DNA from: Candidatus Omnitrophota bacterium
GTDB lineage: Bacteria; Omnitrophota; Gorgyraeia; Gygaellales; Profunditerraquicolaceae
DNA length: 64,000 nucleotides
Reading direction: 5' to 3'
Assembly: GCA_049517335.1 (NCBI GenBank)
Contig: JBEKSD010000002.1
Location: 32,001-96,000 of the forward strand
How positions within the stretch are numbered: position 1 is the stretch's first letter; every line of letters begins with the position of its first letter. Shown piece by piece: positions 1 to 64,000 of this stretch. Made by a program: the position numbers and the translations under genes. A model generated the notes under the pieces. That model was not told the origin of the DNA. It worked only from the letters and a program-made list of their open reading frames with translations, and ran no database searches.

Positions 1-110
1 GCTGTGGCTTTGGCCATGCGGCAATATATACGACGGTTTTAACCCTAATCGTGCTTTTTATCTTAAGGTATGTTGAAAACATAATGTTTCTTCAGAATAA
101 AGATAAGTAG
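1..110 (+). CDS. mgtC: MgtC/SapB-family membrane protein, C-terminal fragment (5'-truncated by window)
   Basis: Frame from base 3 reads CGFGHAAIYTTVLTLIVLFILRYVENIMFLQNKDK* (TAG 108-110), resembling the last TM helix of MgtC/SapB; not in the ORF track. Confidence 0.55.
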   Translation, partial: CGFGHAAIYTTVLTLIVLFILRYVENIMFLQNKDK

Positions 111-131
111 TCTAATACAAGGAGGTGGTGT

Positions 132-635
132 ATGTCCTTTAAGAAGAAGCTGGAAGAAAAAATCCTGGATGTGGATGCTTCTATGCAAGGGTCGCTAAGT
201 TTTAAAGACCCTGTTAACTTACGCATAAACGGTAAATTTGAAGGTACGCTTGAAACCCGTGGAAATTTGACTATCGGCCCTACTGCCGTTGTAAATGCGG
301 ATATTGTCGGAGATAATATCATTGTCGGAGGCAGGATTAAAGGAAGAATAACCGCAAAAGAAAGGCTGACCCTTCTTCCTACGGCAATCGTTGACGGCGA
401 TATCTTTTCGGTACGGCTTAACATCGCTGAGGGCGCCGTATTTGAAGGAAACTGCTCCATGCTCCATGATTTGCTAAACGCTCAGGAGTTAGCGCGTTAC
501 CTTGAAGTTGATCTGAATTCGGTGATGGAATGGGTGAGTGCTGGAAAACTTCCTGGGCATAAAGAAGGCAACGACTGGAGATTTGACAGGAAAGAAGTTG
601 ACTCCTGGGTCGCCTCGGGAAAAATTGAAAGCTAA
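132..635 (+). CDS. Bactofilin (polymer-forming cytoskeletal) domain fused to a C-terminal excisionase-like HTH_17 DNA-binding domain
   Basis: Beta-helix repeats LRINGKFEG, LTIGPTAVVNADI, GAVFEGNC; C-terminal LLNAQELARYLEV...GKLPGHKEGNDWRF; GGAGG RBS. Confidence 0.85.
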   Translation: MSFKKKLEEKILDVDASMQGSLSFKDPVNLRINGKFEGTLETRGNLTIGPTAVVNADIVGDNIIVGGRIKGRITAKERLTLLPTAIVDGDIFSVRLNIAEGAVFEGNCSMLHDLLNAQELARYLEVDLNSVMEWVSAGKLPGHKEGNDWRFDRKEVDSWVASGKIES

Positions 636-653
636 AAAATAAATTAAGATTTT

Positions 654-968
654 ATGGCAGAAGAGAAACTTTTAACAGTTAGGGACGTTGCCGGAGTTTT
701 AGGCATATCGGAAAAAGAAGTAATGGAATTAGCCGAAAGCGGAGCTATTCCTGCTTACAAGGTAGGTGGAGTCTACTTAAGATTTAAGAAGGAACAAATT
801 CAGGAATTCAGGAAACTTGCAAAGCATCCTTCGGTAGTTAAGGGGCAAGTCTGGGAAAAATACAACTTGGGCGAAAAACTTAAGGATTTCCTGTACTTCA
901 ATGATTTTTATCTCATTTCAGCCCTTGTAATTATTTTCCTTCTTTTTATAATATTTCAGGGAAATTAA
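654..968 (+). CDS. Excisionase-like HTH_17 protein with C-terminal transmembrane anchor
   Basis: LLTVRDVAGVLGIS...GAIPAYKVGGVYLRF; hydrophobic tail FYLISALVIIFLLFIIF. Confidence 0.8.
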   Translation: MAEEKLLTVRDVAGVLGISEKEVMELAESGAIPAYKVGGVYLRFKKEQIQEFRKLAKHPSVVKGQVWEKYNLGEKLKDFLYFNDFYLISALVIIFLLFIIFQGN

Positions 969-973
969 CAATA

Positions 974-1642
974 ATGGCTTTAAATAAGGGGTTTTGCGAC
1001 CTTGGTTTTGCCAAGGTTGATCTGGATAGATGCAGGCGCAGAGGAATCGCCGAGGTTATTTATTGCCCGGGGAAAGACAGGAAACATCTTAAAAAAATCT
1101 GCAGCCGGTTAATAAAAAGCGGACAAAATCTTCTTTTAACCCGCCTGGACAAAAAGACCTATTTGTATCTAAAAAAATCAAACCCCCATTTAAAATATAA
1201 CATTTTAGCTAAAATCGCCTTTTTAAATAAAAAAATTGCAACATCTAAAAAGGGCTCTATACTTATCGTGTCCGCCGGCACCTCTGATCTGGCAGTGGCG
1301 GAAGAGGCAGCTGTTACGGCGCAAGTCCTTGGCAATAAGGTTAAGCGGCTTTACGATGTGGGCGTTGCCGGAGTGCATCGCCTCATCCATAATATAGGGC
1401 TGTTAAAAGAAGCTTCAGTCATCGTAGTAGTTGCGGGTATGGAAGGCGCTTTGCCGAGTATCGTAAGCGGAATGGTGGCAGTGCCCGTGGTTGCGGTCCC
1501 GACGAGCTGCGGTTACGGAGCGAATTTTGCAGGATTGTCTTCATTACTTACAATGCTAAACAGTTGTTCTCCCGGTATAGGCGTAGTCAATATTGATAAC
1601 GGATTTGGGGCTGGGTATTTAGCCGCATTAATTAATAGGTAA
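974..1642 (+). CDS. larB: Nickel-pincer cofactor biosynthesis protein LarB (PurE-like)
   Basis: AGTSD..VAEEA, DVGVAG.HR, AGMEGALPS, PTSCGYG, VVNIDNGFGA motifs. Confidence 0.92.
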   Translation: MALNKGFCDLGFAKVDLDRCRRRGIAEVIYCPGKDRKHLKKICSRLIKSGQNLLLTRLDKKTYLYLKKSNPHLKYNILAKIAFLNKKIATSKKGSILIVSAGTSDLAVAEEAAVTAQVLGNKVKRLYDVGVAGVHRLIHNIGLLKEASVIVVVAGMEGALPSIVSGMVAVPVVAVPTSCGYGANFAGLSSLLTMLNSCSPGIGVVNIDNGFGAGYLAALINR

Positions 1643-1649
1643 ATAACAA

Positions 1650-2069
1650 ATGGCTAACAAAATTTCTTTGAAAGAAGCAATTAAATTTCACGGGCATTTG
1701 GGCCCTTATCTAGTTTTGGGCCTACTCTGCGGAGATTCCGCCATAAAAAAACTTAAGGCTAATAAATATTTCGGAATAAACGTTAAAGTCTGGGGCGCAA
1801 ATAAAAAACCTCAATCCTGCCTCATTGACGGCCTGCAGCTTTCAACGGGAGCAACGTACGGTAAAGGCAATATCTCTAAATTTAACGCTAAGAAAATAAA
1901 AATTGAGGTTCTTAATAATTCCAACGGCAAAAAGGCCGCTTTTAAATTTAAGCCGGCCATAATTCAAAGGCTTAAAAGAACAAAGACACATAGGGATTCG
2001 GAAATTTTGGCAAAAAAATTATTTAAAGAAGGTCCCCGGAATATTTTTGACCTTTTGCCTGTAACCTAA
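1650..2069 (+). CDS. FmdE (formylmethanofuran dehydrogenase subunit E) family protein
   Basis: FHGHLGPYLVLG and SCLIDGLQLSTGATYGKGN motifs. Confidence 0.85.
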   Translation: MANKISLKEAIKFHGHLGPYLVLGLLCGDSAIKKLKANKYFGINVKVWGANKKPQSCLIDGLQLSTGATYGKGNISKFNAKKIKIEVLNNSNGKKAAFKFKPAIIQRLKRTKTHRDSEILAKKLFKEGPRNIFDLLPVT

Positions 2070-2091
2070 TACTCATTATTAAGGAACAACC

Positions 2092-3423
2092 ATGCCCCTC
2101 TCAGGATTGGATATTTATAAACTATTACCTAAAACCAACTGCAAGCAATGCGGATTTGCGACCTGTCTTGCTTTCGCCATGCAACTGGCCAAGAAGGCGG
2201 TCGTAATAGAAAAATGCCCTTACTTAAGTACAGAGGCAAAAAAAATCCTGGAGGATTCCGCGCAGCCGCCTATAAAATTAGTAACCATCGGTATAGGAGA
2301 AGATAAAGTGGAAGTCGGAAATGAATCAGTCGTCTTCCGTCATGAAGAGAAATTCCACAGGCCGTGCGCAGCCGGTTTTATCATCAATGACAGCCTGAGC
2401 GATGTTGAAATTTTAAATAAAGTTAAAGAAATCAATAATCTTAAGTTTGAACGCGTGGGACAAAAGCTTGAGGTTAATATAATCGCCGTTAAACAGTGCT
2501 CTGATGCAACAAGGTTTAAAGATGCGGTAAAACTCATTTCTTCCAATACCCGGCTCAATCTGGTGCTGATGAGCGAAGATTTAACCGCGTTAAAGGAAGC
2601 GACGGTATTTACAAAAGATAGAAGACCTTTAATTTATAATGCCAATAAGAATAACCTTAGCGAGGCGGTAAAGTTAGCCAAGGAATTTAACCTGCCATTA
2701 GTAGTAAAAGGCGCTGATTTAAATGAGATTTCAAATCTGACAAAGGAATTAACTGGCTTCGGGTTAAGCGAGCTCATTTTGGATACAGGGGAGAAAAACA
2801 TCAAGGATAAATTATGGGACTTCACTCAAATCAGGAGACAGGCGCTGAAAAAATCCAATCGCCTCTTAGGTTATCCCGCATTGGCTATTGTAGATAAGGC
2901 CGATCCTTATGCGGAAGCAGTTGAAGCCGCAACTTACATTGCCAAATACGCCGGCATTATCCTATTAAGGAATATCCATGCCTGGGAGGTTTTAGCGCTG
3001 CTTACCTTAAGGCAGAATATTTATACCGACCCCCAAAAACCACTACAGATTGAACCTAAGATTTACGCCGTTGGCCAGGTAAATAAAAAATCTCCTCTCT
3101 TAATCACTACGAATTTTTCACTGTCTTATTACACCGTGCTCGCTGAAGTAGAAGCAAGCAAAATCCCCTCATACATTATGAGTGTAGATACCGAAGGTAT
3201 GTCTGTTTTGACGGCGTGGGCAGCGGAAAAGTTCACGCCGGATAAAATTTCCGATTCCATTAATAAATTCGGAGTATCAGAAGTTGTGTCGCATAAAAAT
3301 TTAATTATACCCGGTTATGTCGCGGTAATGAGCGGAGATTTAGAGGAACATTCGGGTTATAAAGTTATTGTCGGGCCGAAAGAAGCTGCCGGTATTCCGT
3401 CGTTCTTAAAAAATTTACAATAA
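2092..3423 (+). CDS. acsC: Corrinoid Fe-S protein large (gamma) subunit
   Basis: LPKTNCKQCGFATCLAFA..CP [4Fe-4S] motif; LRQNIYTDPQKP; TTNFSL; SVLTAWAA. Confidence 0.96.
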   Translation: MPLSGLDIYKLLPKTNCKQCGFATCLAFAMQLAKKAVVIEKCPYLSTEAKKILEDSAQPPIKLVTIGIGEDKVEVGNESVVFRHEEKFHRPCAAGFIINDSLSDVEILNKVKEINNLKFERVGQKLEVNIIAVKQCSDATRFKDAVKLISSNTRLNLVLMSEDLTALKEATVFTKDRRPLIYNANKNNLSEAVKLAKEFNLPLVVKGADLNEISNLTKELTGFGLSELILDTGEKNIKDKLWDFTQIRRQALKKSNRLLGYPALAIVDKADPYAEAVEAATYIAKYAGIILLRNIHAWEVLALLTLRQNIYTDPQKPLQIEPKIYAVGQVNKKSPLLITTNFSLSYYTVLAEVEASKIPSYIMSVDTEGMSVLTAWAAEKFTPDKISDSINKFGVSEVVSHKNLIIPGYVAVMSGDLEEHSGYKVIVGPKEAAGIPSFLKNLQ

Positions 3424-3453
3424 ACTGCATAATAGACGCTTTAAATATAAAAT

Positions 3454-5361
3454 ATGGAAAAATTTAAGGTAACATTTCATCCTAAGAATAAAAGTATTGA
3501 GGTGCTTAAAGATACTACGATTTTATCCGCGGCTATATCCGCAGGAGTAGCTATAAATTCCGCCTGCGGCGGAGATGGAGTATGTGGGAAATGCAAGGTT
3601 CTTATAAAAAACGGAAAAGTGGTTGCTCAGGCAAATTCCGTATTGACATTAGAGGAAAAACGCCGGCAAGTTTACCTTGCCTGCCAGACCACAATTCACA
3701 GCGATTTAGAAGTTGAAGTGTTGCCTGAATCAAAATTTGATACGGCCGGCTTAAGAATTAAAGGGCTTTATACAAAATCAGAGAACGTTGAACCGGTAAG
3801 AGAGATTCCAGAAGAAAGTATTTTTAAACACTCCCCGCTTGCCACAAAATTATATCTTCAGCTTCCTAAGCCTAATTTTGAAGATACGGCCGGCGACCTT
3901 GAAAGGATTTACAGGGAGTTACGTAATATCAAGGGTTTTCCTCTCGCCCAGACCGCTCTTACCAATATACGCCAGCTGGGGGAGTTATTAAGGGATTCAG
4001 ACTGGAAGATAACCGTAACATTGGGTAGGAGAAATGACGCCATTGAAATAGTTTTGATTGAGCCGGGTGATACTACGGCTAATAATTTCGGCCTTGCTTT
4101 TGATATCGGGACAACGACTATTTCAGGACAGCTCATTGACTTAAACTCCAAAAAAATCCTTGGCACCAAGGCCAGTTATAACAAACAGGCCAGTTTTGGA
4201 AGCGACGTGATTACCCGTATAATTTACGCCCATGAGCGGGACGGCCTTGAGAAACTGCATAACGCCGTAGTTGAGACCATAAACCTGATCATTAGGGAGC
4301 TGGTAAAAGAACATAACGTAAATCTAAATGACGTAAATTGTATTTTGTGCGCGGGCAATACGACAATGATACATCTTCTCTTAAGCGTAGATCCTACTTA
4401 CATAAGAAAAGAACCTTATATCCCTACGATAAATTCCGTTCCAACTATTCGCGCGAAAGAAGCCGGAATAAATATAAACCCGCGCGCTCTTTTATCGTGC
4501 GTTCCGGGGGTTTCGAGCTATGTCGGAGGCGATACGACCGCAGGGATCTTATCAAGCTGCTTGTATAAAGAAGAGGGCTTAAGCATTTTAATTGACATAG
4601 GGACTAACGGAGAGATTGCGCTGGGGAATAAGGAATTTATGGTCGCATGCGCTGCTTCAGCAGGTCCAGCATTTGAAGGAAGCGGCATAACAAGCGGAAT
4701 GCGCGCAAGCAAAGGCGCGATAGAAAAGGTGAGGATTAGCCCTAAAACTCAAAAGGTGATTTTTGAAACCATAGGAGAAGAGAAACCCCGCGGTATCTGC
4801 GGTTCAGGTTACATTGACATAATCGGGGAATTACTTACGGCCGGAATAATTGACAAGAGCGGGAAAATCATAGTTGAAGGCAGACGCATCCGGGAAAGCG
4901 ACTTAGGAAAAGAATTCCTTATAGCGTCTAAGGAAGAATCCGCTACCGGTGGAGACATCGTAATCAATGAAGCGGACATAGATAACATCAAAAGGGCAAA
5001 AGCCGCAATATATTCCGCGGTTTCTATTCTAGTTGAACATCTAAATTTTGATTTTTCTGAAATAAAAAAAGTATTCATAGCAGGCGGATTCGGCACTTCC
5101 ATAGACATTGAAAAGGCAATCAGAATAGGATTGCTTCCGGATCTAAACAGGGACGTATTTAAATTCATCGGCAATAGCGCACTCAAAGGAGCCCAGGAAA
5201 TGCTTTTGTATTCCGATACTGAGAAAATCGCACAGGAAATTGCCAATAAAATTACCTATATTGAATTATCGGCTGACCCGGGATATATGGACCATTATAT
5301 GGCGGCCCTGTTTTTCCCGCATACTGACTTATCAAGATTCCCTTCGTTAAAGGAGAAATAA
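3454..5361 (+). CDS. Reductive activator of corrinoid protein (RACo/AcsV; 2Fe-2S plus ASKHA ATPase)
   Basis: CGGDGVCGKC ferredoxin domain; DIGTTT, G.DVITRI, DIGTNGE, GPAFEG, GICGSG. Confidence 0.92.
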   Translation: MEKFKVTFHPKNKSIEVLKDTTILSAAISAGVAINSACGGDGVCGKCKVLIKNGKVVAQANSVLTLEEKRRQVYLACQTTIHSDLEVEVLPESKFDTAGLRIKGLYTKSENVEPVREIPEESIFKHSPLATKLYLQLPKPNFEDTAGDLERIYRELRNIKGFPLAQTALTNIRQLGELLRDSDWKITVTLGRRNDAIEIVLIEPGDTTANNFGLAFDIGTTTISGQLIDLNSKKILGTKASYNKQASFGSDVITRIIYAHERDGLEKLHNAVVETINLIIRELVKEHNVNLNDVNCILCAGNTTMIHLLLSVDPTYIRKEPYIPTINSVPTIRAKEAGININPRALLSCVPGVSSYVGGDTTAGILSSCLYKEEGLSILIDIGTNGEIALGNKEFMVACAASAGPAFEGSGITSGMRASKGAIEKVRISPKTQKVIFETIGEEKPRGICGSGYIDIIGELLTAGIIDKSGKIIVEGRRIRESDLGKEFLIASKEESATGGDIVINEADIDNIKRAKAAIYSAVSILVEHLNFDFSEIKKVFIAGGFGTSIDIEKAIRIGLLPDLNRDVFKFIGNSALKGAQEMLLYSDTEKIAQEIANKITYIELSADPGYMDHYMAALFFPHTDLSRFPSLKEK

Positions 5362-6104
5362 TGGGGCGCGTTATCGCTTTTGCCGGAAAGGGCGGGACAG
5401 GAAAAACCACAACCGCGGCTTTAGTTGTGAGGATTATCAGAGAAAAGAAGTTGGGCTCGATCCTTGCAATAGATGCCGATCCAAATAACAATCTGGCTGA
5501 AATTTTGGGGCTTACGGTAAAACAAACCATCGGTTCCATTTTGGATGATGTTACCGCCTCATCCAAAAATGTCCCCGCAGGGATGACTAAAGATAGGTTT
5601 ATTGAATATGAAGTGCAGGCGGCTGTGGAAGAAGGGGACGGCTTTGATATTCTAACGATGGGCCGGCCCGAAGGCCCGGGCTGTTATTGCTACGTAAATA
5701 ACATCTTGCGTAACGTTATGAGCAACTTAATTAAAGATTATGATTATGTGATCATTGATAATGAAGCAGGCTTAGAGCACCTCTCGCGCAGGACAACAAA
5801 AAACGCGGACGCAATGATTATCGTATCTGATGCTTCCGCAATCGGGCTTAAAGCTGCCGGAAGGATAGTTGAACTTATAAAAGAATTAAAAATCCGGGTC
5901 AGGAATAATTTTTTACTTGTCAGCCGGGCCTACTCAGATATCGACAAGCAAAAAATACAAGATTTAAACCTTGAATATCTAGGATTTATCCCGCACGATA
6001 CTGAAATTGAAAAATTAAGCTTATTGGGTTTATCGTTAATGAATCTGAAGGACGATACTGTAAGCTTAAATCATTTGAGAAAACTGGGAGAAAAAATATG
6101 GTAG
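5361..6104 (+). CDS. cooC: CooC/AcsF nickel-insertion ATPase
   Basis: GKGGTGKT Walker A, DADPN, GPGCYC Ni motif, DNEAGLEHLSR. Confidence 0.92.
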   Translation: MGRVIAFAGKGGTGKTTTAALVVRIIREKKLGSILAIDADPNNNLAEILGLTVKQTIGSILDDVTASSKNVPAGMTKDRFIEYEVQAAVEEGDGFDILTMGRPEGPGCYCYVNNILRNVMSNLIKDYDYVIIDNEAGLEHLSRRTTKNADAMIIVSDASAIGLKAAGRIVELIKELKIRVRNNFLLVSRAYSDIDKQKIQDLNLEYLGFIPHDTEIEKLSLLGLSLMNLKDDTVSLNHLRKLGEKIW

Positions 6105-7036
6105 CGGAATTAATGTTGGAAAAATGGTCAGGGCAAGTTGCTACTGTGGTAATCGGCGCTACAAAAGAAGAAGGCGGGACCCGGGCGCATTCGGTCAGGG
6201 TAGGGGGGCAAAAAAGTTTACCGTTCTTATTTGCCGAAGGAGACATACCAAATAAACCGGTGATTGCTTTTGAAATCTGGGATGCCCAGCCCCTAGACTG
6301 GCCTGAACAGCTAGTTAAAGAATATGGCGACGTTTTGAAAGACCCTTTCTTATGGGCGCAGAAATGCGTAAAGGATTTTAAGGCTAGAGTTTTATGCGTG
6401 CGCCTTCAGGCTACGCACCCTGATTTCGCTAATAAAGATGCACCGGATGAGGCAAAATTCATATCAATGCTGCTTAAAAAAGTTGATGTGCCTCTTATTA
6501 TTTTGGGATGTGGCGATGACGTAAAGGATAACCAGATTTTCCCCGCAGCCAGCGAAGCAGCAAGGGGAGAACGCTGCCTGATAGGAAACGCTGTACAGGA
6601 TAATTATAAAACCTTAACCGCTGCCGTACTTGCCGATGGCCACAACATCATTGCCGAGTCGCCTATTGACATCAATATAGCAAAACAGCTGAATATTCTG
6701 ATTTCAGATATGGGGTTACCACTCGAACGCATTGTCATAAACCCGACTATTGGAGCATTAGGATACGGATTAGAATACGCTTACTCTATTATGGAGAGGG
6801 CGCGTCTTGCCGCACTTTCAGGAGACAAAACGGTCGCTTCGCCTTTTATCTGTTTTGTAGGACAAGAGGCGTGGAGGGCAAAGGAAGCAAAAGATACTTT
6901 TGAACAACAGGGAATTGTCTGGGAAGTAATTACTGCAGCTGCTTTGATTCAGGCAGGAGGCGATATTTTAGTGATGCGTCATCCCAAAGCAGCTGAAGAA
7001 GTAAATAAATACATAGAAACATTATTTAAAAAATAA
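6098..7036 (+). CDS. acsD: Corrinoid Fe-S protein small (delta) subunit
   Basis: SPIDINIAKQLN, ALGYGLEYAYSIMER, EAWRAKEA, MRHP. Confidence 0.95.
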   Translation: MVAELMLEKWSGQVATVVIGATKEEGGTRAHSVRVGGQKSLPFLFAEGDIPNKPVIAFEIWDAQPLDWPEQLVKEYGDVLKDPFLWAQKCVKDFKARVLCVRLQATHPDFANKDAPDEAKFISMLLKKVDVPLIILGCGDDVKDNQIFPAASEAARGERCLIGNAVQDNYKTLTAAVLADGHNIIAESPIDINIAKQLNILISDMGLPLERIVINPTIGALGYGLEYAYSIMERARLAALSGDKTVASPFICFVGQEAWRAKEAKDTFEQQGIVWEVITAAALIQAGGDILVMRHPKAAEEVNKYIETLFKK

Positions 7037-7048
7037 AACGGAGTTAAT

Positions 7049-7837
7049 ATGTTTATAATCGGCGAACTGATAAACGGAATGTATCAGGATATTGGGTCTG
7101 CGATTAAGAATAAGGATAAGCCCGTAATACAAAAATGCGCGCTTGCTCAGGTTAATGCCGGAGCAGATTGCCTAGATGTAAACTGCGGCCCGGCTTCAAG
7201 ACAGCCGGTATCTGATATGCCTTGGCTTGTTGAAACGATACAGGAAGTAACGGATAAGCCCTTGAGCCTCGATTCCAGCAAACCTCAGATTATTCAGGCC
7301 GGATTAAAAGTTATAAAAAATAAAGTTGTCATCAATTCAACCACTGCGGATCCGGAAAAATTGGAAATTTTAGTGCCGCTTGCCAGACAATACAACGCTA
7401 AGCTGATAGGCCTGACTATAAGCGCAAAAGGGATACCACAGAATAAAGACCAACGCCTTGAGCTGGCGGCTGCGATAGTTGCACATTGTTCGGATGCGGG
7501 CTTTCCTATTGAAGATTTATATCTTGACCCGATAGTTATGCCGGTAAATGTAGCGCAGGCGCAAATAAAGGATATTTTAGAGTCCATCCGCGAATTTAAA
7601 ATTATATCCGAACCCAGCCCCAGGACAATCGTAGGATTAAGTAATGTTTCACAGGGCACGGGGCAGAGGAATCTAATTAATAGGACATTTTTGACAATGG
7701 CAGCCGGTTTTGGCCTGGACGCCGCCATACTTGACCCGTTGGATAATAAACTTATGGACGCCCTGATAACCACAGAGCTAATTCTGAATAAAAACATTTA
7801 TTGCGATTCTTATTTAACCGCCTATAGAAAAAAATGA
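7049..7837 (+). CDS. acsE: Methyltetrahydrofolate:corrinoid Fe-S protein methyltransferase
   Basis: IIGELING, LDVN, GLSNVSQ, LINRTFL, LDAAILD; context next to acsCD. Confidence 0.93.
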   Translation: MFIIGELINGMYQDIGSAIKNKDKPVIQKCALAQVNAGADCLDVNCGPASRQPVSDMPWLVETIQEVTDKPLSLDSSKPQIIQAGLKVIKNKVVINSTTADPEKLEILVPLARQYNAKLIGLTISAKGIPQNKDQRLELAAAIVAHCSDAGFPIEDLYLDPIVMPVNVAQAQIKDILESIREFKIISEPSPRTIVGLSNVSQGTGQRNLINRTFLTMAAGFGLDAAILDPLDNKLMDALITTELILNKNIYCDSYLTAYRKK

Positions 7838-8208
7838 AAAAATTTTCTTACGGTTTTTTTGAAAGTTTAAGAGTTGCCTTCAAGGGCATTATTTATCTCT
7901 TCCTTTACCACCGCAATATGCGTATTATATTCATGCTCGGGGCTTGCGCTTTTCTCTTCGGTATTTATTTTAAGCTAGAGGGAATCCAGATGGTAACGCT
8001 TTGCATCACCATAACCTTAGTTTTTATGGCTGAAATTTTTAATACTGCAATTGAGATACTGATGAATATGCTCACTTCAGAATACCACCTGCGCATAAAG
8101 TTGGTTAAAGATATTGCTGCGGGCGTGGTAATATTGGCCTGCTTAAATGCCCTCGCAGTTGGTTATATACTTTTTTACCGTAGTATAATTTATTTGACAA
8201 AAAGCTGA
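7834..8208 (+). CDS. dgkA: Diacylglycerol/undecaprenol kinase (DgkA family)
   Basis: EIFNTAIE and KDIAAG motifs, three hydrophobic segments. Confidence 0.88.
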   Translation: MKKFSYGFFESLRVAFKGIIYLFLYHRNMRIIFMLGACAFLFGIYFKLEGIQMVTLCITITLVFMAEIFNTAIEILMNMLTSEYHLRIKLVKDIAAGVVILACLNALAVGYILFYRSIIYLTKS

Positions 8209-8222
8209 CAAAAGGGTATCCT
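8194..8222 (+). promoter_or_regulatory. Sigma70 promoter of tRNA-Met
   Basis: TTGACA-17 nt-TATCCT just upstream of the tRNA. Confidence 0.65.
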
Positions 8223-8239
8223 TTAAAAAATAGATTTTT

Positions 8240-8316
8240 GGCGGAGTAGCTCAGCCTGATAGAGCACGCGGCTCATACCCGCTTGGTCGGTGGTTTAAAT
8301 CCACTCTCCGCCACCA
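8240..8316 (+). tRNA. tRNA-Met(CAT), probably elongator; encoded CCA
   Basis: Acceptor GGCGGAG/CTCCGCC-A-CCA, D-stem GCTC/GAGC, anticodon loop CT-CAT-AC, T-arm GGTGG-TTTAAAT-CCACT. Confidence 0.92.
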
Positions 8317-8332
8317 GTTATTTAGCTTCTTC

Positions 8333-8361
8333 TTGACAAACAGGATTTGTAACGGTATACT
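8333..8361 (+). promoter_or_regulatory. Near-consensus sigma70 promoter driving the micro-ORF
   Basis: TTGACA (8333-8338), 17-nt spacer, TATACT (8356-8361). Confidence 0.8.
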
Positions 8362-8385
8362 ATATTTAAACACGAGGAGGAAAAT

Positions 8386-8424
8386 ATGTGCAAAACTTGT
8401 GGATGCAGGAAGAAACCAAAATAA
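8386..8424 (+). CDS. 12-aa Cys-rich micropeptide MCKTCGCRKKPK (HypB-like CxxCGC metal motif)
   Basis: GAGGAGG RBS (8374-8380) 5 nt before ATG; own promoter and downstream hairpin; below the ORF-track size cutoff. Confidence 0.65.
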   Translation: MCKTCGCRKKPK

Positions 8425-8467
8425 CAGTTTTTGACGGTTGATTAAACAGCTAGATACATATTTTCAT

Positions 8468-8498
8468 AAAAGGCAACTCATTCTTTGGGTTGCCTTTT
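8468..8498 (+). terminator. Intrinsic terminator-like hairpin
   Basis: AAAAGGCAACTCA-TTCTT-TGGGTTGCCTTTT. Confidence 0.7.
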
Positions 8499-8513
8499 AG
8501 CTATCTCAATACA

Positions 8514-9473
8514 ATGCTAAATAAAGTCAAGAATACAATTGAAAAATACGGTTTGATCCGGAAAGGCGACAAAATTCTCGTTGGGGTTTCCGGCGGCCCT
8601 GATTCCGTAGCGTTGTTATATATTTTAAATACCTTAAGGAAAAAAGGCGCATTCCATTTGCACATCGCACACCTTGACCATATGTTAAGAAAAAACTCGA
8701 CTAAAGACGCCGAATTCGTTAAGAAGCTTTCCGTTAACCTTAAAATCCCTTTACGGACTGGGCGCATCAATGTAAAAAAATTAGCAAAAAATCAGTCAAT
8801 TGAAGAGGCCGGCCGCAATGCCCGTCTTGACTTCTTCTTTAAAACTGCCGAGAAAATTAAAGCGGATAAAATTGCCCTTGCGCATAACCTTGAAGATCAG
8901 GCGGAAACCGTCTTAATGCGCATATTGCGGGGGACAGGCCTTTATGGATTGTCCGGAATTTCGGCAAAAAGAAAAATCCGCGGCTATGAGATCATCCGCC
9001 CCCTTATTGAAACGAAAAGGAGCGAAATTGAGTCATATTTAAAAAAAAATCGGATCAAATCGCGGCTTGACCGATCAAACTTTGAAGATATCTATTTTCG
9101 TAACAGAATCAGGAATAAACTGATCCCGCTCTTGGAAAAAAATTACAGCCCGAATATAAAAGAATTACTTGCTAATCTTGCCGTGAATTCCGGCTCGGAT
9201 TACCAGTTCCTTGAACATTTGGCGGCTAAGGCAATAAAGAAAACAACAACAAAATTTAATTTAAAGGCTCTCAGCCAACTTCACATTTCAATGCAGCGGC
9301 TACTTTTCAGAAGAGCGATAGCATGCCTACAGGGTGATACCCGCCGGATCACCTTTAGGCATATAAATGAAATTGAAGATTTGGTTTTAAACCGGCCGAA
9401 AAATTCAATTGTTGACCTGCCTAAAGGTATATCAGTAATAAAGAAAAAATCCCTCGTTTTCTACCGAAGATAA
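8514..9473 (+). CDS. tilS: tRNA(Ile)-lysidine synthetase
   Basis: SGGPDS PP-loop, HLDHMLR, AHNLEDQAET, IRPL, RNRIR; ATG 8514 preferred over TTG 8490, which lies inside the hairpin. Confidence 0.95.
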   Translation: MLNKVKNTIEKYGLIRKGDKILVGVSGGPDSVALLYILNTLRKKGAFHLHIAHLDHMLRKNSTKDAEFVKKLSVNLKIPLRTGRINVKKLAKNQSIEEAGRNARLDFFFKTAEKIKADKIALAHNLEDQAETVLMRILRGTGLYGLSGISAKRKIRGYEIIRPLIETKRSEIESYLKKNRIKSRLDRSNFEDIYFRNRIRNKLIPLLEKNYSPNIKELLANLAVNSGSDYQFLEHLAAKAIKKTTTKFNLKALSQLHISMQRLLFRRAIACLQGDTRRITFRHINEIEDLVLNRPKNSIVDLPKGISVIKKKSLVFYRR

Positions 9474-9485
9474 TTTCAATAATAC

Positions 9486-9514
9486 TTGATTTTTAAGTCG
9501 GTTAAAGATATAAT
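9486..9514 (+). promoter_or_regulatory. Sigma70 promoter of ftsH
   Basis: TTGATT-17 nt-TATAAT. Confidence 0.65.
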
Positions 9515-9540
9515 AAAAGTCTAAAAAGGGGAATGTAAAA

Positions 9541-11391
9541 ATGTCAAACCATAATCAGAAGTCCAAGAAAAACAATATACTTAAGCGAATTCCTTTCGGT
9601 TGGATATTCGTTATCATCATTTTTGTGATGTTGATAAATTCCTTTAATATTCCCGTAAACGGAGTGCCGAAGGAAATAAGTTACAGTGAATTTTACCGAA
9701 CCTTAAAAGACAGCCCCGATAGGATTAAGTCTTTGACAAAAACCGAGAGTATCCTGCAGGGCGAATACAACGATAAGTCCAAGTTCTTTGTGAATATTCC
9801 CGATAACGACACTGAGTTGTTAAATTTAATCCGCCAAAATGTGAGAAATTTTGAGGTAAAGCCGGCGCGAACATTCTGGGTTTCGCTCCTTTTTAATGTC
9901 GGTCCAATCTTACTCTTGATATTTTTCTGGTGGATGATGGCTGCCCGGGGAGAACAGCTGGGCAACCGAGTTATGGCTTTTGGGAAAGTCAGACCTAAAG
10001 TTCAGGGAGAAAAAGAAAAGACCACCTTTAATGACGTCGCCGGAGTAGATGAAGCCAAAGAAGAATTAAAAGAAGTAATTGAATTTTTAAAAGACCCTAA
10101 AAAATTCCAGAAATTAGGCGGTAAAATACCCAAAGGCGTCTTATTGGTGGGCCCACCTGGCTGCGGGAAGACTTTAATCGCAAGGGCCGTGGCAGGAGAG
10201 GCGGGTGTGCCGTTTTTCTCCATAAGCGGCTCGGACTTCGTAGAGATGTTTGTGGGAGTCGGCGCCAGCCGCGTGCGCGACCTCTTTGAACAGGGAAGGC
10301 GCGCAGGAAAAGTTTCCGGTAAGGGCGCAATAATTTTTATTGATGAGATTGACGCAGTAGGGCGCCTACGGTTTGCAGGCATCGGCGGAGGTCATGACGA
10401 ACGGGAACAAACATTAAACGCGCTTCTAGTTGAAATGGACGGGTTTGACTCCCAGCAGGGGCTGATTTTAATTGCCGCGACCAACAGACCGGATACTTTG
10501 GACCCCGCGCTTCTTCGTCCGGGCAGGTTTGACAGAAACATCATTGTTAATTTACCTGATATAAGGGGAAGGGAAGAAATTCTGAAAGTCCATACCCGCA
10601 AGATTAAACTTGCCGAGGGAGTGGATCTTAAGTCCATTGCCGCTTCAACCCCCGGCTTTTCCGGTGCAGACCTGGCAAACCTCTGTAATGAGGCGGCCCT
10701 GCTTGCCGCCCGTCACAGTAAAGAAGCGGTGGAAATGATTGAATTTGAGAAATCGGTTGAAAGAGTGCTGATGGGACCTGAAAAAAAGAGCCACATTATG
10801 TCTAAGAAAGAAAAGGAAATAACCGCGCTGCATGAATCGGGACACGCCTTAATGTCCCTTTTATTGCCCGAAGTAAACCCGGTAAAGAAAGTTTCCATAA
10901 TCCCTCGCGGCTTAGCCGGCGGCTACACTTTTACTCCTCCGCTTGAAGACCGGCATTACTGGACTAAACGCGAGCTAATTTCAGAAATTGCCATGATGCT
11001 CGGCGGCAGGGCATCGGAAGAAATTAATTTGAATGATGTTACTACGGGCGCCCAGAATGACTTGGAGATGGCCACCGGTATGGCGCGTAGAATGGTTACC
11101 CAGTTCGGCATGTCCGAAAAATTAGGCCATATTACCCTGGGCCGTAGGGAAGGTCTTGTATTTTTGGGCCGCGATATCATGGAAGAGAAGAATTACAGCG
11201 AGCAAACAGCCCGTATTATAGATGAAGAAGTAAAAAGTATAATAGATGAAGCGTATTTAAAAGCAAAGAGTTTGCTGCAACAGAATTTAGATAAGCTAAA
11301 AATGCTTTCAAGCGCTTTAATAGAAAAAGAGGTTTTAAGCGGAGACGAAGTTAAAAAACTACTTGGTATTGAGAAAGCGGACCTTACCTAA
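9541..11391 (+). CDS. ftsH: ATP-dependent zinc metalloprotease FtsH
   Basis: Two TMs, [31 protein letters not shown]. Confidence 0.98.
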
Positions 11392-11400
11392 AAAAAAGTA

Positions 11401-12594
11401 ATGCGCATAATTAAAGGCTGTTCTCCCGAAGCCATAAAACAAGCAATGCATGATATACGGGTTGACCCTTACGGCGTTGATATCATGTGGCCCAAGGCGG
11501 TAAACTATATCGTAAAATTGGATAGGCTTTCAAATATATCCGCCAATATTCTAAAACAGGAGATGCTCTCTTTCGGCGCGGAAGCTGCCTTGGCGCGCGG
11601 CGCGCTTACGGGAAAAACAAAAAATACTGGCTGTCTGTTGATGGGTAACCTCGCCCAGTTCAGGAGGTTAATTGAGAAACTTAAAAGCCAACCGTTTGGT
11701 TTGGAAAAATTGTCGGCTGAGCTGGAGGTTACGCTAAATAATTACCAAAATACCAGTTTTACGGTTAATGCCGGCCGGCACAACCTAAATTTGTCCAGCC
11801 GTGCGTATATTATGGGTATAATTAACGTTACCCCGGATTCATTCAGCGGCGACGGCCTTCTCGGCAGATGCAACAAAGAAGCTATAGTTGAATATGGACA
11901 AAAGCTGGCTGAAGAAGGAGCAGATATACTAGACGTTGGAGGAGAATCAACCAGACCCGGCGCAAAACCCGTTCCTTTAAAAGTTGAACTTGAGAGGGTC
12001 CTGCCTATAATCAAGGCTTTGGCAAAAAAAGTGAAGCTTCCGATTTCAGTTGATACTTATAAGCCGCACGTTGCCGAACAGGCGCTTGACTCAGGTGCTG
12101 CAATATTAAATGACATAAGGGGTTTGCGCGAAGCAAGGATGTTAAAAATCGCCGCTAAATATAAAGCCGCGGTTATAATAATGCATATGAAAGGCACGCC
12201 TTTGACTATGCAGAAGAATACGAAATATATTTCCGTTGTGGATGAAATCATTAAATATCTTTCCGGCGCAATAGAAAAGACGAAGAACGCAGGTATTAAT
12301 AGCGAGAGAATCATAATTGACCCGGGCCTTGGCTTCGGAAAAACCGCAGAGCAGAATCTTGAAATCCTGAAGAATTTAAGCAGCTTTAAAGTTTTAGGCA
12401 GACCGATATTAGCCGGGCCGTCCCGTAAATCATTCATCGGAAAGATTATCAACGCAGATCCTGATAACAGAATTTTCGGTACAGTCTCAGCGGTCTTAAG
12501 CGTGATTAAAAATGGGGCGAAAATCGTAAGGGTGCATGACGTTAAGGCCATCAAACAAGCAATAAAAATTGAGGAAGCGATAGAGAATACATGA
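11401..12594 (+). CDS. folP: Dihydropteroate synthase with N-terminal extension
   Basis: MGIINVTPDSFSGDG, GGESTRPG, DPGLGFGK, SRKSF, RVHDV; ~125-aa N-extension with ILKQE..QPFGL. Confidence 0.95.
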   Translation: MRIIKGCSPEAIKQAMHDIRVDPYGVDIMWPKAVNYIVKLDRLSNISANILKQEMLSFGAEAALARGALTGKTKNTGCLLMGNLAQFRRLIEKLKSQPFGLEKLSAELEVTLNNYQNTSFTVNAGRHNLNLSSRAYIMGIINVTPDSFSGDGLLGRCNKEAIVEYGQKLAEEGADILDVGGESTRPGAKPVPLKVELERVLPIIKALAKKVKLPISVDTYKPHVAEQALDSGAAILNDIRGLREARMLKIAAKYKAAVIIMHMKGTPLTMQKNTKYISVVDEIIKYLSGAIEKTKNAGINSERIIIDPGLGFGKTAEQNLEILKNLSSFKVLGRPILAGPSRKSFIGKIINADPDNRIFGTVSAVLSVIKNGAKIVRVHDVKAIKQAIKIEEAIENT

Positions 12595-13364
12595 ATTTAC
12601 CAAGCGTACTGATTTTTTGGAAACCCGTAATTGAAATAGCGTTACTATGGTTTGTAATTTACCATATTATGCTTTTTTTTGAGGGGACACGGGCACTGCA
12701 AGTCTTACGCGGAATAATCATTCTCCTGCTTGCTTTCCTGCTTTCTCGAATTTTCCAGTTGGATATCCTTGCTTGGCTACTGACTAGATTGTTCGGCATA
12801 TCGGTTATCGCTCTTTTAATTATTTTTCAGCCTGAGATACGGCAGGGGCTTGCCCGGCTGGGCCAGCGTAATCTTTTCTCACAGGGATTAAGGGAAGAAG
12901 ACCTTGATTATATGCTTAAGGAAATCGGCAGGGCTACCGAAAACTTGTTACAGTCGGAATTCGGCGCGCTGATTGCGATAGAAAGAAATGATTCTCTCGC
13001 CGGTTATTTAGAAAGCGGCGTTCTTGTTGAAGCAAAGGTATCCGCGGATTTAATTGAAGCGATATTTACGCCAAATAACCCCCTGCATGACGGGGCGGTT
13101 ATAATTCAGCACGGCCGTATTATGGCTGCCGGCTGCTTTTTTCCGTTAAGTGAAAATCAGGATTTGGACCGTATATACGGCACGCGCCACCGCGCAGCCC
13201 TCGGCTTAAGTGAAGAAACTGATGCTTTGCTAATCATCATTTCCGAAGAAAGAAAAGATATGTCATTAGTTTATAAGGGTAAACTATTTAACGCCATGAG
13301 TAAAGAAGAGATGCTCGCAAAGATAAAAGGAATATTAAAACTTAAATCCGATGAACAAAAATAA
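12591..13364 (+). CDS. cdaA: Diadenylate cyclase CdaA
   Basis: 3 TMs, FQPEIR, PLHDGA, GTRHRAALG, SEE. Confidence 0.95.
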   Translation: MNLPSVLIFWKPVIEIALLWFVIYHIMLFFEGTRALQVLRGIIILLLAFLLSRIFQLDILAWLLTRLFGISVIALLIIFQPEIRQGLARLGQRNLFSQGLREEDLDYMLKEIGRATENLLQSEFGALIAIERNDSLAGYLESGVLVEAKVSADLIEAIFTPNNPLHDGAVIIQHGRIMAAGCFFPLSENQDLDRIYGTRHRAALGLSEETDALLIIISEERKDMSLVYKGKLFNAMSKEEMLAKIKGILKLKSDEQK

Positions 13365-13494
13365 AGCATCTATACCCCAAAGGATTACCTGTTTATTTAC
13401 GAAACATCCCTGGTTAAAACTTATTTCGCTTGCGTTGGCTATAATCGTATGGCTCTATGCCCGTGGCGAGATGGCCCGCTTCATAAATTTTTAA
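13351..13494 (+). CDS. 47-aa CdaR(YbbR)-like single-TM peptide lacking YbbR domains
   Basis: MNKNKASIPQRITCLFTKHPWLKLISLALAIIVWLYARGEMARFINF*; overlaps the cdaA end and stops 1 nt before the pdxJ ATG. Confidence 0.7.
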   Translation: MNKNKASIPQRITCLFTKHPWLKLISLALAIIVWLYARGEMARFINF

Positions 13495-13495
13495 C

Positions 13496-14206
13496 ATGCC
13501 TAAATTAGGGGTTAATATTGACCATGTAGCAACCTTAAGGCAGGCAAGAAGGGCTCTTGAACCTCAACCGCTAAAAGCGGCATTAATTTGCGAAAGAGCA
13601 GGTGCGGACAGTATAGTCGTCCATTTGAGAGAAGACCGCAGGCACATTAATGACGGTGACGTCTTAAAGTTAAGAAAATCCATTAAAACAAAACTCAATC
13701 TGGAGATGTCTACTGCGCCTGGAATCGTAGATATTGCCTGCCGCATTAGGCCGGATCAGGCAACCCTGGTTCCTGAAAAAAGACAGGAATTGACCACTGA
13801 AGGCGGATTGGATGTCCTTAAATACCTGAATAAGACAGCCAGGGTAATTAAAAAACTACAAAATAAAGGAATAGAAGTAAGCTTATTTATTGATCCCTGT
13901 AAAGAACAAATTGACGCCGCTAAGATGGCTGGCGCCTCAATGGTTGAGTTGCATACCGGACGGTTCGCAGATGCAAACAATAAAGCCGTTCAGGAAAAAT
14001 ATTTTGAGGAAATACGGGAAGCCGCAAAATATACTTATAAACTCGGCTTGACGGTTAATGCAGGGCACGGCCTAAACTATTCAAACGTTTCCAGAATCGC
14101 AAAAATTAAGGAAATCAGAGAATTAAATATCGGTTATTCAATTATCTGCCGGGCGTTATTTACCGGACTTGATAAAGCAGTAAGAGAGATGAAAGCTCTA
14201 ATATGA
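13496..14206 (+). CDS. pdxJ: Pyridoxine 5'-phosphate synthase
   Basis: LGVNIDHVATLRQAR, HLREDRRHI, TTEGG, AGHGL. Confidence 0.97.
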   Translation: MPKLGVNIDHVATLRQARRALEPQPLKAALICERAGADSIVVHLREDRRHINDGDVLKLRKSIKTKLNLEMSTAPGIVDIACRIRPDQATLVPEKRQELTTEGGLDVLKYLNKTARVIKKLQNKGIEVSLFIDPCKEQIDAAKMAGASMVELHTGRFADANNKAVQEKYFEEIREAAKYTYKLGLTVNAGHGLNYSNVSRIAKIKEIRELNIGYSIICRALFTGLDKAVREMKALI

Positions 14207-14562
14207 TTACCGGCACAGGCGTTGACATAACTGAAGTGCGGCGACTTAAACAGGCGGTCCAAAAATGGGGCGACGATTTCCTAAAACGTATTTTTACCGA
14301 ATTGGAATTAAAACACGCAAAAAAACGGGGTAGCAGTATTTATCAGCATTTAGCCGGCAGGTTTGCCGCTAAAGAAGCAGTATTTAAAGCTGCGGGGGAC
14401 AGGAACCTAAACTGGAAAGACGTCCAGATCTTAAACGATAAGGACGGCAAACCGGTTTGCGTCCTTTTGAACGGTAAAGGTAGGAAATTAGACGTAAAGA
14501 TATCTATTTCTCACGTAAAAACCTATGCGGTTGCCAACGCGATTGTTACGCCGAAAAGCTGA
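14203..14562 (+). CDS. acpS: Holo-ACP synthase
   Basis: GVDI.E..R, AGRFAAKEA..KA, ISISH. Confidence 0.95.
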   Translation: MITGTGVDITEVRRLKQAVQKWGDDFLKRIFTELELKHAKKRGSSIYQHLAGRFAAKEAVFKAAGDRNLNWKDVQILNDKDGKPVCVLLNGKGRKLDVKISISHVKTYAVANAIVTPKS

Positions 14563-15403
14563 TTCAAATAAGGGTGATTTCGGGCATATTTTCATATTGG
14601 CAGGCTCAGCCCCCTTTTCCGGAGCCGCGGTTTTGTGCTCGACAAGCGCAATGCGTTCAGGTTCAGGCCTAGTTACTTTAGGAATCCCCAAAGGCATCAA
14701 TAATGCGATTATTAAAATCAAACTTCCTGAAGTAATGACTTTACCACTTGCAGAAACAAAAGAAGGTAATATCAGCGTAAGGGCCTATAAAAAAATAGTT
14801 AATTTTGTAAAAAAAGTCGATGTTGTCGTTATTGGACCCGGCTTAGGCAAAGAAGAATCAACACAGAGTTTAGCGCGTAAACTGATAAAGAAAATAAACA
14901 AACCAATGGTTATTGATGCCGACGGCTTAAATGCTTTGGCCAAACATTTAGAGCTATTACGAGTTACGAATTACCGGTTACCAATTACGAGAATACTTAC
15001 TCCTCATCCGGGTGAAATGTCGCGGCTTTGCGGCAAGAACATCAAAGAAATCCAGGATAAAAGAGAAACGATTTCTAAAAAGTTTGCCGCTGCACATAAG
15101 GTTACCCTTGTTTTAAAAGGCTATAAAACAATCGTTGCGGATTTCAAAAATAAATTGTATATTAACAAAACCGGAAACCCGGGCATGAGCACGGCAGGAT
15201 GCGGGGATGTTTTAACCGGGATTATCGCCTCGTTTTTAGGGCAAAAACTGGATGTTTTTAATGCTGCGAAATACGCAGTTTATATCCACGGGTTAGCCGG
15301 TGATTTAGCAGCGAAGGAAAAAAGTCAACTAAGTTTAACGGCTTCTGATATAATAGATAAACTTCCGGAAGCTATTATGAAAAGCGGTTTATTGCCGGCG
15401 TAG
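14525..15403 (+). CDS. nnrD: ADP-dependent NAD(P)H-hydrate dehydratase
   Basis: SNKGDFG, GPGLG, DADGLN, TPHPGEM, GCGDVLTG. Confidence 0.93.
   Translation: MRLPTRLLRRKADSNKGDFGHIFILAGSAPFSGAAVLCSTSAMRSGSGLVTLGIPKGINNAIIKIKLPEVMTLPLAETKEGNISVRAYKKIVNFVKKVDVVVIGPGLGKEESTQSLARKLIKKINKPMVIDADGLNALAKHLELLRVTNYRLPITRILTPHPGEMSRLCGKNIKEIQDKRETISKKFAAAHKVTLVLKGYKTIVADFKNKLYINKTGNPGMSTAGCGDVLTGIIASFLGQKLDVFNAAKYAVYIHGLAGDLAAKEKSQLSLTASDIIDKLPEAIMKSGLLPA
14956..14990 (+). repeat. Degenerate heptamer tandem repeat (5 units) inside nnrD
   Basis: ATTACGA GTTACGA ATTACCG GTTACCA ATTACGA. Confidence 0.7.
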
Positions 15404-15466
15404 CTCAGTTGGTAGAGCAATTGTTTTGTAAACAATGGGTCGGGGGTTCGATTCCCTTCGCCGGCT
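15394..15466 (+). tRNA. tRNA-Thr(TGT), CCA not encoded
   Basis: GCCGGCG/CGCCGGC acceptor, ATTGT-TT-TGT-AA-ACAAT anticodon arm, TTCGATT T-loop. Confidence 0.95.
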
Positions 15467-15481
15467 TAATATTGACATTAC

Positions 15482-15564
15482 GGGTAGGTACCCAAGTGGC
15501 CAAAGGGGGCAGACTGTAAATCTGCTGCACTTGTGCTTCAGAGGTTCGAATCCTCTCCTGCCCA
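15482..15564 (+). tRNA. tRNA-Tyr(GTA), long variable arm
   Basis: GGGTAGG/CCTGCCC acceptor, GCAGA-CT-GTA-AA-TCTGC, TTCGAAT. Confidence 0.95.
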
Positions 15565-15644
15565 TTGAAATTTTCCGACAAGGAAAATTTCAATGGCACT
15601 GTGCGAGCGTAGCCGAGCGACAAGCGAGGCAGCGAGAACAGTGC
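15562..15644. repeat. Tandem hairpin element in the tRNA-Tyr/Gly spacer
   Basis: CCATTGAAATTTTCC/GGAAAATTTCAATGG 15-bp IR, then GCACTGT...ACAGTGC enclosing GCGAG/GAGCG-rich sequence. Confidence 0.6.
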
Positions 15645-15661
15645 ATACACCAAAATATTTT

Positions 15662-15732
15662 GCGGGAGTAGTTCAGTGGTAGAACAATAGCCTTCCAAGC
15701 TATATATGGGGGTTCGATTCCCCTCTCCCGCT
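15662..15732 (+). tRNA. tRNA-Gly(TCC)
   Basis: GCGGGAG/CTCCCGC acceptor, ATAGC-CT-TCC-AA-GCTAT, TTCGATT. Confidence 0.95.
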
Positions 15733-15786
15733 TAAATGAGGCTATAATCGTTTAAGCGAAGAAACAACAAAAAAAAGACAGAAAAC

Positions 15787-16548
15787 ATGGAAAAAGAATT
15801 TTTAGAACCTGTATTTATCGACGCTTTTGACGTAGATGACGCCTGGTTTCAGTGTTTATCGGCAATCTTGGAAAAAGGGCACGTATATACCATCACCCGC
15901 GGCAGCTATGAAGGCCAAAGGCGCCTTGAGTTTGATTTTGTGACCGTACGCATAAAAAAACCTTCCCACCAGATTATCCCCATAATACCGGAAGGAATGA
16001 GTATTCCCGCACCCACTGATATGGATTACGTTCAGGGGTATTTAAGTTATCTTTTAACCGGGACAAAGACTAACACGGAAGATTATACTTACGGCGAGAG
16101 GTTGGTTGACCCTAAAATGCGTTTTAAAGAAACTGTGGACGGCAAAGAAATGGTCAAAGAGATGCCGCTTAACGTAAATCAGGTTGAGGAAGTAATCAAG
16201 CTCTATAAAGAGAAAGGCCAAGGGACCAATCAGGCTACTATGGAAATTGGGATGCCCGGGGACATTAAATTAGTTGACCCGCCGTGCTTAAGAATCATTG
16301 ATACGCGCATCCGCTACGGCAAGCTTCACTTTATTCTCTATTTCCGTTCCTGGGATTTATGGGGAGGTTTCCCTTCTAATTTAGGAGGACTCCAGTTAGT
16401 CAAGCAGTATATGGCAGATGAGATTGGCGTTAGCGACGGAGAAATGGTGGCTGTTAGTAAGGGCTTGCATCTTTATGAATATTCATGGGATTTAGCCAAA
16501 ATGCGCACCAATAAAAATAACTTAAGTTTAAAACAACATGGAGAATAA
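15787..16548 (+). CDS. thyA: Thymidylate synthase (ThyA fold, divergent)
   Basis: YTYGER, DPPCLR catalytic Cys, FRSWD..GGFPSN, LHLY. Confidence 0.85.
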   Translation: MEKEFLEPVFIDAFDVDDAWFQCLSAILEKGHVYTITRGSYEGQRRLEFDFVTVRIKKPSHQIIPIIPEGMSIPAPTDMDYVQGYLSYLLTGTKTNTEDYTYGERLVDPKMRFKETVDGKEMVKEMPLNVNQVEEVIKLYKEKGQGTNQATMEIGMPGDIKLVDPPCLRIIDTRIRYGKLHFILYFRSWDLWGGFPSNLGGLQLVKQYMADEIGVSDGEMVAVSKGLHLYEYSWDLAKMRTNKNNLSLKQHGE

Positions 16549-16939
16549 TTATACCGGCCCTGAGCGCAGGCAATTCCCGAGAGTTGAACATGTTACTCCT
16601 CTGGCTTATAAGGTTTGCAGCAAAGAGACCGTAACTAAATTACTTCAGGGCTACACCTCTGACATAAGCCAGTCAGGCTTGTCCTGCATGCTAAAGAATA
16701 GGGTAAACGAAGATGATATTATGTGGCTTTCTTTTGACCGCGCGGTACTTTCCATATGCGAGGGAATTGATAAAAAAGTCTTTATTTATCAAAACGGCAT
16801 TATCGCGAAAGTCTCAAGGGTTGAGGCCTCCGAAGATGATTCTTATGAGGTAGGAGTGCAATTTATTCTGCGAGAAGAAAAGAACGTATCATATATTTAT
16901 CCCAGCGTCTATTTTTTAGGACAGAAATCAAATGAATAA
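16538..16939 (+). CDS. PilZ-domain protein (c-di-GMP receptor)
   Basis: ERRQFPR (RxxxR) and DISQSG (DxSxxG). Confidence 0.85.
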   Translation: MENNYTGPERRQFPRVEHVTPLAYKVCSKETVTKLLQGYTSDISQSGLSCMLKNRVNEDDIMWLSFDRAVLSICEGIDKKVFIYQNGIIAKVSRVEASEDDSYEVGVQFILREEKNVSYIYPSVYFLGQKSNE

Positions 16940-17939
16940 CAAGGTAAAACCAAGGATTTCCATTATCGGTGACGGCGGTTGGGGGACAACTTTGGCGATA
17001 GCCCTTTCAAAAAAGGGTTATAACGTTACCGTTTGGGGGGCATTCCCGGATTACTGCACCTATGTGGCTACGAACAGGATTAATCCAAAATTCCTACCGG
17101 GAATAAGAATCCCCAAAGATATCGGGATTACTCATAATTTAAGAAATGTCTTGCCCGGCAGAGAACTCATAATCCTTGCCGTGCCTTCACAACATATGAG
17201 AGAAGTATTAAGAAAGGTTAAGAACGCACCTTATCCGAAAGATACGGTATATTTAAGCGTAACAAAAGGCATTGAAATCGGTACGCTTAAAAGGATGTCT
17301 GAGGTAATCAAAAGCGAACTTGGGCCTGTTAAATTAGGGGTCTTATCAGGTCCGACAATTGCCCATGAAGTGGCAAAAGGAATACCAACTACAGCGGTGG
17401 TCAGTTCCTATGACGCTAAAATCCGCACTTATCTACAAAATATCTTTATGACCGACAAATTCAGGATTTATACCAACGCTGATGTCATTGGGGTAGAATT
17501 GGGCGGCAGCCTGAAAAATGTAATCGCTATTGCCTGTGGCATATCGGACGGCCTCGGATTCGGAACGAATACTAAAGCTGGAATCCTTTCGCGCGGCTTA
17601 GCTGAGATTTCGCGCCTAGGGCGCGCTATGGGAGCGAATGCCTCTACGTTTTCCGGCTTAAGCGGCTTAGGCGACCTCGTTACTACCTGTATAAGTACTT
17701 ACAGCAGGAACAGGTTTGTAGGGCAGCGGCTAGGCAAAGGTAAAACATTAAAACAAATAGAATCCCATATGCAGATGGTGGCTGAAGGCGTGCCAACGAC
17801 AAAATCAGCTTACGCACTATCGCGGAAATACAAAGTGGATATGCCGATAACGATGGAAATTTACCACGTCCTTTACAATAATAAATCTCCGTTAAAAGCA
17901 GTTAGGGATTTGATGACGAGAGAAAAGAAGGACGAATAG
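16932..17939 (+). CDS. gpsA: NAD(P)H-dependent glycerol-3-phosphate dehydrogenase
   Basis: GDGGWGT, SGPT.A.EV, LKNVIAIACG, GLGDLVTTC, SRNR. Confidence 0.97.
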   Translation: MNNKVKPRISIIGDGGWGTTLAIALSKKGYNVTVWGAFPDYCTYVATNRINPKFLPGIRIPKDIGITHNLRNVLPGRELIILAVPSQHMREVLRKVKNAPYPKDTVYLSVTKGIEIGTLKRMSEVIKSELGPVKLGVLSGPTIAHEVAKGIPTTAVVSSYDAKIRTYLQNIFMTDKFRIYTNADVIGVELGGSLKNVIAIACGISDGLGFGTNTKAGILSRGLAEISRLGRAMGANASTFSGLSGLGDLVTTCISTYSRNRFVGQRLGKGKTLKQIESHMQMVAEGVPTTKSAYALSRKYKVDMPITMEIYHVLYNNKSPLKAVRDLMTREKKDE

Positions 17940-17965
17940 ATAAAATACTAAGCCGGAAAGATTTA

Positions 17966-18043
17966 CGGGGCGTGGCTCAGCTTGGCTAGAGCGCTTGAAT
18001 GGGGTTCAAGAGGTCACAGGTTCAAGTCCTGTCGCCCCGACCA
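17966..18043 (+). tRNA. tRNA-Pro(GGG), encoded CCA
   Basis: CGGGGCG/CGCCCCG-A-CCA, CTTGA-AT-GGG-GT-TCAAG. Confidence 0.95.
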
Positions 18044-18067
18044 AATTTTTTAGAAGGAGGGTTAAAG

Positions 18068-18424
18068 ATGGCATATACCGGTCCTGAAAGACGAAAGCAT
18101 CAACGCATAAGTGGCCGTTTTATCGTATCATACCGTATCATTGACCCGGACGACGTAAGAGATGTTTCCCAGACAAAAAATATCAGCGTCGGCGGAATGC
18201 TTCTTACGACAAACAGGCATTTTGATGTAGGCACGAACCTTGCTTTAGAAATCAGGCTTCCCTTTGACCCGCACCCGATAATGATTATCGCAAAAGTGGC
18301 AGAGTCTCATGAAATCACCAAAAATATAATTTACGATACCCGGCTTATCTTTCTGGCGGTAGATGAGAGACATAGGAAAGTAATACAGGAAACTATAAAT
18401 TACTATTCAAAGAAAGGGCATTAA
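18068..18424 (+). CDS. PilZ-domain protein
   Basis: MAYTGPERRKHQR, NISVGG; GGAGG RBS before ATG 18068 (track start 17999 lies inside the tRNA). Confidence 0.85.
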   Translation: MAYTGPERRKHQRISGRFIVSYRIIDPDDVRDVSQTKNISVGGMLLTTNRHFDVGTNLALEIRLPFDPHPIMIIAKVAESHEITKNIIYDTRLIFLAVDERHRKVIQETINYYSKKGH

Positions 18425-19720
18425 ATGAGAAAGATTAACGTAGGGTTGATCGGGTTTGGCAACATCGGCTCCGGAGTTGTCAAAATCCTCCGCGATAGAA
18501 AAGCGTATCTGGCCCAAAAAATCGGCTTAGAAATTGAGATCAAAAAAATATGCGATAAAGATATCAGTTCCAAGAGGGCTGTTTCAGTTGATAAAGGACT
18601 GTTTACGAATGACGCTCGGGTAGTAATAGACGATCCACAGATAGACATTGTAATTGAGCTGGTTGGTGGGCTGCATCCGGCAAAAGAATTTATTTTAGGG
18701 GCATTAAAAAAAGGCAAAAACGTAGTTACCGCAAATAAGGCCTTGCTTGCTCAAGCCGGCTCGGAATTATTTGCCGAGGCGCTCGACCGGGGAAAAAATA
18801 TTTATTTTGAGGCTTCCGTCGGCGGCGGGATACCGATTATAAAGTCTTTGCGCGAAGGGCTGATAGCGAACCATTTTAACAGCGTTTTCGGCATCGTAAA
18901 CGGGACCTCTAATTATATTTTATCGCGGATGTCGCAATGCGGCTTAAGCTTTAGCCAGGCACTGGATGAAGCAAAGAAAAAGGGCTTTGCCGAAAAAGAC
19001 CCTACCCTTGACATTGAAGGCATTGATTCGGCGCATAAACTCATCCTACTTACTTACCTTTGCTTCGGGAAATTGATAAATTTTGAGGATGTTTTCATTG
19101 AAGGTATATCAAGGATTTCTTCATCCGACATACAATACGCTAAAGAGCTGGGTTTAGAGATCAAATTACTGGCTATCGCCAAAAAGAAAGATGACGGGCT
19201 GGAAGTAAGGGTGCATCCTACTTTAATCCCCAAAAATCATCTCCTCGCTTCTATTGACGGGGTATTTAACGCTATATACGTATCAGGCGATCTAGCGGGG
19301 AATCTATTATTTTACGGCCCCGGCGCAGGGCAGCTACCTACTGCTTCGGCAGTAGTTTCGGATTTAGTTGACCTGACTCAAGATATTAAAGCAGGATTAT
19401 TCAGGCCGACACTAAATATCGTAGCGGACAAATCTATTAAAAAACTGCGCAATATTGACGAAACTGAAAGCCGTTATTACATCCGTTTCATGGTTCTTGA
19501 TAAGCCGGGAGTACTGGCGAAGATTTCAGGAATCCTGGCTAAATTCGGAATCAGCATTGCTTCTGTTTCCCAGAAAGAACGCAAGGCAGCGCATGTCGTG
19601 CCTGTGGTAATCGTGATACACCGTGCACGGGAAAAAGATTTACGCGCAGCCCTATCCATGATTGATAAACTTGACGTTGTTAAGGAAAATTCCGTTGCCA
19701 TAAGAATAGAGGAATTTTAA
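18425..19720 (+). CDS. hom: Homoserine dehydrogenase (with ACT domain)
   Basis: [33 protein letters not shown]. Confidence 0.97.
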
Positions 19721-20787
19721 TGGACGAAAGAAAATATTGCGGGATAATCGGTAGGTATAAAAAATATCTACCCGTATCGGATAAGACACCGGTTATTACT
19801 TTGAACGAAGGTAATACCCCTTTAATTCATGCCGGATATTTAAGTAAACTGCTGGGTAAAGGATTTGAAGTTTACTTAAAATATGAAGGGTTGAACCCCA
19901 CAGGCTCCTTTAAAGACAGGGGTATGACCCTGGCAATCTCCAAGGCATGCGAGGCAGGCTCAAAAGCAGTCATGTGCGCTTCTACCGGAAATACTTCCGC
20001 ATCAGCTGCCGCATATGCTGCGCGTGCAGGCATTAAATGCATTGTCTTAATCCCCAGCGGAGCCATAGCGCTCGGTAAATTAAGCCAGGCAATGATCCAC
20101 GGCGCAACGGTTTTGGCAGTAAAGGGTAATTTTGATGACGCGCTTAATCTGGCCAAAGAAATAACCGCCAACTATCCGATAACATTAGTTAATTCCCTCA
20201 ACCCCTATCGTATTGAAGGACAGAAGACCGCAAGTTTTGAGATATGCGATTACTTGGGTTATGCGCCTGATTTTCAGGTTATGCCCGTAGGCAATGCCGG
20301 CAATATTACGGCATATTGGAAAGGCTATAAAGAATATAAAGAAGATTTAAAAATCACCGATAATTTACCAGCGATGCTCGGTTTTCAGGCAGAAGGAGCT
20401 GCTCCAATAGTAAAGGGGCATCCTATAAAGAACCCGAAAACCCTGGCTACCGCCATAAGGATAGGGAATCCTGCCAGCTGGAAGAGCGCTGTGCAGGCAA
20501 GAGACGAATCAGGCGGACTTATTGATATGGTTTCAGACCAACAGATACTTGCAGCTTATAAATTATTGGCGGAAAAAGAAGGCGTGTTTGTGGAGCCGGC
20601 TTCTGCTGCATCAATTGCCGGATTATTGAAATTATCAAAGAAGGGTTACTTTAAAAGGGGAGCTAAAATAACCTGCATTCTTACCGGGCACGGCTTAAAG
20701 GATCCGGATTGCGTGATTAAAACAATTAAAAAACCTAAAACGGTAAAAGTAAACGCCAAAGCAATATTAAAAGAAATCGGCTACTAA
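19720..20787 (+). CDS. thrC: Threonine synthase
   Basis: [32 protein letters not shown]. Confidence 0.97.
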
Positions 20788-20791
20788 AGTT

Positions 20792-21379
20792 TTGAAAAAC
20801 TACAGGGGAAAAAGAATATTAATCACCGCCGGCCCGACCTGGACAGCGATAGATAAGGTGAGGGTAATCAGCAATACGGCAAGCGGAGAAACCGGCAAAT
20901 TACTCGCTCAGGCCCTGACTGGGCTGGGAGCTAAGGTTACTTTATTATCAGGCCCTTTTAGTTTTGATTATTTAAGAAGCTCTTTAACAAAAGAATTAAG
21001 GTCAAAAAAATACGCTATCGTGATTCACTCGGCAGCAGTTTCTGATTACCGCCCGGCAAAAGTATTTAACGGTAAACTTGAATCCGGGAGGGAATCTTTA
21101 ACTTTAAAACTTGTACAGGCGCCGAAGATTATTAATTCAATAAAGAAAATATCTCCTGGCTCACTTTTGGTAGGTTTCAAATTTGAACCTGAAGCCTCAA
21201 AAACGAAACTGATAAAAGAAGCTAAATTTCTTTTAAACAAGGCAAAAGCGGATTTTGTAGTCGCGAATACTAAAAATAACAATAAGTACCGGGCGTTCAT
21301 TATTTCCCGAAGTGAAACCCTAGGCCCGTTTTTAAGTAAAAGTGCACTGGTTAACTCTTTAATCCATACTTTACTATGA
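20792..21379 (+). CDS. coaB: Phosphopantothenate-cysteine ligase (CoaB) domain protein, stand-alone
   Basis: ITAGPT...ID.VR.ISN..SG, AAVSDY, VGFK.E, VAN; TTG start. Confidence 0.8.
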   Translation: MKNYRGKRILITAGPTWTAIDKVRVISNTASGETGKLLAQALTGLGAKVTLLSGPFSFDYLRSSLTKELRSKKYAIVIHSAAVSDYRPAKVFNGKLESGRESLTLKLVQAPKIINSIKKISPGSLLVGFKFEPEASKTKLIKEAKFLLNKAKADFVVANTKNNNKYRAFIISRSETLGPFLSKSALVNSLIHTLL

Positions 21380-22581
21380 AATATATTGTTTTAGTCGCAG
21401 ATGGAATGGCTGATTATCCGGTTAAAGAACTGGGAGACCGCACTCCTATAGAAGCGGCGCGCACCCCTAACCTAGATTTCATTGCAAAGAACGGCTCGCT
21501 CGGTAGGATTAAAACTATACCCGATAAAATGAGTCCGGCTTCCGATGTGGCGAACCTTTCCATCATTGGATACGACCCGCAAAAGTATTATACCGGGCGC
21601 GGCCCGCTTGAGGCGGCAAATTTGGGCGTAGAACTTGAAGAGGACGATGTTGCTTTCCGCTGTAACCTCATTACCGCTTCAGGGGATACCCTTGTAGATT
21701 ACAGCGCCGGTCATATCAAGACCGAAGAAGCGTCTATCCTGATAAAATACCTTGATCAGGCCTTAGGAGGCGAACGGATAAAATTCTACCCCGGAGTAAG
21801 CTACCGGCATCTTCTTCTAATCAAGGGCGGTTCTGATAAGGATCTTGAAAATTTAAAATGCCGGGCACCCCATGATATTACCGGAGAAAATATCATAAAG
21901 AATCTCCCTAAAGGCAACGGCGCAGAAACCATAATTAGGCTAATGGAGGACTCTCGTAAACTACTGGAGCGCCATGAAATTAACCTTATCAGGATAGACC
22001 TGAAAGAAAATCCGGCAAATATGATCTGGCTATGGGGACAAGGAAAGAAACCGGTTCTGCCTAAGTTTATTGATAAATTCGGAATAACCGGCAGCGTCAT
22101 CTCTGCAGTAGATTTGATAAAAGGCTTGGGCAGATTTCTCGGCTTAGAAGTAATTAACGTAGAGGGTGCAACCGGTTATTACGACACTAATTATCAAGGA
22201 AAAGCAGACGCAGCGCTGAGATCGCTTAGAATACGCGATTTTGTTTTTGTGCATGTTGAGGCCCCTGATGAAGCAGGCCATAACGGCGACTTAAGGGAGA
22301 AAATTACCGCTATAGAAAGGTTTGACCAGCTTATCGTAGAAAGGATTCTGGAAGAATTCAAAGGCCGCGATGACTTCCGACTGCTTGTGCTCCCCGATCA
22401 CGCAACTCCGGTTTCGGTAAAGACTCACACCTCGGAACCAGTGCTTTTTGGTATCTTTGGCAAGGATATTCCAAAAGGCTCATTTCAGGCCTATTCTGAA
22501 AAGGAAGCGGAAAAATCCGGCCTGTATTTTGATAAAGGGTATGAACTAATGGAGTATTTTATCAGGGGGACTCATGCATAA
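21376..22581 (+). CDS. apgM: Cofactor-independent phosphoglycerate mutase, ApgM family (possible homoserine kinase)
   Basis: DGMAD, SDVANL, YTGRGPLEA, HVEAPDEAGH, PDHATP. Confidence 0.9.
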   Translation: MKYIVLVADGMADYPVKELGDRTPIEAARTPNLDFIAKNGSLGRIKTIPDKMSPASDVANLSIIGYDPQKYYTGRGPLEAANLGVELEEDDVAFRCNLITASGDTLVDYSAGHIKTEEASILIKYLDQALGGERIKFYPGVSYRHLLLIKGGSDKDLENLKCRAPHDITGENIIKNLPKGNGAETIIRLMEDSRKLLERHEINLIRIDLKENPANMIWLWGQGKKPVLPKFIDKFGITGSVISAVDLIKGLGRFLGLEVINVEGATGYYDTNYQGKADAALRSLRIRDFVFVHVEAPDEAGHNGDLREKITAIERFDQLIVERILEEFKGRDDFRLLVLPDHATPVSVKTHTSEPVLFGIFGKDIPKGSFQAYSEKEAEKSGLYFDKGYELMEYFIRGTHA

Positions 22582-23794
22582 AAAACTGATTGTTCAAAAG
22601 TTCGGCGGCTCATCGGTGGCAAATGCCGAATGCATTCAGAATGTCGCTAAAAGAATAGTCGGCTACAGAAAGAAAAAATATGACCTTGTTGTTGTGGTTT
22701 CCGCATTAGGCGATACTACGGATGAACTGATTGAATTGGCGGCTAAAATTACGAACAATCCTTCAAAAAGAGAAATGGACATGCTCCTTTCAACGGGTGA
22801 GCAGATATCCGTCGCGCTCTTGGCTATGGCAATCCACAAACTTGGGTATGAAGCAGTATCTTTTACCGGGGCACAGGTTGGAATCATTACCGATAAGAGC
22901 CATACAAAAGCGCGCATTATCAAGATTAACACCGATAAAATACGGCAAGCATTGAAAGAAAGAAAGATTGTAATTGTCGCTGGGTTTCAGGGCACGACAT
23001 TAGACCAGGATATTACGACTCTGGGCCGCGGCGGCTCGGACCTGACGGCTGTGGCATTAGCAAAAGAATTAAAAGCGGATGAATGCGAGATTTACACGGA
23101 CGTGGAGGGGATTTATACCACCGACCCCCGCATTGAGCCGAAAGCACAGAAATTAAAGGATATTACTTACGATGAAATGCTTGAGATGGCTTCACTCGGG
23201 GCTCAAGTTATGCAGCCACGTTCAATAGAAGTTGCCAAAAAGTTTGATGTCCCCCTGCACGTGCGTTCTTCGTTTTCCTTTAATCCCGGAACCATGATTA
23301 TCAAGGAGGTAAAAATAATGGAAGAGGTAGTTATCAGAGGAGTGACTTTAAATAAAAGCGAGGCAAAAATCACAATCTGTGATGTCCCAGATAAGCCGGG
23401 GGTTGCGGCGAAAATATTCAAGGAATTATCTTCGGGCGGAATAAGCGTTGACATGATCGTCCAGAATGTGAGTCATACACGCAAGACCGACCTTTCATTT
23501 ACAGTCACAAAAACGGACCTGCCGAAAGCATCGCGGCTTGTTAAGAAGGTCGCCAAGAACGTGGGTGCGGGAGAGGTTTTGAAGGATCAGGATATTGCCC
23601 GGGTTTCGGTTGTAGGAGTGGGGATGAAGTCGCATCCGGGCGTGGCGGCAACTATGTTTGGCACTATGGCGGAAAAACAAATTAACATTGAGATGATTTC
23701 AACGTCCGATATCAGTATTTCCTGTATCATAAAAAAGAAATTTGCTGAAATCGCAGTCAAGGCATTGCACGAAAAATTCGGTTTGGGGAAATAA
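22574..23794 (+). CDS. lysC: Aspartate kinase
   Basis: VQKFGGSSV, TLGRGGSD, two ACT domains. Confidence 0.97.
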   Translation: MHKKLIVQKFGGSSVANAECIQNVAKRIVGYRKKKYDLVVVVSALGDTTDELIELAAKITNNPSKREMDMLLSTGEQISVALLAMAIHKLGYEAVSFTGAQVGIITDKSHTKARIIKINTDKIRQALKERKIVIVAGFQGTTLDQDITTLGRGGSDLTAVALAKELKADECEIYTDVEGIYTTDPRIEPKAQKLKDITYDEMLEMASLGAQVMQPRSIEVAKKFDVPLHVRSSFSFNPGTMIIKEVKIMEEVVIRGVTLNKSEAKITICDVPDKPGVAAKIFKELSSGGISVDMIVQNVSHTRKTDLSFTVTKTDLPKASRLVKKVAKNVGAGEVLKDQDIARVSVVGVGMKSHPGVAATMFGTMAEKQINIEMISTSDISISCIIKKKFAEIAVKALHEKFGLGK

Positions 23795-23808
23795 TTTAAG
23801 GGGTCAAT

Positions 23809-25377
23809 ATGCATAAAGTAAAATTATATGATACGACGCTACGTGACGGAGCGCAAGGTGAGGGCATTTCTTATTCTGTGTTGGATAAGATCAGTATTAC
23901 GCGAGAACTGGATTTATTTGGAGTGCATTATATCGAAGGCGGCTGGCCAGGGTCAAACCCGAAAGATATGGAGTTTTTCCTTCAGATGAAAAAGAAGGAA
24001 CTAAAAAACGCAAAACTCACAGCTTTCAGTATGACGAGGCGAGTGGACGCAAAAGCCGAAGACGATATCAGCCTTAAAGCGATACTTAAGTCCGGGGCTA
24101 CCGTTGTAACTATCGTCGGTAAAACGTGGGACCTGCATGTAAAAGAAGTACTTAAGGTCGGGCTTGATGAAAATATAAAGATGATTAAAGATACGGTGGA
24201 ATTTATCAAAAATTCCGGCCTTACGGTTTTTTATGATGCGGAACATTTTTTTGACGCGTGGAAAAATAATAAAGACTACAGTTTAAAATGCTTAAACGCC
24301 GCAGTTGACGCAGGTGCACAAGCAGTGTGCCTCTGCGATACTAACGGCGGCACAATTACTTCCGAGATCTCCCGGGTCGTCGCGGAAGTAAGGCGTCATT
24401 TCAAAGATATAATGGTAGGTATTCATTGCCATAATGATGCTGGCCTCGCGGTGGCAAACTCCATTGCTGCGGCTGAGGCAGGCGCGGATATGGTGCAGGG
24501 GACAATCAACGGGTATGGCGAAAGATGCGGGAACGCCGACCTTATCCCGATCATCGCTAATCTTAAATTAAAATTAGGAATTAACTGCGTCCCTGATTCC
24601 GCCTTAAAAAACCTGACCCATTTATCGCATTTTATCAGCGAAATCAGCAATATGCGCACAAAAAATGACCAGCCTTTCGTAGGAGAATCTGCTTTTGCGC
24701 ATAAAGGTGGGATGCATATTAACGCGGTAATGAAAGAACCGAAAACATATGAGCATATTGACCCCACTTGTGTGGGAAATCACCGCAGAATACTGGTTTC
24801 TGAATTAGGCGGCAAGACGGGTATACTGCTGCGCGCTAAAGCGCTGGAATTTGATTTGAGCAAAGAAGATCCAAAGACCAAAAAGATATTGGAGTTGGTG
24901 CAGAAATTAGAACATCAGGGTTATCACTTTGAAGCAGCTGAAGCGTCTTTCGAACTTCTGATGAAGCGAGCGCTTAATAAATATAAGAAATTCTTTGAAT
25001 TGGAAGGTTTCCGGGTAGTGATTGAAAAACTTTCTGATAAAAAGATTACATCGGAAGCAATAATTAAATTAAAAGTAAACGGAATCAAAGAACATACCGC
25101 AGCCGATGGTGACGGGCCGGTTAATGCCCTGGACAACGCTCTGCGTAAGGCTCTGAAAGAATTTTACCCTACGCTATCTAAAATGCATCTTTCGGATTTT
25201 AAGGTGCGGGTATTGGAAGGCAAAGAAGGTACTGCTGCGAAGGTACGCGTCCTTATCCAGTCGCAGGATGAAATTAATGCCTGGAATACTATTGGAGTCC
25301 ATGAAAATATTATTGAAGCTAGCTGGGAGGCTCTCGTAGACAGTATTGAGTATAAATTGTTAAAAGATTCACCATAG
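23809..25377 (+). CDS. cimA: Citramalate synthase
   Basis: DTTLRDGAQGEG, IEGGWPGSNPKD, DAEHFFD, HCHND, GERCGN. Confidence 0.93.
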   Translation: MHKVKLYDTTLRDGAQGEGISYSVLDKISITRELDLFGVHYIEGGWPGSNPKDMEFFLQMKKKELKNAKLTAFSMTRRVDAKAEDDISLKAILKSGATVVTIVGKTWDLHVKEVLKVGLDENIKMIKDTVEFIKNSGLTVFYDAEHFFDAWKNNKDYSLKCLNAAVDAGAQAVCLCDTNGGTITSEISRVVAEVRRHFKDIMVGIHCHNDAGLAVANSIAAAEAGADMVQGTINGYGERCGNADLIPIIANLKLKLGINCVPDSALKNLTHLSHFISEISNMRTKNDQPFVGESAFAHKGGMHINAVMKEPKTYEHIDPTCVGNHRRILVSELGGKTGILLRAKALEFDLSKEDPKTKKILELVQKLEHQGYHFEAAEASFELLMKRALNKYKKFFELEGFRVVIEKLSDKKITSEAIIKLKVNGIKEHTAADGDGPVNALDNALRKALKEFYPTLSKMHLSDFKVRVLEGKEGTAAKVRVLIQSQDEINAWNTIGVHENIIEASWEALVDSIEYKLLKDSP

Positions 25378-25385
25378 ATACCGTT

Positions 25386-28127
25386 ATGACTGAAATCCCA
25401 AGCCGTTATAATCCCAAAACCTGCGAGGATAAGTGGTACGGGTTTTGGGAAACAAAAAAATATTTTAGCGCTAAGCCTCGAAGCCCCAAAAAACCTTTCA
25501 CAATAGTCATTCCTCCGCCCAATGTAACCGGAATTCTGCATATGGGCCATGCCTTGAATAATACTATTCAGGATATACTTATCCGTCATCACCGTATGAA
25601 AGGCGAAGAAACGCTCTGGATGCCGGGTACTGACCACGCCGGTATTGCTACTCAAAACGTAGTTGAGAAATCCATTGCCAAAGAAGGCCTAAAGAGGCAG
25701 GATTTAGGAAGAGAGAAATTTGTCGAGCGGGTCTGGCTTTGGAAAGAACAATACGGCTCAACTATTATAAAACAACTTAAGAAATTAGGCGCCTCATGCG
25801 ACTGGGACCGCCTGCGTTTTACTATGGATGAGGAATACTCCAAGTCCGTTATTGAAGCATTCGTTAAATTATATGAGAAAAAATTAATTTACCGCGGCAG
25901 CTATATAATCAACTGGTGCCCACGCTGCCAGACCGCGTTATCTGATGAGGAGGCTCCACACCATGAATTAAAGGGTAATCTTTATTATTTAAAGTATCCC
26001 TTAAAAGATAATCCCGATGAGTTTATTACCGTTGCTACAACCCGGCCCGAAACCATGTTAGGAGATACCGCCGTTGCGGTTAACCCCAAGGATAAACGAT
26101 ATAAAAAACTAATCGGCAAAAGCCTGATCTTGCCCTTGATTAACAGGGAAATAAAAATAATTGCCGATTCCCTCGTTGACATGAAATTCGGCACCGGCGC
26201 GGTTAAAGTAACACCTGCTCATGACCCCAATGATTACGCCCTTGGTAAAAAACATTCCTTGGAGTTTATAAATGTAATGCATCCTGACGGCCGCATGAAC
26301 GCAGAAGCTGGCGAATACCAGGATATGGACAGGTTTGAGGCGCGCGAAGTAATTTTGGAAGATTTAAAAGAAAAAGGGTACTTGGAAAAAATCGAACCGC
26401 ATACTTTATCGGCCGGGCATTGTTACCGCTGTCACACGATTATTGAGCCTTATTTGTCCCGGCAGTGGTTTGTGAAAATGCAGCCCCTGGCTAAGCCGGC
26501 GATTGAAGCGGTAAAAAAATGTAAAATCAAATTCCATCCCCAGCGCTGGACTAAAGTTTATCTTAACTGGATGGAGAACATACAAGACTGGTGCATATCG
26601 CGCCAGATATGGTGGGGCCATAGAATTCCGGCTTGGTACTGCGCACAATGTCATCCAAAAGTTAAGGTATTCTTGGATCCGAAAGGTGATAAGTTAGATT
26701 CAGATAAACCGATACCAAAAGCTCATTTTGAAACTGATAACTTGAGTAATCTTACTCCTGACATTGAACCAATTATTTCTAAAGATAAACCGGTATGTAA
26801 AAAATGTGGAGTTTCTGATTATATGATACAAGATCCAGATGTTTTGGATACCTGGTTTTCAAGCTGGCTTTGGCCCTTTGCGACTTTCTATTGGCCAAAA
26901 GAATCCGAAGACCTGAAATATTTTTATCCTACTTCGGCCCTTGTCACCGCTCCTGAGATAATCTTTTTCTGGGTCGCCCGGATGATTATGTCCGGTTTTG
27001 AATTTATGGACAGGGAGCCGTTCAGAGATGTTTATATCCACGGCACAGTGCGCGATATTGAAGGAAAAAAAATGTCCAAATCCTTAGGTAACATTATTGA
27101 CCCGCTGGAGATAATTGATGAATACGGGGCTGACGCCTTAAGGTTCAGCCTGATATCCATTACCGCCCAAGGGCAGGATGTATTCCTCTCAAAAGAAAGG
27201 TTTGAACAAGGGAGGAATTTTGCCAACAAGATCTGGAACGCATCAAGGTTCATCCTGATGAACCTTGATCAAAGTCAAGTTAGAGTAGACCTCTGCGAGT
27301 ACGCAAGAGCGGAAAACTTAAGCTTAATCAACGGCTGGATCTTAAGCCGCTATTATTCGACATTAGAAGAAGTCAACAAAAACCTTGAAAATTTCAAGTT
27401 CAATGAAGCGGCGAACCTGCTTTACGTCTTCTTCTGGCATGAGTTTTGCGACTGGTACCTTGAATTAATCAAGCCGGAAATCAAGTCGCATCAAAATCAG
27501 GTAGTAATGTATAAAGTTTTGGAGAAATTTTTAAGGATACTGCATCCGTTTATGCCTTTCATTACGGAAGAAATCTGGCAACAGCTTCCGCATGAAGGAG
27601 AATCAATCATGACACAGCCCTGGCCGCATATCCAGCAAAACCTAATTGATAAGAAGACTGATACCCGGACGTCCGCTTTATTTGAAGTCATAAATACGAT
27701 AAGGAACATGCGCCTTGAACTAGAAGTGGGATTAAACGAACCGATAGATGTTAAGGTATTCTCGGGATCAAAAGAGACGCTTAAATTACTTGATATAGCT
27801 CGAGGTTACATCAAAAATCTGGCAAAAACAGGAAGCTTGAGTTTCTTTGAACATTACGCGCGGGCTGAATCTGAATTTGTGGCTGTAGTAAAAGATATGC
27901 ATATCGCCATACCTTTGGCTGCTTCGGATATAGAGAAACAAAAAAACAAAATTGAAGAGAGGATACAAAAGACAAAAGCCGCGATAAATTCAAAAGAGAA
28001 GACATTGGCCAATGATAACTTCATAAAGAAGGCACCTGTAGAGATTGTCGCAGGGGAAAAAGAGAAATTAAAAAACCTGGGGGAAACCCTTAAAAAACTG
28101 GAGGCAGTGAAAAATGGACTCATGTAA
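25386..28127 (+). CDS. valS: Valine-tRNA ligase
   Basis: PPPNVTG.LHMGH, DHAGIATQ, KMSKS, C-terminal coiled coil. Confidence 0.98.
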   Translation: MTEIPSRYNPKTCEDKWYGFWETKKYFSAKPRSPKKPFTIVIPPPNVTGILHMGHALNNTIQDILIRHHRMKGEETLWMPGTDHAGIATQNVVEKSIAKEGLKRQDLGREKFVERVWLWKEQYGSTIIKQLKKLGASCDWDRLRFTMDEEYSKSVIEAFVKLYEKKLIYRGSYIINWCPRCQTALSDEEAPHHELKGNLYYLKYPLKDNPDEFITVATTRPETMLGDTAVAVNPKDKRYKKLIGKSLILPLINREIKIIADSLVDMKFGTGAVKVTPAHDPNDYALGKKHSLEFINVMHPDGRMNAEAGEYQDMDRFEAREVILEDLKEKGYLEKIEPHTLSAGHCYRCHTIIEPYLSRQWFVKMQPLAKPAIEAVKKCKIKFHPQRWTKVYLNWMENIQDWCISRQIWWGHRIPAWYCAQCHPKVKVFLDPKGDKLDSDKPIPKAHFETDNLSNLTPDIEPIISKDKPVCKKCGVSDYMIQDPDVLDTWFSSWLWPFATFYWPKESEDLKYFYPTSALVTAPEIIFFWVARMIMSGFEFMDREPFRDVYIHGTVRDIEGKKMSKSLGNIIDPLEIIDEYGADALRFSLISITAQGQDVFLSKERFEQGRNFANKIWNASRFILMNLDQSQVRVDLCEYARAENLSLINGWILSRYYSTLEEVNKNLENFKFNEAANLLYVFFWHEFCDWYLELIKPEIKSHQNQVVMYKVLEKFLRILHPFMPFITEEIWQQLPHEGESIMTQPWPHIQQNLIDKKTDTRTSALFEVINTIRNMRLELEVGLNEPIDVKVFSGSKETLKLLDIARGYIKNLAKTGSLSFFEHYARAESEFVAVVKDMHIAIPLAASDIEKQKNKIEERIQKTKAAINSKEKTLANDNFIKKAPVEIVAGEKEKLKNLGETLKKLEAVKNGLM

Positions 28128-28995
28128 ATATTTTCTTTCCGAAGAAAAATTTGAGTTGGATCAAAAAAAATTAGAATCAATCGTGCGCCATGCCTTAGTT
28201 GAAGACATCGGTAAAGGCGATATCACAACCCAATTGACCATACCCAAAGATAAGAACATTAGGGCAGTGCTAATGGCGAAAGAAAATTTCATAGCCTGCG
28301 GACTTACGGTTGCGGAAAAAGTTTTTAAGACGGTAGATAGCAAGGTTAAATTCAAACCGCTTGCCAGCGAGGGGCAGAAGGTAAAGAATAAAAAGATTAT
28401 TGCGCGCATTTCCGGAAAAGCGGTAAGCATCTTGAGCGCTGAAAGGGTCGCGCTTAACTTGCTAAGCATGCTCTCCGGTATTGCGACTAAAACAAGGGAA
28501 TATGTCAAGTGCATTGAGCCTTATAAGACCAAGATTACCGATACACGCAAAACATTCCCCGGATTAAGAGACCTGCAGAAATACGCAGTGCGTATCGGTG
28601 GAGGGCACAGCCATAGGATGGGTCTGGATGAAATGATCCTGATTAAAGACAATCATATAAAGATTACGGAAGGTTATGAAAAACTTCCCAGCGTGCCGCC
28701 GGGGTTCAAGATTGAAGTTGAAGTCCAGAACTTGGAAGAATTCAAGCATGCAATAAGGTTTAAGCCGGATGTCATTATGCTTGACAACATGGGCCTTGAG
28801 GACATCGAAAAGGCGGTAAAAATCCGTAACGGTATACTTTTTAATTCCCATCACCCGCGCACGAAACTTGAAGCTTCAGGCGGGATAGATTTTAAAAACG
28901 TGCGTAAAATCGCATCTACCGGAGTAGATATAATTTCAATAGGCGCCCTTACGCATGACGTAAAATCCGCGGACATAAGCCTGGAAATTCCTTAA
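28114..28995 (+). CDS. nadC: Nicotinate-nucleotide pyrophosphorylase
   Basis: ED...GDIT, DTRKT.PG, HR.GL, MLDNM, EASGG. Confidence 0.96.
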   Translation: MDSCKYFLSEEKFELDQKKLESIVRHALVEDIGKGDITTQLTIPKDKNIRAVLMAKENFIACGLTVAEKVFKTVDSKVKFKPLASEGQKVKNKKIIARISGKAVSILSAERVALNLLSMLSGIATKTREYVKCIEPYKTKITDTRKTFPGLRDLQKYAVRIGGGHSHRMGLDEMILIKDNHIKITEGYEKLPSVPPGFKIEVEVQNLEEFKHAIRFKPDVIMLDNMGLEDIEKAVKIRNGILFNSHHPRTKLEASGGIDFKNVRKIASTGVDIISIGALTHDVKSADISLEIP

Positions 28996-28998
28996 ATT

Positions 28999-30972
28999 AT
29001 GCCTGCCTTCAAACTCGTTTCAAATTATAAGCCGTGCGGCGACCAGCCAAAGGCGATAAACGAGTTAACTTCTTGCCTGAAATCAGGAAAACAATACCAG
29101 ACTCTTTTGGGCGTTACCGGTTCAGGAAAAACCTTTACCTTAGCCAACGTAATTGAAAATTTAAATCTGCCAACGCTGGTCATATCCCATAATAAAACTT
29201 TAGCCGCTCAGCTTTACTCGGAATTCAGGGAATTCTTCCCTCATAATGCGGTTGAATATTTCGTCAGTTATTATGATTATTACCAGCCTGAAGCTTACGT
29301 GCCATCAACCGATACCTACATTGAGAAAGACGCCTCCATTAATGACCGGCTTGACCGTTTGCGCCTTTCGGCAACCACATCGCTAATGAGCAGAAAAGAT
29401 GTTATAATCGTGGCATCTGTTTCCTGTATATATAACCTCGGCTCACCAGATGACTACCGTGATATGCTCGTCTTCCTTAAAAAAGGAGAGGAATTTTCCC
29501 GCGATAAGCTGATTGTAAAACTTATCCAAATACAATATGAACGCAATGATTATGAATTTGTCAGAGGCAGGATACGCGTACGCGGAGACGTAGTGGAAGT
29601 TTTCCCGTCTTATGAAGAGACAGCAGTACGTATTGGACTCTCCGGAGAAATAATTGAAAACATACATGAATTTAATCCCGTTTCGGGAAATAAGATAGCC
29701 ACCCTTGAAAATATAGCAATTTATCCGGCAAAACATTTTATCGTATCAGGGGAAGGGATTGAAAGTGCACTTAAATCAATCAAGCTTGAATTAGAAGAAC
29801 AGCTTGAATTATTAAAATTAAAAAATAAGCTACTTGAGGCACAGCGACTTGAATCGCGCACAAATTACGACCTTGAGATGCTCAAAGAAATCGGATACTG
29901 CCATGGGATTGAAAATTACTCAAGGCATATCTCAGCCAGGCCTTCCGGATCAAGGCCGTTTTCATTAATAGATTATTTTCAGGGGAATTTTTTAACCATT
30001 ATTGACGAATCACACGTAACTATACCCCAGATAAGGGGTATGTATGAAGGCGACAAAGCAAGGAAAGAAATTTTAGTTGAGTACGGCTTCCGCCTGCCGT
30101 CCTGCCTTGATAACCGCCCGCTTAAATTCAATGAATTTGAAGAGTTAATCAAACAGGAAGTCTTTGTTTCCGCCACTCCCGATAAATACGAACTTAGCAA
30201 GTCGGAAGATAAAGTTATTGAACAGATAATCCGTCCTACGGGATTAGTGGACCCCGAAATAATCATAAAACCTACGGAAAACCAGATAGACGACTTAATT
30301 GAAGAAATAAAAAAACGCGCTAAAAGTGAGGAACGCGTTTTAGTTACTACATTAACCAAACGCATGGCTGAAGAAATAACTAATTATTTACAAGAAAAGG
30401 GATTAAAGGTAAAATACCTCCATTCTGAAATTGAGACTATCGAGCGGTCAAAGATATTGAGGGATTTAAGGAAAAAAGAATTTGACTGCCTTGTAGGCAT
30501 AAACCTTTTAAGAGAGGGACTGGATCTACCGGAAGTTTCCTTGGTCGCTATTTTAGACGCGGATAAAGAGGGCTTCCTGCGTTCTGCAACCAGTTTAATC
30601 CAGGTTTCCGGCCGGGCTGCGCGCAATATCAATGGGAAAGTCATAATGTACGCGGATGATATCACCGGTTCAATGAAAAAGGCCATTGACGAGAGCTCCC
30701 GCCGCAGGAAGATTCAGTTTGAATTTAACAAAAAAAATAATATTACGCCTCGCTCCATCCAGAAAGAAATAAAATACGGCATTGAAGATTTGGCAAGAGC
30801 GGAAGAGTTCGTTCAGGAATTGACGGGTGAAGCAAAAGACGAATACGAACTAAAAAAGTATATATCCGAACTTGAGTACGAAATGGAGTTATCCGCGCGC
30901 AACCTCCAGTTTGAGCAGGCTGCGCAGCTAAGGGATAAAATAAAGGAGTTAAAACAGGGAGGCTTAAGTTAA
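28999..30972 (+). CDS. uvrB: Excinuclease ABC subunit B
   Basis: [32 protein letters not shown]. Confidence 0.98.
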
Positions 30973-30974
30973 AG

Positions 30975-31712
30975 ATGCTGTTAGCGATAGACATAGGGAA
31001 TACAAATATAAGCTTTGGAATATTCGAATCCCGTAAAATCATAAAAAGATTCGATATTCCAACGAAAGCTTTTACTTCCGGAGCCTTAAAAAAACGTTTA
31101 AGTAATATAAAAATTAGGGATTGCCTTATTTCCAGCGTTGTTCCTCCGGTTACAAGAAAGGTCTATAACAGTATAAAGAATATCACCGGGCGCAAGGCGC
31201 ATATAATAGGTAAAGATATAAAGGTTCCAATTAAGAATTTATACCGCTCTCCCGCAGAGGTAGGGCAGGACCGTTTGGTGAATGCTTATGCAGGAGTAAG
31301 GCTTTATGGTGCCCCTTTAATCGTAGTTGATTTTGGGACTGCGGTTACTTTTGATGTAATATCAAAAAGGAAGGAATATCTCGGAGGGATGATCCTACCC
31401 GGCTTGCAGCTTTGCCTTGAAGCGCTGGCGCAAAAAACCGCTTTGTTACCTGAGGTTAAATTAAAAAAACCCGATGACTTTATCGCCAGAGACACAAAAA
31501 ACAGCATGCTAAGTGGGATAGTTTACGGTTATGCAGCGTTAAGCAAAAGTTTAATAAAGAGAATAAAAAAAGAGATGGGCAGTAGAACAAAGGTAATAGG
31601 TACGGGAGGGAATGTAAAGATAATTTCGCAATTTTGTGCTAATATAGGCAAAATTGACCCCTATCTTACTTTAAAAGGAATTAACCTGATCTATCACGGA
31701 GAGTATTTATGA
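30975..31712 (+). CDS. coaX: Type III pantothenate kinase
   Basis: DIGNT, VGQDR, VDFGTAVT, GG.I.PG. Confidence 0.95.
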   Translation: MLLAIDIGNTNISFGIFESRKIIKRFDIPTKAFTSGALKKRLSNIKIRDCLISSVVPPVTRKVYNSIKNITGRKAHIIGKDIKVPIKNLYRSPAEVGQDRLVNAYAGVRLYGAPLIVVDFGTAVTFDVISKRKEYLGGMILPGLQLCLEALAQKTALLPEVKLKKPDDFIARDTKNSMLSGIVYGYAALSKSLIKRIKKEMGSRTKVIGTGGNVKIISQFCANIGKIDPYLTLKGINLIYHGEYL

Positions 31713-32116
31713 TAAAGGCAAAAAAAGAAGCTTTCACCGTCCTTGAAATGCTGGTTGTAGTGGGGGTTATTGCAATAGTCTCCGCCATAATCATCCCCAA
31801 TCTGTTTATGGCAAGAATGACGGCGAATGAGGCGGCGGCAAAGAGTAACCTGCGCAGCATAGCGGCAGCTGCTGAAACCCTATATGCTTCCAAAAACCAT
31901 TATCCCGATGATTTGACGGAATTTGAAAACTTCCTCCAGTCGGCAAGAACCTTCTGTGCTGATTTAAACGGCACAAAAAGCGAGTATAAAGGTTATGATT
32001 ATTCCTGCACTTCCGACGTAAACGGTTATACTTTTGAAGCGTCTCCCGTAACTTTGGGAATGACCGGCAGCATTACCTATACCGTAACTACAGGTGGAAT
32101 ATTGACTCCTTTGTAA
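31709..32116 (+). CDS. Type IV pilin/pseudopilin-like protein
   Basis: KKEA|FTVLEMLVVVGVIAIV prepilin motif with E5; ANEAAA..LRSI. Confidence 0.85.
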   Translation: MIKAKKEAFTVLEMLVVVGVIAIVSAIIIPNLFMARMTANEAAAKSNLRSIAAAAETLYASKNHYPDDLTEFENFLQSARTFCADLNGTKSEYKGYDYSCTSDVNGYTFEASPVTLGMTGSITYTVTTGGILTPL

Positions 32117-32140
32117 GAATTAGAGATACTAAAAAAATTC

Positions 32141-32168
32141 TTGACAAGATTTTTTTTTGATTTATAAT
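32141..32168 (+). promoter_or_regulatory. Sigma70 promoter of groESL
   Basis: TTGACA-16 nt-TATAAT. Confidence 0.8.
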
Positions 32169-32194
32169 TAGCACTCTTGAAGAAAGAGTGCTAA
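32168..32194. promoter_or_regulatory. CIRCE element (HrcA operator)
   Basis: Perfect TTAGCACTC-N9-GAGTGCTAA upstream of groES. Confidence 0.97.
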
Positions 32195-32229
32195 CATAAC
32201 CAATAAACTTTTATAAGGAGGTGTAAGAA

Positions 32230-32520
32230 ATGGATATTAGACCGTTGGGCGACCGCATAGTTGTCAAACCCTTGGAAGCAGAAAGCAAAACCAAGGGAGG
32301 CATAGTCCTGCCTGATGCAGCCAAAGAAAAACCACAAGAAGGTAAAATCGTCGCTATTGGCAAGGGTAAAACTTTAGAAAGTGGCGCAATACAAACACCT
32401 GAAGTAAAGGTAGGAGATAAGGTATTATACGGAAAATACTCCGGAAACGAGATTACTACCAAAGAAGGCGAAGAATTATTGATTATGCGTGAAGATGATA
32501 TTTTAGCAATTATCAAATAA
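32230..32520 (+). CDS. groES: Co-chaperonin GroES
   Basis: [21 protein letters not shown]. Confidence 0.98.
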
Positions 32521-32534
32521 CAAGGAGAGAATGA

Positions 32535-34178
<1,644 letters not shown>

Positions 34179-34208
34179 TCAGGTAACAGGTAGCGATAAA
34201 AGTGAAGC

Positions 34209-34256
34209 ACCATAAAAAGGGGACGGGCTCCTAGGAGCCCGTCCCCTTTTTATGGT
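34209..34256. terminator. Bidirectional terminator / perfect 48-bp palindrome after groEL
   Basis: ACCATAAAAAGGGGACGGGCTCCT|AGGAGCCCGTCCCCTTTTTATGGT. Confidence 0.85.
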
Positions 34257-34278
34257 TTTTATAGTATTAAAAAAGTTA

Positions 34279-34307
34279 TTGACAATGTTATCTGTATGGT
34301 GTAAAAT
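34279..34307 (+). promoter_or_regulatory. Sigma70 promoter of guaBA
   Basis: TTGACA-17 nt-TAAAAT. Confidence 0.7.
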
Positions 34308-34394
34308 TTAACATCCTTTCAGTAATTGTTCCTCAAAAGGGAAAAATCATAATTCTTTGCACAACAACAACTTATAAAAAATGAGGAGTTAGAA

Positions 34395-35555
34395 ATGGCA
34401 GAGTGGATTGGCATAGGCAGAAGAGGCCGCAGATGCTATGGCTTTGATGAAATCGCATTAGTCCCGGGAGCGCAGACTGTAAATCCCGAAGAAGTAGATA
34501 CTTCTTTTGAAATTGACGGTAAAAGGTTCAAAATCCCTATACTTGCTGCGGCAATGGACGGCGTGGTTGACGTAAAATTCGCAGTTGAAATGTCTAAATT
34601 AGGCGGTATTGCCGTATTGAATTTAGACGGTGTGCAAACCAGATATGAAAACCCGGATTCCGTCTTAGAGCAGATTGCCAAAGCCACCCCGCAAAAAGCT
34701 ACAGAATTAACCCAGTCCGTATATACCAAACCTATAAAAGAAAACTTGATAACAAAGAGAGTTTCCGAGATAAAGCGTAAAAAAGGAACCAGCGTGGTAA
34801 GCTGTATTCCCGCGCACGCTGAAAAATTTTCTAAGTTAGCGATAGCTGCGGGAGCGGATATGTTTGTGGTCCAGTCCACGGTTACAACTACTAAACATAT
34901 CGCCAAGGAATACAAGAGCCTTGACCTTTATAAATTCGTCAAATCAGTTAAAATTCCGGTTATTCTCGGTAACTGCGTAACTTATGAGACAACTTTAGAG
35001 CTTATGGAAACCGGTGCTACCGGCCTTTTAATTGGAGTTGGCCCGGGCGCTGCCTGCACAACCAGAGGAGTATTGGGGATAGGCGTGCCTCAGGTAACCG
35101 CGACCGTAGATGCGGCAGCAGCAAGGGACTTCTATTTTAAGCGAACCGGTAGGCACGTTGCCATAATCACCGACGGCGGAATGAACCGCGGAGGGGACGT
35201 CTGTAAAGCGTTTGCTTGCGGAGCGGATGCAGTGATGATCGGCTCAAGTTTTGCCCGGGCAAAAGAAGCCCCGGGCAAGGGTTATCACTGGGGCATGGCT
35301 ACTTCTCACGTTAACCTGCCGCGAGGGACACGCATTTATGTAGGAACTACCGGCTCTTTAAAAGAAATCATCCTCGGGCCCGCGCGCGTTGATGACGGCT
35401 CCCAAAACTTAATCGGCGCATTAAAAACTTCAATGGGCTCGCTGGGCGCCTCAAATTTAAAAGAAATGCACGATGTGGAAATAATTATTGCACCTTCAAT
35501 TCAAACTGAAGGAAAAATATTCCAGGTAGGGCAAAGGGTAGGAATGGGAAAATGA
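34395..35555 (+). CDS. guaB: IMP dehydrogenase family protein (GuaB3-like, no CBS domains)
   Basis: [27 protein letters not shown] catalytic Cys. Confidence 0.9.
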
Positions 35556-37198
35556 AAACAAAACGCAAAACAAAAAAACCGGCTAAGAAACAAAGTAAAA
35601 AACAAGCCAGAAAACGAGTCAGGAAAACAAAAATTAAACTTATTAAAGCTGAAAAAACAACAAGACAAACAATATTAATCCTTGATTTCGGTTCTCAATA
35701 TACGCAATTAATCGCGCGCAGAGTCCGGGAAAATAAAGTATTTTCTAAAATTATTCCTTTTAATACCCCAGTAGATGAAATTGCCGCAATGGCACCCAAA
35801 GGACTAATCCTTTCAGGCGGGCCTGCTTCGGCCGTAGAAAAAAAGAGCCCGCTACCGGATAAAGGTATTTTTAAATTAGGGATTCCGATCCTTGGAATAT
35901 GCTACGGAATGCAGGTTACTGCTGAACTTTTAGACGGAAAGGTTAAGCACACGAAAGAACGGGAATACGGAAAAGCCGAATTGTTCGTTGATGATAATCG
36001 CGATATTTTCACCCATTTGCCGGGTAATTTTACCTGCTGGGCAAGCCACGGGGATTATGTGGCCAAACTTCCCGCTGGCTTCCACATAGCAGCGCACACG
36101 ATGAATGCGCCAATAGCCGCAATTTCAAACCCGAAAAGAAAAATTTACGGCGTGCAATTCCATCCAGAAGTAACCCACACGGAAAAAGGAAACCAGATTT
36201 TGAGCAACTTCCTTTTTAAAATCTGCGGTTGCCTTGCCCGCTGGACCATGCATTCTTTTATCAAGAACACAATTGAAAACATTAAAAAAACGGTGGGAAA
36301 AGATAAAGTGGTTTTGGGCTTAAGCGGAGGAGTGGATTCTTCGGTAGCCGCCCTCCTTTTACACAGCGCCATAGGTAAGAATTCAAGGTGCATATTTATC
36401 GATAACGGGCTCCTGCGTAAAGACGAGCCCCAGCAGATAAAGAGAGTTTTTAAAGAGGGATTCCACCTTAACCTTGACTATGTGGATAGAAGTAAAAGGT
36501 TTTTAGAGCGCTTAAAAGGTATAACTGACCCGGAAGAGAAACGTAAAATCATAGGAGATGAGTTTATAAAGGTTTTTGAAGAAGAGGCAGAGAAAGTCAA
36601 GGGCGTAAAATTTTTGGCTCAAGGTACTCTTTACCCAGATGTGATTGAATCAATCTCTCCCAGCGGAGCGCCCAGCAGGAAAATCAAAAGCCACCATAAT
36701 GTCGGCGGGCTTCCTGCGCATATGAAACTAAAACTGATTGAGCCTTTAAGAGAAATATTCAAAGATGAGGTGCGTCAAATAGGCAGAGAACTAAACCTTC
36801 CCGATATAATCCTCACCAGACAGCCTTTCCCGGGGCCGGGTCTGGCTATCAGGATTATCGGCGAAATTATGCCTGAGCGCCTGGATTTATTGCGCGAGGT
36901 GGATAAGCGGGTCGTAGAAGAAATCCACAAGGCAAACCTCTATGAGCAAATCTGGCAGTCATTTGCTATTTTACTACCTATTAAGAGTGTCGGGATCATG
37001 GGGGATGAACGCACCTATGAGAACGTCGCCGCTGTCAGGTGTGTGACAAGCATAGACGGTATGACTGCGGACTGGGTAAGGCTCCCCTATGAAGTAATGG
37101 AGAAAATTTCCAACCGGATTATTAATGAAGTCAAAGGCATAAACCGCGTAGTTTACGACATTTCATCAAAGCCGCCCGCAACGATAGAATGGGAATAA
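35552..37198 (+). CDS. guaA: GMP synthase with Lys/Arg-rich N-terminal extension
   Basis: [39 protein letters not shown]. Confidence 0.98.
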
Positions 37199-37231
37199 AT
37201 CAGTTAACTGACTAACTGGCTAACTTATAAC

Positions 37232-40200
37232 ATGCCGCGAAGCGAATTCGTCCACCTGCATTTACATACCCAATACAGCCTTTTAGACGGCGCCTGCCGC
37301 ATCCCGGAGTTACTGGCTTTAGCTAATCAATTCAAAATGGGTTCAATTGCGATTACCGACCATGGGAATATGTTCGGCGCAATTGATTTTTACGTTGAAG
37401 CTCAGAAAGCCGGGATTAAACCGATTATCGGATGCGAAGCGTATATCGCACCCGCAAGTAGGTTTGACAAGTCCACTTCGGGAATTGAAGACGCAGCTTA
37501 CCATTTAATACTTTTAGCTAAAGATGAAACCGGCTATTCAAATTTAATGAAGCTGGTATCCTGCGGTTATCTGGAAGGTTTCTATTACCGCCCGCGTATA
37601 GACAAAGAAATATTGGCGCAGTGCTCAAAAGGCTTAATCGGCATGACTGCCTGTTTAAAAGGAGAGGTTCCTGTCCTTCTCCAGCAGAGAAGGTTTAATG
37701 ACGCTTTAAAATGCGCGGATACCTACCTGCAGATATTCGGGAAAGACAACTTTTTCCTAGAACTGCAGGGTAATTCCATTCCCGAACAGAAACTCGTCAA
37801 CGAAGATTTAATTAAGCTTTCTAAAGAACTCAATATCCCGCTGGTTGCCACTAACGACGTTCATTATTTAACCAAAGAAAGGGCCTCGTCCCATGAGGCA
37901 TTATTGTGCATCCAGACGCAGACGACCCTTGAAGACCCTAACCGCATGCGTTTCCAGACCGATGAATTTTATTTTACTTCGCCCCTTGAGATGAAAAAGC
38001 TTTTTAACAGCTTACCTGAAGCAATAAACAATACGATTGCGGTTGCCGAACGCTGCAACCTTGAGCTAGATTTCAATAAAGTACACCTGCCTAAATATGA
38101 AGCTCCCGTAGGAATCAGCAAAGAAGAATACCTACGCCAACTTTGCGAAGAAGGGTTAAAACGAAGATACGACAAAATTTCCCTCGAGATTTCATCCCGA
38201 TTGGAACATGAACTCAAAATCATCAAAGATATGGGTTTTGTCAGCTATTTCCTCATCGTCTGGGACTTCATTCATTACGCTAAAAAAGAAAGTATCCCCG
38301 TTGGACCGGGAAGAGGCTCAGCCGCAGGAAGCCTGGTAAGTTATCTGCTCGGGATTACTGACCTTGACCCGTTAAAATACGGCCTGCTTTTTGAAAGATT
38401 CCTGAATCCCGAACGTATGGGGCTACCTGATATTGATATAGATTTCTGTTATGAAAGAAGACAAGAAGTAATCAATTATGTCACTAATAAATACGGACAG
38501 GAGAACGTAGCGCAGATTATCACTTTCGGGACCATGCAGGCCAGAGCAGTTGTGCGCGATGTAGGAAGGGTTATGGGGATACCCTATGCCGATGTTGACC
38601 GCATTGCCAAACTTATACCTCCTGAACTTGATATGACTTTAAAGAAAGCTCTTGATAGCGAAGCAGAGTTGATGAATTTATATAAGAACGACCCTCAAAT
38701 AAGTAAACTGATAAATACGGCGCTGGCGCTTGAAGGTTTAAACAGACATGCTTCCGTACATGCGGCGGGAGTTGTTATCGCAGATAAACCCCTTGATAAT
38801 TATAGCCCGCTTTTTAAGACCGGAGATGATCAGGTTACTACCGGGTATAGTATGGGGGTATTAGAAAAAATCGGCTTATTAAAAGTAGATTTCTTAGGTC
38901 TAAGGACCTTAACGGTAATTGACGAAACCATAAAGCTTGTCAAGCAAACACAGGGTAAAATTATTAACCTTGAGACTTTGCCCCTTGATGACCCAAAAAC
39001 TTATAAACTTCTTGCTTCCGCCCAGACTTCCGGAGTGTTTCAGGTTGAAAGCTCAGGCATGCGCGACCTCTTAAAGAAGATGGAGCCAAGCCGTTTTGAA
39101 GACCTAATCGCTTTGCTTGCATTATACAGGCCCGGCCCTATCGGCTCAGGCATGCTTGACGATTATATCCGGCGTAAACAAAATCTGGTCCCCATTAAAT
39201 ACGAACATCCGAAGCTTGAGCCGATTTTAAAAGAAACCTACGGAATAATGGTCTATCAGGAACAAATCATGGAGATTGCCTCCAGCCTAGCCGGCTTCAG
39301 CCTCGCTCAGGCGGACTTATTGCGCAAGGCCATGGGCAAGAAGATTCCCGAAGTCATGGAGAAACAAAGGAACAATTTTATTTTAGGGTGCGTTAAAGGC
39401 AACATCAGGGAATTAACCGCCAGTAAGATATTTGACTTAATTGAATACTTTTCCGGCTATGGCTTTAATAAGTCGCATTCAACCGCTTATGCCTTAATCT
39501 CCTACCGCACAGCGTATTTAAAAGCAAATTATCCGGTTGAATTTATGAGCGCTTTACTTACTTCCGAACGTAATAATACGGACAAAATCGTGGAATACGT
39601 TAATGAAGCCGGGCGTATGGGAATAACTGTCCTGCCGCCGGATATCAACGAGAGCGAGGCGCTATTTAAAGCAATTGACTCAAAAACAATCCGTTTCGGC
39701 TTGCTGGCCATAAAAAATGTGGGCGCAGGGTCGGTTGAATCAATTATCGCATCAAGAAAAGGTTCTAAATTTACCTCTCTGGAGGACCTCTGTTCATATA
39801 TTGATTTAAGGCTGGCAAATAAAAAGGTCTTAGAAAGCCTAATTAAATGCGGGGCACTTGATTGTTTTAATCTTCCCCGGGCGCAGATGTTTGCATCGTT
39901 AGAATTTATTCTGGAATCAGCTTCACGCACCCAGAAAGAGAAAGCTAAGGGACAGATTTCTTTCTTTGATACCGCTTTCGCGCAGAACGGCTTCCATAAT
40001 GGCGCTTCATCCATAAACATTCCGCACATCAAAGAGTGGCCGGAACCGCAGCTTTTGGCATTTGAAAAAGATATGCTCGGGTTTTATGTGAGCGGCCACC
40101 CTTTAGCCCGCTATGCCCGGCAATTGAGGCGGTTTGCCTCAACCACAACCTCAAACTTAAAATCGCATCAGGATGAAGAAGAGGTCAAAATCGTAGGGCT

Positions 40201-40672
40201 TATCGCTAAAATCAAACAGACTATCACAAGAGCAAAGCAGGAAAAAATGGCCATCTTAAAACTTGAGGACCTTGAAGGTTCGGTTGAGACGCTGGTCTTT
40301 CCGCGCGCATACCTTAAAGTGTCCCGTTATATCCAGCCCGGCACTGTAGTCTTAGTCAGGGGAATACTTAATTTAAAAGAAGATACCCCGAAAATCATCG
40401 TAAATGACCTTTTTCCTGTTGAAGAAATATATAAATTAATCTCAAGTTTAAATATTAACCTTTCCGGATTGCGGGAAAATATTTTTGAAAGCCTTAAGGA
40501 AGTCCTAACATCTTCCAGCGGTAATATTCCCATTTATCTCCACCTTGATTCTCATAACAAATCAAGGGTGCAGGTTGTGGTGGGAGAGGGACTTTATGTA
40601 ACCCCCTCTGAAAAGCTTATCCACGATATTGAAAACCTGCTCGGTGAAGAACGTTTAACTGTGGTAATTTAA
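37232..40672 (+). CDS. dnaE: DNA polymerase III alpha subunit
   Basis: HLHLHTQYSLLDG PHP, GRGSAAGS, PDIDIDF, YGFNKSHS; no intein seen. Confidence 0.98.
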   Translation: MPRSEFVHLHLHTQYSLLDGACRIPELLALANQFKMGSIAITDHGNMFGAIDFYVEAQKAGIKPIIGCEAYIAPASRFDKSTSGIEDAAYHLILLAKDETGYSNLMKLVSCGYLEGFYYRPRIDKEILAQCSKGLIGMTACLKGEVPVLLQQRRFNDALKCADTYLQIFGKDNFFLELQGNSIPEQKLVNEDLIKLSKELNIPLVATNDVHYLTKERASSHEALLCIQTQTTLEDPNRMRFQTDEFYFTSPLEMKKLFNSLPEAINNTIAVAERCNLELDFNKVHLPKYEAPVGISKEEYLRQLCEEGLKRRYDKISLEISSRLEHELKIIKDMGFVSYFLIVWDFIHYAKKESIPVGPGRGSAAGSLVSYLLGITDLDPLKYGLLFERFLNPERMGLPDIDIDFCYERRQEVINYVTNKYGQENVAQIITFGTMQARAVVRDVGRVMGIPYADVDRIAKLIPPELDMTLKKALDSEAELMNLYKNDPQISKLINTALALEGLNRHASVHAAGVVIADKPLDNYSPLFKTGDDQVTTGYSMGVLEKIGLLKVDFLGLRTLTVIDETIKLVKQTQGKIINLETLPLDDPKTYKLLASAQTSGVFQVESSGMRDLLKKMEPSRFEDLIALLALYRPGPIGSGMLDDYIRRKQNLVPIKYEHPKLEPILKETYGIMVYQEQIMEIASSLAGFSLAQADLLRKAMGKKIPEVMEKQRNNFILGCVKGNIRELTASKIFDLIEYFSGYGFNKSHSTAYALISYRTAYLKANYPVEFMSALLTSERNNTDKIVEYVNEAGRMGITVLPPDINESEALFKAIDSKTIRFGLLAIKNVGAGSVESIIASRKGSKFTSLEDLCSYIDLRLANKKVLESLIKCGALDCFNLPRAQMFASLEFILESASRTQKEKAKGQISFFDTAFAQNGFHNGASSINIPHIKEWPEPQLLAFEKDMLGFYVSGHPLARYARQLRRFASTTTSNLKSHQDEEEVKIVGLIAKIKQTITRAKQEKMAILKLEDLEGSVETLVFPRAYLKVSRYIQPGTVVLVRGILNLKEDTPKIIVNDLFPVEEIYKLISSLNINLSGLRENIFESLKEVLTSSSGNIPIYLHLDSHNKSRVQVVVGEGLYVTPSEKLIHDIENLLGEERLTVVI

Positions 40673-40698
40673 CGTCTGCAGTCTAATTAGATTTCCGC

Positions 40699-40727
40699 TT
40701 GACATCGTAAGTTTTTGGTGTTACTAT
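40699..40727 (+). promoter_or_regulatory. Sigma70 promoter of the HU gene
   Basis: TTGACA-17 nt-TACTAT. Confidence 0.65.
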
Positions 40728-40742
40728 ATTTAGCAATAAGCT

Positions 40743-40795
40743 TGCCTGTCTACCGACAGGTAGATCTGATGAGCAGGCAGGCCCGCCTACGGCGG
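40743..40795. repeat. REP-like GC-rich short hairpins in the HU 5' UTR
   Basis: TGCCTGTC-TACC-GACAGGTA and CCGCC-TAC-GGCGG. Confidence 0.55.
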
Positions 40796-40809
40796 ACAGG
40801 GAGGATAAA

Positions 40810-41082
40810 ATGACCAAAAAAGATATCATACTAAAAGTTTCAGATCAGAGCAATTTAAAGCAAATTAACGTTAAAGAAGTGGTACAGAAGACTTTTGACT
40901 GCATTATAGATGCCCTTGTCCGGGGCGAAAAGATTGAATTGCGCAATTTCGGCGTCTTTAAGGTCAAACAGAGAAAGAGCCGCACAGGCAGGAATCCGCG
41001 TACCAATCAGGTAATTCCAGTCCCACCGAGAAAGGTAGTCGTCTTTAAAGCCGGCTTAGAAATGAAACAAAAAATAAAATAA
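40810..41082 (+). CDS. HU/IHF family DNA-binding protein
   Basis: MTKKDII, IELRNFGVF, GRNPRT, VVFKAG. Confidence 0.95.
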   Translation: MTKKDIILKVSDQSNLKQINVKEVVQKTFDCIIDALVRGEKIELRNFGVFKVKQRKSRTGRNPRTNQVIPVPPRKVVVFKAGLEMKQKIK

Positions 41083-41110
41083 CCCTCTTACAAAAACAAA
41101 ACCTAAAATA

Positions 41111-42349
41111 ATGTTTAAACGGATAGCGGGAACAAAGGATATTTTACCGGATGAGGTTCCTCTTTGGCAGGAGATTGAAAAGATAAGCCGCGATATATTT
41201 TTTCTTTATAACTATAAAGAAATACGATCGCCCTTAATTGAAGAGGAAGCTTTATTTAACCGCTCTCTGGGAGAAAACGCAGAGATTGTTCAAAAACAGA
41301 TGTTTCTCATCAGGAACAAGGAAGAAGTTTATGCGCTCCGGCCCGAAGGGACCGCGTCGGTAGTGCGCGCTTACATAGAAAATAATCTGGATAAGACCTT
41401 GGGGTTTGCTAAATTGTATTATATCGGCCCAATGTTCCGGCTTGAACGACCCCAGAAAGGCAGGCTACGCCAGTTTTATCACATTGGCTGTGAAGTAATC
41501 GGCTCCTCCGAGCCGAATTCGGACGTTGAGGTAGTCTCGCTTGCGGATACGTTATTAAAAAAACTTTCTATCAACGGATATACAATTAAATTAAACACGC
41601 TCGGCTGCTCAAAAGACAAAATAGAACTAAATAACTATATTGCTAAAGCATTAAAAGATAAATTTGCAAAACTTTGCGATGACTGCAAAGTGAGGATCAA
41701 AAAAAATCCTTTAAGGGTACTTGACTGTAAGAACGAAACCTGCCGGGATATCGTAAAGGGGCTGAATATAACCGATACCCACATCTGTCCTGAGTGCAAA
41801 GCGCAGTTTGCAAAAGTAAAAGAAGGGCTGGATAGTTTAGGCGTAAAATATGAAATTACCCCCTTACTTGTGCGTGGCCTTGATTATTATACGGGGACAA
41901 TCTTTGAAGTCACTCATCCTGAATTAGGTTCACAGGATGCCATCGGAGCAGGAGGAAGATATAATAACCTAGTTAAAGAGTTAGGCGGAGCGCAAACCGG
42001 GGCAACCGGTTTTGCATTTGGGGGAGAGCGTTTAATCTTAGCCACAAAATTAGGCATAAATAATAAAGCGAAAACCCTGGTTTACCTGATTACCCTCGGA
42101 GAAGATGCAAAGAAACTCGGAGTTATATTGCTGGCTGACTTACGGCTAAACGGTATCCCTGCCGACTCTGACTATGAAGGAAAATCTTTAAAAGGTGCGA
42201 TGCGCAAAGCTAATGACTTGTCGGCAAAATTTGTTTTGATAATAGGAGAAAACGAATTGAAGAGTGGATTGGTGACTTTAAGAAATATGACTTCGGGGAA
42301 ACAAAAAGAGATCAAGATGATAAACCTTATAGAGGAATTAAAATGTTAA
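41111..42349 (+). CDS. hisS: Histidine-tRNA ligase
   Basis: LRPEGTAS, ERPQKGR.RQF, LVRGLDYY, GGRY. Confidence 0.97.
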   Translation: MFKRIAGTKDILPDEVPLWQEIEKISRDIFFLYNYKEIRSPLIEEEALFNRSLGENAEIVQKQMFLIRNKEEVYALRPEGTASVVRAYIENNLDKTLGFAKLYYIGPMFRLERPQKGRLRQFYHIGCEVIGSSEPNSDVEVVSLADTLLKKLSINGYTIKLNTLGCSKDKIELNNYIAKALKDKFAKLCDDCKVRIKKNPLRVLDCKNETCRDIVKGLNITDTHICPECKAQFAKVKEGLDSLGVKYEITPLLVRGLDYYTGTIFEVTHPELGSQDAIGAGGRYNNLVKELGGAQTGATGFAFGGERLILATKLGINNKAKTLVYLITLGEDAKKLGVILLADLRLNGIPADSDYEGKSLKGAMRKANDLSAKFVLIIGENELKSGLVTLRNMTSGKQKEIKMINLIEELKC

Positions 42350-43740
42350 GGACGCACACCTGCGGAGAATTAACTACCCAAGACGCGGGCAAAGAAGTGA
42401 CTTTATGCGGCTGGGTAAACTCGCGGCGCGACCACGGTAAACTTATTTTTATAGATATCCGCGACAGATACGGGCTTACGCAGGTCATGTTTATCCCGAG
42501 AGATGCGGGAGAATCCTATAAGCTTGCGCAAGGCATCCGTTCGGAATTCGTAATCAAAGTCACCGGTATAGTAAATCCTCGCCCCGCAGCTACCCTTAAT
42601 CCGAAGCTTTCTACCGGCAAGATAGAAATACTTGCTAAATCTTTAGAAATATTGAATCCAAGCCTTACCCCGCCGTTTGGAATAGAAGATGAGGCACAGC
42701 CCGGAGAAGATGCCCGCCTGAAATACCGCTATCTGGATTTAAGGAGAAAAAAGGTATTTAATAATTTTATCCTTCGTAGCAATCTTTACAAAATCATCCG
42801 TTTATATCTGGACAAGCATGATTTTATTGAATGCGAGACCCCTATTTTGACCAAATCAACTCCTGAAGGCGCGCGCGATTACCTTGTACCTTCAAGGCTA
42901 AATCCGGCTAAATTTTACGCGCTTCCACAGTCACCGCAGCTATTCAAACAAATCCTGATGGTTGCTGGTATTGAAAGATATTATCAAATCGCCAAATGTT
43001 TCCGCGACGAGGACCTGCGCGCAGACAGGCAGCCGGAGTTTACCCAGCTGGACATGGAGATGTCTTTCATTAACGAAGAGGCTGTTTACACAATGATTGA
43101 AGGGTTGATGCAAAAGATATTAAAAGAATTAAAAGGCATTGATATAAAAATTCCTTTCCCGCGCATTAGCTATGCGGACGCTCAAAATAAATACCAAACT
43201 GATAAGCCGGATTTAAGAAAAGAATTCAATTTTGATTTTGCTTTTGCCTGGGTAGTTAATTTTCCGCTTTTTAAGTATAACGAAGAAGAGAAACGCTGGG
43301 AAAGCGAACATCATCCGTTTACGGCTCCGGCAAATGAAGACTTGGAATTTTTGGAAAAACACCCGGAAAAGATAAAATCACGCTCTTACGACCTGATTTT
43401 AAACGGTACGGAGTTAGGTTCCGGCTCAATAAGGATACATAATCAGGAATTACAGGAAAAAATATTTAAGATTATCGGCATAGACCGAGAAAATGCCCAT
43501 AAACGTTTCGGGTTTCTTTTAGAAGCGTTCAAATACGGCGCCCCGCCGCACGGCGGTTTTGCTTTCGGCATTGACCGGCTGTTGGCAATTTTAGCCGGCG
43601 TTGACAGTATCAGGGAAGTAATCACATTTCCCAAGACGAGCGCTGGAATCTGCCCTTTAACAGAAGCGCCTTCGGATGTAGATGAAAAACAATTAAAAGA
43701 ACTTAATTTAACCATTACCAAGGGGAGGGTAAATCAATGA
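42343..43740 (+). CDS. aspS: Aspartate-tRNA ligase, bacterial type lacking the GAD insertion (likely non-discriminating)
   Basis: RTHTCG, RDHG, STPEGARDY, LPQSPQ, DRQPEFTQ, HHPFT, PPHGG. Confidence 0.95.
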   Translation: MLRTHTCGELTTQDAGKEVTLCGWVNSRRDHGKLIFIDIRDRYGLTQVMFIPRDAGESYKLAQGIRSEFVIKVTGIVNPRPAATLNPKLSTGKIEILAKSLEILNPSLTPPFGIEDEAQPGEDARLKYRYLDLRRKKVFNNFILRSNLYKIIRLYLDKHDFIECETPILTKSTPEGARDYLVPSRLNPAKFYALPQSPQLFKQILMVAGIERYYQIAKCFRDEDLRADRQPEFTQLDMEMSFINEEAVYTMIEGLMQKILKELKGIDIKIPFPRISYADAQNKYQTDKPDLRKEFNFDFAFAWVVNFPLFKYNEEEKRWESEHHPFTAPANEDLEFLEKHPEKIKSRSYDLILNGTELGSGSIRIHNQELQEKIFKIIGIDRENAHKRFGFLLEAFKYGAPPHGGFAFGIDRLLAILAGVDSIREVITFPKTSAGICPLTEAPSDVDEKQLKELNLTITKGRVNQ

Positions 43741-44291
43741 AAATAAGTACACTAATAAAGATACTGCTTCTGGGTTCGGTTTTAGTTTTAGCAGGCTGCA
43801 CAGTCAGGAGTTATCCTTTAACCAGAGAAAGGGTCAACCAGAGCTTAACAGAAGGTAACCGCGGCTACTTGCAGGGAAAGCCTCCTGTAACAAGTGAAAC
43901 TCCGAGAAAAAAAACGCGCACCGTGCAGATTATTGAGGTGGAACTTAATTCTCCTATTAAGTTTGAAAAGACAAAAAAGGTTTCACCTGAACAAACAAAT
44001 GCAATTTCCGAAGCTGTAGCGGAGCCGGTTATTGAAGGTAACCGCGGTTATGTGAACCAGAGTGAACCTACACAGCCGGAAGCCGGCTTTGAGAAATACG
44101 TTGTACAGAAAAACGATACCTTACAAAAAATATCCATGAAATTCTACAGCACAAGCAAAAAATGGATTAAAATTTATGAAGCTAACAAAGATACGCTGAA
44201 GACGCCGGATAAACTTTATCCAGGGAAAACCCTGAATATACCCGTAGAAGACAGACAAACGTTAAAGGGGGCAGGAGAAAACCTTAAATAG
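43737..44291 (+). CDS. LysM-domain lipoprotein
   Basis: LAGC lipobox; YVVQKNDTL..IS..Y...W..IYEAN...L.PG..LNIP. Confidence 0.88.
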   Translation: MKISTLIKILLLGSVLVLAGCTVRSYPLTRERVNQSLTEGNRGYLQGKPPVTSETPRKKTRTVQIIEVELNSPIKFEKTKKVSPEQTNAISEAVAEPVIEGNRGYVNQSEPTQPEAGFEKYVVQKNDTLQKISMKFYSTSKKWIKIYEANKDTLKTPDKLYPGKTLNIPVEDRQTLKGAGENLK

Positions 44292-44300
44292 AATTTATTA

Positions 44301-45248
44301 ATGGAGAGAGCGGTTAAGTTAACCAGCCATCAGGAAGCGCAGGCGCTTTTTGGGTCGCACGATGAAAATATCAAAACCATTGAGAAGGATTTCAAGGTAA
44401 AGATATCCGTGCGGGGAGAACATCTTAAAATAAGCGGAACGGCTAACAACATAAAAAAAGCCGCCGCGCTTATTGACTACATTCTGGCATCTTTACGTTC
44501 GGGAAAATTAGAGTTATGCAGACAGAATTTTTCCGACATCCTCTCCGATTTCCGTTCGCCAAGGGCTAAAAAAGAAAGCCCAGATGTACTAACCGTTTCA
44601 TCCACAGGCAAGTATATCGGACCGCGTACCGCAGGCCAGCGCGAATATGTGGAAGCAATAAAAAAATACGACGTTGTCTTTGGCATCGGGCCGGCAGGTA
44701 CCGGAAAGACATACCTTGCCATGGCTTGCGCGGTTGAGGCGCTTAAAAAACAGGAAGTGCGCAGGATCATTCTGACCCGCCCCGCAATTGAAGCAGGCGA
44801 ATCTTTAGGGTTCCTTCCCGGAGACATGATCCAGAAATTATCTCCGTACCTTCGACCCCTATATGATGCGATTTATGATATGCTTGAAGCCGAGCGCATT
44901 GAAAAATATCTTGAAACAGGCATTGTAGAAGTAGCACCTCTTGCCTATATGAGAGGTAGGACCCTTAACGACGCTTTCATCATCCTTGACGAAGCGCAAA
45001 ACTGCACTGCCGAGCAGATGAAGATGTTCCTGACGCGACTCGGTTTTGATTCCAAAGCGGTAATAACCGGTGATATGACCCAAAGCGACCTTCCTGAAGG
45101 CAAGCCCATAGGTCTGCTGCAGGCAGAGGATATATTAAAGAACATTGAAGGGATTAAGTTAATTTATTTTTCCGGCTCGGACGTGGTCAGGCACGCGCTC
45201 GTCCAGAGGATTATAGAAGCATATGATAAAACAACTCGCTCAGCTTAA
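44301..45248 (+). CDS. phoH: PhoH/YbeZ family ATPase
   Basis: GPAGTGKT, LGFLPGD, AYMRGRTL, DEAQN. Confidence 0.95.
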   Translation: MERAVKLTSHQEAQALFGSHDENIKTIEKDFKVKISVRGEHLKISGTANNIKKAAALIDYILASLRSGKLELCRQNFSDILSDFRSPRAKKESPDVLTVSSTGKYIGPRTAGQREYVEAIKKYDVVFGIGPAGTGKTYLAMACAVEALKKQEVRRIILTRPAIEAGESLGFLPGDMIQKLSPYLRPLYDAIYDMLEAERIEKYLETGIVEVAPLAYMRGRTLNDAFIILDEAQNCTAEQMKMFLTRLGFDSKAVITGDMTQSDLPEGKPIGLLQAEDILKNIEGIKLIYFSGSDVVRHALVQRIIEAYDKTTRSA

Positions 45249-46617
45249 AATAGGCTATGTGTTTCTGGGATTACTGGCTTTTGCCTTAAGTTATCTTCTT
45301 AAGGTTAACCTTGCCGTCCCCTTAACCCTGATTTGTCTCGTATTTTACCTGCGCTCGCGGAAAGAGAGTATCCGGAATTACAATTTACTTAACCTTTCCC
45401 TTTTATACCTGATTATTTTTGTCGCCGGTTATTTCATTATAGCTGAAGCCTCATGCGTGTTTTGCATTCCTTTCTCAATCGTTCCCATGCTGACTATACT
45501 TCTATTTAACAACTTAGAGCTTGCGCTGGTCATGTCTTTGGCAATATCAATTTCAATTGCCTCACTTACCAATAACCCCTTCGGCACATTCCTTTTATCC
45601 ATCGCCGGCAGCGCACTGGCTATTATGGTCGTAAAAGGAGCGCGCAAACGCACAAACATTATCAGCGCAGGCCTAATTATCGGCATCGGACAGGTAATTA
45701 CTTTAATACTGCTGGACCATTTCTGGATAGGGCAGCCAAAGAGGTATGTTATTCTCCTAATAAACGGCATAGCTTCAAGCATTATCGTGCTGGGCATTTC
45801 CCCGGTATTTGAGTACCTTTTTAAAACAGTGACCAATATCAGCCTACTTGAGCTGGCGGATTTTAATCACCCCTTACTCCAGAGGATGATACTTGAGGCG
45901 CCGGGAACATACCACCACAGCCTCGTTGTGGGGAACCTTTCGGACAGTGCCTGTAGCGCCGTAGGCGCAAATGCGCTTTTAGCCCGCATCGGCGCCTATT
46001 ACCACGATATCGGGAAACTCCAGAAACCGGAGTATTACAGCGAAAACCAGGAACTGACTGAAAACAAGCACGCCGCACTTTCCCCGACCATGAGCAAATT
46101 AATCATCATGAACCACGTTAAGGACGGCATAGAGCTGGCTAAAAAATATAAACTCAGCCCAGTGATAACTGACTTTATTTTTCAGCACCACGGGAACAGC
46201 CTCGTCTATTATTTTTACCGCCGGGCGCTTGAGAATCTGGAAGAGGATGAGGAGATAAAAGAAGACGGGTTCCGTTATCCGGGACCTAAGCCCAACACAA
46301 AAGAAACGGCAATCGTATTGCTGGCTGATTCCGTTGAAGCGGCTACCCGGGCCTTAAAGGACTCTGCGTCTTCAAAAATAGAAGAAGTGGTGCATAAAGT
46401 AATAAACAACAAATTTATTGACGGGCAACTTGACGAATGCGACCTTACCCTGAAGGACCTTGAGAAAATCTCAGCGGTGTTTATCCGTATACTAACTGGA
46501 ATATACCGCAGCCGCGTAAGTTACCCAGAAGAGCAAAAAAGTGCGGAAAATAACAATAAAAAATCTTCAAAGGAAGATTCCCGTCTATCCCAAAAGGATA
46601 AAAACAGCGGTTCTTAA
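45223..46617 (+). CDS. 7TM-HD phosphohydrolase (PgpH-like c-di-AMP phosphodiesterase) without extracellular domain
   Basis: Multiple TMs, APGTYHHS, YHDIGK, HHG, FRYPGPKP, ADSVEAA. Confidence 0.88.
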   Translation: MIKQLAQLKIGYVFLGLLAFALSYLLKVNLAVPLTLICLVFYLRSRKESIRNYNLLNLSLLYLIIFVAGYFIIAEASCVFCIPFSIVPMLTILLFNNLELALVMSLAISISIASLTNNPFGTFLLSIAGSALAIMVVKGARKRTNIISAGLIIGIGQVITLILLDHFWIGQPKRYVILLINGIASSIIVLGISPVFEYLFKTVTNISLLELADFNHPLLQRMILEAPGTYHHSLVVGNLSDSACSAVGANALLARIGAYYHDIGKLQKPEYYSENQELTENKHAALSPTMSKLIIMNHVKDGIELAKKYKLSPVITDFIFQHHGNSLVYYFYRRALENLEEDEEIKEDGFRYPGPKPNTKETAIVLLADSVEAATRALKDSASSKIEEVVHKVINNKFIDGQLDECDLTLKDLEKISAVFIRILTGIYRSRVSYPEEQKSAENNNKKSSKEDSRLSQKDKNSGS

Positions 46618-46969
46618 AGTCTTTACCGCGGAAGGTAAAAAATTATCCCTTGATATAACTGTCTCTTTTGTAAATGATAAATTAATCAGGGAATTAAACC
46701 GTAAATTCTTAAAAGTAAACCACCCAACCGACGTACTGGCCTTTGACTTAAGCCGTGCTCAAGGTAAGAAGCATCTGGTTGCCGACTTGGTCATATCTAC
46801 GGACACAGCCGAGCACAACGGGAAAATTTATAAAACTTCCACGCAGTACGAACTGGAACTCTACGCAATACACGCAGCGCTGCACCTTTTAGGTTATGAC
46901 GACCGAACCTTAAAAGGCGCAAACCTCATGAGAAAAAAAGAATGCCAATTCATAAAACAGACGCCTTAG
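46541..46969 (+). CDS. ybeY: rRNA maturation RNase YbeY
   Basis: PTDVLAF, HAALHLLGYDD; GTG start. Confidence 0.9.
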   Translation: MRKITIKNLQRKIPVYPKRIKTAVLKVFTAEGKKLSLDITVSFVNDKLIRELNRKFLKVNHPTDVLAFDLSRAQGKKHLVADLVISTDTAEHNGKIYKTSTQYELELYAIHAALHLLGYDDRTLKGANLMRKKECQFIKQTP

Positions 46970-47700
46970 TTTTAAATAAACGGGAATTCCGCGAAACCTC
47001 CCTTATCGCGGATTTATTTACCCGTGATTTTGGTAAAATTTGCGGCTTATTTAAGGCTATCCGCAGCGAACCGACAAAGTTCGCAAGCCCATTGGAAATA
47101 TTTTCGCTCAACGAAATCATCTTCTATTCCGGTAGAAGCTCGTCTCTACATCTGGTGAGCCAGTGCGATATAAAAGATAATTTCGGTGTTTTAAGACAAA
47201 GTATGACAAAAATAGGGGTGGCAAGCTTCATGATGGAGCTTCTTTCGACGCTAATGCCACTGGAAGATAAAAACGAAGAAATATTTGATTTAACCGTAAA
47301 CTGCCTTAATGAACTTAAAGTATGCGCTAATCCCAATAAAATAATGACTATCTTTAAAATCAAGGTGCTCGCACTCTCCGGTTTTAAGCCGCATTTTGAT
47401 TCCTGTATATCCTGTGCGGACAAAGTATCGGGACAGTCGAAATTCAGCCTTGCCTTGGGAGGGCTACTTTGTGGGAAGTGCGAAAAGAAAGATTTTACTT
47501 CGCGTAATATCTTCCGCGGCACAGTAGCGTCCATCCTGCATATTGAAAAAAGCGACTTACGGGGCGCATTAAACCTCGGGATGAACCCCCAGATCAAACG
47601 GGAACTAGAAGCTATCCTAAACGCATTTTTAAATTTTCACCTTGAGAAAGAATTAAAATCCCAGAAAGTATTCAATAAAATAGCGGCAATTTCAGTTTAA
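46942..47700 (+). CDS. recO: DNA repair protein RecO
   Basis: E.SLIA..FTRDFGK OB fold; CISC...CGKC Zn finger; context. Confidence 0.9.
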   Translation: MPIHKTDALVLNKREFRETSLIADLFTRDFGKICGLFKAIRSEPTKFASPLEIFSLNEIIFYSGRSSSLHLVSQCDIKDNFGVLRQSMTKIGVASFMMELLSTLMPLEDKNEEIFDLTVNCLNELKVCANPNKIMTIFKIKVLALSGFKPHFDSCISCADKVSGQSKFSLALGGLLCGKCEKKDFTSRNIFRGTVASILHIEKSDLRGALNLGMNPQIKRELEAILNAFLNFHLEKELKSQKVFNKIAAISV

Positions 47701-47730
47701 AGTTTAAAATCAAAAAACTGGAGAAAATAT

Positions 47731-48663
47731 ATGAAAATAGTTATCGTCGGGCCTGGGGCAATCGGCTGCTTATTAGCTTCATTCTTATCCAAGAGCCGTG
47801 ACGAAATCTGGCTGCTGGATAAGAATAGCGCACGCGTAGCTAAAATAAACGAAAACGGGATATCTGTTGAAGGCATATCCGGAGAATGTAGCGTAAAAGT
47901 AAAAGCTACGGTTGAAACAGAAAAAATCGGAAAAAGTGATTTAGTAATAATCTCCGTTAAGTCGTATGATACCAAAGAAGCAATATTGGCATGTAAAAAC
48001 CTGATATCCGATAATACTTCCGTCTTGACCTTGCAGAACGGCTTAGGTAATCTTGAAATTATCGGTGAAACTGTGGGCACAGATAAAGTAATCGGAGGCG
48101 TAACAAATTTAGGCGCGACATTGTTAGGCGCGGGGAAGGTAAGGCATGCGGGTAAAGGCGAAACCATAATCGGGCGCATAGACGGAAAAATCACCGTCCA
48201 GATGCGCCGTATACGCGAGATTTTCAACGCCTGTGGCCTTGAAACAAGGATATCCAAAGACATAAAAGGCATCTTATGGTCAAAATTAATAATTAATGCC
48301 GGCATTAACGCGCTTACCGCCATAACAAGACTGCATAACGGTAGAATAATTGAATTTGAAGGAACGCGCAAAATCCTTCGCGAAACAGTCACGGAAGCAG
48401 TGCGTATTTCAAAAAGGAAAAGAATCAAGCTCATTTATGACGATCCGCTGGCAAAAGCCGAAGCAGTATGCGAGGCAACTTCAGGGAATATTTCATCAAT
48501 GCTGCAGGACGTTTTAAGAAAAAAACGTACGGAAATTGATTTCATAAACGGCGCCATTGTCCGGCAGGCTCAAGAATTAGGCATACCCGTCCCTTCAAAC
48601 CAAATGCTGGTTGACCTGGTAAAAACCATAGAAACAAGTTATAAATTCGCCGTCAAAGAATAG
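47731..48663 (+). CDS. panE: 2-dehydropantoate 2-reductase
   Basis: GPGAIG, LQNG, W.KL..N..IN, SSMLQD, TEIDFING. Confidence 0.95.
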   Translation: MKIVIVGPGAIGCLLASFLSKSRDEIWLLDKNSARVAKINENGISVEGISGECSVKVKATVETEKIGKSDLVIISVKSYDTKEAILACKNLISDNTSVLTLQNGLGNLEIIGETVGTDKVIGGVTNLGATLLGAGKVRHAGKGETIIGRIDGKITVQMRRIREIFNACGLETRISKDIKGILWSKLIINAGINALTAITRLHNGRIIEFEGTRKILRETVTEAVRISKRKRIKLIYDDPLAKAEAVCEATSGNISSMLQDVLRKKRTEIDFINGAIVRQAQELGIPVPSNQMLVDLVKTIETSYKFAVKE

Positions 48664-48671
48664 ACGAACAG

Positions 48672-50381
48672 ATGAATGTAGCTGAACTTAGCGCACTATT
48701 CCGCAATATTGCAAGCATACTGGAAATAAGGGGCGAGAATGTTTTCCGTATCCGCGCGTACGAGAAAGCCGCCGAAAGTATTGAGCGTTTCCCTAATACG
48801 CTTGAAACCCTGATTAAAGAAGACAGGCTTAGCGAAATCCCCGGTATCGGCAAAGACCTCTCGTTAAAGATTAAAGAATTCTACGCAACAGGAAAGATCA
48901 AAGCTTACGAAGACCTAAAAAAAACAATCCCCCAAGGCCTGCTTGAGCTCCTTAATATCCCTTCGGTCGGCCCGAAAACTGCAAAACTCCTTTTTGAAAA
49001 ATTAAAAATTAAGAGCCTTGCCGACCTTGAAAAAGCCATCAAGCAGAATAAATTAACCGGGCTAGCCGGAATAAAAGAGAAAACGATCCAAAATATCGCA
49101 AAAGGCCTTGAAATATTAAAAAAGGGGAGAAAACGCATGACCCTCCAGCAGGCAATGGACCTTTCAGATACTTTCCTCTCCAATATGAGCAAGACCCCCG
49201 AAGTAAAAGACATTGAAACTGCGGGATCCCTGCGGAGGAAAACGGAAACTGTCGGTGACATTGATATACTGATTACCTCAAAAGAACCGGAAAAAATAAT
49301 GGATCTTTTTGTAAAATTACCCGACGTAAAAACTGTTTTAGCTAAAGGCGAAACTAAATCCTCAATACGCACCAAAAACGACATTCAGGTTGACTGCCGC
49401 GTGGTTGAACAAAGGTCATTCGGGGCTGCCTTATTATATTTTACCGGCTCCAAAGACTTTAATATCAGGCTCCGGCAGCTTGCTATAAAAAAAGGGTTAA
49501 AAATAAATGAATACGGCGTATTCAGGAAGGATAAATTTATCTGCGGCAGGACGGAAGAGGAGATCTTTAAGACCCTCGGCATGAGTTTCGTGGTGCCTGA
49601 ATTGCGAGAAAACAGAGGGGAGATAGAGCTGGCTTTAAAGGGAAAATTACCTGAGCTGATCGGGTTAAAAGACATTAAAGGTGACCTACATGTTCATTCC
49701 GAATGGTCTGACGGGCTTAACTCCATTACCGAGATGGCCGAGGCAGCAAAGGCTTTAGGATATTCCTATATTGCCGCAACCGACCACTCACAAAGTTTAA
49801 AAGTCGCTGGTGGCTTAAACGTTAAGAGACTGCTGGAGAAAAAAAAGGAAATTGAAAAAATTAACTCACGCTTGAGTAATTTCAGGGTCCTCTTAGGTAC
49901 GGAAGCAGAAATAGATTCTGACGGTAATATTGATTATAGCGATAAAATCTTGAAAGAAATAGACATCGTTGTTGCCGCCATACATTCTGGTTTTAAACAG
50001 GGGAAAGATAAGCTTACCAAGAGAACAATCAAAGCCTGCTCCAATAAATACGTACATATAATCGCCCATCCTACGGGAAGGCTCTGGGGGATGCGGGACG
50101 CTTATGAACTGGATTTTAAGGAAATTTTTAAGGCTGCCCATGATACGAATACTGCATTGGAAATCAACTCTTACCCCGAGCGCCTTGATTTAAACGACAA
50201 CAATGCCCGTGCAGCAGTTGAAGAAAAAGTAAAATTAGCCGTTAATACGGATGCCCATAGAATTGAACACTTAAAAGCAATACAGTTCGGCCTTGCGGTC
50301 GCCCGCAGGGGCTGGGTGGCTAAAGATGACGTAATCAATACTTTAACAGTAGATAATTTATTAAAAAAAATAAAAAAATAA
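48672..50381 (+). CDS. polX: DNA polymerase X / PHP
   Basis: GSLRR..ETVGDIDIL, YFTGSK, DLHVHS.WSDG, TDH, AHP, TDAH. Confidence 0.96.
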   Translation: MNVAELSALFRNIASILEIRGENVFRIRAYEKAAESIERFPNTLETLIKEDRLSEIPGIGKDLSLKIKEFYATGKIKAYEDLKKTIPQGLLELLNIPSVGPKTAKLLFEKLKIKSLADLEKAIKQNKLTGLAGIKEKTIQNIAKGLEILKKGRKRMTLQQAMDLSDTFLSNMSKTPEVKDIETAGSLRRKTETVGDIDILITSKEPEKIMDLFVKLPDVKTVLAKGETKSSIRTKNDIQVDCRVVEQRSFGAALLYFTGSKDFNIRLRQLAIKKGLKINEYGVFRKDKFICGRTEEEIFKTLGMSFVVPELRENRGEIELALKGKLPELIGLKDIKGDLHVHSEWSDGLNSITEMAEAAKALGYSYIAATDHSQSLKVAGGLNVKRLLEKKKEIEKINSRLSNFRVLLGTEAEIDSDGNIDYSDKILKEIDIVVAAIHSGFKQGKDKLTKRTIKACSNKYVHIIAHPTGRLWGMRDAYELDFKEIFKAAHDTNTALEINSYPERLDLNDNNARAAVEEKVKLAVNTDAHRIEHLKAIQFGLAVARRGWVAKDDVINTLTVDNLLKKIKK

Positions 50382-50423
50382 TTTCTTTAAAAAAATCTTT
50401 GTGATAAAATTAAGCTTAAAAAA

Positions 50424-51248
50424 ATGTTCATAATAATCAATAAAGAAGAGCTGGCGCAGGAAATAACCAAGCTTGAAATCCAGGCGCCGCAAGTAGCGGA
50501 TAAAGCCAAAGCAGGACAATTTGTAAAAATTATCATCAGTGAAAAGGGCGAGGCAGTGCCTTTAACTTTAGCTGATTGGGATAAAGAAAAAGGCACAATT
50601 ACTTTAATTTTTCAGAAAGCCGGTTTTACCACAAAAACATTGGGGTTGCTTAACCGAGAGGACAATATCAACCATATACTCGGGCCACTTGGGCACCCTA
50701 CTGAAATAAAGAATTTAGGGGAAGTTTACTGTATAGGCGCAGGTGTGGGTATTGCCGAACTATATCCTGTGGCGCGCGCTTTTAAGAAAGCAGGGAACCG
50801 TGTTATCGGGATTATCGGCTCGCGCAAAAAAGAGCTGGTTATTCTGGAGGACGAACTGCGTAAAGTTACGGACGAATTATTCATTACTACTGATGACGGT
50901 TCTTACGGAAAAAAAGGACTTGTTACCGATATTTTAAGAGAGTTGTTTGAAGTAATTGAAAAATCTACGCATACCAAATATCCGGCGCAAGTCTATGCAA
51001 TCGGCCCGGTAAGAATGATGCAAGCAGTTGCGGAGTTTACACGCAATTATCAGGTAAGAACTATTGTCAGCGTAAACCCGATTATGGTTGACGCAACCGG
51101 CATGTGCGGCTCATGCCGCTGCACTGTCGCAGGCAAAACTGTGTTTGGCTGCGTGGACGGCCCTGATTTTGACGGGCACAAACTGGATTTTGAAGAATTA
51201 GTAAAAAGACTGGATTCATTTAAAACACAAGAAGATAAACTTAAATAA
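50424..51248 (+). CDS. nfnA: NfnA/SudB electron-bifurcating transhydrogenase small subunit
   Basis: AGQF, GPLG, TDDGSYG, MVDATGMCGSCRC, CVDGP. Confidence 0.88.
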   Translation: MFIIINKEELAQEITKLEIQAPQVADKAKAGQFVKIIISEKGEAVPLTLADWDKEKGTITLIFQKAGFTTKTLGLLNREDNINHILGPLGHPTEIKNLGEVYCIGAGVGIAELYPVARAFKKAGNRVIGIIGSRKKELVILEDELRKVTDELFITTDDGSYGKKGLVTDILRELFEVIEKSTHTKYPAQVYAIGPVRMMQAVAEFTRNYQVRTIVSVNPIMVDATGMCGSCRCTVAGKTVFGCVDGPDFDGHKLDFEELVKRLDSFKTQEDKLK

Positions 51249-51254
51249 TTTTTT

Positions 51255-53846
51255 ATGAAAAATAACGGTATAAAAAATAAAACCGCCCTTAAAACTAACC
51301 TGCACTATAAATCTCAGGACATGGACTTTGACTACATAAATTGTACCACGGAATTACTTTTTGATAAATTCAAAACAACAGAAAAAGGCCTTTCGGAAAA
51401 TGAAGCCTCCCGCAGGCTAGCCGACTACGGCTATAATGAACCCGCCAAAAAAAAGAAAAGAACCATTGCTAGGGAAATTCTGTCCAAGTTCGTTAACCCT
51501 CTAGTTATAGTATTGCTTATCATTGCTGGTTTCTCATTGTTTTTCGGTGAGAAAATAAGCGCTTTAATAGTTTCCCTCATGGCTATTATGAGTGTTACGC
51601 TTGCTTTTGTGCAAGAACACCGCGCAAGCAAGGCAGCTGAAAAGCTTAGCGAAATGGTGCGTACTACCGCCACCGTTATACGTAATGGTAAACCAAAAGA
51701 GATAAGTATTAAGGAAATAGTTCCTGGAGATGTTGTTGATCTTTTCGCAGGAGACATGATTCCCGCTGATTTACGCATAATTTCCTGCAAGGACCTGTTT
51801 ATTAATCAGGCTTCTTTAACCGGAGAGTCTTTCCCGATTGAGAAAGTAGCTACTCCTATTACTCCCAAAAATAATTCTATTTCTGAATTAAATAACATTG
51901 CCTTTATGGGTTCAAGTGTTGTTAGTGGTACCGCTTTGGGTGTAGTCATAAAAACCGGCATAGCTACACAATTCGGAGAACTCTCACGTAAACTTACTAC
52001 CATACGCATAGAAACTAGCTTTGATAAAGGAGTTAATAAGTTTACGATGTTAATGGTTAAGGTAATGATTTGTATGGTCGTGGTTATCTTTGCTATCATT
52101 GCTTTTCGCCATGGGAATTTTATTGAAGCGCTGCTTTTTTCTCTTGGTGTTGCAGTTGGTCTTACGCCCGAAATGCTTCCCATGATTGTAACACTGAATC
52201 TTTCCAAGGGTGCAATTTCCATGTCAAAAAAAGAAGTTATTGTCAAACGTCTGAATTCTATTCAGAACTTCGGTGCCATGGATGTCTTATGCACGGATAA
52301 AACCGGTACTCTTACCATGGACAAGATTGTGTTAGAAAAACACTGCGATGTAGTGAGAAAAAATGACGATGATACCCTACGCTACGCTTACATCAATAGT
52401 TTTTATCAGACGGGCCTTAAGAACCTTTTAGATAGGGCAATACTTAAGTATGAAAAATTACTGGTAAAGCAATATAAAAAGGTTGATGAGATACCGTTTG
52501 ATTTTTCTAGGAAGATCATGTCTGTAGTAGTCGAGGCAGAGGATAAACACAAGATTATTTCAAAAGGTGCGCCGGAAGAGATATTCAAAAGATGTACTCA
52601 GTACGAGTTGGACGGAGAGATTAATGATATTGACCCACTTATTATTTCAGATCTAAAAGAGGAATTTGATAGTTTAAGCGCAGATGGTTTTAGGGTTTTG
52701 GCTGTCGCATATAAAAATTTCGATAATAAGAAAGACGCATATTCAAAAGATGATGAGAAAGATTTGATTCTTAAAGGCTACATTGCTTTCCTTGATCCTC
52801 CAAAAACAAGTTCAAAAAGGGCTATTCAAGCGCTTAAAAAACTGGGTATAGATTTTAAGGTTTTAACTGGAGACAATGAATTAGTCACTAGAAAAATATG
52901 CAGTGAAGTTGGCCTGGATGTCAAAGGGTTAGTAACCGGAGATATAGTAGAAAAGGCAAGTGATAACGAACTAAAAGAGTTAGTGAAAACAACTAATATT
53001 TTTTCTAGGCTTTCACCTATGCAAAAAGAAAGAGTAATTCATGCCCTACATGCCAATGGGCATATCGTAGGCTATCTGGGTGACGGCATAAACGACGCTC
53101 CGGCATTAAAAAGTTCGGATGTCGGGATTTCGGTAAATAATGCAGTAGATATTGCCAAGGAATCGGCTGATATCATCTTGCTTAAAAAGAGCCTTATGGT
53201 CTTAGAGGACGGTGTAGTAGAGGGAAGAAAAGTCTTCGGTAATATTATTAAATATATTAAGATGGGTTCAAGCTCTAACTTCGGGAACATGTTTAGCATG
53301 ACTGGCGGTAGCTTGTTTTTGCCGTTTTTGCCGATGTTGCCTATCCAGATTCTTTTGAATAATTTCCTTTATGATGTATCGCAGATTGCGATTCCTACTG
53401 ATCAGGTTGATAATGAATATATACTGAAACCTAGGCCTTGGAACGTTAAGTATATCAGGAATTTTATGATGATTATTGGGCCAATCAGCTCAATTTATGA
53501 TTTTCTAACTTATGGGGTTATGTTATTTATTTTTCATTCTTCAGCCGAACTTTTTCATACCGGTTGGTTTATAGAATCATTATGTACTCAGACTTTAGTT
53601 ATACATATAATCCGAACAGGAAAAATTCCTTTTGTTGAGAGCCGGCCGAGTAGATTCTTAATGTTGATGTCTTTGCTTATAGTTTCTATAGGCATTGCTA
53701 TCCCATTTAGCCCATTAGCTAAACCTTTCGGGTTTGTAAAGCCGCCGCCTATGTATTTTGTGGCACTATTTATTATGACTGTTACTTACTTGTTTCTTGT
53801 TCAATTAGTTAAGAAATGGTTTATTAGGAAGTACGGTTATGAATGA
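51255..53846 (+). CDS. mgtA: Mg2+-translocating P-type ATPase
   Basis: LTGES, AVGLTPEMLP, DKTGT, GDGIND, SSNFGNMFS. Confidence 0.95.
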   Translation: MKNNGIKNKTALKTNLHYKSQDMDFDYINCTTELLFDKFKTTEKGLSENEASRRLADYGYNEPAKKKKRTIAREILSKFVNPLVIVLLIIAGFSLFFGEKISALIVSLMAIMSVTLAFVQEHRASKAAEKLSEMVRTTATVIRNGKPKEISIKEIVPGDVVDLFAGDMIPADLRIISCKDLFINQASLTGESFPIEKVATPITPKNNSISELNNIAFMGSSVVSGTALGVVIKTGIATQFGELSRKLTTIRIETSFDKGVNKFTMLMVKVMICMVVVIFAIIAFRHGNFIEALLFSLGVAVGLTPEMLPMIVTLNLSKGAISMSKKEVIVKRLNSIQNFGAMDVLCTDKTGTLTMDKIVLEKHCDVVRKNDDDTLRYAYINSFYQTGLKNLLDRAILKYEKLLVKQYKKVDEIPFDFSRKIMSVVVEAEDKHKIISKGAPEEIFKRCTQYELDGEINDIDPLIISDLKEEFDSLSADGFRVLAVAYKNFDNKKDAYSKDDEKDLILKGYIAFLDPPKTSSKRAIQALKKLGIDFKVLTGDNELVTRKICSEVGLDVKGLVTGDIVEKASDNELKELVKTTNIFSRLSPMQKERVIHALHANGHIVGYLGDGINDAPALKSSDVGISVNNAVDIAKESADIILLKKSLMVLEDGVVEGRKVFGNIIKYIKMGSSSNFGNMFSMTGGSLFLPFLPMLPIQILLNNFLYDVSQIAIPTDQVDNEYILKPRPWNVKYIRNFMMIIGPISSIYDFLTYGVMLFIFHSSAELFHTGWFIESLCTQTLVIHIIRTGKIPFVESRPSRFLMLMSLLIVSIGIAIPFSPLAKPFGFVKPPPMYFVALFIMTVTYLFLVQLVKKWFIRKYGYE

Positions 53847-55210
53847 TGCCTAAATTGACGTCCAAACAAGGACCCAAAGAACGGATTAAAAATTTTTTCG
53901 AAGTTGCGCTGGGTTTCTCTAAAAAAGAAGCTGAAGAGGAAGCTAAGCGCTGCCTTCAATGTAAAGAGCCACTTTGCGTTAAAGGATGTCCGGTTGAAAT
54001 TGATATACCGGCATTTATAAAGTTAATAAAAGAAGGCGAGCCTGAAAAGGCGCTAAAAAAAATAAAAGAAAAGAATGCCCTGCCTGCTGTCTGCGGAAGA
54101 GTTTGCCCGCAGGAAAACCAGTGTGAAGCAGTGTGCGTATTAAATAAAAAGAAAATCGCAATAAATATCGGGGCATTAGAAAGATACGCGGCAGACCATG
54201 GAATTAACAGGCCAGTCACCAACGAGCCACTCCGCAAAAATATAAAAGTGGCTGTTGTGGGAAGCGGGCCTGCAGGCCTTACCTGTGCAGCTAGCCTTGC
54301 AAAAATGGGCTATATAGTGATGCTCTTTGAATCCTTGCACCTTCCCGGCGGGGTTTTATCTTACGGTATCCCGGAATTCCGCCTGCCTAAGGAAATAGTC
54401 CAGAGAGAGGTTGAATACATAAAAAACTTGGGCGTTGATTTAAAAACGGACATTTTAATCGGAAGTACATACTCCTTAAACGACCTTTTTGCTGCCGGCT
54501 ACAAGGCAATTTTTTTGGCTGTGGGCGCAGGTTTACCGCAGTTTTTGGGCATTCCAGGAGAAAACCTTGCCCGAGTTTATTCGGCAAATGAATTCTTAAC
54601 CCGGACAAACTTAATGAAAGCCTACAAGTTTCCCGAATACGCCACGCCTATAAACATAGGAAAGAAAGTGGCGGTTATCGGAGGAGGAAATGTGGCTTTG
54701 GATTCGGCAAGAACAGCTTTACGCCTAGGAAAACAGGTCTTCTTAGTTTACCGCCGGACGGAACTGGAGATGCCCGGCCGACTTGAAGAGATTACAAACG
54801 CCAAAGAAGAAGGGGTTATTTTTAAATTCCTCACCCAGCCAATAAGGATACTCGGGGATGACTCCGGATTTGTCAAAGGCTTGGAGTGCATAAAAATGGA
54901 GCTGGGAGAAATGGATTCATCCAACAGAAGAAAACCCATTCCGGTTAAAGGCTCAAATTTTATTTTAGATGCAGATACGGTTATTGTGGCAATAGGGCAA
55001 AACCCTAATCCGCTCTTAGCAAAAACAACTGAAGGCTTAAAGATTAAAAGTAACGGCACAGTTATAGTTGATGAAAACTATATGACTTCATTAGCAGGAG
55101 TATTTGCCGGAGGCGATATAATCACTGGCGCAGATACCGTAATTCAGGCAATGGGCGCAGGAAAGAAAGCCGCAATAGCCATAGATAAATATCTAACCCG
55201 CGGAGGATAA
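53843..55210 (+). CDS. nfnB: NfnB/SudA (GltD-like) large subunit
   Basis: RCLQC..P.C..GCPV, CGRVCPQE.QC, GSGPAG, YGIPEFRLPK, GGGNVA. Confidence 0.88.
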   Translation: MMPKLTSKQGPKERIKNFFEVALGFSKKEAEEEAKRCLQCKEPLCVKGCPVEIDIPAFIKLIKEGEPEKALKKIKEKNALPAVCGRVCPQENQCEAVCVLNKKKIAINIGALERYAADHGINRPVTNEPLRKNIKVAVVGSGPAGLTCAASLAKMGYIVMLFESLHLPGGVLSYGIPEFRLPKEIVQREVEYIKNLGVDLKTDILIGSTYSLNDLFAAGYKAIFLAVGAGLPQFLGIPGENLARVYSANEFLTRTNLMKAYKFPEYATPINIGKKVAVIGGGNVALDSARTALRLGKQVFLVYRRTELEMPGRLEEITNAKEEGVIFKFLTQPIRILGDDSGFVKGLECIKMELGEMDSSNRRKPIPVKGSNFILDADTVIVAIGQNPNPLLAKTTEGLKIKSNGTVIVDENYMTSLAGVFAGGDIITGADTVIQAMGAGKKAAIAIDKYLTRGG

Positions 55211-55215
55211 ACGAG

Positions 55216-56046
55216 ATGCCAAAGATAACTGTTCAGGATATTCTGGCCTTAAAAGGTAAACGTAAAATAACCATGCTTACCGCTTATGATTATCCGCTTG
55301 CGGCATTAGTGGATAAAACAGGCATTGATATGATTTTAGTCGGAGACTCACTGGCTAATGTTGTTTTAGGGCTTGATTCAACGACAAAAGTGGGTATGCC
55401 TGAAATGCTGCATCATGCAAAAGCGGTAACCCGTGCGGTAAAACACGCGCTGGTAGCCGGGGATATGCCTTATGATTCTTATCAGGTCAACCCGGAAGAA
55501 TGCGTAAAGAACGCAAGAAGGTTTATCTCTGAGGCAAACTGTGACTGTGTAAAGCTTGAGTGGTTTGACAAATGCTTGGAGGTAACCGAAAAAATCATCA
55601 AGGCGGGAATTCCGGTAATCGGGCATATTGGTTTAACTCCGCAAACCGCAGAAAAAATAGGCGGTTTTAAAGTTCAGGGAAAGGATGCAGAAGCCGCTAA
55701 ACGCTTAATTGAGCAAGCACTTGAGCTGGAAAAACTAGGGGCCTTTGCGCTTGTCCTTGAATGCGTACCGGATAAGATTGCCGAAATAATCACAAAGAAG
55801 CTTAAAATCCCGAGCATCGGAATAGGCGCTGGCTCCCATTGCGACGGGCAGGTTTTGGTGATGCACGATATGCTCGGCCTTTTTGAACGCTATACCCCGA
55901 AGTTTGTAAAAAAATATATCAATCTTTCTCCCATGATCTTGAAAGCCATTGAAGAATTTAAAACAGAAGTTGTTGAAGGGAAATTTCCTGGTCCAGAGCA
56001 TACCTTCAGTATCAAAGAAGAAGAAATAAAAAAACTTAAAGCATGA
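55216..56046 (+). CDS. panB: 3-methyl-2-oxobutanoate hydroxymethyltransferase
   Basis: MLTAYD, LVGDSL, GHIGLTPQ, CDGQVLV. Confidence 0.97.
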   Translation: MPKITVQDILALKGKRKITMLTAYDYPLAALVDKTGIDMILVGDSLANVVLGLDSTTKVGMPEMLHHAKAVTRAVKHALVAGDMPYDSYQVNPEECVKNARRFISEANCDCVKLEWFDKCLEVTEKIIKAGIPVIGHIGLTPQTAEKIGGFKVQGKDAEAAKRLIEQALELEKLGAFALVLECVPDKIAEIITKKLKIPSIGIGAGSHCDGQVLVMHDMLGLFERYTPKFVKKYINLSPMILKAIEEFKTEVVEGKFPGPEHTFSIKEEEIKKLKA

Positions 56047-56786
56047 AAATTAAAGATAGAATAATCAAATATTTAAGCGCAGCAATATTCCTTATTGCCG
56101 GCCTTAGCTTTATAGCCAAATTCGGAGGGCCTCAGATATTAAAGTATTACGTCCAAACAGGCATAGGCGACTGCGAAAGAATCCCGATTTTTTGCATGTC
56201 TCCGTACGAAACGATAGACGTTTCAAAACCGAATTCCGCATACATGGCCGAACTTGTTCCTTATAAAGCTTACAAAATCTCGGCATATGTACCGAAAGGT
56301 TTTAACGTCGTGCAGGAACTGATTATGAAAACAAGCTTTAAAAAACATAAGCGCATGTTTAAGGGAGATATTATTTATATGCTTTGTCAGGATAAAGATT
56401 TTTTTACCCGACTATACCCCCAATTGAAAAAAGAGGGCGTAAACGACAACTATGAGTTCATCCGCCGCGTTATGTACGCGAAAGAGGATGAAATCAATAA
56501 TATAACCGATACCTTTTTCGTAATTATGAAAGGAATATTCATTCCGGATATCGGAAACCAGTTAAACGCAAAAATGATACGGGTAAATCTAGGCGGATTC
56601 AAAGGCTTCATAAATTACAATATGGAAAAAACGGGGAATTATTTTGACTGTAACGTTGTTGACGGAGAAGGGAAATTTTTTAAGGTATATATTAAAGATA
56701 AAAGCAGGGTTCTTAATTTGGAGAAGGTTTTTACCATTCTCTCAACCGTAAAATGCATTGACGCGGGAATTCTCTTGCCCCGTTAG
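56043..56786 (+). CDS. Hypothetical protein with N-terminal membrane anchor
   Basis: 247-aa ORF translationally coupled to panB; no family recognised. Confidence 0.7.
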   Translation: MKIKDRIIKYLSAAIFLIAGLSFIAKFGGPQILKYYVQTGIGDCERIPIFCMSPYETIDVSKPNSAYMAELVPYKAYKISAYVPKGFNVVQELIMKTSFKKHKRMFKGDIIYMLCQDKDFFTRLYPQLKKEGVNDNYEFIRRVMYAKEDEINNITDTFFVIMKGIFIPDIGNQLNAKMIRVNLGGFKGFINYNMEKTGNYFDCNVVDGEGKFFKVYIKDKSRVLNLEKVFTILSTVKCIDAGILLPR

Positions 56787-56830
56787 AAATATTATGGTAA
56801 TATATTTTTCTATTTGAGGTTATTAAATTT

Positions 56831-58144
56831 ATGCCTGAGAACTTAATGGAAAAAATAGTTTCTTTCTCTAAGCGCCGCGGGTTTATTTTCCAGTCATCGG
56901 AAATATACGGCGGCTTAAGCAATACCTGGGATTACGGACCGTACGGTATTGAGCTTAAGAACAATTTAAAACGCGCCTGGTGGAAAACAAATGTTTACGA
57001 GCAGGACGATATTTACGGTATGGACGCAGCCATCCTTATGCACCCCAAAGTCTGGGAGGCAAGCGGGCATGTTAATAATTTCTTTGATATATATTTAGAT
57101 TGCCTAAACTGCAAAAAAAGAATAAAAGTTGACGACCCAACTTTCAAGAAAGTAACTAATACCTGTCCTTATTGTGGCGAGTCTGGACTCACTGATCCAA
57201 GAGAATTTAATTTAATGTTTAAAACTCATCAGGGTCCAATTGAAGAAGCAGCCAATCTGATCTATCTTCGTCCTGAAACCGCGCAGGGGATGTTTGTTAA
57301 TTTCTTAAATATCCTTGATTCAAAACACTCTAAGTTGCCTTTTGGGCTGGCTCAAATAGGAAAAGCATTCCGCAACGAAATCACTCCGGGAAATTTTACC
57401 TTCCGTACCCGGGAATTTGAACAGATGGAGATTGAGTATTTTGTCAACCCTGAAGAAGCAGATAAAAAATACGAAGAGTGGATTAATGCCCGGTTCAATT
57501 GGTATTTAGGGTTGGGGCTAAAAAGAGATAACATACGTTTAAGGCCGCACGGAAAAGAAGAACTTGCGCATTATGCCTTGGCGTGTACCGACATAGAGTA
57601 TAATTTCCCGTTTGGCTGGTCTGAGCTTGAAGGGATTGCCAACCGCACGGATTTTGACCTAAAGCAGCATGCTAAAGTGAGTGGTAAAGATCTAAGGTAT
57701 TATGACGACGCAACGAAAGAAAGATTCTACCCTTATATAATTGAGCCTTCCGGCGGAGTGGACAGGAGCATTTTAGCGTTCATGGTCGATGCTTACCATG
57801 AGGAGAAAGTAAAGGGAGAAACGCGCGTAGTGATGAAATTACACAAAGAGCTGGCTCCGATAAAAGTTGCAATTTTACCGCTTTTACGCAACCGGCCTGA
57901 AATCGTAGAGCTGGCAAAAAAAATCAGCGCGGAATTAAAAAAGAAACTTGCCACTGTTTACGACGATACCGGCTCTATCGGCAAGCTTTACCGTCGGCAG
58001 GATGAAGTCGGCACGCTTTATTGTATTACGGTTGATGTACAGTCTTTGGAGGATAAACAAATTACGGTTCGCGATCGCGACACGATGTTGCAAGAACGAG
58101 TTTCGGTCGATAAAATAAAAGAATATCTTGCAGATAAGCTATAA
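56831..58144 (+). CDS. glyQS: Glycine-tRNA ligase, alpha2 type
   Basis: WDYGP.G, WEASGH, LRPETAQG, FRNEITP, REFEQME, IEPSGG. Confidence 0.96.
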   Translation: MPENLMEKIVSFSKRRGFIFQSSEIYGGLSNTWDYGPYGIELKNNLKRAWWKTNVYEQDDIYGMDAAILMHPKVWEASGHVNNFFDIYLDCLNCKKRIKVDDPTFKKVTNTCPYCGESGLTDPREFNLMFKTHQGPIEEAANLIYLRPETAQGMFVNFLNILDSKHSKLPFGLAQIGKAFRNEITPGNFTFRTREFEQMEIEYFVNPEEADKKYEEWINARFNWYLGLGLKRDNIRLRPHGKEELAHYALACTDIEYNFPFGWSELEGIANRTDFDLKQHAKVSGKDLRYYDDATKERFYPYIIEPSGGVDRSILAFMVDAYHEEKVKGETRVVMKLHKELAPIKVAILPLLRNRPEIVELAKKISAELKKKLATVYDDTGSIGKLYRRQDEVGTLYCITVDVQSLEDKQITVRDRDTMLQERVSVDKIKEYLADKL

Positions 58145-58164
58145 AAAGGAGGGTTTTAAAAGTA

Positions 58165-60903
58165 ATGGTAAAGAAATACGTTTACAGTTTTGGCGGAGGT
58201 AAAGCAGACGGAAATGAAAGCATGAAAAATCTTCTGGGTGGCAAAGGCGCCAACCTGGCTGAAATGGCAGGGCATAAAGATTTGAAACTTCCTGTTCCTC
58301 CGGGATTTACGCTTACTACCGAGGTTTGCACATATTATTACCAGCACCACCGGACTTATCCTTCTACCTTAAAAACAGAAGTAAATAAGGCGTTAGCGCA
58401 TGTTGAGAAATTAATGCTCAGGAAATTCGGCGACGTGGAAAGCCCGTTATTGGTTTCCGTGCGCTCGGGCGCAAGAAAGTCCATGCCCGGAATGATGGAA
58501 ACGGTTTTAAACGTCGGCCTGACTGAAAGGACTATCCCCGGACTGATCAAGCAAAGCGGAGGCAATGCGCGTTTTGTTTATGATGCCTACCGCCGACTGA
58601 TTATGATGTATTCCGACGTTGTTATGGAGAAAGCGGCAGGTATCGAGCCAAAAGACGAACAGGGAATACGCAAGCAGCTAGAAAGAATTATGTTGCAGAT
58701 AAAGAATGAAAAAGGCTATAAGAGCGATACCGACTTAACTGCCGAAGATTTAAAGAAGCTCTGCAACCTTTTTAAGGCGAGAATCAAAGAAGTATTAAAG
58801 AAGGAATTTCCGGATGAACCTATGCAGCAATTATGGGGCGGTATAGGCGCCGTATTTGCTTCATGGAATGGCAAGCGCGCGATTTCCTACCGCCGCATTG
58901 AGAGGATTCCCGATGAATGGGGAACCGCGGTAAACGTGCAGACCATGGTATTCGGCAATATGGGCAATGATTCCGCAACCGGCGTTGCCTTCAGCCGTAA
59001 CCCCGGCACAGGAGAAAACTATTTCTACGGCGAATATTTACTTAACGCCCAGGGCGAAGACGTTGTTGCGGGCATCCGTACGCCAGCCCCCATAAATGAA
59101 TTATCAAAATCAGAACACAATAAAGAACTGGTCACACTGGAAAAATCCATGCCTAAACTCTATAAAGAACTGGTTAACTACCGTGACCGTCTGGAAAAAC
59201 ATTACCGCGATATGCAAGATATTGAATTCACCATAGAAAAAGGCCGCCTGTTTATGCTTCAGTGCCGCGTGGGAAAACGCAACGGCCCGGCAGCAGTATG
59301 CATGGCTATGGAGATGATAAAGGAAAAACTGATTAAACGGGAAGAAGCAGTTCTAAGAGTTTCCCCTGAGCAGCTTGACGAGCTGCTTCATCCGATTATT
59401 AATCCTAAAGCAGAATTAACCCATAAGCCGCTGGCTAAAGGTTTACCTGCAGGGCCGGGAGGAGCAACAGGGCAGATTGTTTTTTCCGCAAATGATGCAG
59501 TAGAATGGACAAAGCAGGGCAAAAAAGTAATACTGGTGCGCGAAGAAACCAACCCCGAAGATGTTGAGGGTATGCGCGCAGCTGAAGCAATTCTGACTGC
59601 CCGGGGAGGAATGACTTCACACGCCGCCTTAGTTGCCCGTGGCTGGGGAAAATGCTGCGTTGTCGGATGCTCTGCGCTACATGTTGAATTTGATAAGAAA
59701 GAAATATCTATCGGAGGTAAAACCTTAAAAGAAGGCGACTGGATTACCTTAAACGGAAGCAAAGGGAATGTCTATGAAGACAAGCTCCCGATGATGGACG
59801 CCACAAAGGAAAATAAAGTCCTTAACGCTTTCTTAAAGATTTGCGCTGACATTAAGAAACTGGGGATTCGCACTAACGCCGACACTCCAGAAGATGCGGC
59901 TAAAGCAAGGGAATTCGGCGCAGAAGGTATCGGCTTGTTCAGGACCGAGCACATGTTTTACGGCAAAGGCTCTGATGAAGCCTTGTTCCTGCTGCGTAAG
60001 ATGATTATTTCAAAGACCTTGGAAGAAAGGACAAAAGCCCTTGATGAGCTGGCTCCTTATGTCAAAAAAGACATAAAAGGAACCCTTGAAGCTATGGATG
60101 GATTCCCGGTAGTTATCCGTTTACTGGACCCGCCCCTTCATGAATTCGTACCGCGCGATTCCGAAAAGCTTGAGCACCTTGCAAAAGAGCTTAACATCAG
60201 TATGGAAGAATTGTCCGAGCGCGCAGAAAATTTACACGAATCTAACCCGATGATGGGACACCGCGGGGTACGTTTGGGAATAACTTATCCTGAAGTAAGC
60301 AGTATGCAGGTCCGCGCGATATTTGAAGCTACGGCAGAGTTGATTAAAGAAGGCAGGAAACCTTATCCGGAGATTATGATCCCCGTTGTCTGTGACGTAA
60401 AAGAACTGACTAACCAGCTTGAGTTATGCCGCAAGGTTTATGCCGAAGTGCTGAAAAAATATGGGTTAAAAAATATCAAGCATATGTTCGGGACGATGAT
60501 TGAAATTCCGCGTGCGGCATTGCTTGCGGATAAGCTTGCGGAAGTTGCTCAGTTCTTCTCATTCGGGACTAACGACTTAACCCAAATGGGATTTGGCTTT
60601 TCGCGCGATGATATTGGGGGCTTTGTTCCGGATTATCTGAAATTGGGTATTTTACCGGAAGACCCGTTCCAAAGCATTGACCAGGAAGGGATAGGCCAGC
60701 TTATTAAAATAGGCATTGAACGCGGCCGCAAGACAAATAAAAAACTTGAAGTGGGCATTTGCGGCGAACACGGAGGAGAGCCGAAATCAGTTGAATTCTG
60801 CCATAAAGTCGGCATGAATTATGTCAGCTGCTCGCCGTTCCGTGTTCCGATTGCGAAATTAGCTGCAGCTCAGGCGGTATTAAAAGAAAAAAGAAATAAC
60901 TAA
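58165..60903 (+). CDS. ppdK: Pyruvate phosphate dikinase
   Basis: LLGGKGANLAEM, GGMTSHAA, RTEHMF, SFGTNDL, CGEHGG. Confidence 0.98.
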   Translation: MVKKYVYSFGGGKADGNESMKNLLGGKGANLAEMAGHKDLKLPVPPGFTLTTEVCTYYYQHHRTYPSTLKTEVNKALAHVEKLMLRKFGDVESPLLVSVRSGARKSMPGMMETVLNVGLTERTIPGLIKQSGGNARFVYDAYRRLIMMYSDVVMEKAAGIEPKDEQGIRKQLERIMLQIKNEKGYKSDTDLTAEDLKKLCNLFKARIKEVLKKEFPDEPMQQLWGGIGAVFASWNGKRAISYRRIERIPDEWGTAVNVQTMVFGNMGNDSATGVAFSRNPGTGENYFYGEYLLNAQGEDVVAGIRTPAPINELSKSEHNKELVTLEKSMPKLYKELVNYRDRLEKHYRDMQDIEFTIEKGRLFMLQCRVGKRNGPAAVCMAMEMIKEKLIKREEAVLRVSPEQLDELLHPIINPKAELTHKPLAKGLPAGPGGATGQIVFSANDAVEWTKQGKKVILVREETNPEDVEGMRAAEAILTARGGMTSHAALVARGWGKCCVVGCSALHVEFDKKEISIGGKTLKEGDWITLNGSKGNVYEDKLPMMDATKENKVLNAFLKICADIKKLGIRTNADTPEDAAKAREFGAEGIGLFRTEHMFYGKGSDEALFLLRKMIISKTLEERTKALDELAPYVKKDIKGTLEAMDGFPVVIRLLDPPLHEFVPRDSEKLEHLAKELNISMEELSERAENLHESNPMMGHRGVRLGITYPEVSSMQVRAIFEATAELIKEGRKPYPEIMIPVVCDVKELTNQLELCRKVYAEVLKKYGLKNIKHMFGTMIEIPRAALLADKLAEVAQFFSFGTNDLTQMGFGFSRDDIGGFVPDYLKLGILPEDPFQSIDQEGIGQLIKIGIERGRKTNKKLEVGICGEHGGEPKSVEFCHKVGMNYVSCSPFRVPIAKLAAAQAVLKEKRNN

Positions 60904-60905
60904 AC

Positions 60906-60981
60906 TAGGGACGGTTCTCAAGGCGAAGCTAAACTGTCCCCTAAAGGGGACAGTTTAAGATTAAGTTGAGAACCGTCCCTA
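60906..60981. repeat. Nested inverted-repeat (REP/MITE-like) element
   Basis: Outer 16-bp IR TAGGGACGGTTCTCAA/TTGAGAACCGTCCCTA; inner 13-bp IR TAAACTGTCCCCT/AGGGGACAGTTTA; GCGAAGC mini-hairpin. Confidence 0.8.
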
Positions 60982-60990
60982 AAACAACCT

Positions 60991-61806
60991 ATGGAATCCT
61001 TAAAATTATACCTCAAGGAAGTCAGAAACATACCTTTATTGACTCCACAGGAAGAAATTAATCTGACCCGTAGAGTGAAGAAAGGTGATGAGCAGGCGCG
61101 TAAAGGCATGATCCGCGCAAACCTCAGACTGGTCATAAATATTGCTAAGCGCTATATGTATTTGGGTATCCCGCTCATAGACTTAATAGAAGAGGGGAAC
61201 CTCGGGCTTATCAAAGCAGTTGAAAAATTTGAACCAAAGAAAGGCTTCCGCTTTTCAACTTATGCCGCATGGTGGATTAAACAGGGGATTACCCGTTCAA
61301 TTTCAGAACAGGGAAAAATGATCCGCATACCTGTTTACATGAATGAGCTAATCTCCAAATGGCGCAAGGCCAAAGAGCGGCTTTCCCAGAAGTTAAAACG
61401 CCTGCCGAAAGATGAAGAAGTTGCCAAAAAAATCAAGCTTACAAGAGATAAAATTGAACAGATAAACTTCTGGATGAGCTCATCCACGTCCTCACTTGAT
61501 ACTCCCATAGGGGATGAAGAAAACAGCCAGGTCTCTGATTTAATAGAAGATAAGACCTCCGCTTCGCCGGATGCGACCGTCGGGATTATGATGGACAAAG
61601 AAAGAGTGAACAACCTTCTTGATATAATGAGCGGGAGGGAAAAAGAAATACTTGATATGCGCTTCGGGCTTAATGACAATAAACCGCACACACTGGCGGA
61701 AGTTGCGCAAAAGCTGGGAGTTTCCCGCGAAAGGGTACGCCAGATAGAAGAAGCGGCTTTAAAGAAACTCAAAAAATTCGTAACCGATCAGGAGGGCGAG
61801 TTATGA
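60991..61806 (+). CDS. RpoD/RpoS-family sigma factor lacking region 1.1
   Basis: ANLRLV..IAKRY, DLIEEGN.GL, RFSTYA.WWI, SRERVRQIE. Confidence 0.92.
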   Translation: MESLKLYLKEVRNIPLLTPQEEINLTRRVKKGDEQARKGMIRANLRLVINIAKRYMYLGIPLIDLIEEGNLGLIKAVEKFEPKKGFRFSTYAAWWIKQGITRSISEQGKMIRIPVYMNELISKWRKAKERLSQKLKRLPKDEEVAKKIKLTRDKIEQINFWMSSSTSSLDTPIGDEENSQVSDLIEDKTSASPDATVGIMMDKERVNNLLDIMSGREKEILDMRFGLNDNKPHTLAEVAQKLGVSRERVRQIEEAALKKLKKFVTDQEGEL

Positions 61807-62327
61807 GCCCTAAAATCAACTTAAAAGGAATAATAAGGAATATCCCGGATTTCCCCAAGCCTGGAATTTTATTTTATGACATCACAACCCTGCTCAACGA
61901 TAGAAAGGCACTTAAATACGCAGTTAATGAATTAGTAAAAAAATTTAAAAGTAAAAGAATAGATAAAGTGGTTGCCGTTGAAGCAAGGGGTTTTATTTTC
62001 GGGGGAGCGATTGCGCACCAACTGAACGCGGGATTTGTCCCAGTCAGAAAAAAAGGAAAACTCCCGTGGAAAACCAATTCGGCAACTTATGCATTAGAAT
62101 ACGGGACAGATACCCTTTATATGCATAATGACGCCATAAAGCCTAAAGACAATATTCTAATCGTTGATGACCTGTTGGCAACCGGCGGCACGATTAAAGC
62201 AGTAACGGATTTAGTTAACCAGCTAAAAGGTAATATAAAAGGGATAATTTTCCTCATTGAGCTGCTGGATTTAAAAGGTAAAGAAAAGCTTAAAGGTTAT
62301 CCGGTATTTTCTTTGATAAAATATTAA
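61803..62327 (+). CDS. apt: Adenine phosphoribosyltransferase
   Basis: [33 protein letters not shown]. Confidence 0.97.
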
Positions 62328-62361
62328 GCAAAATTCTGCAAATCGGAGGTGGAGGTACCCA

Positions 62362-62643
62362 GCCTATGTTGGCAATAATAATTACCGGACGCCCCTTATT
62401 TCGCCTATTTACGCTGATTTATCCGGATTACCCCCTATGCTCATCCAGGTTGGTGAATGGGAAATTTTGTTAAGTGGTGATTCCACCCAGCTGGCGGAGC
62501 GGGCCCGTAATGCCGGAGTTGATGTAACGCTAGAGGTGTGGGATTGTATGTGACATGTATGGTATTACTTTACGCCCTATGTACCCGAGAGCAAGCGTGC
62601 CATTAAGAAAATTGGAGAGTTTCTACGTAGCCATATAGACTAA
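62362..62643 (+). pseudogene. Alpha/beta-hydrolase (HSL-type esterase) C-terminal remnant with in-frame TGA
   Basis: [54 protein letters not shown]; TGA at 62551-62553; N-terminal half missing. Confidence 0.8.
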
Positions 62644-62743
62644 ACCTGATACGTAAATCAGTTTAAGATAGCCCATGCATCAAAGGCGAGAAAAAGAATT
62701 AAAATCAGGTCAGGGTAGGGAATATTTAAAAATTATTTTATCT

Positions 62744-62817
62744 GCGCCTATAGCTCATAAGGATAGAGCAGCAGTTTCCTAAACTGCGTGCGGCAGGTTC
62801 GATTCCTGCTAGGCGCA
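62744..62817 (+). tRNA. tRNA-Arg(CCT)
   Basis: GCGCCTA/TAGGCGC acceptor, GCAGT-TT-CCT-AA-ACTGC, TTCGATT. Confidence 0.93.
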
Positions 62818-62828
62818 TCTATTTATCT

Positions 62829-63479
62829 ATGTATAACTTACACACCCATACATTATTAAGCGATGGGGTATTACTTCCTTCGGAAGTCGCGGTGCGTTAT
62901 CTTGATAAGGGCTATAAGGTAATCGCGATAACCGACCACGCTGATTACTGTAACATTAAACCCCTAATAAACGCCGTTACCGCTTTCTGCAGCCATTGGC
63001 CCAAAAATTCCGGCATAACCGTCCTACCCGGCATTGAGTTAACCCATATCCCTCCCGAACAATTTAAGCCTCTGGCTAAATACGCGCGAAAAAACGGGAT
63101 TAAGGTAATTGTCGCTCACGGCGAAACTACAATGGAGCCGGTAATAACGGGAACTAACCGCGCAGCGATTATGTCCGATATTGATATCCTCGCGCACCCC
63201 GGATTAATAAACGATGGAGACACACTGCTTGCAAAGGAGAGAAATATTTTTTTGGAACTAACCAGCCGCAGAGGGCATTCAGATACCAATAATCACGTGG
63301 CAAAACAGGCGTTAAAACACGGTGTAAAACTGATATTGAATAATGACAGTCATGAACCGCAAGATATAATCACGCCTGAAGAATTAGCCGAAATAGGGAC
63401 TAATTCGGGAGTCAGTAAAGAGGGTATTGATATTATATATAGGAACATAGAAGAATTTATAAAAAGGAGGAAAGGATAG
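62829..63479 (+). CDS. PHP-family phosphoesterase (histidinol-phosphatase-like)
   Basis: LHTHT..SDG, ITDH, G.ELTH, AHGET, AHPG, DSH. Confidence 0.88.
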   Translation: MYNLHTHTLLSDGVLLPSEVAVRYLDKGYKVIAITDHADYCNIKPLINAVTAFCSHWPKNSGITVLPGIELTHIPPEQFKPLAKYARKNGIKVIVAHGETTMEPVITGTNRAAIMSDIDILAHPGLINDGDTLLAKERNIFLELTSRRGHSDTNNHVAKQALKHGVKLILNNDSHEPQDIITPEELAEIGTNSGVSKEGIDIIYRNIEEFIKRRKG

Positions 63480-63480
63480 G

Positions 63481-63945
63481 ATGAAACGAAAAAATATAGT
63501 TCTCGTATTTGTGTCTTTGTGTGTCCTCGTGTTCGCCGGGTGCGCCATGATGCAGCAGGATAAATCCTTAAGCTCTAGTACCTCAACATTAGAGCCGCAG
63601 GCAATGATTAAATTTCCCGATGTCCCTGTTCCCAGCGGTTTCAAAAGCCTACCTAGCCAGTCATATTCCTTTGAAAGCTCGGGCGTGCGGGTCGGAGTCT
63701 TAAAATTCCAGGGAAAAGCTGAAATAGACCAAATCGTGAATTTTTACAAAGAACAGATGGTAATGTATAACTGGAATCTGCTGAATGTAATTGAATACGG
63801 GGACCGCCTCTTGAATTTTGACCGCGAAAATGAAACCTGCGTCATTACCCTGATACCGAAAGGAAAAACGGTTATAATTACTGTTTCTTTGGGGCCGAAA
63901 TCGCAGGCAGTTACTAAAAAAACGAAGAAAGAACCGGTAAAATAA
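63481..63945 (+). CDS. Hypothetical lipoprotein
   Basis: Signal peptide with FAGC lipobox; F.D.PVP.GF motif. Confidence 0.75.
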   Translation: MKRKNIVLVFVSLCVLVFAGCAMMQQDKSLSSSTSTLEPQAMIKFPDVPVPSGFKSLPSQSYSFESSGVRVGVLKFQGKAEIDQIVNFYKEQMVMYNWNLLNVIEYGDRLLNFDRENETCVITLIPKGKTVIITVSLGPKSQAVTKKTKKEPVK

Positions 63946-64000
63946 TATAAGGTGAGAGAAGCGTAAAAAACTCTTGACAAACATAGAGTTATGTGATAAA

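Follow-up and report, generated by a model that had tools for sequence, protein, structure and literature searches.

Bactofilins are scaffolds that recruit client proteins through short or disordered tails. Across the family, the membrane-targeting consensus is reported to be MFSKKKK, an F130R exchange in BacA is reported to abolish polymers, and where the literature searched mentions transmembrane variants, these are N-terminal ones alone (PMC12448750). In the case of Myxococcus, the bactofilins BacNOP are described as a scaffold that organizes DNA-bound complexes; the gene for the adaptor PadC lies directly downstream of the bactofilin genes, and PadC binds the C-terminal region of BacP, which makes a bactofilin C-terminal extension the client site (PMC5703909). 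In B. subtilis, the helix-turn-helix protein BacR (YhbD, DUF4004) is encoded together with the bactofilins BacE/F, and its binding by BacE/F is reported to abolish DNA binding and to hold BacR at the membrane (PMC13649987). [quoted passage not shown]

The gene pair analyzed here, of which no published description was found, lies at the start of a 64,000-nucleotide stretch of DNA from a Candidatus Omnitrophota bacterium, referred to as the window. Both are real genes and not chance open reading frames. The original prediction described gene 1 as a bactofilin fused to an excisionase/MerR-like helix-turn-helix, which is confirmed by matches to PF04519, PF12728 and TIGR01764, and placed 18 nt downstream a gene 2 with the same helix-turn-helix type and a C-terminal transmembrane helix, which Pfam, TIGR01764 and hydropathy bear out. 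Between the two genes there is no terminator-like site, and among 751 six-frame open reading frames of the window there is no further copy of either domain. The features of the locus are the following:

3..110, + strand: 3' end of an MgtC-family gene, truncated by the window start; hydrophobic segment, stop at 108-110
119..127, + strand: ribosome-binding site of gene 1, AAGGAGGTG, read from the sequence
132..635, + strand: gene 1, 167 aa, ATG start (ORF list)
132..161, + strand: gene 1 residues 1-10, membrane-targeting-like N-terminus (MSFKKK...)
162..461, + strand: gene 1 residues 11-110, bactofilin β-helix (PF04519, AF2, fold match)
462..635, + strand: gene 1 residues 111-167 and stop, winged helix of the HTH_17/excisionase type (PF12728, AF2)
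636..653, + strand: spacer between gene 1 and gene 2, 18 nt, AT-rich
654..968, + strand: gene 2, 104 aa, ATG start (ORF list)
654..821, + strand: gene 2 residues 1-56, winged helix (HTH_17), its second helix acidic (Pfam, AF2)
822..884, + strand: gene 2 residues 57-77, disordered spacer, fixed in length and free in sequence
885..911, + strand: gene 2 residues 78-86, juxtamembrane motif DFxYFNDFY (alignment)
906..968, + strand: gene 2 residues 85-104 and stop, predicted C-terminal transmembrane helix with a tail of 2-3 residues
974..1642, + strand: larB, the next gene in the same-strand array (NCBIfam NF033503, 283 bits against a cut-off of 175)

The assignment of the first feature comes from the frame-3 translation of 3..110, which aligns with the end of an MgtC-family gene (PF02308).

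The bactofilin domain of gene 1 is complete, with a Pfam match to PF04519 at residues 11-108 (E 1.9e-25, 89.4 bits against a cut-off of 27.9) that spans positions 2-97 of the 98 in the profile. Gene 1 shares both β-helix sequence and fold with the canonical bactofilins of Caulobacter (BacA) and Thermus thermophilus: by sequence it matches the solved structures 2n3d (BacA, E 1.8e-8) and 6ria (Thermus, E 1.6e-7), and in the AF2 model the β-helix (residues 11-110, pLDDT 86-98) matches 2n3d with a target TM-score of 0.84 and an rmsd of 2.1 across 103 columns. Foldseek gives this match an E-value no better than 3.2e-3, owing to the second domain in the query. As judged from the alignment, gene 1 keeps the hydrophobic residue of the end-to-end polymerization interface; by alignment only, F104 pairs with BacA F130 and Thermus F105, and in the family this column is hydrophobic in all 73 sequences (36 F, 35 L, 2 M). 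Gene 1 would be expected to polymerize via its β-helix. The N-terminus also resembles the canonical membrane-targeting sequence: the 12 commonest variants listed all begin with M-[AS]-F and continue with a Lys/Arg-rich stretch, and the net charge is +1 to +2 in 73/73 sequences. This likeness to the consensus is a resemblance only, with one additional residue ahead of the Phe, and residues 1-7 have an AF2 pLDDT below 50. Through this lysine-rich segment, gene 1 may sit on the cytoplasmic face of the membrane. The C-terminal end of canonical bactofilins is a tail, short or disordered; that of gene 1 is a folded winged helix, attached without a linker at a conserved junction, C-x-M-L-H-D, in which C, M, L and D are invariant and the His is present in 67 of 73 sequences.

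Both winged helices belong to HTH_17 (PF12728), at residues 114-163 of gene 1 (E 7.5e-13, 49.0 bits) and 6-52 of gene 2 (E 1.9e-10, 41.3 bits), each above the Pfam cut-off of 27, and both also exceed the cut-off of 28.8 bits for the NCBIfam family TIGR01764 'excise' (38.3 and 37.2 bits). The two domains are 28% identical to each other (pair E 1e-7). Structurally, both AF2 models are MerR-like: a short strand and two helices precede a two-strand wing, which is followed by a third helix. The domain occupies residues 114-161 of gene 1 (strand-helix-helix-strand-strand-helix topology) and residues 6-56 of gene 2. Fold matches of the gene 1 domain include RdfS, BldC, Pukovnik Xis and RacA, while the top match of gene 2 is the DNA-binding domain of RacA (5i44, E 3.3e-3), with HiNmlR of the MerR family, BldC and Pukovnik Xis among the further ones. 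Target TM-scores to hits of the BldC, Xis, RdfS and RacA type range over 0.44-0.78 for gene 1 and 0.59-0.83 for gene 2. The small MerR-like winged-helix fold is common to these proteins and the gene pair; RacA, an architectural DNA-binding protein (cited in PMC5859096), differs in having a coiled coil, which the pair lacks. Other assignments were considered and rejected. Matches to MADS1, a methylation-associated defence protein (NF047737/PADLOC mad1), stay at 53.4 and 39.2 bits, below the cut-off of 80, the PADLOC matches span the winged helix alone and the neighbors are housekeeping genes. For the magnetosome protein MamR (NF040990), gene 2 reaches 19.5 of the 100 bits required, and the window contains no magnetosome genes.

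Averaged over residues 85-101 of gene 2, the Kyte-Doolittle hydropathy is 3.11; only 3 residues remain after this segment, and the AF2 model places a helix at 84-102. A hydrophobic C-terminal segment recurs in 71/71 family members (minimum 2.37, with 2 or 3 residues after it). Gene 2 is therefore predicted to be tail-anchored with its winged helix in the cytoplasm, and both proteins plausibly lie at the inner face of the membrane. The spacer between winged helix and anchor has a pLDDT below 50 at residues 58-68 and is 20 residues long in 57/71 sequences, within a range of 17-22, at a mean pairwise identity of 0.19; a length kept fixed despite 19% identity points to a geometric constraint. Next to the membrane, D78, F79, F82, N83, D84, F85 and Y86 are invariant and Y81 nearly so in a 31-sequence alignment. 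As a membrane protein with a cytoplasmic helix-turn-helix, gene 2 resembles RodZ, and by analogy with RodZ–MreB it is proposed to bind a partner. The RodZ helix-turn-helix is of the XRE type and its partner is the actin-like MreB, in a complex for which a co-crystal structure reportedly exists, whereas gene 2 carries an excisionase-type winged helix and is essentially devoid of a periplasmic part. Membership of gene 2 in the RodZ family was rejected, as its domain is HTH_17 and 3 residues follow the membrane helix; the topology alone is similar.

The residues with which a domain of this fold reads DNA were taken from the description of BldC (PMC5859096), and the contact set K26, T27, T29, R30, K33, H46, R47 and R48 was compared through a weak sequence alignment (E 0.21) backed by fold matches, with no solved complex. 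On this mapping, most residues that touch bases or phosphates in BldC have a different counterpart in the gene pair, often an acidic one. The position of the base-reading Arg30 is Glu/Asp in 73/73 gene 1 and 61/71 gene 2 sequences; that of Lys33 is Asn/Ser in 70/73 gene 1 and Glu in 63/71 gene 2 sequences; and that of Thr27 is Glu/Asp in 68/71 gene 2 sequences. The gene 1 winged helix carries a net charge of -1 to -5 in 73/73 sequences, and helix 19-30 of gene 2 a mean net charge of -2.5 (range -4 to -1, n=71). Among the retained features, the Lys26 position is K/R in 71/71 gene 2 sequences, W134 of gene 1 is invariant and matches the phosphate-contacting Trp31 of BldC, and basic residues are conserved in or beside the wings (K144, R150, R153 and K154 in gene 1; K36, R43 and K45 in gene 2). 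The positions of the BldC head-to-tail interface are still hydrophobic (L124/V126/W134 in gene 1, L16/I18/L26 in gene 2), and the Arg22-Glu16' salt bridge is lost. Placement in the BldC family itself (NF033787) was rejected, with 20.5 bits for gene 1 and 16.8 for gene 2 against a cut-off of 77 and with R30, K33, H46 and R47 replaced in both alike. From their residues, the winged helices of both proteins look poorly suited for DNA reading; the conserved basic wing residues could still grip the DNA backbone.

Both genes are widespread in Omnitrophota. Homologs at E<=1e-3 number 2969 among 3018 candidates for gene 1 and 1250 among 1256 for gene 2, and a gene 1 relative is encoded in 537 of 567 pattern-matched stretches from species-representative genomes. 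Atlas reports both families solely from Omnitrophota, the phylum being known for few members. The fusion is well conserved: among the matches listed, all 120 gene 1 homologs carry both Pfam domains, and in a survey of the best 80 of the 537 loci (all 70-81% identical) the full fusion is present in 80/80, covering query residues 1-162 or more in 79 and residues 4-166 in the remaining one (L052). It is also kept in about 20 more 50%-identity clusters, at 37-55% identity. Of eight close relatives that appeared to be bactofilin-only, several end in an apparent frameshift or assembly artefact, and absence of the fusion is not inferred from them.

The adjacency of the two genes is likewise maintained, with gene 2 after gene 1 on the same strand in 79/80 loci, or 79/79 with room downstream; the exception (L055) stops 89 nt past gene 1. 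The distance between the genes is 9-184 nt, counted from the end of the gene 1 match. All 80 loci share one colinear block of more than 8 kb (gatB-S41 peptidase-PF04748-tsaD-mgtC-gene1-gene2-larB-fmdE-cdhD), and adjacency by itself therefore says little about coupling and may reflect inherited order. Directly before gene 1 stands mgtC in 72/80 loci, and larB stands directly after gene 2 in 72/80; the pair is retained where larB was lost in one clade and where mgtC was lost in two places on the tree. In their evolutionary distances, gene 1 and gene 2 track each other (r 0.78) no more closely than they track unrelated neighbors (0.71-0.83), and neither these correlations nor mutual information over 65 pairs shows special co-variation; shared ancestry dominates such comparisons, which makes them uninformative either way. 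A Rosetta-stone search, a weak kind of evidence, found a fused gene1-gene2 protein in 0/179 longer candidates.

We tentatively favor the view that the pair encodes a membrane-bound bactofilin scaffold whose winged helices serve as protein-docking modules. In this Omnitrophota-wide two-gene module, each gene 1 subunit of the membrane-attached filament would display one rigidly attached excisionase/BldC-type winged helix, while the 20-residue spacer of tail-anchored gene 2 would keep a second one at a constant distance from the membrane. Re-purposed in this way, the winged helices would have each other or the surface of the filament as binding partners, and gene 2 could thereby anchor, nucleate or pattern the filament on the membrane. 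The proposal is modelled on RodZ, with its cytoplasmic helix-turn-helix on MreB, and on BacR, held by BacE/F; with BacNOP-PadC-ParABS, as described, the pair would have in common a client on a bactofilin C-terminal extension and a partner gene directly downstream. The replaced BldC contact residues and the acidity of the domain argue against canonical DNA reading and therefore for docking. Further points for docking are the hydrophobic positions retained from the BldC head-to-tail interface, the constant spacer length of gene 2 and the precedent of BacP, whose client site is its C-terminal region. What counts against docking is that HTH_17 proteins are overwhelmingly DNA binders and that the best fold matches are DNA-bound proteins; the conserved basic wing residues, the weak alignment behind the residue mapping, the lost Arg22-Glu16' salt bridge, the ordinary distance correlation, the negative search for a fused protein and the colinearity of the 80 loci count against it as well. 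Within the same winged-helix class, TorI is reported to bind the proteins TorR, IntS and DnaJ (PMC3509656), and CbpM binds the J-domain of CbpA (PDB 3ucs, among the fold hits).

The original prediction had instead proposed a DNA-cytoskeleton-membrane tether, and of this the architecture, the fusion and the adjacency stand, while the DNA-reading residues of BldC are not kept. Many weak, filament-borne winged helices would jointly grip the nucleoid, non-specifically or at AT-rich DNA and mainly via their basic wings, with gene 2 supplying membrane-fixed copies, so that the nucleoid or origin would be anchored to the envelope as in RacA-DivIVA or BacNOP-PadC-ParB. RacA anchors DNA to a polar scaffold, and Xis oligomerizes head-to-tail on DNA. 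The same head-to-tail assembly is reported for BldC (PMC5859096), and RacA and BldC are among the top fold matches of a domain family that, like its nearest folds, consists of DNA binders. The invariant W134 of gene 1, the basic Lys26 position of gene 2 and the conserved wing residues of both proteins also speak for a tether, as do relatives of the winged helix that form tandem arrays of 2, 3 and 7 copies per protein (P0351, P0299, P0357); multivalency seems important for domains of this type and would be provided by a polymer. Opposed to these points are the acidic residue at the base-reading Arg position in both proteins, three to four conserved acidic residues on the DNA-facing helix of gene 2 and the uniformly negative winged helix of gene 1. 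Near the pair, no repeated DNA motif was found and no partition genes were seen, the lone ParA-like match (5361-6101) lying inside the acetyl-CoA synthase cluster and looking like CooC; moreover, the Myxococcus link to DNA is indirect, through PadC with its ParB-like domain, ParA and ParB, whereas the pair has no ParB-like domain. Since the DNA-reading residues are not kept and adjacency is explicable by inheritance, co-assembly on DNA is doubtful and the tether as a whole somewhat unlikely; with winged helices poorly suited to read DNA, docking on a membrane scaffold is more likely. The stricter version, a direct and nucleotide-independent link of nucleoid, filament and membrane through the winged-helix array of the bactofilin polymer and its membrane-anchored copies, is unlikely; if true, it would be a minimal chromosome-anchoring or segregation device without a ParABS adaptor, making multivalent, sequence-tolerant DNA contacts via basic wings.

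That the two genes are functionally unrelated appears improbable. In that reading, gene 1 would be a bactofilin carrying a client domain of its own, and gene 2 an independent small membrane protein left beside it by inherited order in a compact, highly colinear lineage. The block from gatB to the acetyl-CoA synthase genes, colinear in 80 loci and made up mostly of unrelated housekeeping roles, would fit this explanation, as would the failure of the searches above to find special co-variation or a gene1-gene2 fusion. It leaves aside that both neighbors carry the same uncommon domain type and share an unusual acidic residue in place of Arg30, that both are predicted at the membrane surface, that the pair outlasts three local gene losses beside it, and that both families are Omnitrophota-only in Atlas, within the coverage given above. 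Very unlikely, in our estimation, is a regulatory switch of the BacR type, in which one or both winged helices are transcription factors whose DNA access is set by sequestration on filament or membrane, coupling gene expression to the envelope or scaffold state. BacR, as described, offers a precedent in B. subtilis as a helix-turn-helix protein genetically linked to bactofilins, bound by them and held at the membrane, and here factor-like domains are covalently tied to filament and membrane. Yet freeing domains that are covalently bound in this way would require proteolysis, and BacR, at ~210 aa, is a soluble protein in its own right that binds DNA in vitro, while DNA binding by the pair is doubtful from its lost DNA-reading residues. 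The BacR domain (DUF4004, PF13171) is absent from the Pfam hits of both proteins at E up to 0.1. The pair also lies inside an operon, ~21 nt after mgtC; across loci the mgtC–gene 1 spacer has a median of ~18 nt (45 measurable of 72 loci with MgtC), which leaves no room for a conserved operator, and the upstream-spacer alignment shows the ribosome-binding site alone, with no conserved operator or repeat.

Relative to described bactofilins, what is new in the proposed docking scaffold is a client-type domain that forms part of every bactofilin subunit and has a second, membrane-anchored copy as its partner. There would be something to learn in either case, from an excisionase-type winged helix that has taken on a docking role in the cytoskeleton or from a direct filament-DNA link. 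Omnitrophota cells are very small, and to our knowledge their cell organization is essentially unknown. In the 35 loci that hold all eight neighboring families, gene 1 exceeds all others in mean pairwise identity, at 0.79 compared with 0.54-0.74 for MgtC, LarB, CdhD, TsaD, the S41 peptidase, PF04748 and gene 2; as the most conserved protein of its neighborhood across an uncultured phylum, it is suggestive of a core cell-biological role in Omnitrophota. Within gene 1, the bactofilin and winged-helix domains are equally constrained, with mean pairwise identities of 0.80 and 0.78.

Gene 1 (bactofilin fused to a C-terminal winged helix) and gene 2 (a membrane-anchored winged helix) lie in a same-strand series of genes that is cut by the window edge, and a search of the gene array found no terminator-like site between these genes. 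The features are as follows.

Window start, stop codon at 108-110, + strand, frame 3: final 108 bases of a gene for an MgtC-family membrane protein, cut by the window edge
119-127, + strand: AAGGAGGTG, within the 21 nt separating the MgtC-family stop from gene 1
132-635, + strand: gene 1, 167 aa
Between gene 1 and gene 2, + strand: AT-rich spacer of 18 nt
654-968, + strand: gene 2, 104 aa
822-911, + strand: spacer and juxtamembrane motif of gene 2, residues 57-86
974-1642, + strand: larB (283 bits against a cut-off of 175)
After larB, + strand: FmdE-like gene, then the acetyl-CoA synthase/CO dehydrogenase cluster (cdhD, RACo, CooC-like ATPase)

By its sequence, gene 1 belongs to the bactofilins, with a full-length bactofilin domain at residues 11-108 (Pfam, 89.4 bits against 27.9) followed by HTH_17 at residues 114-163 (49.0 bits against 27). 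Both domains score above the cut-off and the fold matches agree, bearing out the original prediction of a bactofilin beta-helix joined to an excisionase/MerR-like HTH. The solved bactofilins BacA (2n3d, E 1.8e-8) and that of Thermus (6ria, E 1.6e-7) align with residues 11-108, and the AlphaFold2 model (55-sequence alignment, mean pLDDT 87.0, pTM 0.65) has a beta-helix at 11-110 and, immediately after it, a winged helix comprising a strand (114-116), two helices (117-124 and 128-136), a wing (143-152) and a further helix (153-161). In the fold search, where all matches were weaker than E <= 0.001, BacA ranked first (target TM-score 0.84), and the C-terminal part matched RdfS excisionase, BldC (33-35% identity), Pukovnik Xis, small-terminase DNA-binding domains, CbpM and RacA. 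Residue F104, which is F, L or M in 73/73 sequences, aligns with BacA F130, whose exchange to arginine is reported to abolish polymers (PMC12448750), and with Thermus F105; the title of PDB entry 6ria names the F105R mutant. The N-terminus reads M-[AS]-F and then a Lys/Arg-rich stretch in the 12 commonest variants listed, carries a net charge of +1 to +2 in 73/73 sequences, and resembles the bactofilin membrane-targeting consensus described as MFSKKKK (PMC12448750). The beta-helix bears a conserved basic stripe (R68, K70, R72, K76, R78), and the domain junction C-x-M-L-H-D is invariant except at x and His (67/73); a flexible linker is absent there in this lineage, while distant members have up to about 20 extra residues. 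In P0273, which is closely related to this bactofilin subtype, a PilZ domain replaces the C-terminal winged helix, which suggests that the beta-helix is a carrier for exchangeable C-terminal modules.

Gene 2 had been described as starting 18 nt after gene 1 and combining the same HTH type with a C-terminal TM helix, and this was confirmed: residues 6-52 match HTH_17 (Pfam, 41.3 bits against 27), and residues 85-101 reach a hydropathy of 3.11, leaving three residues to the C-terminus. Its model (mean pLDDT 73.6) comprises a winged helix (6-56) and a disordered segment (58-68), followed by two helices, a short one at 72-82 and a long one at 84-102. Because the hydrophobic segment ends 2-3 residues from the C-terminus in 71/71 family members examined, gene 2 is predicted to be tail-anchored with its winged helix in the cytoplasm. 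A 31-sequence alignment shows conservation of the winged helix and of a juxtamembrane motif, DFxYFNDFY, with seven of nine positions invariant; the spacer preceding it has a mean identity of 19%, and its length is 20 residues in 57/71 sequences (range 17-22). The winged helices of gene 1 and gene 2 share 28% identity (pairwise E 1e-7), and on their profile scores both genes carry bona fide HTH_17 domains. Neither protein belongs to the BldC, MADS1, MamR, DUF4004 or RodZ families. Searches of open-access articles, in which the papers listed for bactofilins with helix-turn-helix were judged by title and opening lines of the abstract, gave no description of the bactofilin-excisionase-type HTH architecture, including in Omnitrophota/Omnitrophica. 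What seems new is that the client domain is folded and part of the bactofilin itself, that a membrane-anchored protein matches it, and that this arrangement is conserved through a phylum without cultured members.

Homologues at E <= 1e-3 numbered 2969 among 3018 candidates for gene 1, and 1250 among 1256 candidates were homologues of gene 2. The 120 listed for gene 1 are 76-100% identical and 166-181 aa long, with both Pfam domains in 120/120; for gene 2, the 120 listed span 95-120 aa and show 58-100% identity. A library of 50%-identity representatives gave 12852 matches to gene 1 at E <= 1e-3, only 21 of them at E <= 1e-30, and about 20 representatives that match along their entire length, with 37-55% identity, keep the fusion, so the fusion is conserved in the listed homologues and in these distant ones alike. 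Several apparently "bactofilin-only" close relatives (P0261-P0289) finish in low-complexity or artefact-like stretches of unrelated sequence, which gives them the look of frameshifted or chimeric assemblies; this library therefore overstates the absence of the winged helix. The named nearest relatives of both proteins are labelled Candidatus Omnitrophota, placing the window in that phylum, which is also the commonest phylum for both families in the Atlas, where the phylum is known for few members; distant fusion clusters yielded only the names "PVC group bacterium" and "excisionase family DNA binding protein". The same block, with gene 1 73-80% identical, occurs in L005, L006, L011, L012, L069 and other loci titled "uncultured Planctomycetales", "Margulisiibacteriota" or "Pacebacteria", titles that probably reflect labelling or binning issues rather than a wider range.

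In species-representative genomes, 537/567 pattern-matched stretches encode a gene-1 relative. Among the best 80 of these 537 (all 70-81% identical), a gene-2 relative follows directly on the same strand in 79, at a distance of 9-184 nt, and the lone exception (L055) ends 89 nt past gene 1; the adjacency noted originally is thus conserved. It could be inherited order, because the 80 loci share a much longer one-strand array: gatB, S41 peptidase, PF04748 deacetylase, tsaD, mgtC, gene 1, gene 2, larB, fmdE-like, cdhD and RACo. The order of these mostly unrelated genes is almost unchanged throughout L001-L080 (e.g. L002:145-8498; window 1-5361). Given this colinearity, independent functions of gene 1 and gene 2 are conceivable, a reading we consider unlikely. 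Mild support for a real pair comes from three local losses beside the intact pair: larB is missing in one clade, and mgtC was lost at two separate points of the tree. Constraint, measured as mean pairwise identity in the 35 loci with all eight neighbouring families, was highest for gene 1 (0.79), followed by MgtC (0.74), LarB (0.705), CdhD (0.67), S41 peptidase and TsaD (0.65 each), gene 2 (0.58) and PF04748 (0.54). For so small a protein to exceed TsaD in conservation suggests a core function for gene 1. Its domains are equally constrained (beta-helix 0.80, winged helix 0.78), and gene 2 divides into winged helix (0.70), spacer (0.19) and membrane part (0.62).

Contacts reported for BldC are Lys26 and Arg30 to bases, Thr27, Thr29, Trp31 and Lys33 to phosphates, and His46, Arg47 and Arg48 through the wing, and RacA is described as using an arginine equivalent to Arg30 (PMC5859096). 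Gene 1 was mapped onto BldC chains by alignment (a weak E of 0.21, with fold matches in support) and gene 2 onto gene 1 by alignment; chain numbering minus three gave every residue named in that source.

Residues at BldC contact positions in 73 gene-1 and 71 gene-2 sequences (BldC; gene 1; gene 2)
Arg30; Glu/Asp 73/73; Asp/Glu 61/71 (Asn 8, Gly 2)
Lys33; Asn/Ser 70/73; Glu 63, Gln 8
Lys26; Asn/Ser 65/73; Lys/Arg 71/71
Thr27; Ser 72/73; Glu/Asp 68/71
His46; Asp/Glu 53/73; Val/Leu 68/71
Arg47; Trp 73/73; Tyr/Phe 71/71
Arg48; Lys/Arg, all; Arg, all
Trp31; Trp, all; Leu, all

The gene-1 winged helix has a net charge of -1 to -5 in 73/73 sequences, and the second helix of gene 2 averages -2.5. Given these counts and the acidic charge, the winged helices are unlikely to read specific sequences in the major groove as BldC and RacA do, and for gene 2 this is clear. 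Conserved basic residues in or beside the wings (K144, R150, R153 and K154 in gene 1; K36, R43 and K45 in gene 2) may permit backbone contacts. At the BldC head-to-tail interface, hydrophobic positions are still hydrophobic in both proteins, and the Arg22-Glu16' salt bridge is lost.

Our preferred, still tentative, reading is a membrane-bound bactofilin scaffold with the winged helices as docking modules. Gene 2 would bind either the winged helix carried by the filament or the basic face of its beta-helix, and would in this way fix the filament on the membrane, nucleate it there or pattern it. There are precedents: the cytoplasmic helix-turn-helix of RodZ binds MreB (PMC6052060), bactofilins keep BacR at the membrane and prevent it from binding DNA (PMC13649987), the excisionase TorI binds TorR, IntS and DnaJ (PMC3509656), and CbpM, among the fold matches, binds a J-domain (PDB 3ucs). 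The tether proposed originally, in which the winged helices of both genes grip DNA, seems to us less probable than the docking scaffold. In its favour, DNA binding is the usual function of the winged-helix family, the basic wing regions are conserved, and related HTH_17 winged helices occur in tandem arrays of 2, 3 and 7 copies (P0351, P0299 and P0357), suggesting that multivalency, which a polymer would supply, matters for this type. A regulatory switch comparable to that of BacR is very doubtful here, as it fits poorly with covalent attachment of the winged helices and operator-like DNA was not found.

In the surrounding sequence, larB (nickel-pincer cofactor synthesis) and the FmdE-like gene (974-2069) directly precede the nickel-dependent acetyl-CoA synthase/CO dehydrogenase genes (2092-7834), whose region includes the CooC-like ATPase (5361-6101); the window showed neither larC nor larE. 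Strand bias is extreme across these 64 kb of housekeeping genes, with 57/59 non-overlapping ORFs of at least 80 aa and 6/6 tRNA genes on the + strand. The minus-strand ORF at 15408-15698 overlaps a tRNA-Thr/Tyr/Gly cluster and is probably spurious. Two small PilZ proteins are encoded in the window (16538-16936 and 17999-18421), and since tRNA-Pro (17966-18043) covers the first 45 bases of the latter ORF, its true start probably lies further downstream.

Follow-up and report, generated by a model that had tools for sequence, protein, structure and literature searches.

A 12-codon gene with a HypB-like MCxxCGC start belongs to a cross-domain family of unannotated micro-proteins

A gene of only 12 codons, located between tRNA-Met and tilS in an Omnitrophota MAG from peat (G000; 92% complete), encodes a member of a new cross-domain family of unannotated micro-proteins, as judged by comparison of bacterial and archaeal genomes. 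We refer to this family as family A. The comparison indicates that the mini-gene is a real conserved coding gene, not a chance ORF, and that its product resembles the N-terminal site of HypB but is no HypB. The window, which is the whole stretch of DNA that was analysed, is 64,000 nt long, and positions are counted from its first letter.

Results

The 12-codon transcription unit

The best reading of positions 8333–8499 is a self-contained transcription unit for a 12-codon gene (Table 1). The original prediction had described a promoter, a GAGGAGG ribosome-binding site, a 12-codon ORF and a hairpin, and all four were found where it had placed them. A promoter scan gave the promoter a score of 11/12, which made it the top promoter-like site within 7000–10000, and transcription would be expected to start near 8368. 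By eye, TTGACA/TTGCTA-17-TATATT/TATAAT-like boxes were also recognized at the mini-genes of two other Omnitrophota genomes, G039 and G020. The codons of MCKTCGCRKKPK are ATG TGC AAA ACT TGT GGA TGC AGG AAG AAA CCA AAA TAA. The Met-Cys-x-x-Cys-Gly-Cys start (MCKTCGC) occupies 8386–8406; three of the 12 residues are Cys (25%), aromatic residues are absent, and the tail that follows MCxxCGC consists entirely of K, R and P (5/5 residues). After loss of Met, the mature peptide is predicted to be CKTCGCRKKPK. The M-C-x-x-C-G-C DNA pattern had a single match in the window, compared with 0 in 100 shuffles, and a single match in the 1.45-Mb genome G000.

Table 1. Coordinates of the mini-gene features and of the adjoining genes in the window.
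Feature	Position	Strand	Basis
tRNA-Met (CAT), upstream neighbour (context only, outside the unit)	8240–8316	+	ARAGORN; Rfam tRNA, 59 bits
Sigma-70-type promoter, TTGACA (8333–8338), 17-nt spacer, TATACT (8356–8361)	8333–8361	+	Sequence and promoter scan
Shine-Dalgarno GAGGAGG, 5 nt ahead of the ATG	8374–8380	+	Sequence
12-codon ORF plus TAA, product MCKTCGCRKKPK	8386–8424	+	Sequence
14-bp stem-loop, arms AAAAGGCAACUCAU ... UUGGGUUGCCUUUU, terminator-like	8467–8499	+	Folding
tilS (tRNA-Ile lysidine synthetase), downstream gene	8514–9473	+	Pfam PP-loop and TilS domains

The hairpin has a predicted dG of −19.5 kcal/mol (z −7.6), and an equally good fold was found in 0 of 200 shuffles. It lies 42 nt after the ORF stop, and its 3' end is 14 nt ahead of the tilS ATG. 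Its sole U run, UUUU, is located inside the 3' arm and paired with the upstream AAAA, which is why the consensus terminator scan left the hairpin uncalled. The stem core is identical in G020, where the loop is different, and the same stem is present at locus L279. Folding of the whole leader was also better than that of shuffles (z −4.4), with the Shine-Dalgarno and start region predicted to pair with 8455–8467; by eye, this pairing was not evident in the G020 alignment. An Rfam search of 8100–8700 with E values up to 10 returned tRNA alone, the remaining matches being far under their gathering scores.

The gene order around the unit is LarB-like AIRC protein, FmdE-like protein, AcsC, RACo, CooC-type ATPase, AcsD, AcsE-like protein, DgkA, tRNA-Met, mini-gene, tilS, ftsH and a folP-like gene. 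The acsE-like gene ends at 7837, and the mini-gene ATG is 549 nt beyond its stop; the description of the mini-gene as sitting about 0.55 kb past acsE in a larB...cooC-acs cluster was correct. Between the ORF end (8424) and tilS (8514), the promoter scan detected no promoter-like site on the + strand, so tilS may depend on read-through. This, together with a four-base U run that is paired within the stem, makes it plausible that some transcription from the mini-gene promoter reads through into tilS-ftsH; because the U run is short, the hairpin probably lets some transcripts continue. Six sequencing runs contained 8000–9600 wholly or partly, all of them DNA runs from peat or wetland, and no RNA run was listed. 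No variants of the locus were found in four of these DNA runs. A 263-nt contig from another organism in peat run X3 matched only 8375–8424, that is, the Shine-Dalgarno sequence and the ORF, and its flanks were unlike those of G000.

Relatives in Omnitrophota and beyond

Genomes were searched with a degenerate DNA pattern of MCxxCGC, and the reversed pattern was used as the control. The search returned 8 matches against 0 for the control in 41 close relatives, and 61 matches in 54 genomes against 8 for the control when 401 Omnitrophota genomes were scanned. Read as ORFs, the 60 distinct matches of the phylum consisted of 22 family A-type ORFs, 13 ORFs of a second family (family B) and 25 others; no HypB-length ORF with the MCxxCGC motif was among the matches in the 401-genome sample. 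An ORF was assigned to family A if it had the invariant start MCxxCGC, if K/R/P made up at least 60% of its tail and if its stop came within 22 codons. Its members are 10–22 aa long in the phylum sample and reach 28 aa in Methanocellales, with MCKSCGCRKPKPK, MCGTCGCQKKKPKK and MCATCGCRSKPKKKAKKKKK as examples. We regarded 20 of the 22 ORFs as credible, which places family A in 20/401 Omnitrophota genomes, and the search of the 41 close relatives yielded two further carriers. GGAG or GAGG, a ribosome-site feature that was not part of the search pattern, was present at −16 to −4 in 15/22 of the short K/P-tailed ORFs and 11/13 of the 34–38 aa family, compared with 1/25 of the others.

Relatives of the peptide include MCKTCGCKKKPK, found in G039 and L066, and MCATCGCRKPKPK, found in G020. 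The former differs from MCKTCGCRKKPK in one of 12 residues (Arg8/Lys8). Pairwise comparison of the three Omnitrophota 12-mers (G000, G039/L226 and L066) revealed 15 synonymous codon changes and 2 nonsynonymous ones, and their flanks could not be aligned.

Outside the phylum, the pattern MCxxCGCxKKPK identified 16 loci among GTDB species representatives; from the information in the pattern and the database size, we estimated that about 0.07 chance matches would be expected in 596 Gb. By record title, eight of these loci belong to Methanocella/Methanocellaceae (one of them a complete Methanocella genome), five to Omnitrophota/Omnitrophica, and one each to Methanobacteriota, Woesearchaeota and Planctomycetales. 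The patterns with xKKKPK and xKPKPK tails gave 14 and 4 more loci, part of which were already known; the added loci include Aenigmatarchaeota (two copies within 8 kb), Woesearchaeota and Dehalococcoidia. We also observed that GTDB places some records titled Planctomycetia in Omnitrophota.

Nine Methanocellaceae ORFs were compared at the codon level. Their variable sites numbered 1, 0 and 10 at the first, second and third codon positions, all three stop codons occurred, and pairwise comparison gave 166 synonymous versus 8 nonsynonymous codon differences, figures to be read with the caveat that sets retrieved by pattern are biased toward conserved copies. Mean identity was 0.86 in the ORF versus 0.38 and 0.27 in the 39-nt flanks, and the tail was conserved at the amino-acid level. 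Because these nine ORFs had been chosen by pattern, an order-wide search was added that required MCxxCGC alone and left the tail free. In 15 Methanocellales genomes this search returned 46 matches versus 5 for the reversed control. MCD[T/S]CGCGKKPK-stop was found in full in 11/15 genomes (the Methanocellales 12-mer being MCDTCGCGKKPK), its first seven codons were found in two more, and the remaining two lack the peptide. This conservation shows purifying selection on the ORF and suggests that it is translated. The original prediction had looked to tRNA-Met/tilS intergenic regions of related genomes for a conserved ribosome-binding site, MCxxCGC start and stop with synonymous variation; such conservation was found across many loci, but not at the tRNA-Met/tilS locus. 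A frameshifted 5' stub of hypB was considered as the origin of the ORF and ruled out, as the length of 12–22 aa recurs in dozens of genomes and no HypB-like sequence was found in G000.

Genomic contexts of family A

When the ORFs closest on either side of 52 family A loci were clustered, most clusters had a single member. The order argJ-argB-(peptide)-argD was found in five genomes, with gaps of about 10–130 nt, and single-domain response regulators adjoin both family A and family B genes. Among the ten Methanocellaceae loci listed, a PAC2 gene lies upstream in six, and the next ORF downstream is on the opposite strand in six. In a Woesearchaeota and an Iainarchaeum genome (L225 and L087), cysS ends 5 nt before the peptide ATG; in a second Woesearchaeota genome (L271) it lies about 590 nt upstream, and aRF1 is upstream in another (L076). 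Neighbours found at single loci were MsrB-MsrA, MBL-rhodanese, a DCC thiol oxidoreductase, DJ-1, a nitroreductase, Metal_resist/LTXXQ, an RND pump, an M48 protease, MFS transporters and others. Neighbourhoods were mostly unrelated to metals (argB-argD, cysS, aRF1, response regulators and PAC2). A metal or thiol-stress flavour was noticed in some neighbours, namely Metal_resist/LTXXQ, the RND pump, MsrB-MsrA, the DCC thiol oxidoreductase, the MBL-rhodanese fusion and the M48 protease.

The 600 nt upstream of tilS contained a Cys-containing mini-ORF of the family A kind in 0/28 family relatives, and in five of these 28 tRNA-Met directly precedes tilS with no mini-gene between them. The ORF-hairpin-tilS order is common only to G000, G020 and L279. 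From the variable contexts and the lack of such an ORF before tilS in the 28 relatives, we infer that the mini-gene is an autonomous cassette, here inserted between tRNA-Met and tilS, and not a conserved tilS leader.

Sister families and annotation

The expectation that gene callers would miss the mini-gene held for its longer relatives: four of four family A members of 20–28 aa were absent from a collection of 15 billion proteins, as was one family B member; the exact protein look-up covers chains of at least 20 aa, and the 12-mers are shorter. The same minimum applies to the NCBIfam and Pfam searches. Pfam had no family for the longer members of A, B or C (peptides of 20–55 aa), and NCBIfam returned only sub-threshold matches to HypB_prefix_1, with E values of 0.03–0.1 for longer family A members and 6e-4 for family C. 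A literature survey, made up largely of listings and abstracts and covering subscription journals thinly, found no free-standing peptide of the MCxxCGC plus K/P-tail kind.

Family B comprises 13 ORFs of 34–38 aa with 10–11 Cys and the pattern MCxxCGC[ST]PCxKCGKPIxxGxCxGCxKKxxxCxC. Family C proteins are 52–60 aa long (MCISCGCGMPNDKHNNP...) and are present in the protein collection solely as 'hypothetical protein'. In Methanocellales, the neighbours of family C genes (52–60 aa) had no metal link; they encode an SDH-type protease, a histidine kinase, MgtC/DUF4010 and a glycoside hydrolase. The MCxxCGC start is joined to the HypB GTPase and to the tails of families A, B and C, and with these four different continuations it looks like a portable metal-binding cap. 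We also noted Rhodobacteraceae ORFs of 19–28 aa that begin MCxTCGC, with tails unlike those of family A.

Nickel enzymes of the carrier genomes

G000 encodes two [NiFe]-hydrogenase large subunits in which the RxCGxCxxxH and DPCxxCxxR Ni-ligand motifs are intact. HypC, HypD, the C-terminal part of HypF and the CooC/ACS cluster are also present. HypA and HypB were not found in G000; TIGR00073 had 0 matches, and PF02492 gave marginal partial matches of about 20 bits to other proteins. Because the genome is 92% complete, hypA and hypB may be merely unassembled. In one Methanocella carrier and one Sumerlaeia carrier, HypB is without the MCxxCGC motif.

Co-occurrence with nickel enzymes, which the original prediction had raised, was apparent in the counts but confounded by phylogeny. 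PF00374 matched in 15/20 Omnitrophota carriers versus 198/401 genomes overall, counts that represent profile matches, with the Ni-ligand motifs checked for the two G000 proteins alone. PF00374 is common in the carrier families anyway (47/59 in f1 and 16/16 in f11), and the enrichment disappears because the carriers cluster in these PF00374-rich families. CooS was found in one of the five carriers without PF00374, and LarA-like genes in three. G261 is a carrier with no PF00374, no CooS and a 24-bit partial LarA, and thus has no clear Ni enzyme. In four DPANN carriers and one Dehalococcoidia carrier, a [NiFe]-hydrogenase large subunit was found in 0/5 and LarA over the cut-off in 0/5.

Discussion

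In E. coli HypB, the Met-CTTCGC start is described as binding Ni(II) with picomolar affinity in square-planar geometry, the ligands being the N-terminal amine, Cys2, Cys5 and Cys7 (PMC12284835). The HypB CxxCGC chemistry that the original prediction invoked, with its N-terminal amine, three Cys and high affinity, is borne out by this account. According to the same text, short peptide maquettes of the HypB motif bind Ni and Zn, and the motif without the remainder of the extension fails to support hydrogenase maturation in E. coli (PMC12284835). In the mini-peptide, methionine aminopeptidase would be expected to remove Met1, given that the next residue, Cys, is small. The freed Cys2 amine and the thiolates of Cys2, Cys5 and Cys7 could then form an N1S3 site as in HypB, and with such a site the peptide would serve in the cytosol to buffer metal through its thiolates or to hand it over. 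The polycationic tail may keep the peptide soluble, or may anchor it to acidic partners or polyanions.

We give an even chance to the reading that the mini-peptide binds metal through its thiolates as a free-standing counterpart of the HypB N-terminus, in other words that it is a metallothionein or metallochaperone of minimal size. A set of three cysteines has no preference for Ni over Zn, Cu(I), Cd or Fe, and can also form disulfides. Nickel is the lead candidate for the bound metal, although its assignment is tentative and itself rather doubtful. That family A is the smallest natural nickel metallochaperone, a free-standing HypB-type N1S3 site or an ACS-like CGC site, is a proposal that we consider unlikely. 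If it were true, family A would act in trans for nickel-enzyme maturation where HypB is without the motif (Methanocella and Sumerlaeia), would have the same role where HypA and HypB were not found (G000), and would be the natural counterpart of designed minimal nickel peptides.

Several other functions have to be weighed against a metal-binding peptide. The mini-peptide could be a housekeeping micro-protein that binds polyanions, its Lys/Pro tail contacting RNA, DNA, the ribosome or acidic lipids while the Cys3 head serves as a structural Zn site or a redox switch. Tails such as RSKPKKKAKKKKK and STKPKAAAKAKPKKK presumably resemble basic nucleic-acid-binding tails, the mini-gene has been kept in DPANN genomes of 0.6–1.0 Mb, and genes of translation are among its neighbours (tRNA-Met and tilS here, cysS in L225, L087 and L271, and aRF1 in L076). 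However, most of the 52 loci have no such neighbours, the shortest tails (RKKPK, GKKPK), at 4–5 residues, are rather small to bind nucleic acids stably, and it is the Cys head that is invariant and not the tail; we regard polyanion binding as possible but improbable. A still smaller likelihood attaches to a role in thiol redox or sulfur stress, in which the peptide would scavenge oxidants or electrophiles, or carry persulfide, in anaerobes without glutathione. Same-strand genes within about 20–70 nt encode MsrB-MsrA (L155), MBL-rhodanese-YgaP (L145), a DCC1-like thiol-disulfide oxidoreductase (L097), DJ-1/PfpI (L184) and a nitroreductase (L144), but these are just 5/52 loci, counted without a statistical control. 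The strict C-x-x-C-G-C spacing right after Met suggests instead a defined coordination site, and in HypB the identical motif has been demonstrated to be a metal site (PMC12284835).

The position of the ORF ahead of tilS had also suggested a metal- or Cys-sensing leader, in which progress of the ribosome over the three Cys codons would set the hairpin and control read-through into tilS-ftsH. The lack of a promoter-like site between the ORF and tilS, the closeness of the hairpin to the tilS ATG, the good folding of the whole leader and the recurrence of the ORF-hairpin-tilS order in G020 and L279 are all in its favour. This proposal fails because 0/28 relatives have the ORF before tilS. In addition, the same peptide is encoded between argB and argD (5 loci), after cysS and beside response regulators, the gene that follows is often on the opposite strand in Methanocellaceae, and the amino-acid sequence of the tail is conserved; a stop codon 42 nt upstream of the hairpin would also be too far away for a stalled ribosome to mask it. 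We consider a leader peptide quite improbable, and as the family function it is largely refuted. Cys/Gly-rich cores are typical substrates of heterocyclisation, and a RiPP or metallophore precursor, modified or exported, can be envisaged. The mini-peptide has no leader or signal sequence, however, and no recurrent maturase, YcaO, radical-SAM or exporter gene was found beside the 52 loci, with dgkA, tRNA-Met and tilS as the neighbours in G000; we attach very little weight to this origin. The same slight weight goes to a chance ORF flanked by a promoter and a terminator that serve to produce a small RNA or merely to drive tilS. The ORF is indeed very short, and no Rfam family matched the locus, but peptide conservation across domains, synonymous change, unalignable flanks and conserved ribosome sites all argue against chance.

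If translated, the mini-gene ranks with the shortest protein-coding genes that are conserved in Bacteria as well as Archaea, and it is invisible to standard annotation. As a natural product, the peptide isolates the exact motif that has been studied as a synthetic fragment of HypB, and the role of the lone site is directly testable: Methanocella has been cultured, one complete genome carries the gene, and the peptide is trivial to synthesise. It would also belong to a wider set of unannotated MCxxCGC micro-proteins (12–28, 34–38 and 52–66 aa) in anaerobes that depend on nickel enzymes, and these may bear on metal buffering in peat and sediment microbes.

Compared with the HypB N-terminal extension, MCKTCGCRKKPK has Met followed by Cys2-x-x-Cys5-Gly-Cys7 in the same place, but it is without the linker, the His-rich stretch and the GTPase domain; only five more residues, basic or Pro, precede the stop, and this Lys-rich tail has no counterpart in HypB. 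The G3E-type GTPase domain (TIGR00073/PF02492) is absent from the mini-ORF, which ends after 12 codons. With attenuator leader peptides the mini-gene shares a tiny ORF, a strong ribosome site in a 5' leader and a hairpin just before the next gene; unlike them, its position is not tied to one gene, and selection acts on the peptide sequence itself.

Bacterial metallothioneins are small Cys-rich proteins that buffer metals. The mini-peptide is like them in its low mass, its Cys content of 25%, its lack of aromatic residues and the absence of an expected metal-free fold, and sister family B (34–38 aa, 10–11 Cys, MCxxCGC start) has the look of a classical metallothionein; the mini-peptide differs in having one potential site and no multi-metal thiolate cluster. 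A designed 13-residue di-nickel peptide, 'nickelback', is the remaining point of comparison. In its description, the CGC motif holds Ni as in the A-cluster of ACS, where, as in the design, two thiolates and two backbone amides give square-planar Ni (PMC10005181). With its four Cys the design binds two Ni, whereas the natural peptide has three Cys and its metal binding is putative. The two are nevertheless similar in size, both contain a CGC triplet plus further Cys, and the mini-gene also lies 0.55 kb from an acs cluster.

Leader RNA and a putative cassette at the window locus

The whole leader of the 12-codon gene folded better than its shuffled versions (z = −4.4). In the predicted structure, the Shine-Dalgarno (SD)/start region is paired with a downstream segment; by eye, this helix was not evident in the alignment with G020, a relative that has the same order of ORF, hairpin and tilS. 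A 263-nt contig from the peat metagenome run X3 matched the window only over the ribosome site and the ORF, with six differences, and carried AACGGTATACTA, similar to the −10 region of the window, in its upstream loose end. Because the match was limited in this way and was preceded by a −10-like sequence, the contig points to a relative with the same cassette at another place.

Features at the window locus and loci of the related short genes
Feature	Contig or locus	Positions
Whole leader	Window	8368-8513
SD/start region of predicted helix	Window	about 8377-8391
Partner segment of predicted helix	Window	8455-8467
Match to X3 contig	Window	8375-8424
cysS–family A arrangement, DPANN	L225	2792-4193
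cysS–family A arrangement, DPANN	L087	6377-7808
cysS–family A arrangement, DPANN	L271	
Hydrogenase and hyp genes of G000	Contigs C9, C3, C15; loci L185, L186, L217	
Family B, Omnitrophota	L003, L005, L008, L147-L149, L152-L154, L156, L166-L170	
Family C, Methanocellales	L235, L241, L242, L246, L247, L250, L253, L254, L258, L259, L263, L264	
Family C, further loci	L024, L026, L054, L078, L105, L107, L127	
MC[AVGMD]TCGC[ITRQ]K ORFs	L020, L035, L037, L042, L045, L051, L055, L058, L060, L065, L069, L088, L096, L100, L102, L119, L124, L126, L128	

Related short ORFs in other lineages

In DPANN archaea, the cysteinyl-tRNA synthetase gene (cysS) precedes the gene of the family A micro-protein (MCxxCGC with a K/P/R-rich tail). 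The two genes are 5 nt apart in one Woesearchaeota genome and in one of Iainarchaeum; in another Woesearchaeota genome, the distance is about 590 nt. This coupling of cysS to a three-Cys mini-ORF may be meaningful, or else it may be inherited synteny. Two family A genes, MCNSCGCSSKKPKK and MCGVCGCSKKKPKK, lie within 8 kb at L265, in a record titled Aenigmatarchaeota.

Another group of ORFs, of 19-28 aa, starts with MC[AVGMD]TCGC[ITRQ]K and has a tail (...SACRAATLPTSSRR...) unlike that of family A. Their records are mostly titled Rhodobacteraceae or relatives, and two are titled Thiothrix; these ORFs may represent a different leader, or another gene read out of frame.

Family C proteins (52-66 aa) start with MC[IVYLM][ST]CGCG, followed by a helical-looking stretch (...ITxEDLxKAAKAANMS...), and are annotated only as hypothetical proteins. 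Several copies are often present in one Methanocellales genome. The family has further loci: L105, L107 and L127, and others in records bearing the titles Nitrospirota/Nitrospiraceae, Chloroflexia or Limnocylindria.

Nickel-enzyme genes and the Cys-rich sister family

Two [NiFe]-hydrogenase large subunits are encoded in the window's own genome (G000); both are group-4-like, and their Ni-ligand motifs are intact. The genome also has hypC, hypD and the C-terminal part of hypF. Profile searches of this 92% complete assembly did not find HypA (PF01155) or HypB (TIGR00073). A match to PF00374, the [NiFe]-hydrogenase large subunit, was present in all 13 genomes of the phylum sample that carry family B, an association confounded by phylogeny.

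Profile searches with family B members found no corresponding family in Pfam or NCBIfam, and a collection of 15 billion proteins returned none for the one member looked up. The Omnitrophota genes of this family have strong ribosome sites and each has its own terminator. They encode peptides of 34-38 aa with 10-11 Cys, of the form MCxxCGC[ST]PCxKCGKPIxxGxCxGCxKKxxxCxC, which look like metallothioneins.
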